Virus record (IMG/VR): IMGVR_UViG_2703718804_000008
DNA length: 22,259 nt
DNA from: a virus
Lineage: Duplodnaviria; Heunggongvirae; Uroviricota; Caudoviricetes
Strand: one strand, 5' to 3'
Shown here: positions 1 through 22,259 of the stretch, one piece after another
How the letters are laid out: each line of letters opens with the position of its first letter
Position numbering within the stretch: position 1 is the stretch's first letter
The notes under the pieces: model-generated
What the model was told of the DNA's origin: nothing
Databases searched by the model: none
The model's input: only the letters and a program-made list of their open reading frames with translations
Translations under genes and position numbers: made by a program

Positions 1-318
1 ATGAAAAAGATAGCTGCTATATCATTAATTAGTATTTTTATTATGTCTGGTTGTGCTGTGCATAATGATGAGACAAGTATCGGTAAATTTGGTCTTGCAT
101 ATAAAAGTAATATTCAGCGTAAACTCGATAATCAATACTACACCGAAGCCGAAGCTTCTTTAGCCAGGGGCAGAATATCTGGTGCAGAAAATATAGTAAA
201 AAATGATGCAGCCCATTTCTGTGTTACTCAGGGCAAAAAAATGCAGATAGTTGACCTGAAGACAGAAGGTGCAGGATTACATGGCGTCGCTCGTCTGACA
301 TTCAAATGTGGAGAGTGA
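1..318 (+). CDS. Small secreted lipoprotein (hypothetical), likely host flank
   Basis: 105-aa ATG-initiated ORF; N-terminus MKKIAAISLISIFIMSGC looks like a signal peptide with a lipobox Cys; AT-rich unlike the prophage backbone; lies outside the putative att core. Confidence 0.5.
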   Translation: MKKIAAISLISIFIMSGCAVHNDETSIGKFGLAYKSNIQRKLDNQYYTEAEASLARGRISGAENIVKNDAAHFCVTQGKKMQIVDLKTEGAGLHGVARLTFKCGE

Positions 319-476
319 GAATATTTTTTGGTAAGCATCAAACATGCGCGTTCTGGTTGTGCTTAGCCGGAACCTGTGCGAGCACGATGCCGTTACGTGA
401 AAGGCATCGTGCTATGAAGGGAGATTCTATCGATGTGGTCAATGGAAGACGGTGACCAGGGATAGGGCTTATGCAT

Positions 477-503
477 AAAAAATAAGCCCGTGTAAGGGAG
501 ATT
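477..503. other. attL: Putative P2-type attachment-site core (attL), 27 bp
   Basis: AAAAAATAAGCCCGTGTAAGGGAGATT lies ~80 bp beyond the 3' end of int; it matches my recollection of the P2 att core. Recalled, not searched. Confidence 0.45.
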
Positions 504-582
504 TAGGGTGTCACCAGTAGGGGCTTTCAACGGTACAATGCGGGTTTGAGCGGCATAAATTACCACTGAAAGCCCTTAAACG

Positions 583-1596
583 TTACTCTACTGTGGACAC
601 TGTGTGGACACTCTCGACCTCAGTACCACCTCTTAGCGGATTAAGAGAAATGGCGTCCTGAAGGTACTCTGGCGCAAAATGAGCGTAAACCATAGTTTGC
701 TCAATCCGCGTGTGACCTAGTATCCGTTGTAGCGTGATAATACTTCCTCCATTAATCATGAAATGAGTGGCAAAGCTGTGCCTTAGTGCATGTGTAGCTT
801 GCCCCATTGGCAAATCCGGTTTTATTGCTTTCATTGTTCGTCTGAAGCGAGGGTAATCAGCATCAGGGAATAAAAAACCTCGTTTGTTATCCGCGATCAT
901 TTTGGCAACAGCCTCTGAGATCGGGACGGTGCGTGGTTTGTTTGTTTTCGTTTTAACAAACGTGACGCGGTTATGGATGATATTTTCTGCTTTCAAACGA
1001 GCTGCTTCTCCCCAACGTGCTCCAGTACTCAGGCAAAGAATCGCAATCTTTTTGTTGTCGCCGTCAAGAGCAGCAAGCAGTAAGGCAATTTCTTCCTGCG
1101 TGAGATAGCCTGTGTCTGGTTTTTCCTCCTTAAGCCTTTTTGTCCCTCTGATAGGGTGCTCACCAAAGAATAACTCCGCTTCAATCAGGGCTGTAAACAT
1201 GCCGCTAATACATGTTAAATCACGATTGATACTCGAAGGTTTAATACCCTGACTTCTTCGGGTGGCGCAGTACTGGCTGATAAGCGATTTCGTAATTTGA
1301 AATGCGCATGGGTCATTCGTTATTTTTGTGAAGATTTCAATTTTTCCAAGATTAGATTTCCCATGCTCTTCGTGTTTACCCTTTAAATCCCACCAGATCT
1401 GTGTCAGCTCCGACAGACGTCGCTTGTCTGTTGGTTTTGATAGCCATTCTTTATTGTGGTGGTTGTACAACGTGTATTTCTCGAAAGCGACAGCTTCGCT
1501 TTTCTTATCAAACTTCCTACGGATGCGTTTTCCATTACGTCCAGTAGGGCGGATGTCCACTTCATATCGACCATCATCGAGTTTTTTGATTGCCAT
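583..1596 (-). CDS. int: Tyrosine integrase (P2 Int-like)
   Basis: 337 aa, ATG start. Tyrosine-recombinase catalytic residues visible: R in GARWGEAARL, H-x-x-R in HALRHSFATH, H...Y in GHTRIEQTMVYAHF. Adjacent to att and to repressor C. Confidence 0.95.
   Translation of the reverse strand: MAIKKLDDGRYEVDIRPTGRNGKRIRRKFDKKSEAVAFEKYTLYNHHNKEWLSKPTDKRRLSELTQIWWDLKGKHEEHGKSNLGKIEIFTKITNDPCAFQITKSLISQYCATRRSQGIKPSSINRDLTCISGMFTALIEAELFFGEHPIRGTKRLKEEKPDTGYLTQEEIALLLAALDGDNKKIAILCLSTGARWGEAARLKAENIIHNRVTFVKTKTNKPRTVPISEAVAKMIADNKRGFLFPDADYPRFRRTMKAIKPDLPMGQATHALRHSFATHFMINGGSIITLQRILGHTRIEQTMVYAHFAPEYLQDAISLNPLRGGTEVESVHTVSTVE
592..611. repeat. Tandem direct repeat TGTGGACAC x2 (11-bp period), candidate Int arm-type binding sites
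   Basis: TGTGGACAC at 592-600 and 603-611, inside the last codons of int next to att. P2 Int arm sites are direct repeats of this kind as I recall. Confidence 0.4.
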
Positions 1597-1711
1597 CAGA
1601 AAACCCTCCGAGTGGTGTGTTTTTTTGCGACTACTAATCGCTTTTTTCGTGGTGGCTGAAATTTAGCCACCAATAGTAGGCACTTGTGATGAATATATTC
1701 ACGATGAATTG

Positions 1712-2011
1712 TTAACCAGTCTTTTGACCGGAGTGGGGCGACGTTGTTTCGTTTTGCCCAAAGTGTGCGAGAGCGGGCGCAATTTGCCCGGACTCAGGAG
1801 CGATCTGATTGGTCATGAACCATAAAGTGTATTTGGTGAATTGTGGGGTCTGCAGGATGTTCATCATGACATCTGTTGGAGGTGTTGAACGACCACTTTC
1901 ATAGTAACTCAGCGTGCCATACGGAACCCCTGTTAAATCAGCAAGTTGTTGTCTGCTCAAATACTCTGATTTTCGCATTAAGACTATCTTCTCGCTTATC
2001 GTGTTTGACAT
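1712..2011 (-). CDS. C: Immunity repressor C (P2 C-like)
   Basis: 99 aa, ATG start; helix-turn-helix-like segment LSRQQLADLTGVPYGTLSYYE; upstream of int on the same strand and divergent from cox. Confidence 0.9.
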   Translation of the reverse strand: MSNTISEKIVLMRKSEYLSRQQLADLTGVPYGTLSYYESGRSTPPTDVMMNILQTPQFTKYTLWFMTNQIAPESGQIAPALAHFGQNETTSPHSGQKTG

Positions 2012-2125
2012 GGTGTTTAGATCTCAATAGTATTTAGTTTAGATGTAGATTGTTTAGTGCTTGGATGTGGGCACTAAAAGGCATTATAAGACATTAAACG
2101 CAATTCATGAGGGCTAGAGGACGAC
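2012..2125. promoter_or_regulatory. Lysis/lysogeny switch region (Pe/Pc promoters and C operators)
   Basis: 114-bp gap between divergent C and cox. GTTTAGAT occurs at 2015-2022 and 2037-2044 (22 bp apart), with further TTTAG copies at 2033-2037 and 2053-2057. Promoter -10/-35 positions not resolved. Confidence 0.5.
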
Positions 2126-2401
2126 ATGAGCAAGCAAGTAACACTCATGACTGATGCGATTCCTTATCAGGAGTTCGCAAAACTAATAGGAAAATCGACA
2201 GGAGCGGTTCGTCGGATGATCGATAAAGGAAAGCTGCCTGTAATTGATATGACCGATCCACAATCAGCTTCAGGTCGTGCAGGTGAATATTGGGTATACC
2301 TTCCGGCATGGAATAACGGACTAAAACTGGCTTATGAAAGCCGCCCTAAAGAGATTCGTGACGGCTGGTTGATGTGGTTAGGTCTCGGTGAACCACGTTA
2401 A
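2126..2401 (+). CDS. cox: Cox-like excisionase / early-operon regulator
   Basis: 91 aa, ATG start; first gene of the rightward early operon, opposite C. Confidence 0.85.
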   Translation: MSKQVTLMTDAIPYQEFAKLIGKSTGAVRRMIDKGKLPVIDMTDPQSASGRAGEYWVYLPAWNNGLKLAYESRPKEIRDGWLMWLGLGEPR

Positions 2402-2411
2402 GGAGAACCGT

Positions 2412-2582
2412 ATGAATGAGCCTCGTTGTATTGCTCAGTTACTGCGTAACGAAAGCCCCAGGGCGATTGACTTCACCATCACCCACGGTAAGGGGCGTAA
2501 GGGAATCATTATCCGCACCAAAAAACAGAGTCCGTTAAAAAAGGCTCTGACCTTTCTGAAAAGCCGGAGGGTATGGAAATGA
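2412..2582 (+). CDS. Hypothetical small early protein (P2 orf78 position)
   Basis: The track ORF begins with GTG at 2388; the first ATG is at 2412, preceded by AGGAG at 2401-2405. 56 aa, basic; its stop overlaps the next start (ATGA). Confidence 0.55.
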   Translation: MNEPRCIAQLLRNESPRAIDFTITHGKGRKGIIIRTKKQSPLKKALTFLKSRRVWK

Positions 2583-3079
2583 CAGTGATGACGCTCAATC
2601 TCGTTGAAAAACAGCCAGCAGCTATGCGCCGGATAATTGGCAAGCATCTTGCCGTCCCTCGCTGGCAGGATACATGTGATTATTATAATCAGATGATGGA
2701 GCGCGAACGGCTAACGGTTTGCTTTCATGCACAGTTAAAACAGCGTCACGCAACGATGCGTTTTGAAGAAATGAACGACGTCGAACGTGAACGACTGGTT
2801 TGTGCAATTGATGAATTGCGTGGCGCATTCTCAAAACGCCGTCAGGTTGGTGCAAGTGAGTATGCATATATTAGTTTTTTAACAGTCAGTCAGCGTCGCA
2901 CTTTATTTATGCACGCACGACTGACTGAAAAAGAATTCAACCAGCCATACTGGCGAATTAATGAAGAATCATGTTACTGGCGTGATGCTTTGTTCCGTGC
3001 ATTACGTGAATTATTCAGCCTGTTTGAGTATGCACCGACAATTCTGACGTCGGTAAAACCAGAGCAATATCTGCATTAA
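2579..3079 (+). CDS. B: Replication protein B-like
   Basis: 166 aa from the ATG at 2579 (GGAGG 8 nt upstream; ATGA overlap with the preceding ORF). An alternative ATG at 2573 gives 168 aa. Position matches P2 B. Confidence 0.7.
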   Translation: MTVMTLNLVEKQPAAMRRIIGKHLAVPRWQDTCDYYNQMMERERLTVCFHAQLKQRHATMRFEEMNDVERERLVCAIDELRGAFSKRRQVGASEYAYISFLTVSQRRTLFMHARLTEKEFNQPYWRINEESCYWRDALFRALRELFSLFEYAPTILTSVKPEQYLH

Positions 3080-3142
3080 ATAATTAACCAGAGTTTTTAA
3101 CGCACTTAATCGTGCGGGGCTTCTTTTTGCCTGGAGAAAGTC

Positions 3143-3367
3143 ATGCATACAGTTTCTGAAAATCAGTGCGGTATATACGCATTACTGCTGCAACAGGCCA
3201 GAACCGAAGCACAGGCCGACGCTGCGACGCGCTTTTCTTCTCATCTTGACGCCATGATTCTCCACATCACAAAGGCGGAGTTATCCCGCGTGGAGATAGT
3301 CGAGCTGCTCAGTCAGGAGTCGGAAAAATTTCACAATATCGGATTGTCTCGCGGGGAGGTGCTTTGA
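3143..3367 (+). CDS. Hypothetical early protein (P2 orf80 position)
   Basis: 74 aa, ATG start with GGAGAAAG upstream; stop overlaps the next start. Confidence 0.6.
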
Positions 3368-3669
3368 TGTCCTGTTCTCGTTCAATTGTATTACTGAATA
3401 ACGCCTTAAAAATCGCCGTTATGGAAAATGGCGATTTGTCTCTTATTCAACTTGGTCTTGATAAAGAAAAGCGCGACATAACTGAATCTGTTATCGCGAT
3501 TTATCAGAGCGAATTAAACCTCCTGTCTGATGTGATCAATTTACTTGTGAAACGCGCTGTATTTCACAAGCAAATTTCCTCAGTGGATGAACTGACAAAA
3601 TTAACGACAGAACTCGCCAGCTATTGCGCTGATGAATTTAAGAAACTGAACGACAAAAGGAACTGGTAA
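3367..3669 (+). CDS. Hypothetical early protein (P2 orf81 position)
   Basis: The track ORF starts at TTG 3364; the first ATG is at 3367, overlapping the upstream TGA. 100 aa. Confidence 0.6.
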   Translation: MSCSRSIVLLNNALKIAVMENGDLSLIQLGLDKEKRDITESVIAIYQSELNLLSDVINLLVKRAVFHKQISSVDELTKLTTELASYCADEFKKLNDKRNW

Positions 3670-3893
3670 TGCCGGACAACGTAGATTTCATTCAGGAACA
3701 ACAGGCTGAATTACTGGAGCGCCAGATTAACGCGGCAAGGGTAAAACATTGCTGTGCTTCTGCGCTGGTTTGCGAAGAGTGTGATGCGCCAATACCTGCT
3801 GCCCGTCGTGCGGCTTATCCGTCAGCCACGCGTTGTGTTTCCTGCCAGTCAGTCTTTGAAGCAAAAAACAAGCATTACCGGAGAATGGCATGA
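3669..3893 (+). CDS. TraR/DksA-type C4 zinc-finger protein (P2 orf82 position)
   Basis: 74 aa; four Cys in two CxxC pairs (CEEC ... CVSC) near the C-terminus; TAATG overlap with the upstream gene. Confidence 0.65.
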   Translation: MPDNVDFIQEQQAELLERQINAARVKHCCASALVCEECDAPIPAARRAAYPSATRCVSCQSVFEAKNKHYRRMA

Positions 3894-4165
3894 GTATTCG
3901 TATCGAAATTGGCGAACGTTATGTCGTTACCAGTGACAGCTTTCAGTTTATTCTCCACGAGAAAAAGAGAGCGGAAAGCGGTAAAAACGCCGGTCAGGAA
4001 TGGCTGTCGGTGGTTGGTTATTACCCGAAATTAAGCCAGCTCGTTTCCGGCCTGATGCATCACGATATTCTGACCGGAAGCGCAAAGTCTTTTGCTGATT
4101 TAAACGCGCAGGTTGAGCAACTCAGCAAGCGTTGTTCAGAGGCTTTTGGCTCATATGGCCGTTAA
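3890..4165 (+). CDS. Hypothetical early protein (P2 orf83 position)
   Basis: 91 aa, ATG start overlapping the upstream stop (ATGA). Confidence 0.55.
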   Translation: MSIRIEIGERYVVTSDSFQFILHEKKRAESGKNAGQEWLSVVGYYPKLSQLVSGLMHHDILTGSAKSFADLNAQVEQLSKRCSEAFGSYGR

Positions 4166-6149
4166 AGCCTCCGGGCGTTTTGTCCCTCCGTCAGCATTTG
4201 CCGCAGGCACCGGTAAGGCGTTTACCGGTGCTTATGCATGGAACGCGCCACGCGAGGCTGTCGGGCGCGAAAGACCCCTTACACGTGACGAGATGCGTCA
4301 GGTGCAAGGTGTTTTATCCACGATTAACCGCCTGCCTTACTTTTTGCGCTCGCTGTTTACTTCACGCTATGACTACATCCGGCGCAATAAAAGCCCGGTA
4401 CACGGGTTTTATTTCCTCACATCCACTTTTCAGCGTCGTTTATGGCCGCGCATTGAGCGTGTGAATCAGCGCCATGAAATGAACACCGACGCGTCGTTGC
4501 TGTTTCTGGCAGAGCGTGACCATTATGCGCGTCTGCCGGGGATGAATGACAAGGAGCTGAAAAAGTTTGCCGCCCGTATCTCATCGCAGCTTTTCATGAT
4601 GTATGAGGAACTCTGCGATGCCTGGGTGGATGCGCATGGCGAAAAAGAATCGCTGTTTACGGATGAGGCGCAGGCGCATCTGTATGGTCATGTTGCTGGC
4701 GCTGCACGTGCTTTCAATATTTCCCCGCTTTACTGGAAAAAATACCGTAAAGGGCAGATGACCACGAGGCAGGCATATTCTGCCATTGCCCGCCTGTTTA
4801 ACGATGAGTGGTGGACTCATCAGCTTAAAGGCCAGCGTATGCGCTGGCATGAGGCGTTACTGATTGCTGTCGGGGAGGTCAATAAAGACCGTTCTCCTTA
4901 TGCCAGTAAACATGCCATTCGTGATGTGCGTGCGCGCCGCCAGGCAAATCTGGAATTTCTTAAATCGTGTGACCTTGAAAACAAGGAAACCGGCGAGCGC
5001 ATCGACCTTATCAGTAAGGTGATGGGCAGTATTTCTAATCCAGAAATTCGCCGGATGGAGCTGATGAACACCATCGCCGGTATTGAGCGTTACGCCGCCG
5101 CAGAGGGTGATGTGGGGATGTTTATCACGCTGACCGCGCCGTCAAAGTATCACCCGACACGTCAGGTCAGAAAAGGCGAAAGTAAAACCGTCCAGCTAAA
5201 TCACGGCTGGAACGATGAGGCATTTAATCCAAAGGATGCGCAGCGTTATCTCTGCCGTATCTGGAGCCTGATGCGCACGGCATTCAAGGATAATGATTTA
5301 CAGGCCTACGGTTTGCGTGTTGTTGAACCACACCACGACGGAACGCCGCACTGGCATATGATGCTTTTTTGTAATCCACGCCAGCGTAACCAGATTATTG
5401 AAATCATGCGTCGCTATGCGCTCAAAGAGGATGGCGACGAAAGAGGAGCCGCGCGAAACCGTTTTCAGGCAAAACATCTTAACCGGGGCGGTGCTGCGGG
5501 GTATATCGCAAAATACATCTCAAAAAACATCGATGGCTATGCACTGGATGGTCAGCTCGATAATGATACCGGCAGGCCGCTGAAAGATACTGCTGCGGCT
5601 GTTACCGCATGGGCGTCAACGTGGCGAATTCCGCAATTTAAAACGATTGGCCTGCCGACAATGGGGGCTTACCGTGAACTACGCAAATTGCCTCGCGGCG
5701 TCAGTATTGCTGATGAGTTTGACGAACGCGTCGAGGCTGCTCGCGCTGCCGCAGACAGTGGTGATTTTGCGTTGTATATCAGCGCGCAGGGTGGGGCAAA
5801 TGTCCCGCGCGATTGTCAGACTGTCAGGGTTGCCCGTAGCCCGTCGGATGACGTTAACGAGTACGAGGAAGAAGTCGAGAGAGTGGTCGGCATTTACGCG
5901 CCGCATCTCGGCGCGCGTCATATTCATATCACCAGAACGACGGACTGGCGCATTGTTCCGAAAGTTCCGGTCGTTGAGCCTTTGACTTTAAAAAGCGGCA
6001 TCGCCGCGCCTCGGAGTCCTGTCAATAACTGTGGAAAGCTCACCGGTGGTGATACTTCGTTACCGGCTCCCACACCTTCTGAGCACGCCGCAGCAGTGCT
6101 TAATCTGGTTGATGACGGTGTTTCGAATGGAATGACCCGGAGGTTGTGA
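4155..6149 (+). CDS. A: Rolling-circle replication initiator (P2 gpA-like HUH endonuclease)
   Basis: HUH-type motif HHDGTPHWHMMLF and two-tyrosine motif GYIAKYISKN (phiX174 gpA-like YxxKY). The track ORF opens at TTG 4113; the first ATG is 4155 (664 aa). Start uncertain. Confidence 0.9.
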   Translation: MAVKASGRFVPPSAFAAGTGKAFTGAYAWNAPREAVGRERPLTRDEMRQVQGVLSTINRLPYFLRSLFTSRYDYIRRNKSPVHGFYFLTSTFQRRLWPRIERVNQRHEMNTDASLLFLAERDHYARLPGMNDKELKKFAARISSQLFMMYEELCDAWVDAHGEKESLFTDEAQAHLYGHVAGAARAFNISPLYWKKYRKGQMTTRQAYSAIARLFNDEWWTHQLKGQRMRWHEALLIAVGEVNKDRSPYASKHAIRDVRARRQANLEFLKSCDLENKETGERIDLISKVMGSISNPEIRRMELMNTIAGIERYAAAEGDVGMFITLTAPSKYHPTRQVRKGESKTVQLNHGWNDEAFNPKDAQRYLCRIWSLMRTAFKDNDLQAYGLRVVEPHHDGTPHWHMMLFCNPRQRNQIIEIMRRYALKEDGDERGAARNRFQAKHLNRGGAAGYIAKYISKNIDGYALDGQLDNDTGRPLKDTAAAVTAWASTWRIPQFKTIGLPTMGAYRELRKLPRGVSIADEFDERVEAARAAADSGDFALYISAQGGANVPRDCQTVRVARSPSDDVNEYEEEVERVVGIYAPHLGARHIHITRTTDWRIVPKVPVVEPLTLKSGIAAPRSPVNNCGKLTGGDTSLPAPTPSEHAAAVLNLVDDGVSNGMTRRL

Positions 6150-6433
6150 GGGCGCTCAGAAGCGCATTAAAACACGGCCTGAGAAGACCAAACCGTCAGC
6201 AAAGAAACGGAAGCCCCTTAAAACCACATGAAATTGCACCATCGGCCAGACTGACCCGGTCGGAAAGAATGCAAATCACCCGTATCCGCGTTGACCTTGC
6301 TCAGAACGGTATCAGGCCGCAGCGATGGGAGCTTGAGGTGCTGGCGCGTGGGGCAACGGTAAGCTATTGTGGGGAAAAATTTACGTATCCGGTCGCTGAT
6401 GAGGGGGCGGGATTTGTAGTATGTAAATGGTGA
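6146..6433 (+). CDS. Hypothetical protein, GTG start overlapping the A stop (P2 orf91 position?)
   Basis: 95-aa ORF starting with GTG in a GTGA overlap with the A stop codon; arginine-rich; same GC-rich composition as the backbone. No motif recognised. Confidence 0.4.
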   Translation: MRALRSALKHGLRRPNRQQRNGSPLKPHEIAPSARLTRSERMQITRIRVDLAQNGIRPQRWELEVLARGATVSYCGEKFTYPVADEGAGFVVCKW

Positions 6434-6683
6434 AGATAAGATGGGTTTTTGTCTGTAACGCATTGTTTTATATGGTTATATTTGATTTTTTGTAACGTGT
6501 GTTCATGTTTTCTTTGCTATGATTCATACTACTGCTATAGATGGCTAAAGATATAGGTTGTTGCTTAAATGTATATAGATAATTAAACGCCTTAATTTTT
6601 GATGAGATGTGTCATAAAGTGGAGTCTGTATGGCATAATTTTATGGGGCATGACATTTATACCATTCTTAAAAAGGAGATTAT
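6434..6683 (+). promoter_or_regulatory. AT-rich upstream region of the cargo cassette (probable own promoter plus RBS)
   Basis: 250 bp of very AT-rich non-coding DNA; AAGGAG at 6673-6678 five nt before the ATG at 6684; TGGCATAAT (extended -10-like) at 6631-6639. No convincing -35 found. Confidence 0.3.
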
Positions 6684-8351
6684 ATGCTGATAACTTTCTC
6701 AGGACAAAATTATAAGGCATACGAGAGTTTTAAGTTGTCTTTAAAGCCATTGACAATATTATTAGGGGCAAATAGTTGTGGGAAAAGTGCATTAATTAAC
6801 TCTTTGTTGATGTTTTCTCAGTCTGTTGATTCAATGTCATTGTCTGATTCTGCTTTAAGGTTGAATGGGCCTAAAGTTGGGATGGGAGAAGCATTAAATA
6901 TAATAAAAAATAAAGATGACTCCAAAACACTTAGTTTTAGTTTTGATTTTTCTGATAATACAGTGGTTAAAAATGGCATTGATACACTGAGGAGAGAAAC
7001 TTTAGAATCATTTGCTATGATTATGCGATTCACAGTGCAAACGGTGAAAAATAATGACGCTTTGGTTACGAAAGCCAATGATTTAATAAATGAGGCTTCG
7101 AATGCGATCGTTAACTTTGACGAATTTGAGGAAGCTGAGTTAAAGGTTATCGCTGATAAGTTATGTCAATTACTTTTGCTTTTTAGGGAGGCGGGTGATA
7201 ATATCACATTTAGTCGTGCGACCTCAGAAAATTTACGCAAATTTATATATGAATGTCCATTAAAGAGAATAAAGGATTGTCTAACTAAAGTTATTTCCAT
7301 TTCAGGAAATAAATTGTCGGCTTCTAAGATAAGCTATGATTTCAAATATGATAAAAATAAAGGGGTGATAAAAGTTTCGAGGCTTGTTCTTTTAAATAAG
7401 AATGATGAAAAGATAGTTGAGCTATTACCAAAGAAGAATAATGTCGTTGTATTATCAGATGTTATCCCTCAAGAAGTGTTTAGAGGATGTCAGTCAGATA
7501 TCTTAGAAATCATCAATCCTTATTCGCTGGGACTGTTCCCTGTCAATAATGGGCGTGGTTTTTATGTTTTTTTTGGTAACTCTTATAATCCTGTTGTTAA
7601 TTTTTTATCACATGTTGTTTCTTTGGGTGTATTAATGCTTTCAAAAATGTTTGATGGTGAAAATGTTAATCACGTCAGCCCATTGAGAGCATTTCCTCAG
7701 CGATATTATCTATTAGACAAAACAGTCAATCATGCGCAGTTAAATTCTGCCGATGGATCTGAGTTAGCGGAGATCTTGAAGAAAAATACAAAAATAACAG
7801 AAAATATAAATCTTCTTCTGGCTGAATTTAATTTGGCTGTTGATATAGTTAAAGTTAATGACATAATTCATAAAATTGTTATAAACCAAGATGCTGTTAA
7901 TTTAGAGTTGACAGATGTGGGGTTTGGAATATCACAAGTATTGCCTGTCTTGGTTCAAGCTTATTTGTCACCAAAGGGTTCGATTACAATAATAGAACAA
8001 CCAGAAATACATTTGCATCCTAAAATGCAGGCATGGTTAACGGACGCATTAATTAAAATATCCATGCAAGAAAAGAAAGTATTTATTATTGAAACCCATA
8101 GCGATGCTTTAGTTAGACGAATTAGATTAAGAATTGTTGATGAATCGAGTGAACTTACAGAGGATCATGTTGCAATCTACCATCTTGAGCGCGATGAAGA
8201 GGGAACATCAACATTGCTGAATAGGGTGGCTGTAAATTCTGATGGAGATATCACATGGCCAAATGAATTTATGGATGTTGAGATTCAGGATACAATTAGA
8301 ATACAGGAGTTAAAGATACAGAAAATAATGAACTCAAAGGGGGTTCATTGA
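6684..8351 (+). CDS. OLD/ABC-type ATPase (AAA_15/AAA_21-like), candidate defence-system sensor/motor
   Basis: 555 aa. Walker A GANSCGKS at residues 28-35; Walker B/D-loop IIEQPEIHLHP at ~436-446; H-loop FIIETHSD at ~465-472. About 400 aa separate Walker A and B. Very AT-rich. Confidence 0.85.
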   Translation: MLITFSGQNYKAYESFKLSLKPLTILLGANSCGKSALINSLLMFSQSVDSMSLSDSALRLNGPKVGMGEALNIIKNKDDSKTLSFSFDFSDNTVVKNGIDTLRRETLESFAMIMRFTVQTVKNNDALVTKANDLINEASNAIVNFDEFEEAELKVIADKLCQLLLLFREAGDNITFSRATSENLRKFIYECPLKRIKDCLTKVISISGNKLSASKISYDFKYDKNKGVIKVSRLVLLNKNDEKIVELLPKKNNVVVLSDVIPQEVFRGCQSDILEIINPYSLGLFPVNNGRGFYVFFGNSYNPVVNFLSHVVSLGVLMLSKMFDGENVNHVSPLRAFPQRYYLLDKTVNHAQLNSADGSELAEILKKNTKITENINLLLAEFNLAVDIVKVNDIIHKIVINQDAVNLELTDVGFGISQVLPVLVQAYLSPKGSITIIEQPEIHLHPKMQAWLTDALIKISMQEKKVFIIETHSDALVRRIRLRIVDESSELTEDHVAIYHLERDEEGTSTLLNRVAVNSDGDITWPNEFMDVEIQDTIRIQELKIQKIMNSKGVH

Positions 8352-8352
8352 C

Positions 8353-9354
8353 ATGTATTGTGCAGTGTGTTTGTGTCCTGATTTTGTTGCGGCTAATATT
8401 TCTGATATTAATTTATTTAGTGGTTTTTTTATTGGAACCATTGTTAATGGTGAAAATCAGTTGATTTTAGATGCTGATGAAAAAATCCGTTTGGGCTATT
8501 TGAAATCTTGTAAAAATAACAAGGATTCTTTTTATCTGCTTCAGAAATGGGAGGCTGAATTATCTAAAGCTTCTTCAGGTAAAATATTGCTTGCACCAGT
8601 GAGTAATAGTACTGATGATATTAAGGATATAGTTGTTTGTGCAGTTGCTAACGCAGCTACCACCTTTGATAAACATATTGTGGTATTAGACAATAATAGT
8701 TACTCTGGATATGTTGATGAATTAGTTAGGCAAAGAGTTAATTTGTTAAATCTTAATAGTATAAGTTTAATATCAAAGGAGGATAGGGTGCAGCGTCCTT
8801 TGAATTTTATAAAGTTTGATAGCGATTTGTCTTGGGTGCTTCAAAGACTGGGGCGACGCTCTGCTAAAGGATATGGCGAAGATGATTTTAATGATTTTAT
8901 ACGAGATATGTTATTAGCTAAAAATTATGAGGTAAAAGATCAAACTCGAGAAGGAGAGTCTCAATCGGGGAAAAAAGCCGGTGAGTTAGATCTTGTTATT
9001 GAAGATAGAGGAGAACTGTTTGCTATAATAGAAGCCTTGATTTTAAACTCTTTAGATCAAGCTAACATATTAAAGCATTATTCAAAGTTAATTGATAACT
9101 ATAATCCTATTCATGTCAAAAGGTTGTTTTTAATTGCTTATTATACAGGTGCAAAATTCGATGCCTGGTGTGAAAGATATATTGAGTATCTAAAGGGGAT
9201 TACTTCGGTAGATATTGGTGTGGAATCTCATCAGATAGTTGAGGTTAAAGAAGTGGATACCCCGTACATAGGCTTAAGAAAAATTGAACATCATTTTAGA
9301 TATGCGGGGGAGCACTATTTTTGTATCCATTATGCAGTCAAAATGGCTCGGTGA
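8353..9354 (+). CDS. Hypothetical partner protein of the ATPase (candidate effector)
   Basis: 333 aa; ATG one nt after the ATPase stop, so translationally coupled; same AT-rich composition. Segment ELDLVIEDRGELFAIIEAL is loosely PD-(D/E)xK-like but lacks the canonical Lys. No confident domain call. Confidence 0.75.
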   Translation: MYCAVCLCPDFVAANISDINLFSGFFIGTIVNGENQLILDADEKIRLGYLKSCKNNKDSFYLLQKWEAELSKASSGKILLAPVSNSTDDIKDIVVCAVANAATTFDKHIVVLDNNSYSGYVDELVRQRVNLLNLNSISLISKEDRVQRPLNFIKFDSDLSWVLQRLGRRSAKGYGEDDFNDFIRDMLLAKNYEVKDQTREGESQSGKKAGELDLVIEDRGELFAIIEALILNSLDQANILKHYSKLIDNYNPIHVKRLFLIAYYTGAKFDAWCERYIEYLKGITSVDIGVESHQIVEVKEVDTPYIGLRKIEHHFRYAGEHYFCIHYAVKMAR

Positions 9355-9366
9355 TGTTTAAGATGA

Positions 9367-9392
9367 ATGCACCTATAGGGTGCATCATTTTG
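9367..9392 (+). terminator. Putative intrinsic terminator of the cargo operon
   Basis: Hairpin ATGCACC-TATAG-GGTGCAT (7-bp stem) followed by CATTTTGCATGTTT, 13 nt after the partner gene stop. AT-rich stem, so weak. Confidence 0.35.
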
Positions 9393-9491
9393 CATGTTTA
9401 AATATGTTCTCTATGTATGTGCGCTAGGCTTGACTGGCGCGCTTATACTATGTTTACGCAACTGCATTAAAACTGACCCACGAAGCGGGCG

Positions 9492-9510
9492 GGCGAGGCG
9501 GGGAAAGCAC
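9492..9510. other. cos: cos site (19-nt cohesive-end sequence, P2-type)
   Basis: GGCGAGGCGGGGAAAGCAC matches my recollection of the P2 cohesive end; it lies between the early region and Q, as in P2. Confidence 0.55.
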
Positions 9511-9652
9511 TGCGCGCTGGCGGTGGTGCTGATTTTATTTTTTCAGCGTCTGAGCGCGTCGTGACGGCGTTTAGATTGTTCGCCGGGGCGTTGGTGTGTC
9601 TGCGGGATTTTTTGTGCGGTGATGAGCGTGTGAGGGCGTGATGACGGGGTGT

Positions 9653-9676
9653 AAAAAAGCCGCCCGCAGGCGGCGA
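9653..9676 (-). terminator. Intrinsic terminator downstream of Q (minus strand)
   Basis: GC-rich hairpin GCCGCC-CGCA-GGCGGC at 9659-9674, followed on the minus strand by a run of six T (A6 at 9653-9658 on plus), a few nt past the Q stop. Confidence 0.5.
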
Positions 9677-9679
9677 TGT

Positions 9680-10714
9680 TCAGCCGTTGTCAGTGTCCAG
9701 TGAGTAGTTTTTAAAGCGGATGACCTCCTGACCGAGCCAGCCGTTTATCTCGCGGATCCTGTCCTGTAACGGGATAAGCTCATTGCGGACAAAGACCTTT
9801 GCCACTTTCTCAATATCACCCAGCGACCCGACGTTCTCCGGCTTGCCGCCCATCAACTGAAAGGGGATGCGGTGCGCGTCCAGCAGGTCAGCGGCGCTGG
9901 ATTTTTTGATATTAAAAAAATCGTCCTTCGTTGCCACTTCACTGAGGGGGATAATTTTAATGCCGTCGGCTTTCCCCTGCGGGGCATAGAGAAACAGATT
10001 TTTAAAGTTATTGCGGCCTTTCGACTTCACCATGTTTTCGCGAAGCATTTCGATATCGTTGCGATCCTGCACGGCATCGGTGACGTACATGATGTATCCG
10101 GCATGTGCGCCGTTTTCGTAATACTTGCGGCGGAACAGCGTGGCCGACTCATTCAGCCAGGCAGAGTTAAGGGCGCTGAGATATTCCGGCAGGCCGTACA
10201 GCTCCTGATTAATATCAGGCTCCAGCAGATGAAACACGGAGCCGGGCGCGAAGGCTGTCGGCTCGTTGAAGGACGGCACCCACCAGTAAACATCCTCCTC
10301 CACGCCACGACGGGTATATTTGGCCGGTGAGGTTTCCAGTCTGATGACCTTACCGGTGGTGCTGTAACGCTTTTCCAGAAACGCATTACCGAACACCAGA
10401 AAATCCAGCACAAAGCGGCTGAAATCCTGCTGGGAAAGCCACGGGTGCGGGATAAACGTTGAAGCCAGAATATTACGTTTGACGTAAATCGGTGAGCTGT
10501 GATGCACGGCAGCACGCAGACTTTTTGCCAGACCGGTAAAGCTGACCGGTGGCTCATACCATCTGCCGTTACTGATGCACTCGACGTAATCCAGAATATC
10601 ACGGCGGTCGAGTACCGGCACCGGCTCACCAAAGGTGAATGCCTCCATTTTCGGGGCGCTGGCAGTCATTGTTTTCACCGCTGGCTGCGGTGTTTTCCCT
10701 TTTTTCTTACTCAT
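9680..10714 (-). CDS. Q: Portal protein (P2 gpQ-like)
   Basis: 344 aa, ATG start; start overlaps the P stop (ATGA); first gene after cos on the minus strand. Confidence 0.95.
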   Translation of the reverse strand: MSKKKGKTPQPAVKTMTASAPKMEAFTFGEPVPVLDRRDILDYVECISNGRWYEPPVSFTGLAKSLRAAVHHSSPIYVKRNILASTFIPHPWLSQQDFSRFVLDFLVFGNAFLEKRYSTTGKVIRLETSPAKYTRRGVEEDVYWWVPSFNEPTAFAPGSVFHLLEPDINQELYGLPEYLSALNSAWLNESATLFRRKYYENGAHAGYIMYVTDAVQDRNDIEMLRENMVKSKGRNNFKNLFLYAPQGKADGIKIIPLSEVATKDDFFNIKKSSAADLLDAHRIPFQLMGGKPENVGSLGDIEKVAKVFVRNELIPLQDRIREINGWLGQEVIRFKNYSLDTDNG

Positions 10715-12486
10715 CAGTAAAACTCCAGAATGGTGGATGTCAGCGGAGTGCTGATACCGGCGGTGAGTGGCTCATTTAACAGGGCGTGCATGGTCGCCCA
10801 GGCGAGGTCGGCGTGGCTGGCTTCCTCGCTGCGGCTGGCCTCATAGGTGGCGCTGCGTCCGCTGCTGGTCATGGTCTTGCGGATAGCCATGAACGAGCTG
10901 GTGATGTCGGTGGCGCTGACGTCATATTCCAGACAGCCACGGCGGATAACGTCTTTTGCCTTGAGCACCATTGCAGTTTTCATTTCCGGCGTGTAGCGGA
11001 TATCGCGCGCGGCGGGATAGAACGAGCGCACGAGCTGGAACACGCCGACACCGAGGCCGGTGGCATCAATACCGATGTATTCGACGTTATATTTTTCGGT
11101 GAGTTTGCGGATGGATTCAGCCTGGGTGGCAAAGTCCATGCCTTTCCACTGGTGACGCTCAAGTATTCTGAATTTGCCACCGGCCACCACCGGCGGTGCC
11201 AGCACCACGCATCCGGCGCTGTCGCCACGGTGTGACGGGTCGTAACCAATCCATACCGGACGTGAGCCGAACGGATTGGCGGCAAACGGAGCATAGTCTT
11301 CCCATTCTTCCAGCGTGTCGACCATGCAGCGTTGCAGCTCCTCGAACGGGAACACCGACGCCTTGTCGTCAACAAATTCACACATGAACAGGTTTTTAAA
11401 ATCGTCGGCGCTGTTTTCACGTTTGAGCTGCTCAATGTCGAACAGCGTGCAGCCGTCTTTCAGGGCGTCCTCAATGGTGACAATCTGCCGCCACTGGCCG
11501 TCCGCACAGAGAAGCCCACCGGCAAGGGCGTTATGACTGACGTCGATTTCCACGCGTTCGGCGGCGCTGGCGCGTCCCCGGTTAAACAGTTCACCCGACC
11601 AGAACGGGTAGGCGTCGTGCGCCAGTGTGGACGGGGTGGAGAAATAGGTCGAGCGCAGGTGACTCTGTGAGGCCATACCTGATGCCACCTTACGCAGTAC
11701 CTGAAAATTCGGGATCCAGAAAATCTCGTCGACGTACAGGTCGCCGTTATGGCTCTGCGCGGTGTTGGAGTTGGTGCCGAGAAAAATCAGTTTTGCGCCG
11801 TTATTGCCCAGGACAATTGGGTCACCGGTCAGGTCAACGTCAACCAGCCGGGCAAAGGCGATGATGTATTCGCGGAACACATACGCCTGCGTTTTACTGG
11901 CCGACAGAAAAATCTGGTTATGACCGGTTTTCAGGGCGCGCAGCAGCGCCTCGCGGGAAAAATAAAACGTCGCGCCAATCTGGCGGGATTTCAGGATATC
12001 GCGGATGCGGTGCTCAAGCCCTGCGCGATACCAGTGCAACTGATATTCGAAAGACTGCTCAAAGAAAATCTGCTCCAGCTTTTCGATGGCCTCGTCACTG
12101 AAAAAATTCTTTTTCGGTTTGCGACGCCCGCCTTTGTTGCGGTTAGCGACGTTCGGATTAAGGTCTGCCTCGTTGCCGGTCTGACTGTAACGGTTGACCC
12201 GTGCCAGTCGTTCAATCTGGCGTCCGAGCAGGTCAATTTCCTTGAAGTCACCGCCGGTTTTCTGCGGTTTGATGATGAGCTGGGTCAGCCGCGCTTCCAG
12301 ACTCATTTCGACACGGCTGATGGGGGCAACGCTGTCCCAACCGTCGCGCTGTTTCCAGCTCTGCACCGTCGGGCGTTTCATCTGCAACATGGCGGCAATC
12401 TGCGGCACGGAAAATCCCTGCCAGTACAGCAGCGCCGCCTGACGACGCGGGTCGTGTAAAAGAGTGGTGTCTGTGGTGATGGTCAT
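10714..12486 (-). CDS. P: Terminase large subunit (P2 gpP-like)
   Basis: 590 aa from the first ATG (12486); the track ORF extends to an upstream TTG at 12516. Cotranscribed with Q, divergent from O. Confidence 0.95.
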   Translation of the reverse strand: MTITTDTTLLHDPRRQAALLYWQGFSVPQIAAMLQMKRPTVQSWKQRDGWDSVAPISRVEMSLEARLTQLIIKPQKTGGDFKEIDLLGRQIERLARVNRYSQTGNEADLNPNVANRNKGGRRKPKKNFFSDEAIEKLEQIFFEQSFEYQLHWYRAGLEHRIRDILKSRQIGATFYFSREALLRALKTGHNQIFLSASKTQAYVFREYIIAFARLVDVDLTGDPIVLGNNGAKLIFLGTNSNTAQSHNGDLYVDEIFWIPNFQVLRKVASGMASQSHLRSTYFSTPSTLAHDAYPFWSGELFNRGRASAAERVEIDVSHNALAGGLLCADGQWRQIVTIEDALKDGCTLFDIEQLKRENSADDFKNLFMCEFVDDKASVFPFEELQRCMVDTLEEWEDYAPFAANPFGSRPVWIGYDPSHRGDSAGCVVLAPPVVAGGKFRILERHQWKGMDFATQAESIRKLTEKYNVEYIGIDATGLGVGVFQLVRSFYPAARDIRYTPEMKTAMVLKAKDVIRRGCLEYDVSATDITSSFMAIRKTMTSSGRSATYEASRSEEASHADLAWATMHALLNEPLTAGISTPLTSTILEFY

Positions 12487-12659
12487 GAATACCTCGCCGT
12501 GATGAATACACGGCAAGGCTACTGAGTCGCGTCCCGCGATTCGCTAAGGTGCTGTTGTGTCAGTGATAAGCCATCCGGGACTGATGGCGGAGGATGCGCA
12601 TCGTCGGGAAACTGATGCCGACATGTGACTCCTCTAATCACTATTCAGGACTCCTGACA
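12487..12659. promoter_or_regulatory. Divergent late-promoter region (P_P leftward, P_O rightward)
   Basis: 173-bp gap between divergent P and O. Partial dyad GTGA-N9-TCAC at 12625-12641. No exact TGT-N12-ACA activator site found. Confidence 0.4.
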
Positions 12660-13514
12660 ATGGCAAAAAAAGTCTCAAAATTCTTTCGTATCGGCGTTGA
12701 GGGTGACACCTGTGACGGGCGTGTCATCAGTGCGCAGGATATTCAGGAAATGGCCGAAACCTTTGACCCGCGAGTCTATGGTTGCCGCATTAACCTGGAA
12801 CATCTGCGCGGCATCCTGCCTGACGGTATTTTTAAGCGTTATGGCGATGTGGCCGAACTGAAGGCCGAAAAGATTGACGATGATTCGGCGCTGAAAGGCA
12901 AATGGGCGCTGTTTGCGAAAATCACCCCGACCGATGACCTTATCGCGATGAACAAGGCCGCGCAGAAGGTCTATACCTCAATGGAAATTCAGCCGAACTT
13001 TGCCAATACCGGCAAATGTTATCTGGTGGGTCTGGCCGTCACCGATGACCCGGCAAGCCTCGGCACGGAATACCTGGAATTCTGCCGCACGGCAAAACAC
13101 AACCCCCTGAACCGCTTCAAATTAAGCCCTGAAAACCTGATTTCAGTGGCAACGCCCGTTGAGCTGGAATTTGAAGACCTGCCTGAAACCGTGTTCACCG
13201 CCCTGACCGAAAAGGTGAAGTCCATTTTTGGCCGCAAACAGGCCAGCGATGACGCCCGTCTGAATGACGTGCATGAAGCGGTGACCGCTGTTGCTGAACA
13301 TGTGCAGGAAAAACTGAGCGCCACTGAGCAGCGCCTCGCTGAGATGGAAACCGCTTTTTCCGCACTTAAGCAGGATGTGACTGACAGGGCGGATGAAACC
13401 AGCCAGGCATTCACCCGCCTGAAAAACAGTCTCGACCACACCGAAAGTCTGACCCAGCAGCGCCGCAGCAAGGCCACCGGTGGTGGCGGTGACGCCCTGA
13501 TGACGAACTGCTGA
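12660..13514 (+). CDS. O: Capsid scaffolding protein (P2 gpO-like)
   Basis: 284 aa from the ATG at 12660 (MAKKVSKFFRIGVEGDT...); the track ORF includes 22 extra upstream codons from an ATG with no usable RBS spacing. Confidence 0.9.
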   Translation: MAKKVSKFFRIGVEGDTCDGRVISAQDIQEMAETFDPRVYGCRINLEHLRGILPDGIFKRYGDVAELKAEKIDDDSALKGKWALFAKITPTDDLIAMNKAAQKVYTSMEIQPNFANTGKCYLVGLAVTDDPASLGTEYLEFCRTAKHNPLNRFKLSPENLISVATPVELEFEDLPETVFTALTEKVKSIFGRKQASDDARLNDVHEAVTAVAEHVQEKLSATEQRLAEMETAFSALKQDVTDRADETSQAFTRLKNSLDHTESLTQQRRSKATGGGGDALMTNC

Positions 13515-13572
13515 CCGGCGTCAGTCAGTCCGGGAAAACCTTCACGATTAACCCTTAATTTCAGGAAAAATT

Positions 13573-14646
13573 ATGCGCCAGGAAACCCGCTTTAAATTTA
13601 ATGCCTACCTGTCCCGTGTTGCCGAACTGAACGGCATCGACGCCGGTGATGTGTCGAAAAAATTCACCGTTGAACCGTCGGTCACCCAGACCCTGATGAA
13701 CACCATGCAGGAGTCCTCTGACTTTCTGACCCGCATCAACATTGTGCCGGTCAGCGAAATGAAAGGGGAAAAAATTGGCATCGGTGTCACCGGCTCCATC
13801 GCCAGCACCACCGACACCGCCGGTGGCACCGAGCGTCAGCCGAAGGACTTCTCGAAGCTGGCGTCAAACAAGTACGAATGCGACCAGATTAACTTCGATT
13901 TTTATATCCGCTACAAAACGCTGGACCTGTGGGCGCGTTATCAGGATTTCCAGCTCCGTGTCCGTAACGCCATTATCAAACGCCAGTCCCTTGATTTAAT
14001 CATGGCCGGTTTTAACGGCGTGAGGCGTGCCGAAACCTCTGACCGCAGCAGCAATCCGATGCTGCAGGATGTGGCGGTCGGCTGGCTGCAGAAATACCGC
14101 AATGAAGCCCCGGCGCGCGTGATGAGCAAGGTCACTGACGAGGAAGGGCACACCACCTCTGAGGTTATCCGCGTGGGTAAGGGCGGTGATTATGCCAGCC
14201 TTGACGCACTGGTGATGGATGCGACCAACAACCTGATTGAGCCGTGGTATCAGGAAGACCCTGACCTTGTGGTGATTGTGGGACGTCAGCTACTGGCGGA
14301 CAAGTATTTTCCCATCGTCAACAAGGAGCAGGACAACAGCGAAATGCTGGCCGCTGACGTCATCATCAGCCAGAAACGCATCGGTAACCTGCCGGCGGTA
14401 CGCGTCCCGTACTTCCCGGCGGATGCGATGCTCATCACAAAGCTGGAAAACCTGTCCATCTACTACATGGATGACAGCCATCGCCGCGTGATTGAGGAAA
14501 ACCCGAAACTCGACCGCGTGGAGAACTACGAGTCAATGAACATTGATTACGTGGTGGAAGACTACGCCGCCGGTTGTCTGGTGGAAAAAATTAAGGTCGG
14601 TGATTTCTCCACACTGGCTAAAGCGACCGCAGAGCCGGGAGCGTAA
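13573..14646 (+). CDS. N: Major capsid protein (P2 gpN-like)
   Basis: 357 aa; AGGAAAAATT then ATG; follows the scaffold gene. Confidence 0.95.
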   Translation: MRQETRFKFNAYLSRVAELNGIDAGDVSKKFTVEPSVTQTLMNTMQESSDFLTRINIVPVSEMKGEKIGIGVTGSIASTTDTAGGTERQPKDFSKLASNKYECDQINFDFYIRYKTLDLWARYQDFQLRVRNAIIKRQSLDLIMAGFNGVRRAETSDRSSNPMLQDVAVGWLQKYRNEAPARVMSKVTDEEGHTTSEVIRVGKGGDYASLDALVMDATNNLIEPWYQEDPDLVVIVGRQLLADKYFPIVNKEQDNSEMLAADVIISQKRIGNLPAVRVPYFPADAMLITKLENLSIYYMDDSHRRVIEENPKLDRVENYESMNIDYVVEDYAAGCLVEKIKVGDFSTLAKATAEPGA

Positions 14647-14649
14647 CCG

Positions 14650-15393
14650 ATGACGAGTCCCGCACAGCGCCACATGATGCGGGTCTCGGCAGCGATGACC
14701 GCGCAGCGGGAAGCCGCCCCGCTGCGACATGCAACTGTCTATGAGCAGATGCTGGTTAAGCTCGCCGCAGACCAGCGCACACTGAAAGCGATTTATTCAA
14801 AAGAGCTGAAGGCCGCAAAAAAACGCGAACTGCTGCCGTTCTGGTTGCCGTGGGTGAACGGCGTGCTGGAGCAGGGCAAAGGTGCACAGGATGACATTCT
14901 GATGACGGTCATGCTGTGGCGTCTGGATACCGGCGATATTGCCGGTGCGCTGGAGATTGCCCGTTATGCCCTGAAGTACGGTCTGACCATGCCGGGTAAA
15001 CACCGCCGCACCCCGCCGTACATGTTCACCGAGGAGGTGGCGCTTGCGGCCATGCGCGCTCACGCTGCGGGTGAGTCTGTGGATACCCGCCTGCTGACGG
15101 ACACCCTTGAACTGACCGCCACGGCTGACATGCCTGATGAAGTGCGCGCAAAGCTGCACAAAATCACCGGTCTGTTTCTGCGTGACGGTGGTGATGCCGC
15201 CGGTGCGCTGGCTCACCTGCAACGTGCGACACAGCTCGACTGTCAGGCAGGCGTCAAAAAAGAGATTGAACGACTGGAGCGGGAGCTGAAACCGAAGCCG
15301 GAGCCGCAGCCCAAAGCGGCCACCCGCGCCCCGCGTAAGATCCGGAGCGTGACACCGGCAAAACGTGGACGCCCGAAAAAGAAAGCCAGTTAA
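14650..15393 (+). CDS. M: Terminase small (endonuclease) subunit (P2 gpM-like)
   Basis: 247 aa; 3 nt after the N stop; basic C-terminal tail (KRGRPKKKAS). Confidence 0.9.
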   Translation: MTSPAQRHMMRVSAAMTAQREAAPLRHATVYEQMLVKLAADQRTLKAIYSKELKAAKKRELLPFWLPWVNGVLEQGKGAQDDILMTVMLWRLDTGDIAGALEIARYALKYGLTMPGKHRRTPPYMFTEEVALAAMRAHAAGESVDTRLLTDTLELTATADMPDEVRAKLHKITGLFLRDGGDAAGALAHLQRATQLDCQAGVKKEIERLERELKPKPEPQPKAATRAPRKIRSVTPAKRGRPKKKAS

Positions 15394-15492
15394 CAACCGA
15401 ATGCGCCCCGCGCCAGGGCGGCACGCCGGTCAGTGAGGGTGAATCACCTGACACTGCACCGGCGTCCACCGCCCGACTTTTCAGAGGTAGTC

Positions 15493-16002
15493 ATGATGAC
15501 GCTGATTATTCCGCGAAAGGAGGCTCCCGTGTCCGGTGAGGGTACGGTGGTCATCCCGCAACCGGCAGGCGACGAGCCGGTGATTAAAAACACGTTCTTT
15601 TTTCCCGATATCGACCCGAAGCGCGTCCGGGAACGTATGCGCCTTGAGCAGACCGTCGCCCCCGCCCGTCTGCGTGAGGCCATCAAGTCAGGCATGGCGG
15701 AGACGAATGCGGAGCTGTACGAGTACCGCGAACAGAAAATTGCCGCCGGTTTTACGCGTCTGGCGGACGTCCCGGCGGACGACATCGACGGTGAAAGCAT
15801 CAAAGTTTTTTACTACGAGCGCGCCGTGTGTGCGATGGCGACCGCGTCGCTTTATGAACGTTATCGCGGTGTGGATGCCAGTGCGAAAGGCGACAAGAAG
15901 GCCGACAGCATTGACAGCACCATTGATGAGCTGTGGCGGGATATGCGCTGGGCAGTGGCGCGCATCCAGGGCAAGCCGCGCTGCATCGTGAGTCAAATCT
16001 GA
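15493..16002 (+). CDS. L: Head completion protein (P2 gpL-like)
   Basis: 169 aa from the ATG at 15493 (GAGGT upstream); stop overlaps the X start. Confidence 0.85.
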   Translation: MMTLIIPRKEAPVSGEGTVVIPQPAGDEPVIKNTFFFPDIDPKRVRERMRLEQTVAPARLREAIKSGMAETNAELYEYREQKIAAGFTRLADVPADDIDGESIKVFYYERAVCAMATASLYERYRGVDASAKGDKKADSIDSTIDELWRDMRWAVARIQGKPRCIVSQI

Positions 16003-16205
16003 TGAAGACCTTTGCGCTACAGGGCGACACGCTCGACGCCATTTGTGTCCGGTATTACGGGCGCACTGAGGGCGTGGTTGAGACCGTGCTCGCCGCAAAT
16101 CCGGGACTGGCTGAACTGGGTGCGGTGCTGCCACACGGCACCGCCGTCGAACTGCCCGACGTTCAGACCGCGCCCGTGGCTGAAACTGTCAATCTGTGGG
16201 AGTAA
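16002..16205 (+). CDS. X: Tail protein X
   Basis: 67 aa from the ATG at 16002 (ATGA overlap with L); precedes the lysis genes, as in P2. Confidence 0.85.
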   Translation: MKTFALQGDTLDAICVRYYGRTEGVVETVLAANPGLAELGAVLPHGTAVELPDVQTAPVAETVNLWE

Positions 16206-16208
16206 CGC

Positions 16209-16490
16209 ATGACAGCAGAAGAAAAAAGCGTCCTGTCGCTTTTCATGATTGGGGTGCTGATTGTTGTCGGCAAGGTGCTTGCCGGTGGTGAACCCATCAC
16301 CCCGCGTCTGTTTATCGGGCGCATGTTGCTCGGTGGTTTTGTCTCGATGGTTGCCGGTGTTGTTCTGGTGCAGTTTCCTGACCTGTCACTGCCTGCGGTG
16401 TGCGGTATCGGCTCCATGCTGGGTATCGCCGGTTATCAGGTGATTGAGATTGCCATTCAGCGCCGCTTTAAGGGCAGGGGGAAACCGTAA
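16209..16490 (+). CDS. Y: Holin (P2 gpY-like)
   Basis: 93 aa with three hydrophobic segments (VLSLFMIGVLIVVGKVLAG, GGFVSMVAGVVLV, AVCGIGSMLGIAGY); immediately upstream of the endolysin. Confidence 0.85.
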   Translation: MTAEEKSVLSLFMIGVLIVVGKVLAGGEPITPRLFIGRMLLGGFVSMVAGVVLVQFPDLSLPAVCGIGSMLGIAGYQVIEIAIQRRFKGRGKP

Positions 16491-16987
16491 TGCCGGTTAT
16501 TAACACGCATCAGAATATCGCCGCCTTTCTCGACATGCTGGCCGTGTCCGAAGGGACGGCAAACCATCCGCTGACGAAAAACCGGGGCTATGACGTGATA
16601 GTCACCGGACTGGACGGGAAGCCGGAAATTTTCACCGACTACAGTGACCACCCGTTCGCACATGGCCGACCGGCGAAGGTGTTTAACCGTCGCGGTGAAA
16701 AATCCACGGCCTCCGGTCGCTATCAGCAGCTTTACCTGTTCTGGCCGCATTACCGCAAACAGCTTGCCCTGCCGGATTTCAGTCCGTTGTCACAGGACAG
16801 ACTTGCCATTCAGTTGATCCGCGAACGCGGTGCACTGGATGACATCCGGGCGGGACGCATTGAGCGCGCCATTTCACGCTGTCGCAATATCTGGGCGTCC
16901 CTGCCGGGTGCCGGTTACGGTCAGCGTGAGCATTCACTGGAAAAACTGGTCACCGTCTGGCGTACCGCTGGCGGCGTACCGGCTTAA
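16490..16987 (+). CDS. K: Endolysin (P2 gpK-like)
   Basis: 165 aa; TAATG overlap with the holin gene; soluble; position matches P2 K. Confidence 0.9.
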   Translation: MPVINTHQNIAAFLDMLAVSEGTANHPLTKNRGYDVIVTGLDGKPEIFTDYSDHPFAHGRPAKVFNRRGEKSTASGRYQQLYLFWPHYRKQLALPDFSPLSQDRLAIQLIRERGALDDIRAGRIERAISRCRNIWASLPGAGYGQREHSLEKLVTVWRTAGGVPA

Positions 16988-17001
16988 ACGGAGTAAACAC
17001 C

Positions 17002-17427
17002 ATGAAGAAATTATCCCTTTCACTGATGCTGAACGTGTCGCTGGCGCTGATGCTGGCACTGTCCCTGATTTACCCGCAGAGCGTGGCCGTCAATTTTGTC
17101 GCCGCCTGGGCGATTCTGGCGACGGTTATCTGTGTGGTTGCCGGTGGTGTCGGCGTGTATGCCACTGAGTATGTACTGGAACGCTACAGGTGGGAGCTGC
17201 CGCCGGAATCGCTGGCCGTGAAGATTGTCGCGTCGCTGTTTTTGCAGCCGGTGCCGTGGCGCAGACGGGCGGCGGCTCTGGTGGTGATGGTGGCGACGTT
17301 TATCTCGCTGGTCGCTGCCGGGTGGATTTTTACCGCGCTGATTTACCTCGTGGCGTTGGTGTTCTTCCGGTTGATACGCACGGCCTGTCGTCAGCGTTTT
17401 GAGGGGCGGGAACCATGTCAAAGCTGA
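17002..17427 (+). CDS. lysA: Lysis timing protein LysA-like (multi-pass membrane)
   Basis: 141 aa with several hydrophobic helices; between K and lysB. Confidence 0.7.
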   Translation: MKKLSLSLMLNVSLALMLALSLIYPQSVAVNFVAAWAILATVICVVAGGVGVYATEYVLERYRWELPPESLAVKIVASLFLQPVPWRRRAAALVVMVATFISLVAAGWIFTALIYLVALVFFRLIRTACRQRFEGREPCQS

Positions 17428-17840
17428 TGATTGTGCTGGTTGTGTTGTTATCACTGGCGGTGGCCGGTCTGTTTCTGGCGAAGCATGAAAACGCCAGCCT
17501 GCGCACCTCGCTGGACAGGGCGAACAACGTCGCCAACGGGCAGCAGACGACCATCACCATGCTGAAAAATCAGCTTCATGTTGCCCTCGCCAGAGCAGAC
17601 AAAAACGAGCTGGCGCAGATGGCACTGCGTCAGGAACTGGAGAACGCGGCGAAGCGTGAAGCACAGCGCGAGAAAACCATCACGAGGTTACTGAATGAAA
17701 ACGAAGATTTTCGCCGCTGGTACGGCGCTGGCCTGCCTGATGCTGTGCGCCGGTTGCACCAGCGCCCGGCCTGCACCGACGCCAGTGATTGTCGCCAACG
17801 CCTGCCCGAAAGTGAGCCTTTGCCCGATGCCGGGCAGTGA
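17415..17840 (+). CDS. lysB: LysB (Rz-like inner-membrane spanin)
   Basis: 141 aa; N-terminal transmembrane helix LMIVLVVLLSLAVAGLFLA followed by a charged helical region. Confidence 0.75.
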   Translation: MSKLMIVLVVLLSLAVAGLFLAKHENASLRTSLDRANNVANGQQTTITMLKNQLHVALARADKNELAQMALRQELENAAKREAQREKTITRLLNENEDFRRWYGAGLPDAVRRLHQRPACTDASDCRQRLPESEPLPDAGQ

Positions 17841-17985
17841 CCCGGAGACGAACGGCGATTTAAGTGCCGATATCCGACAGCTTGAGAACGCGCTGGCACG
17901 CTGTGCCAGCCAGGTAAAAATGATTAAACACTGTCAGGACGAAAACGATGCTCAAACCCGACAGCCTGCGCAGGGCGCTGACTGA
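17695..17985 (+). CDS. lysC: LysC (Rz1-like outer-membrane lipoprotein spanin)
   Basis: 96 aa; lipoprotein signal with lipobox (LCAGC); starts inside lysB in another frame and runs past its end. Confidence 0.7.
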   Translation: MKTKIFAAGTALACLMLCAGCTSARPAPTPVIVANACPKVSLCPMPGSDPETNGDLSADIRQLENALARCASQVKMIKHCQDENDAQTRQPAQGAD

Positions 17986-18415
17986 TGCCGTCACGGTGCT
18001 GAAAACCAGTCCCGAGATGCTGCGGATATTCGTTGATAACGGGAGTATTGCCTCCACGCTGGCGACGTCGTTGTCATTCGAAAAGCGTTACACGCTCAAT
18101 GTGATTGTGACCGACTTTACCGGTGATTTTGACCTGCTCATCGTGCCGGTGCTGGCGTGGCTGCGGGAAAATCAGCCCGACATCATGACCACCGACGCAG
18201 GCCAGAAAAAGGGCTTCACGTTTTATGCAGACATCAACAATGACAGCAGCTTTGATATCAGCATCAGCCTGATGCTGACCGAGCGCACGCTGGTCAGTGA
18301 GGTGGACGGCGCACTGCATGTGAAGAATATCCCGGAACCCACGCCGCCGGAGCCGGTCACCCGCCCGGTGGAGCTTTATATCAATGGCGAACTGGTGAGC
18401 AAGTGGGATGAATGA
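17948..18415 (+). CDS. R: Tail completion protein R
   Basis: 155 aa; position and length match P2 gpR. Confidence 0.85.
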   Translation: MLKPDSLRRALTDAVTVLKTSPEMLRIFVDNGSIASTLATSLSFEKRYTLNVIVTDFTGDFDLLIVPVLAWLRENQPDIMTTDAGQKKGFTFYADINNDSSFDISISLMLTERTLVSEVDGALHVKNIPEPTPPEPVTRPVELYINGELVSKWDE

Positions 18416-18860
18416 GTTTAAGCGTTTTGAAGACCGGCTGACCGGACTGATTGAATCGCTGTCACCGTCAGGGCGTCGGCGACTGAGCGCCGAACTGGCG
18501 AAACGTCTGCGGCAGAGTCAGCAGCGTCGGGTGATGGCTCAGAAAGCCCCGGACGGCACACCCTACGCGCCACGCCAGCAGCAGAGCGCCAGAAAAAAGA
18601 CTGGTCGTGTTAAGCGAAAAATGTTTGCGAAACTTATCACCAGTCGTTTTTTGCATATCCGCGCCAGCCCGGAACAGGCATCAATGGAGTTTTACGGCGG
18701 GAAGTCACCGAAAATCGCCAGCGTGCATCAGTTCGGTCTGTCGGAAGAAAACCGGAAAGACGGTAAGAAAATTGATTATCCGGCGCGTCCTCTGCTCGGC
18801 TTTACCAGTGAGGATGTGCAGATGATTGAAGAGATTATCCTGGCTCACCTCGACCGTTAG
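18408..18860 (+). CDS. S: Tail completion protein S
   Basis: 150 aa; start overlaps the end of R. Confidence 0.85.
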   Translation: MNEFKRFEDRLTGLIESLSPSGRRRLSAELAKRLRQSQQRRVMAQKAPDGTPYAPRQQQSARKKTGRVKRKMFAKLITSRFLHIRASPEQASMEFYGGKSPKIASVHQFGLSEENRKDGKKIDYPARPLLGFTSEDVQMIEEIILAHLDR

Positions 18861-18892
18861 TTGTGCCATTCCTGACACCTCATCGTCACATT

Positions 18893-18914
18893 GCCGCCGG
18901 TATGACCCGGCGGC
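18893..18914 (+). terminator. GC-rich hairpin between S and V (terminator or attenuator)
   Basis: GCCGCCGG-TATGAC-CCGGCGGC, perfect 8-bp stem, followed by ATCCTTCCCGTT (weak T tract); sits 13 nt before the V start. Confidence 0.3.
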
Positions 18915-18926
18915 ATCCTTCCCGTT

Positions 18927-19562
18927 ATGAACACTCTCGCAAATATTCAGGAACTCGCGCGCGCACTGCGCAACATGATTCGCACCGGCCTTGTCGTCGA
19001 AACCGACCTTAACGCCGGTCGCTGCCGTGTGCAGACCGGCGGCATGTGCACCGACTGGCTTCAGTGGCTGACCTGTCGTGCCGGGCGTTCGCGCACATGG
19101 TGGGCACCTTCCGTGGGGGAGCAGGTGCTGATTCTGGCCGTGGGCGGTGAACTCGACACGGCGTTCGTTCTGCCGGGGATTTATTCCGGCGATAACCCTG
19201 CGCCGTCTGCGTCGGCGGATGCCCTGCATATCCGTTTCCCTGACGGGGCGGTGATTGAGTATGAACCCGAAACCAGTGCACTCACGGTAAGCGGAATTAA
19301 AACGGCCAGCGTGACGGCTTCTGATTCTGTTACTGCCACGGTACCGGTGGTCACGGTGAAAGCGTCAACCCGTGTCACCCTGGACACACCAGAAGTGGTC
19401 TGCACTAACAAACTGACTACCGGCACGCTGGAAGTGCAGAAGGGCGGGACGATGCGCGGCAACATTGAACACACCGGCGGTGAACTCTCATCAAACGGTA
19501 AGGTACTGCATACCCACAAACACCCCGGCGACAGCGGCGGCACAACCGGGAGTCCTTTATGA
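18927..19562 (+). CDS. V: Baseplate spike/assembly protein V
   Basis: 211 aa; first gene of the V-W-J-I-H tail block. Confidence 0.9.
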   Translation: MNTLANIQELARALRNMIRTGLVVETDLNAGRCRVQTGGMCTDWLQWLTCRAGRSRTWWAPSVGEQVLILAVGGELDTAFVLPGIYSGDNPAPSASADALHIRFPDGAVIEYEPETSALTVSGIKTASVTASDSVTATVPVVTVKASTRVTLDTPEVVCTNKLTTGTLEVQKGGTMRGNIEHTGGELSSNGKVLHTHKHPGDSGGTTGSPL

Positions 19563-19906
19563 CAGCGCGTTATCTCGGAATGAATCGCAGTGATGGCCTG
19601 ACGGTCATTGACCTTGAGCATATCAGCCAGAGTATCGGCGATATCCTGCGCACACCGGTCGGCTCACGGGTAATGCGTCGTGATTACGGCTCGTTGCTGG
19701 CGTCAATGATTGACCAGCCGCAGACTCCGGCGCTTGAGTTGCAGATTAAGGTCGCCTGTTACATGGCGGTGCTGAAATGGGAACCCCGCGTCACCCTGTC
19801 ATCCGTCACCACGGCGCGCAGTTTTGACGGGCGAATGACGGTCACGTTAACAGGTCAGCACAACGACACCGGCCAGCCACTTTCGTTAACCATCCCTGTG
19901 AGTTGA
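19559..19906 (+). CDS. W: Baseplate protein W (gp25-like)
   Basis: 115 aa; ATGA overlap with V. Confidence 0.85.
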   Translation: MTARYLGMNRSDGLTVIDLEHISQSIGDILRTPVGSRVMRRDYGSLLASMIDQPQTPALELQIKVACYMAVLKWEPRVTLSSVTTARSFDGRMTVTLTGQHNDTGQPLSLTIPVS

Positions 19907-19910
19907 AACC

Positions 19911-20819
19911 ATGCCGATTATCGACCTGAACCAGCTACCCGCACCGGATGTGGTCGAGGAGCTGGACTTTGAAACCATTCTCGCCGAACGCAAGGCGACA
20001 CTGATTTCCCTTTACCCGGAAGACCAGCAGGAGGCGGTCGCCCGTACCCTGACGCTGGAATCCGAGCCTCTCGTCAAACTGCTGGAGGAAAATGCTTATC
20101 GTGAGCTTATCTGGCGTCAGCGTGTGAATGAGGCCGCACGGGCGGTGATGCTGGCCTGTGCCGCCGGTAATGACCTTGATGTGATTGGTGCCAATTACAA
20201 CACCACGCGCCTGATTATCACTCCGGCAGATGATTCGACTATCCCGCCGACACCGGCAGTGATGGAATCTGACACCGATTATCGTCTGCGTATTCAGCAG
20301 GCGTTTGAGGGCTTAAGCGTCGCCGGGTCGGTGGGAGCCTATCAGTATCATGGTCGCAGTGCCGACGGGCGTGTCGCGGATATCTCTGTCACCAGTCCGT
20401 CTCCGGCCTGCGTCACCATCTCCGTACTGTCACGTGAAAATAACGGTGTCGCATCCGAAGACCTGCTGGCTGTGGTGCGTAACGCCCTTAATGGCGAGGA
20501 CGTCAGGCCGGTGGCCGACCGCGTGACCGTGCAGTCTGCCGCCATCGTTGAATACCAGATAAACGCCACGCTTTACCTTTACCCTGGTCCCGAAAGCGAA
20601 CCCATCCGCGCTGCCGCCGTGAAAAAACTGGAAGCGTATATCACGGCACAGCACCGGCTGGGGCGTGACATCCGTCTGTCTGCCATTTATGCCGCTTTGC
20701 ATGTGGAAGGTGTGCAGCGTGTCGAACTGGCTGCACCACTGGCCGACATCGTGCTCAACAGTACGCAGGCGTCTTTCTGTACCGAATACCGCGTCGTGAC
20801 CGGAGGCTCGGATGAGTGA
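19911..20819 (+). CDS. J: Baseplate protein J
   Basis: 302 aa; position and length match P2 gpJ. Confidence 0.9.
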   Translation: MPIIDLNQLPAPDVVEELDFETILAERKATLISLYPEDQQEAVARTLTLESEPLVKLLEENAYRELIWRQRVNEAARAVMLACAAGNDLDVIGANYNTTRLIITPADDSTIPPTPAVMESDTDYRLRIQQAFEGLSVAGSVGAYQYHGRSADGRVADISVTSPSPACVTISVLSRENNGVASEDLLAVVRNALNGEDVRPVADRVTVQSAAIVEYQINATLYLYPGPESEPIRAAAVKKLEAYITAQHRLGRDIRLSAIYAALHVEGVQRVELAAPLADIVLNSTQASFCTEYRVVTGGSDE

Positions 20820-21423
20820 TTCGCGACTGCTGCCGACCGGCTCATCACTGCTTGAAGTTGCCGCCGCAAAAGCCTGTGCGGAAATTGAAAAAACGCCGGT
20901 CAGTATTCGTGAGCTGTGGAACCCGGATACCTGTCCGGCAAATCTGCTGCCGTGGCTGGCGTGGTCATTTTCGGTTGACCGCTGGGATGATAAGTGGCCG
21001 GAAGCGACAAAACGCGCTGTTATCCGCGATGCGTATTTCATTCACTGCCATAAGGGCACTATTGGTGCGATTCGCCGTGTGGTGGAGCCACTCGGCTATC
21101 TGATTGAGGTGAGGGAGTGGTGGCAGCTCAACGAGGAGCCGGGGACGTTCCGTATCGTTGTCGGCGTGCTTGAGCAGGGTATTACCGAGGAAATGTATCA
21201 GGAGCTGGAGCGCCTCGTTGCTGATGCAAAACCGGCAAGCCGCCATCTGACGGGACTGGCTATCAGTTTAAGTACAACCGGCAACATTTTTGCCGGTGCG
21301 GGATGCTATCACGGCGACGCCCTGACGGTTTATCCCTACACCCCGGAGGCCATTATTGTCGGAGGGGATTATTTCCCGGCCTCGGCCATTCATTTAATTG
21401 ATAACCTGAGAGTAAACGCATGA
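20812..21423 (+). CDS. I: Baseplate/tail protein I
   Basis: 203 aa; start overlaps the J stop by 8 nt; between J and the tail fibre gene. Confidence 0.85.
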   Translation: MSDSRLLPTGSSLLEVAAAKACAEIEKTPVSIRELWNPDTCPANLLPWLAWSFSVDRWDDKWPEATKRAVIRDAYFIHCHKGTIGAIRRVVEPLGYLIEVREWWQLNEEPGTFRIVVGVLEQGITEEMYQELERLVADAKPASRHLTGLAISLSTTGNIFAGAGCYHGDALTVYPYTPEAIIVGGDYFPASAIHLIDNLRVNA

Positions 21424-22259
21424 CAGTGAAATACTACGCCATTCTGACTAATCAGGGCGCAGCACGGCTGGCTAACGCGACGATGCTCGGCAGTAAGCTG
21501 AATCTGACGCAAATGGCCGTTGGTGATGCGAATGGTGTCTTGCCGACACCAGACCCGGCACAGACAAAACTGATTAACCAGAAACGCATCGCGCCGCTGA
21601 ATCTTCTGAGTGTTGACCCGAACAACCAGAGCCAGATTATTGCGGAGCAAATCATCCCTGAGAACGAGGGCGGATTCTGGATCCGTGAGATTGGGCTTTA
21701 TGATGATGAAGGCGTACTCATTGCGGTGGCGAACTGCCCGGAAACGTACAAACCGCAGTTGCAGGAAGGCAGCGGTCGTACCCAGACTATCCGCATGATT
21801 CTGGTTGTCACGAATACCGAAGCCATCACGCTGAAAATCGACCCGTCGGTGGTACTGGCGACCCGTAAATACGTGGATGATGAAGTCCTGGAATTAAAGC
21901 TGTATGTGGATGACCAGATGAGAAACCACATTGCCGCACAGGATCCTCATACCCAGTATGCACAGAAACATAATCCGACATTTACCGGAGAACCAAAAGC
22001 GCCGACGCCTGCCGCAGGAAATAACACCACGCGGATTGCGACCACTGCGTTTGTACAGGCCGCTATTACCGCTCTGATTAACGGTGCGCCTGCCACGCTG
22101 GATACACTGAAAGAAATTGCCGCAGCCATTAACAATGACCCGAAATTCAGCACCACCATTAACAATGCGCTGTCAGGTAAGCAGCCACTGGATGAGACGC
22201 TGACTCATTTGAGTGGGAAGGATGTTGCCGGTCTTCTCGCATACCTTGGTTTGGGAGAA
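21420..22259 (+). CDS. H: Tail fibre protein H, N-terminal part (truncated by window end)
   Basis: ATG at 21420 (ATGA overlap with I); open frame with no stop to the window end (280 codons, read by hand); N-terminus resembles the P2-type tail fibre. Confidence 0.85.
   Translation, partial: MTVKYYAILTNQGAARLANATMLGSKLNLTQMAVGDANGVLPTPDPAQTKLINQKRIAPLNLLSVDPNNQSQIIAEQIIPENEGGFWIREIGLYDDEGVLIAVANCPETYKPQLQEGSGRTQTIRMILVVTNTEAITLKIDPSVVLATRKYVDDEVLELKLYVDDQMRNHIAAQDPHTQYAQKHNPTFTGEPKAPTPAAGNNTTRIATTAFVQAAITALINGAPATLDTLKEIAAAINNDPKFSTTINNALSGKQPLDETLTHLSGKDVAGLLAYLGLGE

Follow-up and report, generated by a model that had tools for sequence, protein, structure and literature searches.

HEC-03 and Menshen are the described anti-phage systems closest to the locus analysed here. 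HEC-03, an ABC ATPase paired with a PIN protein, requires both of its genes for defence and is toxic when over-expressed (Payne et al. 2024, 10.1101/2024.01.29.577857); in PADLOC it is represented by the models PDLC04147 and PDLC04148. In the three-gene system Menshen (Millman 2022; Li et al. 2025, PMC12065111), the signature of NsnB is reported as GxG rather than SGG (Li et al. 2025, PMC12065111), and in AlphaFold 3 models of 23 out of 24 systems the inactive-PIN domain of NsnC lies between a pair of NsnB DUF3696 tails (PMC12065111). Here, we present an analysis of a two-gene cassette, ORF555-ORF333, in a P2-like prophage; the window, i.e., the whole stretch of DNA analysed, comprises 22,259 nucleotides. 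The exact proteins are those of the unnamed P2-hotspot system #69 in Table S5B of a census in which the cassette occurs 62 times (Rousset et al. 2022), and GenBank holds a variant as ORF555/ORF333 of P2-EC5 (AM157364). An earlier note on this DNA had called the pair a candidate uncharacterised anti-phage system; it is indeed missing from the table of tested systems (Rousset et al. 2022) and our literature search by accessions and ORF names returned no characterisation of the pair, but the cassette had already been catalogued in these two sources. The same note had found the pair impossible to place in a named family from sequence alone, whereas we group it with the NsnB/NsnC pair of Menshen and with the validated HEC-03. 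The defence architecture of an ATPase plus an effector is the best-supported reading, and we consider it likely that the cassette, exchangeable cargo of the A-cos hotspot, functions as a two-gene anti-phage module, with ORF555 as the sensor/regulator and ORF333 as a docked nuclease effector.

Gene structure, genomic context and distribution

As previously noted, the cassette consists of two coupled, AT-rich genes on the plus strand (Table 1), and the stop codon of ORF555 (TGA, 8349-8351) is separated by 1 nt from the ATG of ORF333 (8353). The GC content is 0.32-0.37 over 6501-9500 and ~33% in the cassette itself versus 0.51-0.57 on either flank, and the homology of most P2-like prophages resumes only from ~9429-9458 of the window. 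At 33.5% GC, open frames of such length would arise by chance with probabilities of 3.5e-19 (ORF555) and 8.4e-12 (ORF333). Both genes are under purifying selection, with dN/dS values against an 89%-identical allele of 0.05 for ORF555 and 0.14 for ORF333. The P2-EC5 record annotates a ribosome binding site at the position equivalent to the Shine-Dalgarno sequence of ORF555. A consensus scan of 6434-6683 returned no plus-strand promoter; by eye, the extended -10-like sequence TGGCATAAT at 6631-6639 is a candidate. Downstream, the sequence GGCGAGGCGGGGAAAGCAC, which we take to be P2 cos, is located at 9492-9510.

Table 1. Coordinates of features of the ORF555-ORF333 cassette in the window
Feature	Position	Strand	Description
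AT-rich cargo island	6434..9430		~3.0 kb, from the end of gene A to the cos-proximal backbone; break in GC and homology
Shine-Dalgarno AAGGAG	6673..6678	+	5 nt upstream of the ORF555 ATG; read from sequence
ORF555	6684..8351	+	555 aa, ATG start; predicted OLD-type ABC ATPase (AAA_15/AAA_21), NsnB/HEC-03-ATPase clade
Walker A	6765..6788	+	G28-A-N-S-C-G-K34-S35; G28, N30, S31, G33, K34 and S35 invariant in 28 relatives
Signature-like motif	7914..7937	+	D411-V-G-F-G-I-S-Q418, GxG form; invariant in aligned relatives
Walker B region	7983..8021	+	I-T-I-I-E438-Q439-P-E-I-H-L-H-P; E438 and Q439 invariant; Q439 at the catalytic-glutamate position
C-terminal tail	8154..8348	+	aa 491-555 with helix 534-551; DUF3696-like; proposed partner docking site
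RBS AAGGGGG of ORF333	8337..8343	+	G-rich, within the 3' end of ORF555; read from sequence
ORF333	8353..9354	+	333 aa, ATG start; two-domain protein, proposed effector
N-terminal PIN-like domain	8353..8787	+	aa 1-145; catalytically degenerate; proposed adaptor
C-terminal PD-(D/E)XK-fold nuclease domain	8788..9351	+	aa 146-333; proposed effector
Terminator-like hairpin with T-rich tail	9367..9395	+	13 nt past the ORF333 stop; consensus scan, pattern match only

E. coli ARS-C301 (NZ_CP132983) contains the window with 100% identity. The gene order of the prophage (integrase, cox, gene A encoding the replication endonuclease, cassette, portal Q, terminase P) is P2-like and agrees with the earlier description of the pair as hotspot cargo between gene A and cos. 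Gene A is frameshifted and the prophage looks defective; therefore, the cassette is not necessarily expressed in this strain. Among 5426 complete E. coli genomes, the cassette is present in six, whereas the flanking backbone is present in 2156. The gene pair is strictly conserved across mobile contexts: it is intact in P2-like prophages from Serratia, from E. coli and from a metagenome (the metagenome copy being inverted relative to the backbone), in an integrase/AlpA island of Pseudomonas, in the chromosome of Enterobacter beside an IS, and on a plasmid of Vibrio, where the partner has 26% identity. The dS of the cassette is 0.44-0.57 compared with 0.08 for the neighbouring portal gene. The sole phage record with the cassette is the P2-EC5 fragment, and the ORF333 family comprises 49 clusters, all of ~333 aa. 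Because our survey of related loci was seeded by patterns (DVGFGISQ and MQAWL[TA]DA) and drew on 80 of 528 confirmed stretches, its counts of partner types are biased and do not equal unbiased frequencies.

ORF555, a predicted OLD-type ABC ATPase

Profile comparisons place ORF555 as a predicted OLD-type ABC ATPase in a clade with Menshen NsnB and the HEC-03 ATPase, in agreement with the OLD/ABC-type assignment made earlier. Among the PADLOC models, NsnB gives the best match (2.1e-52), followed by the HEC-03 ATPase model PDLC04148 (7.7e-42; best stretch only aa 395-543) and PDC-M55A (4.5e-41), while AriA (1e-27) and GajA (2e-10) fall far below NsnB. In Pfam, AAA_15 is matched at 2e-23; the Pfam text for the second matched family, AAA_21, reads "putative AbiEii toxin, Type IV TA system." The AF2 model of ORF555 (pLDDT 81.7, pTM 0.82) has the defence ABC ATPases GajA, retron-Eco8, PtuA and (Thermus) OLD as its nearest solved folds, with TM-scores of just 0.3-0.36. 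The lysine previously pointed out in Walker A is K34 of G28ANSCGKS35, and the H-loop is also invariant among relatives. As in NsnB, the signature has the GxG form, and the catalytic position of Walker B carries an amide (EQ in ORF555, EN in NsnB). With Q439 at this position, ORF555 may not hydrolyse ATP at all. The EQPE Walker B is common to relatives of every partner-type group, and HEC-03 ATPases share both this motif and the DVGFGISQ signature. Most HEC-03 ATPases have 435-485 aa, making ORF555 ~100 aa longer.

Beyond the ATPase core, the AF2 model contains two strands and one helix only. This tail has 100% amino acid identity to the 89% allele although dS is 0.52. The DUF3696 check proposed in the earlier note gave a divided result: ORF555 itself lies below the Pfam threshold, but 10 of 28 aligned relatives match DUF3696, the best at 8e-6. 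ORF555 may resemble NsnB in combining AAA_15 with a DUF3696-type tail.

The cassette resembles PARIS, Septu, Gabija and P2 Old in that an OLD-type ABC ATPase would govern a nuclease, and PARIS and Old also occupy the same genomic niche. Nevertheless, we rejected all four assignments because TOPRIM, HNH, DUF4435 and helicase domains are all absent. Pfam gave no TOPRIM match in ORF555, which thus lacks the fused TOPRIM of the OLD family (P2 Old, GajA), and neither PADLOC nor Pfam gave a DUF4435, TOPRIM or HNH match in ORF333, so that the profile check for these domains suggested earlier was negative for the pair. PARIS would require an AriB-type DUF4435/TOPRIM partner, whereas ORF333 folds as PIN-like plus PD-(D/E)XK; Septu lacks its PtuB-type HNH partner here and Gabija its UvrD-helicase partner.

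ORF333, a two-domain partner protein

The earlier note had found no nameable motif in the partner. No library model matches it, as borne out by PADLOC, PHROGs and NCBIfam, including the models for the HEC-03 PIN partner and NsnC; however, its AF2 model (mean pLDDT 86) has two domains with recognisable folds, a degenerate PIN-like domain followed by a PD-(D/E)XK domain. Searches of BFVD viral structures with ORF333 returned weak single-domain matches only, and a profile of the ORF333 family found nothing among PDB sequences even at E 10.

The N-terminal domain matches HEC-03-type PIN profiles at 23% directly and, in two steps, at 95.1% and 95.8% (hhalign). Because the direct profile match is weak and not significant, its homology to the HEC-03 PIN protein is remote and only transitive; the match to the cyanobacterial partners (hhalign 1%) is not significant either. 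The combination of fold and four conserved catalytic acids by which the PIN superfamily is recognised was not found in this domain. The acids D6, E53, D113 and D134 of HEC-03-type PIN proteins have no conserved counterpart in ORF333, which reads CICPxF where HEC-03-type partners read VDTNV, while D40 is invariant. As judged from these alignments, the PIN active site of ORF333 is lost, and the domain has probably decayed into a docking piece.

By contrast with the PIN-like domain, the C-terminal domain has the alpha-beta-beta-beta-alpha-beta core of the PD-(D/E)XK fold together with conserved acids and a lysine. The set E176/D196-Q197/D213/E227/H242-K245 is nearly invariant, and E176, D213, E227 and K245 are kept in at least 97% of 147 instances of the domain, many of which occur without any PIN domain. 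The lysine of the classical ExK motif is missing, position 229 being L, M or F; K245 may replace it, apparently from the following helix. The motif, which reads E...D-Q...D...E-x-[LMF]...H-x-x-K, sets ORF333 apart from BamHI/BglII/BstYI/OkrAI-like and McrC PD-(D/E)XK nucleases, and at the sequence level no similarity to a solved structure was detectable. The scanned proteins matched no Pfam model over this domain except, weakly, PDDEXK_4 (E 0.073). With 1116 representative matches, and fused to Roc-COR-LRR, nSTAND3 and LmuA-like proteins, the domain is a predicted mobile immune effector.

The cassette shares with HEC-03 the two-gene operon in which the ABC ATPase comes first and a tightly coupled partner second, and its gene order and coupling match those of 29 HEC-03-type loci. 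The partners differ in that the HEC-03 protein has ~165 aa and consists of a single PIN domain in which the catalytic acids are intact, whereas ORF333 has 333 aa, has lost the acids and carries an appended PD-(D/E)XK domain; the VapC-like PIN domain with active site that marks HEC-03 partners was not found in it, and the HEC-03 partner HMM misses it. A degenerate PIN followed by a conserved nuclease makes the architecture of ORF333 NsnC-like, i.e., an inactive PIN domain as putative adaptor with a putative C-terminal effector. However, the NsnC HMM does not match ORF333, and PD-(D/E)XK is outside the 15 listed C-terminal effector families of NsnC. Moreover, NsnA (ParB-DUF262 plus ParBDB) was found neither in the cassette, nor in the prophage annotation, nor beside the pair in the related loci L003-L010, and DUF262 was not among the top families of 42 ORFs upstream of ATPase relatives. 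Because NsnA is absent, we rejected full membership in Menshen.

Proposed mechanism, alternatives and implications

We propose that ORF555 acts as both sensor and regulator and that the PIN-like domain of ORF333 is an adaptor, which would dock onto an oligomer of the ATPase via its conserved C-terminal DUF3696-like tails. The PD-(D/E)XK nuclease would be kept inactive until a phage cue shifts the nucleotide state of the ATPase; once released, it would cleave nucleic acid, most likely DNA. Infection would thereby be halted, probably at the cost of the cell, which we infer to be an abortive outcome.

An ATP-dependent restriction system of the McrBC type would use the same two activities differently, with the ATPase loading on or scanning DNA and the PD-(D/E)XK domain cutting foreign (e.g., modified) DNA; neither abortive infection nor a protein trigger would be involved. 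We regard this as rather unlikely: the cassette contains neither a methyltransferase nor a recognisable DNA-recognition domain, the effectors that accompany this ATPase clade are of the RNase type, namely PIN in HEC-03 and BECR in Menshen, and Q439 in the position of the catalytic base speaks against a processive motor. That the pair is tightly coupled on mobile elements, that HEC-03 is toxic on induction and that Pfam labels AAA_21 with a type IV toxin-antitoxin description would all fit an addiction module, in which the ATPase constitutively neutralises the ORF333 nuclease toxin and the pair serves to maintain the prophage or island stably instead of providing defence against phages. However, the related HEC-03 requires both genes for defence, defence cargo dominates the hotspot, and the occurrence of the nuclease domain on STAND and Roc-COR sensors is an immune rather than a toxin-antitoxin architecture, making this explanation unlikely. 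Toxin-antitoxin behaviour and abortive defence can coexist.

In another conceivable arrangement, the actual effector would be an RNase formed by the PIN-like domain, as in HEC-03, with the C-terminal domain only binding nucleic acid. While the transitive homology to the HEC-03 PIN protein and the invariant D40 favour this idea, the absence of conserved counterparts of the four HEC-03 acids and the near-complete retention of the nuclease residues, also in PIN-less proteins, make it very improbable. Finally, the position of the cassette next to gene A and cos could hint at a phage function in replication, recombination or packaging; its rarity compared with the flanking backbone, its occurrence in either orientation and outside prophages, and the P2-EC5 fragment as the sole phage record render such a function extremely unlikely.

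Our preferred reading of a sensor ATPase with a docked nuclease gives a family and a mechanistic hypothesis to a recurrent, unnamed P2-hotspot cassette, of which the PADLOC v2 models match the ATPase and miss the partner. In addition, it delineates an effector nuclease domain that is widespread (>1000 representative matches) and the active-site residues of which are directly accessible to mutation. The small size of the cassette, its presence in E. coli and the existence of two natural alleles make it easy to approach experimentally. The partners form a graded series from an active PIN through a degenerate PIN to a degenerate PIN plus nuclease, which joins HEC-03 to the three-gene Menshen; this suggests a conserved platform in which PIN domains dock onto the ATPase tail and effectors can be exchanged. 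We speculate, tentatively and with some doubt, that across HEC-03, the cassette and Menshen NsnBC an ancestral active PIN RNase of the HEC-03 type was inactivated and became a universal docking domain for the DUF3696-tailed ATPase, and that mutually unrelated killing domains were grafted onto this docking domain. Equally tentatively, these would be PD-(D/E)XK here, an unnamed domain in Chryseobacterium, and BECR, Toprim or PLD in Menshen; for the Chryseobacterium partners of 315 aa, attempts to identify the C-terminal half gave nothing. If true, HEC-03, the P2 system and Menshen NsnBC would be one modular platform, in which the ATPase would suffice on its own to sense phages and NsnA (or a RAMP protein in cyanobacteria) would be an additional, dispensable sensor.

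The cassette and its distribution

The two genes of the cassette lie on the same strand, and ORF333 starts one base past the TGA of ORF555. AAGGAG precedes ORF555, while the G-rich ribosome-binding site of ORF333 lies within the end of ORF555. GC content is 0.32-0.37 over 6501-9500 vs 0.51-0.57 on either side; at this island composition, the chance of open frames so long is 3.5e-19 for ORF555 and 8.4e-12 for ORF333. Comparison with an E. coli allele of 89% identity indicates purifying selection on both genes (dN/dS 0.05 and 0.14). The host element is a P2-like prophage integrated near yegR/yegS, with the gene order integrase, C/cox, B, gene A, cassette, portal Q, terminase P and capsid genes; E. 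coli ARS-C301 is 100% identical to the window. The P2 cos sequence lies at 9492-9510, which places the cassette between A and cos. The position, coupling and strong AT-richness described in the earlier note are thus all borne out. The prophage is apparently defective: gene A is broken into two frames, annotated in RefSeq as a frameshifted replication endonuclease, and a DUF5405 gene has an internal stop. A 56-aa ORF overlapping the cos region is probably not a real gene because it spans the sequence taken as cos.

Coordinates of the cassette, of nearby window features and of loci used for comparison
Feature	Location	Strand	Remark
DUF5405 gene	about 3364-3669		internal stop
Gene A (4113-6433), first part	4113-6149
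Gene A, second part	6146-6433
ORF555	6684..8351	+	555 aa ORF
ORF333	8353..9354	+	333 aa ORF
Terminator-like hairpin	9367-9385		3' of ORF333, pattern match
56-aa ORF	9394-9564		overlaps cos region
Enterobacter roggenkampii copy	L008:6502-7999		non-prophage
Chryseobacterium partners	L019:7682-8626; L029:7685-8629		315 aa
Pseudanabaena loci	L046:2931-7619; L052:2958-7293; L057:2632-7307		ATPase relative at each

The cassette is present in 6 of 5426 complete E. coli genomes (two at >=99% identity, four at about 89%), and its flanking backbone is common to 2156 of them. The sole phage record with the partner is AM157364, a GenBank fragment from ECOR5 labelled 'P2-EC5 ORF555 and ORF333', which is an 88% variant. 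The earlier note regarded the pair as uncharacterised. Indeed, we found neither a name nor a characterisation in the searchable literature, and databases call the proteins only 'AAA family ATPase' and 'hypothetical protein'. However, the exact proteins are already catalogued as P2-hotspot system 69, 'AAA_15/AAA_21', with 62 occurrences (Rousset et al. 2022, Table S5B), and the 89% allele (WP_024249463 and WP_024249462) is in Table S5A; neither is among the tested systems in the table of that study. The pair is, therefore, catalogued yet unnamed.

The two genes are a unit of inheritance. They are adjacent in P2-like prophages from Serratia, E. coli and a metagenome (inverted there relative to A/Q compared with the window), in an integrase/AlpA island of Pseudomonas veronii, on a Vibrio plasmid (partner identity 26%), and, with a truncated ATPase, beside an IS fragment in the Enterobacter roggenkampii chromosome. 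Moreover, ATPase similarity follows partner type: the three groups have HMM bit scores of 445-870, 350-431 and 144-200. Between the window and strain E308, dS is 0.44-0.57 for the cassette vs 0.08 for the adjacent portal gene, so, judged by synonymous divergence, the cassette alleles predate the backbones carrying them. Both orientations occur relative to the P2 backbone (window 6434-9430 vs loci L005, L006, L007 and L010): in the window and E308 the cassette runs in the direction of gene A, and in the Serratia prophage, the JGI prophage and another one from E. coli it runs in that of portal gene Q. In the E. roggenkampii copy, about 376-410 aa of the truncated ATPase remain, next to an InsA zinc-ribbon fragment, while the partner is intact; this system is possibly inactivated.

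ORF555 is an ABC/OLD-family ATPase

Matches to Pfam AAA_15 (2e-23) and AAA_21 (9e-18) agree with the family assignment made previously and, as also stated then, ORF555 is unlike P2 Old in having no TOPRIM domain. The top PADLOC matches were NsnB of Menshen (2.1e-52), the HEC-03 model that detects the ATPase (7.7e-42) and PDC-M55A (4.5e-41), with AriA (1e-27) and GajA (2e-10) far behind. The closest solved structures, GajA, the retron-Eco8 effector, PtuA and Thermus OLD, reach TM-scores of just 0.3-0.36. Among 28 aligned relatives, the most distant at 41% identity, the Walker A motif (G28..G33-K34-S35), a GxG-type signature (D411-V-G-F-G-I-S-Q), the Walker B motif (I-I-E438-Q439-P-E-x-H-L-H-P) and H472 are invariant; Q439 therefore occupies the catalytic-glutamate position. 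EQPE, which lay outside the patterns used for gathering the relatives, is common to every partner-type group. NsnB shows the same peculiarities, GxG replacing SGG and EN replacing the DE dyad (Li et al. 2025). Because an invariant glutamine is at the catalytic-base position, our data suggest that the ATPase is a switch, slow or driven by binding, and not a motor. Pfam DUF3696 matches the C-terminal tail in 10 of the 28 relatives and is sub-threshold in ORF555 itself, for which the predicted model (pLDDT 81.7, pTM 0.82) has its last helix at 534-551. Over the tail (aa 491-555), the two E. coli alleles are 100% identical despite a dS of 0.52.

ORF333 combines a decayed PIN domain and a predicted nuclease

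ORF333 had been described as having no nameable motif. This holds for PADLOC, PHROGs and NCBIfam, where it has no match, and Pfam gives only a sub-threshold PDDEXK_4 (E 0.073, aa 179-251); however, two folds were found. PIN-fold matches include the Chp1 PIN-like domain (10.1), a Pyrococcus PIN protein (10.0), SMG6 (9.1), Nmd4, SMG5 and many VapCs, and PD-(D/E)XK restriction-endonuclease-fold matches include BstYI (8.3), OkrAI (8.3), BglII (8.2), BamHI (8.0), McrC (7.5), NucC (6.2) and HamA (5.8). Full-length members make up a small family of 49 clusters from Enterobacterales and Pseudomonas, with lengths of about 333 aa throughout.

To place the N-terminal domain (aa 1-145), we extracted neighbour genes from 80 of 528 confirmed stretches encoding ORF555 relatives, seeded with the patterns DVGFGISQ and MQAWL[TA]DA. 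A tightly coupled gene follows nearly every ATPase; the genes surveyed upstream are not conserved, and no DUF262 was seen among them. Outside the ORF333 family, 29 of 68 downstream partners match the PADLOC HEC-03 partner model and four match NsnC. By BLAST, the ORF333 family clusters with single-domain partners of ~170 aa, mostly from Bacteroidota. In profile-profile comparisons, this group links the ORF333 N-domain (95.1%, E 3e-8, 120 columns) to HEC-03-type partners (95.8%, E 8e-9, 124 columns), the direct comparison being weak (23%). The canonical PIN residues of HEC-03-type partners (D6-T7-N8, E53, D110/D113 and D134; D6, N8, E53, D113 and D134 kept in 29/29) are lost from the ~170-aa group and ORF333, which have in common only a D40/Y49/W66 signature, and ORF333 has CICPxF in place of the VDTNV of active PIN proteins. 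The N-domain is thus a decayed PIN.

Two further partner arrangements were observed. BLAST groups the Chryseobacterium partners with the ~170-aa partners and the ORF333 family (L019 matches the N-domain profile weakly, E 4e-4). Their C-terminal half differs, lacks any match in Pfam or PDB, and may therefore be a different effector joined to the same adaptor. In Pseudanabaena, the ATPase is preceded, with a gap of 1-2 nt or an overlap, by a RAMP-superfamily protein of 645-674 aa (PF03787, E 1e-12 to 4e-17), in the position of NsnA in Menshen; the partner after the ATPase has 208-326 aa and, in L046, a weak MIT_C/PLD-like match.

For the C-domain (aa 146-333), a profile search of 1.84 billion representatives gave 1116 matches, 767 of them at E <=1e-10. 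A few dozen are full length; most cover residues about 140-331 only, in proteins of 150-1691 aa, and sampled architectures include Roc-COR GTPases with LRRs, an nSTAND3 NTPase, a pentapeptide-repeat protein and a Lamassu LmuA-like protein. In ten proteins scanned, no Pfam model matched the domain at E <=0.001. Across 147 instances, E176, D196, Q197, G201, S203, G210, D213, E227, H242, K245 and Y250 are 97-99% conserved, while position 229, the lysine site in a classical ExK, is L, M or F. We read the domain as a PD-(D/E)XK variant and infer that K245, from the helix after the third strand, supplies the nuclease lysine. Based on these sequences, it is predicted to be a conserved, mobile effector nuclease.

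Relation to known defence systems

The earlier note could not assign the pair to a named family. It belongs next to Menshen NsnB/NsnC and HEC-03, through the ATPase, which is close to NsnB, and the N-domain, which gives a link to HEC-03, but it is neither system as defined. Menshen is ruled out: NsnA is absent from the cassette, the prophage and the related loci surveyed, the NsnC model is unmatched, and the 15 NsnC effector families described do not include PD-(D/E)XK. HEC-03, the closest tested system, consists of an ABC ATPase and a PIN protein, both of which are needed for defence, and its induction is toxic (Payne et al. 2024). The pair is not HEC-03 as defined; ORF333 is not an active PIN protein and does not match the HEC-03 partner model. 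From sequence comparison, it nevertheless appears to descend from the same ATPase-plus-PIN stock. We notice that PADLOC-DB v2 (PDLC04147, PDLC04148) and the text of Payne et al. 2024 assign the subunit letters the opposite way round: 'HEC-03B' matches ATPases and 'HEC-03A' small PIN partners, while HEC-03A of the preprint is the ATPase. PARIS, Septu, Gabija and Old are also ruled out, as PADLOC and Pfam profiles gave no DUF4435, HNH or TOPRIM, and the pair has no helicase.

The closest analysed architecture is NsnB-NsnC of Menshen. In AlphaFold 3 models, 23/24 systems have the inactive PIN of NsnC lodged between two DUF3696 tails from an NsnB tetramer, and control of the effector by ATP binding or hydrolysis was proposed (Li et al. 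2025). We propose that the pair works most like NsnBC. By analogy, ORF555 oligomers would hold ORF333 via its PIN-like domain, and a phage cue would alter the ATPase state such that ORF555 releases or activates the PD-(D/E)XK nuclease; we infer the docking, trigger, substrate and an abortive outcome. Altogether, the candidate anti-phage role suggested previously is supported and sharpened: the pair is very probably an anti-phage module, with an architecture that a specialist would expect at the P2 hotspot. Moreover, the effector-to-adaptor series is useful and can be tested directly, as can the nuclease domain, which is widespread and had no Pfam match in the proteins scanned and is likewise of use.

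Follow-up and report, generated by a model that had tools for sequence, protein, structure and literature searches.

An OLD-type ABC ATPase encoded next to a PIN-like/PD-(D/E)xK protein in the defense hotspot of a P2-like E. coli prophage

OLD-type ABC ATPases working with a separate nuclease are among the largest anti-phage groups, and the way in which the effector is held and triggered has been solved for few of them. A P2-like E. coli prophage carries a gene for an ATPase of this kind immediately upstream of a second gene, and the pair has been deposited as the "hypothetical" ORF555 and ORF333 of P2-EC5. What do these two genes encode, and by what means might an ATPase devoid of any nuclease of its own act against a phage? 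The pair is listed as uncharacterized in the 2022 hotspot catalogue, and the 2022 P2/P4 hotspot paper, which merely lists the cassette, includes no functional test of it. We analyzed the pair in a stretch of prophage DNA of 22,259 nucleotides (hereafter, the window).

Genomic setting and linkage of the two genes

The two-gene module is cargo of the gpA-cos-gpQ hotspot of a P2-like E. coli prophage. The cassette and its boundaries comprise the following features:

6434..6683, + strand: AT-rich intergenic leader and left edge of the low-GC island, where the GC content falls from 0.53 to 0.32
6674-6678, + strand: ribosome-binding site of the ATPase gene, AGGAG, as read from the sequence
6684..8351, + strand: OLD-type ABC ATPase of 555 aa (ORF555, WP_062878015.1), NsnB/HEC-03-like, an ATG-to-TGA open reading frame
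8339-8343, + strand: ribosome-binding site of the partner gene, GGGGG
8353..9354, + strand: partner protein of 333 aa (ORF333, WP_062878016.1)
9367..9385, + strand: terminator-like hairpin with a T-rich tail, 13 nt past the partner stop codon
9492..9510, + strand: GGCGAGGCGGGGAAAGCAC, which we take to be the 19-nt cohesive end (cos) of P2; an exact match, with none expected by chance, and the right-hand boundary of the hotspot

The position of the last element next to gpQ agrees with the published description of the P2 defense hotspot, which extends from gpA to cos/gpQ (PMC9122126), and P2-like phage homology starts again at about 9445-9458. The cassette has a foreign GC content (33% versus 51% in the whole window). 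No sigma-70-like promoter site passed a simple scan of the 250-nt leader; the gpA gene of the host prophage is frameshifted, and the expression of the cassette in this strain is not guaranteed. The cassette is carried by 6 of the 5,426 complete E. coli genomes, and hundreds of E. coli assemblies contain the pair; at the same site, E. coli P2-like prophages have other cargo in thousands of cases.

The two genes are coupled and inherited together, and purifying selection acts on both. The partner gene starts 1 nt beyond the ATPase stop codon and is translationally coupled to it; the distance between the two genes lies between -16 and +2 nt in all 10 of the 10 close loci, which lie in varied genomic contexts, and the pair recurs in unrelated surroundings including chromosomal islands outside phages. 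Between two E. coli alleles, the ATPase gene has a dN/dS ratio of 0.047 and the partner gene one of 0.14; within the partner, the C-terminal domain (0.10) evolves more slowly than the N-terminal one (0.19). The more distant relatives adjoin CRISPR, RM, BREX, and Dnd genes.

The ATPase, its variable insert, and its tail

The first gene encodes an OLD-type ABC ATPase with no nuclease of its own. Its structure was analyzed on an AF2 monomer model combined with fold searches, and the following parts were distinguished:

6765..6788, + strand: Walker A, GANSCGKS (residues 28-35), with G28, N30, S31, G33, K34, and S35 invariant
6960..7643, + strand: variable insert, about residues 93-320, delimited on the AF2 secondary structure and the family consensus
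7680..7709, + strand: R-loop, PLRAFPQRYY (residues 333-342), with Arg at the Q-loop Gln position
7920..7937, + strand: signature-motif equivalent, GFGISQ (residues 413-418), with GxG for SGG
7989..8021, + strand: Walker B/D-loop region, IIEQPEIHLHP (residues 436-446)
8091..8105, + strand: H-loop, ETHSD (residues 470-474)
8106..8348, + strand: C-terminal tail (residues 475-555), DUF3696-like

An earlier note on this DNA had located the Walker A, Walker B/D-loop, and H-loop motifs at these residues, with the two Walker motifs some 400 residues apart, and the placement proved to be exact, K34 and E438 being separated by 404 residues. The Walker motifs are not spurious: Pfam AAA_15 matches over its whole profile at residues 8-477 (E = 2e-23; 84 bits versus a cut-off of 32), and in 55 homologs, with identities down to 38%, the six Walker A residues listed above are invariant, as are E438, Q439, P440, E441, H443, L444, P446, E470, H472, and S473. 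The E-Q-P-E-x-H-L-H-P motif is also nearly invariant in 83 loci, in the retrieval of which it played no part. When the region is aligned to the EEPE of the Thermus OLD, Gln439 falls at the canonical catalytic-Glu position. Because of this Gln in Walker B, the ATPase is probably not a motor but either a slow hydrolase or a switch operated by ATP binding. The R-loop, which shows low pLDDT in the monomer model, has a counterpart in NsnB of the Menshen system (Millman et al., 2022; Li et al., 2025, PMC12065111), where Arg likewise replaces the Q-loop Gln. The best PADLOC matches of the ATPase are NsnB (2e-52), the ATPase model of HEC-03 (8e-42), and PDC-M55A (4.5e-41), HEC-03 being the PADLOC Hma-embedded candidate 03 (Payne et al., 2024, bioRxiv 10.1101/2024.01.29.577857).

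The model consists of an ABC head followed by a hairpin and helix tail. Its fold neighbors are SMC, Rad50, PtuA, the Eco8 OLD, AriA, and GajA, the SMC and Rad50 heads being among the closest solved folds. No TOPRIM or other nuclease fold was detected in the ATPase by Pfam, in the structure model, or in the fold searches. The view that there is no room for a C-terminal TOPRIM is confirmed by the 81 residues left after ETHSD, which form a helix, a beta-hairpin carrying a conserved G521/W525/P526/F529/D531 block, and a terminal helix (534-551). The DUF3696 match in this tail is sub-threshold (E = 0.0096), and several homologs have a precomputed DUF3696 hit. We propose that the tail may serve as a clamp for the PIN-like domain of the partner, by analogy with the AF3 models of NsnB4-NsnC2 (PMC12065111); the geometry of this putative clamp has been taken over from the Menshen predictions.

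The long insertion between the Walker motifs, which the earlier note regarded as typical of ABC ATPases with a dimerization or coiled-coil insert, is real, but it is not a coiled coil of the SMC/Rad50 type: it comprises a bundle of helices, none of which exceeds 27 residues (93-119, 125-143, and 150-173, that is 19-27 residues each, and a further helix at 303-323), and a four-stranded beta-sheet (215-257). The insert is the part of the family consensus showing the least conservation, and 29 of the 31 amino acid differences between the alleles are located within residues 1-300, most of them in the insert. It is a candidate sensing or oligomerization surface.

The partner protein and its relatives

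The second gene encodes a degenerate PIN-like domain fused to a PD-(D/E)xK domain:

8353..8787, + strand: N-terminal PIN-like domain, degenerate (residues 1-145)
8788..9351, + strand: C-terminal PD-(D/E)xK (restriction-endonuclease-like) nuclease domain (residues 146-333)

Searches of Pfam, PADLOC, NCBIfam, PHROGs, and the PDB with the single sequence or the profile gave no match to the partner even at E = 10, with the sole exception of a weak PDDEXK_4 match; both domains were recognized on a confident structure model. In the PIN-like domain, D40 and D92 are kept, and C8 stands for the beta1 Asp, G48 for Glu, and N114 for Asp; judging from these substitutions, its nuclease activity has presumably been lost. 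The C-terminal domain is built on an alpha-beta-beta-beta-alpha-beta core, in which acidic residues of the beta2 and beta3 strands are conserved; its conserved residues include E176, N180, Q197, S203, E211, D213, E227, H242, and K245. The Lys of the (D/E)xK motif is absent from beta3, where the motif reads E227-A-L/M, and the conserved K245 is located on the next helix; BamHI-type enzymes likewise have no beta3 lysine. The same nuclease module caps Roc-COR and STAND immune proteins of bacteria. The presence of this domain supports the earlier suggestion that the downstream protein is probably the effector, acting in trans. The PD-(D/E)xK module lies outside any Pfam model matched here. The PIN-like, putative docking domain, the Gln of Walker B, and the kinship with HEC-03 and Menshen are additions to what the earlier note contained.

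In more distant members of the ATPase clade, short stand-alone PIN proteins are encoded directly downstream, 28 of the 68 matching the HEC-03 PIN model, and the N-domain HMM of the partner family picks up these stand-alone PIN partners of related ATPases. The full acidic set D/D/E/D/D is present in 31 of the stand-alone PIN partners, as compared with C8/D40/G48/D92/N114 here, and the beta1 Asp is kept in none of the 13 fused partner proteins versus 32 of the 50 short ones. The prediction that the degeneration of the PIN domain tracks the fusion of an effector held only in part, the Bacteroidota clade being the exception: the relatives in this clade have short, equally degenerate PIN-like partners with no fused or visible effector, and the search for a conserved third gene in their loci yielded no more than a short ORF, 73-112 aa in length and overlapping, which occurs in five of them. 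Either these degenerate PINs still act, or the picture is incomplete.

Proposed mechanism and comparison with known systems

The pair is, in our opinion, quite probably a two-gene anti-phage defense module carried in the P2 hotspot. The ATPase would form nucleotide-dependent dimers or tetramers, the paired C-terminal hairpin-and-helix tails of which would hold the partner by its degenerate PIN-like domain. A phage cue might then be sensed by the variable insert, the resulting change in the nucleotide state of the ATPase would activate or release the partner nuclease, and the latter would cut phage or host nucleic acid, so that the infection is aborted. Since there is no NsnA-type DNA sensor, the ATPase must be the sensor in such a scheme (cf. 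PARIS, HEC-03, and WonAB). A further-reaching version, which we put forward tentatively and regard as possible rather than probable, is that the PIN-like domain is a fossil of a HEC-03-type effector kept for docking and that a mobile PD-(D/E)xK module is now the effector; the cassette would be a minimal Menshen system without NsnA, linking HEC-03 and Menshen in one series, and the ATPase, in an E-to-Q-like state, would be an ATP-gated phage sensor.

The fact that the ancestral partner of the ATPase clade is a stand-alone PIN, with the full acidic set in 31 loci, could mean that the PIN-like domain is itself the working nuclease (an RNase, as in HEC-03), while the C-terminal domain contributes to nucleic-acid binding or regulation. 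D40 is indeed invariant, D92 is present in the window's partner, and the Bacteroidota partners with no other visible effector suggest that degenerate versions may act. We nevertheless find this unlikely: in the partner family the beta1 Asp is replaced by Cys or Ser, residue 114 is always Asn, and residue 48 is not conserved, whereas the C-terminal domain is richer in invariant acidic and polar residues, evolves more slowly (dN/dS 0.10 vs 0.19), and is also used alone as the terminal module of other conflict proteins.

It also seems improbable that the module is a toxin-antitoxin-like device contributing to prophage maintenance with no sensing of infection, in which the nuclease would be a constitutive toxin and the ATPase would merely sequester it. 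The tested analogs need the ATPase for activity, since HEC-03 requires both genes, WonB is non-toxic without active WonA (PMC12137116), and the deletion of ariA is non-toxic; the ATPase, moreover, retains its whole nucleotide-binding site along with a variable insert, features beyond the needs of a plug. These points have to be set against the tight coupling of the genes on a mobile element, the annotation of Pfam AAA_21 as a putative type IV TA toxin (AbiEii), and the autonomous appearance of the nuclease module. A role outside defense, with a Rad50/SbcC-like ATPase and a nuclease serving the phage's own replication, recombination, or packaging, strikes us as very improbable, even though SMC and Rad50 heads are among the closest solved folds and the cassette adjoins a replication gene and cos: the scarcity of the cassette (6 of 5,426 complete E. 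coli genomes) at a site occupied by other cargo in thousands of P2-like prophages, its foreign GC content, the occurrence of the same pair outside phages in chromosomal islands, the distant relatives beside CRISPR, RM, BREX, and Dnd genes, the lack of a long coiled coil in the ATPase model, and the best family matches, which are defense ATPases, all argue against it.

The module provides a compact E. coli test case in its natural phage context. Whether a degenerate PIN is a general adaptor for this ATPase clade, whether a natural Gln at the catalytic position makes a switch and not a motor, and whether the PD-(D/E)xK module that also occurs in Roc-COR and STAND proteins is a DNase or a translation inhibitor like WonB are questions which it raises. 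It also points to an annotation gap: the models of PADLOC-DB v2.0.0 match the ATPase and not the partner, and a tool needing both components would therefore miss the pair.

The module is a variation on the known ATPase-plus-nuclease defense systems, so far uncharacterized. With P2 Old, the Class 1 and 2 OLD proteins, and GajA, it shares the OLD-type head and the E-x-P-E-x-x-L-H-P motif, and with P2 old the hotspot itself, but the ATPase has no C-terminal TOPRIM and carries Gln at the catalytic-Glu position; membership of OLD/Gabija was rejected on the lack of TOPRIM. The AriB-type partner of PARIS is a DUF4435/TOPRIM protein and that of Septu or retron PtuA/PtuB an HNH protein, whereas the partner here is PIN-like plus PD-(D/E)xK. 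PARIS was rejected as no DUF4435 was detected by Pfam, PADLOC, or fold, and Septu as these searches found no HNH in the partner.

WonAB, which causes abortive infection, is carried by a prophage and pairs an OLD-ABC ATPase with a PD-(D/E)xK nuclease working in trans, its activity depending on the ATPase motifs and the nuclease lysine (PMC12137116). Like WonAB and PD-T4-4, the present module combines an OLD-type ABC ATPase with a separate PD-(D/E)xK nuclease encoded immediately downstream on a mobile element; WonB and PD-T4-4_B are described solely as having the PD-(D/E)xK fold, their descriptions mentioning no PIN-like domain. The ATPase gave a weak match to PD-T4-4_A (3e-9, residues 429-505), and the partner gave none to the PD-T4-4_B model.

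HEC-03, which cut plaquing in a manner requiring both genes (bioRxiv 10.1101/2024.01.29.577857), is similarly composed of two adjacent genes, one for an ABC ATPase without a nuclease domain and one for a PIN-fold protein, and a third conserved gene is lacking in both cases. The HEC-03 PIN model, however, gave no hit to the partner here even at E = 10. The PIN-like domain of this partner is without the beta1 Asp, E48, and D114, and its additional PD-(D/E)xK domain of 188 residues is absent from HEC-03; most HEC-03-type ATPases are shorter than the present ATPase by about 100 residues.

Full membership of Menshen was rejected because NsnA is missing: the cassette, lying between gpA and cos/gpQ, contains no NsnA gene (ParB-DUF262 plus ParBDB) and no ORF besides the two, and no DUF262 or NsnA appears among the Pfam and PADLOC families (the top 25 by member count) listed upstream in 58 related loci, so that it could occur in one locus at most. 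The partner is not recognized by the NsnC model of PADLOC, and PD-(D/E)xK is absent from the 15 NsnC effector families described (PMC12065111). In NsnB, the Walker B reads E-N and is accompanied by an R-loop, GxG, and a DUF3696 tail, and NsnC consists of an inactive PIN and a nuclease, the AF3 models placing the NsnB tails around the PIN domain (PMC12065111). The ATPase analyzed here resembles NsnB in its deviant Walker B (E-Q here, E-N in NsnB), the Arg in place of the Q-loop Gln, the GxG, and the DUF3696-like tail, and its partner resembles NsnC, by fold and by residues, in joining a degenerate PIN-like N-terminal domain to a C-terminal nuclease domain.

The cassette and its setting in the prophage

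The window is 100% identical to E. coli strain ARS-C301 and belongs to a P2-like prophage, in which an integrase, the gpA replication endonuclease, a portal protein and a terminase were identified with Pfam models. A low-GC island some 3 kb long (approximately 6434-9445; 33% GC vs 51% in the window) separates gpA from gpQ, the portal gene, and contains exactly two genes, encoding an ATPase and a partner protein. Homology with other P2-like phages restarts at about 9445-9458. The features are as follows:

6684-8351, + strand: ATPase ORF, 555 aa, with its own ribosome-binding site
8353-9354, + strand: partner ORF, 333 aa, with its own ribosome-binding site, 1 nt after the ATPase ORF
9367-9385: terminator-like hairpin, 3' of the partner ORF
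9492-9510: exact copy of GGCGAGGCGGGGAAAGCAC, which we take to be the 19-nt cohesive end of P2

Since this copy of GGCGAGGCGGGGAAAGCAC is located about 140 nt 3' of the partner stop codon, the cargo directly adjoins the presumed cos site, an arrangement already on record at the hotspots of P2 and P4. The gpA-cos-gpQ interval is a documented defence hotspot in P2-like phages, where P2 itself holds old and tin (PMC9122126), and such a system would be expected by specialists at this locus. The gpA gene is carried on two ORFs, one of 678 aa (4113-6149) and one of 95 aa (6146-6433), the product of the latter matching the C-terminus of a nicking protein; in RefSeq, gpA is frameshifted and the DUF5405 gene (window 3364-3669) has an internal stop. 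It is probable that the prophage is in decay, with the defence cassette still intact.

An allele showing 88% identity has a database entry as "ORF555 and ORF333, hypothetical proteins" in prophage P2-EC5 (AM157364.1) and figures in a table of P2 hotspots as "AAA_15/AAA_21 + hypothetical" (PMC9122126); no functional test of this allele was found in the literature. Among 5,426 complete E. coli genomes the cassette is rare, with six carriers, although contigs encoding these very proteins number in the hundreds. In one carrier, NZ_CM137006.1 (E. coli strain 7CC), the match to window positions 6100-9700 is split into two parts, and the spacing between them exceeds that in the window by about 1.26 kb; the annotation of this region includes an IS3-family transposase, which suggests that an IS has been inserted in or beside the module.

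The two genes are coupled and co-inherited. In Serratia, P. fluorescens and one Pseudomonas prophage, a partner homologue (36-42% identity) directly follows the ATPase in unrelated surroundings, and all 10 of the close-ATPase loci found on scanning one genome per species carry a fused partner of about 333 aa, the genes overlapping or being at most 2 nt apart. Both genes are under purifying selection: comparison of the window with the 88%-identical allele gives a dN/dS of 0.047 for the ATPase, in which 29 of the 31 amino-acid changes fall within residues 1-300, and of 0.14 for the partner. In three Serratia marcescens loci (L002-L004, 5500-9700), a 79%-identical cassette adjoins a gene for an Ogr/Delta-type zinc finger near rpoD-dnaG; no further phage genes were called within the 13.7-kb locus, and the site may be the remnant of a P2- or P4-like element.

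Motifs and predicted properties of the ATPase

The motifs of the ATPase are genuine and located where the earlier note had placed them: Walker A (GANSCGKS) at residues 28-35, IIEQPEIHLHP at 436-446 and ETHSD at 470-474, the last being followed by 81 residues, a tail as short as the 85 or so previously estimated. Residues 8-477 are matched by Pfam AAA_15 over their full length (E = 2e-23), and no motif residue varies across 55 homologues with identities down to 38%. The long insert postulated between the Walker motifs is present; in the structure model it is no long coiled coil, being made up of a helix bundle, in which no helix exceeds 27 residues, together with a beta-sheet.

In the Walker B region, alignment places Gln439 of IIEQPE opposite the second Glu in the EEPE of OLD-family proteins, where ABC ATPases have their catalytic base. 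Almost no variation in E-Q-P-E-x-H-L-H-P is seen across 83 loci ranging from Gammaproteobacteria to Archaea, which were retrieved without this motif among the retrieval patterns. Since replacement of Glu by Gln at this site lets ATP bind and blocks hydrolysis in other ABC ATPases, we infer that the enzyme is switch-like or slow. The NsnB protein of Menshen is reported to have E-N at the same Walker B site, an Arg where the Q-loop has Gln, and GxG instead of SGG (PMC12065111), and all three have equivalents in the present ATPase, namely E-Q, PLRAFPQRYY and GFGISQ. An invariant R-loop block, PLRAFPQRYYLLDK, occupies window positions 7683-7757 (ATPase residues 334-358). Residues 335-358, which hold most of it, form the sole long low-confidence stretch in the monomer model (pLDDT < 50), and the block may be ordered only in the ATP-bound dimer or complex.

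The two domains of the partner protein

No match to the partner sequence was found in Pfam, PADLOC, NCBIfam, PHROGs or PDB. Its family is small (49 clusters at 90% identity, all of about 331-336 aa) and combines a PIN-like N-domain (residues 1-145) with a PD-(D/E)xK C-domain (residues 146-333). The conserved C-domain residues (E176, N180, Q197, S203, E211, D213, E227, H242 and K245) show little or no variation either in the family itself or among its distant relatives. The lysine normally found on beta3 is missing, the motif reading E227-A-L/M. An exhaustive profile search yielded 1,109 C-domain representatives, many of them at the C-terminus of much larger proteins. Among the 63 large proteins scanned, 13-15 are Roc-COR GTPases with LRRs and others are nSTAND3, AbiTii or pentapeptide-repeat proteins; no PD-(D/E)xK family is present among the top 25 of the 40 Pfam families found in them. 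Judging from these sequences, the C-domain behaves as a mobile effector module of conflict systems. Among such carriers (P0191, P0214, P0265, P0268 and others), the Roc-COR GTPase/LRR proteins measure about 900-1,700 aa, and together with the nSTAND3 and AbiTii proteins they give the module the look of an effector family, as yet unnamed, that serves NLR-like immune proteins of bacteria.

The five canonical acidic positions of the PIN-like domain read D-D-E-D-D in 31 stand-alone partners and C8-D40-G48-D92-N114 in the window protein. Throughout the family of the partner, Cys or Ser stands at the first of these, and Asn at position 114 is almost universal: all 46 sequences of the family alignment have it, and two more distant loci differ. 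The beta1 Asp is kept in none of the 13 fused proteins vs 32 of the 50 short ones. The pattern has exceptions: the short PIN-like partners in Bacteroidota, whose ATPases are the nearest to that of the window beyond the Gammaproteobacteria, are as degenerate as the window's, and their loci have neither a fused effector nor any conserved sizeable third gene that we could find. Because of these partners, the PIN-like domain is taken as only probably inactive, and a rival reading, in which it still acts, is kept.

In L014-L034 (Bacteroidota and others), the short PIN-like partners are of about 140-230 aa and do not have the canonical acidic set (S-D-I-E-H, for example); a small overlapping ORF of 73-112 aa occurs in five loci (L018, L022, L028, L033 and L034), four of these ORFs being weakly alike. 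In two Chryseobacterium loci (L015 6682-7629 and L025 6685-7632), the 315-aa partners join a degenerate PIN-like N-domain to a different C-terminal domain, so that NsnC-like effector swapping seems to occur in two-gene systems as well.

Distant relatives and comparison with known systems

For the more distant ATPases of the clade, found in Bacteroidota, Cyanobacteria, Myxococcota, Chloroflexota and Archaea, the gene is closely coupled to a downstream one encoding a protein of about 140-200 aa. The partner N-domain HMM matches these short proteins (2.7e-12, 1e-6 and, in an archaeal case, 8e-5), and the C-domain HMM matches the fused Gammaproteobacterial partners only. Of 68 short downstream proteins, 28 match the PADLOC HEC-03 PIN model (best 7e-67) and four match NsnC. 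HEC-03, an ABC ATPase with a VapC-like PIN protein, lowers coliphage plaquing, both genes being needed (bioRxiv 10.1101/2024.01.29.577857). Since the upstream genes are heterogeneous (type III CRISPR, type IIG RM, BREX and Dnd genes are included) and neither DUF262 nor NsnA is among the families listed for them, so that one locus at most could hold one, the unit common to the clade consists of an ATPase and a PIN-fold protein and does not depend on NsnA.

Three of the 58 upstream neighbours match RAMP, Cmr6 and Csm3 models, which suggests that some modules adjoin type III CRISPR genes. The bearers are likely to be the cyanobacterial L043 (1931-3952), L049 (1958-3925) and L054 (2035-3969), where proteins of 645-674 aa are encoded immediately upstream of the ATPase. 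In PADLOC-DB v2.0.0 (PDLC04147/PDLC04148), the HEC-03B model matches the ATPase and HEC-03A the small PIN proteins; the preprint text has the names the other way round, HEC-03A for the ATPase and HEC-03B for the PIN protein (bioRxiv 10.1101/2024.01.29.577857), and the labels seem to be swapped.

The proposal that the effector is the downstream protein acting in trans is supported by an ATPase carrying no nuclease and a coupled partner with a PD-(D/E)xK domain. In the mechanism that is most likely by analogy, the ATPase would oligomerise via its ABC heads, and its paired C-terminal tails would grip the PIN-like domain; such a tail-on-PIN arrangement has been predicted for NsnB4-NsnC2, and a related one has been seen in Septu (PMC12065111). 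A phage cue would be sensed by the variable insert, and the nucleotide state would then gate or free the nuclease, leading to abortive infection, with DNA or RNA as the target. WonB, a PD-(D/E)xK protein paired with an OLD-ABC ATPase that a prophage encodes, halts translation, and the chromosome is not degraded (PMC12137116).

Several known systems were rejected: an OLD or Gabija protein (no TOPRIM), PARIS (no DUF4435), Septu (no HNH) and full Menshen (no NsnA); HEC-03 was not detected as such, the partner being degenerate and unrecognised by the model. What makes the module worth an experiment is the way its partner is built, a Walker B that is E-to-Q by nature, and the bridge it offers from HEC-03 to Menshen.

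An OLD-type ABC ATPase with an HNH, PD-(D/E)xK or PIN nuclease in trans is an established theme. In ATPase type the module agrees with HEC-03 and NsnB, in partner plan with NsnC, and in effector chemistry with WonAB and PD-T4-4. We class it as an uncharacterised, putative defence module without NsnA that resembles HEC-03 and Menshen NsnBC, with a degenerate PIN domain as probable adaptor and, as probable effector, an unmodelled PD-(D/E)xK domain.

Follow-up and report, generated by a model that had tools for sequence, protein, structure and literature searches.

What is the 333-aa protein that a P2-like prophage of Escherichia coli encodes directly behind an ABC ATPase, and what might the two do together? 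The protein (RefSeq WP_062878016.1) is annotated as a “hypothetical protein”, and the identical protein is found on more than 200 public contigs, named hypothetical every time. The same pair of genes was deposited from phage P2-EC5 as ORF555 and ORF333, both again “hypothetical”, with 88% nucleotide identity to the pair considered here. Literature searches on P2-EC5, ORF555 and ORF333 returned nothing useful.

The window, which is the whole stretch of 22,259 nt that was analysed, is an E. coli P2-like prophage. It carries an integrase gene at 583–1596 on the minus strand (from the ORF list of the window), genes for the repressor C, Cox and B, the replication endonuclease gpA (4113–6433), the portal protein Q (9680–10714, minus strand), the terminase P (10714–12516, minus strand), the scaffold protein O and the capsid protein N. 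The gpA gene is frameshifted, which makes the prophage defective; the cassette of ATPase and partner has nevertheless been kept and is 100% identical to E. coli ARS-C301 over its span. A 3-kb island separates gpA from Q; its GC content is 32–36% (about 33%), against a background of 52–57%. The island contains two co-oriented ORFs, 6684–8351 (555 aa) and 8353–9354 (333 aa). An Rfam scan of the window found no RNA family.

The cassette sits in a published defence hotspot of P2. At the cos-proximal end of the hotspot, at 9494–9512, a sequence reading finds the 19-mer GGCGAGGCGGGGAAAGCAC, which we take to be the P2 cohesive end (cos). Rousset et al. defined the hotspot as the interval between gpA and gpQ beside cos (PMC9122126). 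Their tables include “AAA_15/AAA_21 + hypothetical” arrangements at this site, whose accessions could not be linked to the 333-aa protein (PMC9122126).

The first gene of the island (6684–8351, plus strand) encodes an NsnB-like ABC ATPase of 555 aa, as judged from Pfam, PADLOC and a reading of its motifs. The Pfam matches are those of an OLD-type ABC ATPase (AAA_15, 2e-23; AAA_21, 9e-18). Among the PADLOC models, NsnB comes first (2.1e-52), followed by HEC-03B (7.7e-42), PDC-M55A (4.5e-41) and AriA (1.4e-27); the GajA and PtuA models are also well behind those of NsnB, HEC-03 and PDC-M55. The Pseudomonas homologue of the ATPase gives the same best family, with NsnB at 1.1e-53. The motifs, read from the sequence, are a Walker A of G28ANSCGKS35, a Walker B of IIE438Q439PE, a signature motif reduced to G413FGISQ and an H-loop of ETH472SD. 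Compared with the P2-EC5 copy, the ATPase has a dN/dS of 0.05.

The two genes are closely joined. The ATPase gene stops at a TGA at 8349–8351 and the ATG of its partner follows at 8353, with 1 nt between them. A Shine-Dalgarno-like AGGGGG (8338–8343, plus strand) lies within the 3′-terminal part of the ATPase gene, and this sequence and the 1-nt spacing together indicate that translation of the two is coupled. The junction is equally tight in homologous loci, where it ranges from an 8-nt overlap to a 2-nt gap. A terminator-like hairpin at 9367–9385 (plus strand), a pattern match from a consensus scan, lies just after the stop codon of the partner and probably marks the end of a two-gene operon.

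The pairing is also constant across genomes. A search of related loci with the close-family alignment yielded seven loci, and an ATPase homologue is found directly upstream of the partner in 13 of the 13 family loci that could be read, from Escherichia, Serratia, Enterobacter, Leclercia, Pantoea, Dryocola and Pseudomonas. In Escherichia and Serratia the settings include P2-like prophages, in Pseudomonas both an island with integrase, AlpA and primase genes and chromosomal sites, and in the other four genera chromosomal sites. The flanking genes are unrelated from locus to locus (portal/gpA, resolvase, LysR, QueA, integrase, transporters). Since the pair stays the same while its neighbours differ, the functional unit is taken to be the two genes.

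The second gene runs from ATG to TGA at 8353–9354 on the plus strand. Judging from its sequence, it is a real gene: comparison with the P2-EC5 copy gives a dS of 0.44 and a dN/dS of 0.15 (0.19 in the N-terminal half and 0.10 in the C-terminal half). Searches of the protein against Pfam, NCBIfam, PADLOC and PHROGs gave no match above threshold. Its sole Pfam match is a sub-threshold one to PDDEXK_4 over residues 179–251 (E = 0.073). Profile searches of the PDB, made with the close family and with a diverse set of C-terminal domains, found no meaningful match and no sequence relative. The initial annotation had seen no HNH or TOPRIM motif, in agreement with the Pfam search, where neither was matched.

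The same annotation had called the fold of the protein unknown and missed the inactive PIN-like domain that makes up its N-terminal half. The first of these statements is wrong because both domains are recognisable in a fold search. The AlphaFold model of the full-length protein (mean pLDDT 86.4, pTM only 0.55) divides into an N-terminal PIN-like domain, residues 1–145 (8353–8787, plus strand), and a C-terminal PD-(D/E)xK domain, residues 146–333 (8788–9351, plus strand). The two fold assignments are made with high confidence. The low pTM in spite of the high pLDDT means that there is no confident contact between the domains.

In the full-length model, the N-terminal half adopts what is predicted to be a PIN-like Rossmannoid fold, and its best structural matches include the known inactive PINs Chp1, SMG5 and Nmd4. 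Among 35 close homologues, D40, Y49, W66, G76, K77, N114 and Y117 are invariant; in a more varied set of 30 two-domain members, this holds for D40 and Y49 alone, with C8-P9 almost invariant. The acidic quartet of PIN nucleases was searched for in these alignments and is absent: D10, D105 and D112 vary, there is no acidic residue after β3 in either the close or the diverse alignment, and D40 is the sole invariant acid. Since the three to four PIN carboxylates are absent, the domain is better not classed among the active PIN nucleases, and the alignments indicate that it is most likely a PIN-like module that has lost catalysis. It may serve, as NsnC suggests by analogy, as an adaptor that docks the effector onto the ATPase. 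A profile search with this domain in a set of 5.8 billion proteins returned a single fragment; a local hmmsearch recovers the known members.

The C8-P9, D40 and Y49 positions also make up a conserved patch, and a description of the domain as a mere adaptor may therefore be incomplete.

The C-terminal half is predicted to contain the αβββαβ core of the PD-(D/E)xK superfamily. In a fold search, the C-terminal part of the full-length model matched the restriction endonucleases OkrAI (8.2), BglII (8.1), BstYI (8.0) and BamHI (8.0), followed by CdiA-CT, McrC, SwaI, NucC, HamA and EcoRI. Residues 146–333 were also modelled alone, on 50 more diverse sequences, with a pLDDT of 88.8 and a pTM of 0.86. 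With this second model, PD-(D/E)xK nucleases again headed the matches: BamHI (8.4), BstYI (7.8), OkrAI (7.5), CdiA-CT EC869 (7.4), BglII (7.4), CinB (6.9) and McrC (6.5). Profile matches within the PD-(D/E)xK clan are weak and below threshold (PDDEXK_4, E = 0.02–0.07; the type I HsdR nuclease models HSDR_N and HSDR_N_2, 0.01–0.05), and DUF6602 is weakly matched (8e-4) in three of 25 members of the C-terminal domain family.

Counting residues across 113 diverse domain copies reveals a conserved core at 8878–9102 on the plus strand, as are all positions that follow. It begins with E176 (8878–8880) in helix α1, before the β strands, and continues with D196-Q197 (8938–8943), a Gly/Ser-rich loop (residues 199–210), D213 (8989–8991) at the start of β2, E227 (9031–9033) inside β3, H242 (9076–9078) and K245 (9085–9087) on helix α2, and Y250 (9100–9102). 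E176, D196, Q197, D213, E227 and Y250 are invariant (113/113 or 109/109), and D213 and E227 are also invariant among the 35 close homologues. N180, G201, S203, G210, H242 (112/113), K245 (111/113) and Y263 are almost invariant. The signature of the domain is thus an invariant E, DQ, D, E and Y, with a near-invariant HxxK and a conserved flexible GxSxSGK loop; the β1–β2 loop is predicted to be disordered in both the full-length and the domain-only models.

The initial annotation had noticed the pattern of a PD-(D/E)xK core lacking its lysine in residues 211–229 (ELDLVIEDRGELFAIIEAL). This goes beyond chance resemblance, as the Asp that starts β2 and the acid in β3, which are hallmarks of the superfamily and occupy its canonical metal-ligand positions, are the invariant D213 and E227. 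Its list of candidate catalytic residues was right for these two; the others, E217 (R/E/K in the family) and D218 (K/D/N), are variable. The annotation was also right about the missing (D/E)xK lysine: residue 229 is Leu in 83, Met in 14 and Phe in 11 of the 113 copies (108/113), and the next position, 230, varies between Lys, Asn and Arg and is Ile in the window copy. As Leu, Met or Phe is found at 229 across the members, the absence of the lysine is a trait of the family and not a sign of decay. BamHI, with Glu, and BglII, with Gln, are working enzymes without a lysine at that position of the motif. In the present family, K245, together with H242 on the same helix, may take over the function of the missing lysine. 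From these features we infer a PD-(D/E)xK nuclease that depends on metal and whose active site has been remodelled.

The C-terminal domain is widespread and is not confined to the two-domain protein. When 1.84 billion cluster representatives were searched by profile, 1,116 proteins scored at E ≤ 1e-3 and 766 of them at E ≤ 1e-10; in spite of this number, the domain has no Pfam model and is absent from the curated libraries. Among the matches listed, 117 matched the C-terminal domain only, compared with 79 that resembled the full-length protein. In proteins that match it alone, the domain usually lies at the C-terminus. Some are proteins of about 300 aa with unrelated N-termini; others are LRR-Roc-COR GTPases or STAND NTPases with NACHT or nSTAND3 domains, which the domain terminates. 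In a lineage from gut metagenomes, a member of about 300 aa follows a gene for a 1015-aa Tiamat (TmtA)-like protein inside a type I restriction-modification operon. This is the behaviour of an effector module that is shuffled among conflict systems.

Among known systems, Menshen is the closest in layout and ATPase type, and HEC-03 is equally close in logic. Menshen, reportedly described by Millman in 2022, consists of NsnA, NsnB and NsnC. The ATPase of the window is closest to NsnB and has some of its oddities, namely a Walker B (IIEQPE) without the DE dyad and a GFG signature; another oddity of NsnB is that Arg replaces the Gln of the Q-loop. The partner in turn has the layout of NsnC, an inactive PIN-like N-terminal domain followed by a C-terminal effector of nuclease type, encoded downstream. 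The likeness lies in fold and gene order, whereas the PADLOC models of NsnC give no sequence match. According to Li et al., NsnC consists of an inactive PIN (inPIN) and a variable C-terminal toxin domain, with the inPIN predicted to sit in a clamp that the C-terminal helices of the NsnB tetramer form (PMC12065111).

There are also differences from Menshen. The gene for NsnA (ParB-DUF262 + ParBDB), a defining feature of that system, is missing: ParB/DUF262 genes are absent from the ORFs of the window and from 13 of 13 family loci. The PD-(D/E)xK effector is not among the 15 C-terminal families listed for NsnC, which are nine BECR families, DUF4276, RloB, PB-PLD1, DUF4160, PB-UF1 and a DUF2103-like family (PMC12065111). 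DUF3696, the tail by which NsnB binds the inactive PIN, was not reported by Pfam in the window ATPase at E ≤ 1; the NsnB model aligns up to residue 536 of 555. HEC-03 (Hma-embedded candidate 03) is composed of an ABC ATPase and a PIN protein without NsnA, and both genes were needed for defence; its partner, a VapC-like PIN protein for which no second domain is described, is taken to be the effector and active nuclease (bioRxiv 10.1101/2024.01.29.577857). The present pair has the same composition of two genes, an ABC ATPase that matches the HEC-03 ATPase model and a protein with a PIN-like fold, with no ParB. However, the acids of the PIN are lost and a PD-(D/E)xK domain is attached, and the PADLOC model of the HEC-03 partner does not match the 333-aa protein at E ≤ 1. 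With NsnA missing, the effector unlisted and the HEC-03 partner unmatched, the pair is best considered a variant of the Menshen/HEC-03 kind and a member of neither.

More distant likenesses exist to PARIS (AriA-AriB), Septu (PtuA-PtuB) and Gabija (GajA), in which an oligomeric OLD-type ABC ATPase also regulates a nuclease. PARIS, too, is found in P2/P4 hotspots, and AriA models match the window ATPase, as given above. However, the effectors of PARIS and Gabija are TOPRIM proteins (AriB, GajA) and that of Septu is an HNH protein (PtuB), compared with PD-(D/E)xK here, and the partner matched no DUF4435, TOPRIM or HNH model in Pfam or PADLOC. Membership in PARIS, Septu, Gabija, AbiL and PD-T4-4 was rejected for two reasons: the partner folds are incompatible, and the ATPase matches score lower. 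BamHI, BglII, BstYI and OkrAI share only 9–11% identity with the C-terminal domain and differ from it in that the third motif position is hydrophobic here and not Glu or Gln, and in that the domain has DQ, HxxK and Y motifs of its own and a C-terminal three-stranded extension. They also differ in having a methyltransferase partner. A type II restriction-modification system was rejected, since there is no methyltransferase in the cassette or the window and the homologous loci carry only the ATPase.

A mechanism can be proposed from these comparisons. By analogy with NsnC, an oligomer of the NsnB-like ATPase would bind the inactive PIN-like domain and keep the PD-(D/E)xK domain silent until infection is sensed. 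A phage cue would change the nucleotide state of the ATPase, and ATP binding or hydrolysis would free or activate the nuclease. The freed nuclease would degrade nucleic acid, most likely DNA, thereby halting phage replication, and the infection would be aborted, possibly at the cost of the cell. DNA is the likely substrate because the closest folds are those of double-stranded DNA endonucleases. For this whole chain, in which the 333-aa protein is the ATPase-controlled nuclease effector of a two-gene anti-phage system, we estimate a probability of about 0.6. That the cassette serves in defence at all is likely, while the adaptor role and the substrate are held with less confidence than the folds or the defence role. 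The suggestion in the initial annotation of a possible divergent nuclease effector partnered with an ATPase is supported by the fold, the weak profile matches, the invariance of D213 and E227, and the genomic context. What was found is not a well-characterised non-effector fold devoid of conserved catalytic residues.

Several other explanations have to be weighed. The termini of the protein had been described as rich in Cys and His and were thought to form a metal site, and in the strongest version of this idea a zinc site made from the Cys-rich N-terminus and the His/Cys-rich C-terminus would be central to function. The strings themselves are there (CAVCLCPD, residues 3–10; HHFRYAGEHYFCIHY, residues 313–327), and C3, C6, C8, H313, H314, H321, C324 and H326 are all present in the window copy. 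C6, H314 and H326 are conserved among the close family, and C8 more widely, in at least 90% of the 30 diverse two-domain members. However, the enrichment is mostly lineage-specific: the composition of the protein is ordinary, with 7 Cys and 8 His in 333 aa, conservation is lacking at C3 and limited to close relatives at C6, C324 is Leu, Val or Ile elsewhere, H313 and H321 vary in the wider family, and H314 changes to Val, Lys or Ile in the wider domain family. A metal site formed by the termini thus finds no support in conservation. Only C8 and H326 (33 of 45) persist, they belong to separately folding domains, and the C-terminal domain occurs in hundreds of proteins that have no N-terminal one, which makes a shared site unlikely; the low pTM of the full-length model, with no confident domain–domain contact, points the same way. 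The zinc-site explanation is therefore very improbable. The PIN-like domain might instead be the real effector, an RNase as proposed for the PIN of HEC-03, with the C-terminal domain as a non-catalytic sensor or binder of nucleic acid. The loss of the four-carboxylate PIN site and the resemblance to inactive PINs speak against this, as do the six invariant polar or acidic residues of the C-terminal domain, which is also the half that moves between other NTPase systems, as effectors do; we consider it improbable. The converse idea is that the C-terminal domain is a dead restriction-endonuclease fold and that the pair acts by binding, either blocking phage DNA or sequestering a phage protein, with no cleavage. 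The family-wide replacement of the (D/E)xK lysine, mostly by Leu or Met, and the predicted disorder of the β1–β2 loop would fit. However, it is hard to explain without catalysis why E176, D213 and E227, at metal-ligand positions, are invariant even among very distant members, the lysine is dispensable in the BamHI and BglII precedents, and the domain occupies the effector position in STAND and ROCO proteins. This idea, too, is improbable.

A last alternative concerns the cassette as a whole, which could be an addiction module similar to a toxin–antitoxin system, or could serve the maintenance of the prophage or satellite, and merely be located in the hotspot. AAA_21 is named after the AbiEii toxin family, and the cassette was retained in a prophage that the gpA frameshift has made defective. 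In addition, not all cargo of the P2 hotspot is defensive, with partition systems and toxins among the exceptions, and five of eight P2 candidates that were cloned gave no defence (PMC9122126). On the other hand, the ATPase groups with those of the validated defence systems, NsnB, HEC-03 and AriA, the pair is spread over P2 prophages, the integrase/AlpA/primase island and chromosomal islands in the manner of mobile defence cassettes, and the effector domain recurs in architectures of immune type. We regard this alternative as unlikely, and the ATPase-controlled nuclease effector remains the preferred reading.

A more far-reaching interpretation, which we regard as rather doubtful, is that the C-terminal domain defines a large and uncatalogued branch of the restriction-endonuclease fold that is not a conventional DNase, has a rebuilt catalytic centre with another substrate and serves as a plug-in effector for at least four unrelated classes of NTPase sensor. 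The P2 pair would then be a minimal, NsnA-independent Menshen. If this were true, the substrate might be, for example, a specific RNA, a tRNA or a nucleotide; the sensing would fall to NsnB-like ABC ATPases, Roc-COR GTPases, STAND/NACHT NTPases and Tiamat-like proteins; and the P2 cassette would sense through its own ABC ATPase.

With the preferred reading of an ATPase-controlled nuclease effector, the “hypothetical” ORF333 of P2-EC5 becomes part of a concrete candidate immune system, a pair of an ABC ATPase and a nuclease. The Menshen/HEC-03 design, in which an ATPase is combined with a dead-PIN adaptor and a swappable effector, would gain a PD-(D/E)xK class of effector, and the ParB-type sensor would be dispensed with in the two-gene arrangement. 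A model of the C-terminal domain would improve the annotation of many proteins of immune type. P2-like prophages carry the module, as do other mobile elements in Enterobacterales and Pseudomonas.

Between the portal gene and the cassette lies the 19-mer of the P2 cohesive end, GGCGAGGCGGGGAAAGCAC (9494-9512). Its position confirms the placement of the cassette in the cos-proximal hotspot. Just beyond the integrase end of the prophage is a lipoprotein-like ORF (1-318, starting MKKIAAISLISIFIMSGC...), presumably a piece of host flank marking the attachment site.

The prophage is probably defective, with the defence cassette still intact. The gene for gpA, the P2 replication endonuclease (4113-6433), is broken up between two frames that overlap (4113-6149 and 6146-6433) and is flagged as "frameshifted" by RefSeq in an identical prophage of E. 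coli ARS-C301, in which the DUF5405 gene upstream of gpA (3364-3669 in the window) is flagged with an "internal stop". Chromosomal copies of the cassette in Enterobacter roggenkampii and gut metagenomes (loci L006-L008) have an ATPase called at only 371-410 aa that adjoins an IS1 InsA fragment, together with a full-length partner. At these loci, the copies of the two-gene system may be in decay or re-started.

The PIN-like N-terminal domain of the partner keeps only C8-P9 (8374-8379), D40 (8470-8472) and Y49 (8497-8499) across distant two-domain members. In active PINs, the first Asp is found at the end of β1, whereas the partner has C8-P9 in this place. The conserved positions may mark a surface for binding, not an active site. 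In the C-terminal, nuclease-like domain, the β1-β2 loop (residues 199-210, REGESQSGKKAG, encoded at 8947-8982) is strongly conserved among 113 diverse domains, with the family consensus GxSxSGKxAG, and superficially resembles a phosphate-binding loop. Despite this conservation, its pLDDT is below 50-65 in both the full-length and the domain-only model.

The nuclease-like domain is also found fused to NACHT/nSTAND3 NTPases and to LRR-Roc-COR GTPases, some of which carry it twice (P0071, P0103, P0107, P0138, P0156, P0145 and P0188); in none of these seven proteins is it covered by a Pfam model. A distant relative with a different N-terminus, the 302-aa P0195, is encoded on a gut metagenome contig (L016, 2957-6909), where its gene overlaps the end of a longer one of 1015 aa. 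The longer gene matches the PADLOC model for the Tiamat protein TmtA over the first 610 positions of that model (E 3e-127). Both genes lie inside a type I restriction-modification operon, with hsdS on one side and hsdR on the other, and a KAP NTPase comes after them. In Carboxylicivirga linearis (L015, 3615-10454), a 344-aa Bacteroidota relative of the domain has a large gene on either side, encoding proteins of 949 and 961 aa that have no Pfam match, and the same putative effector may serve here in a further uncharacterised multi-gene system.
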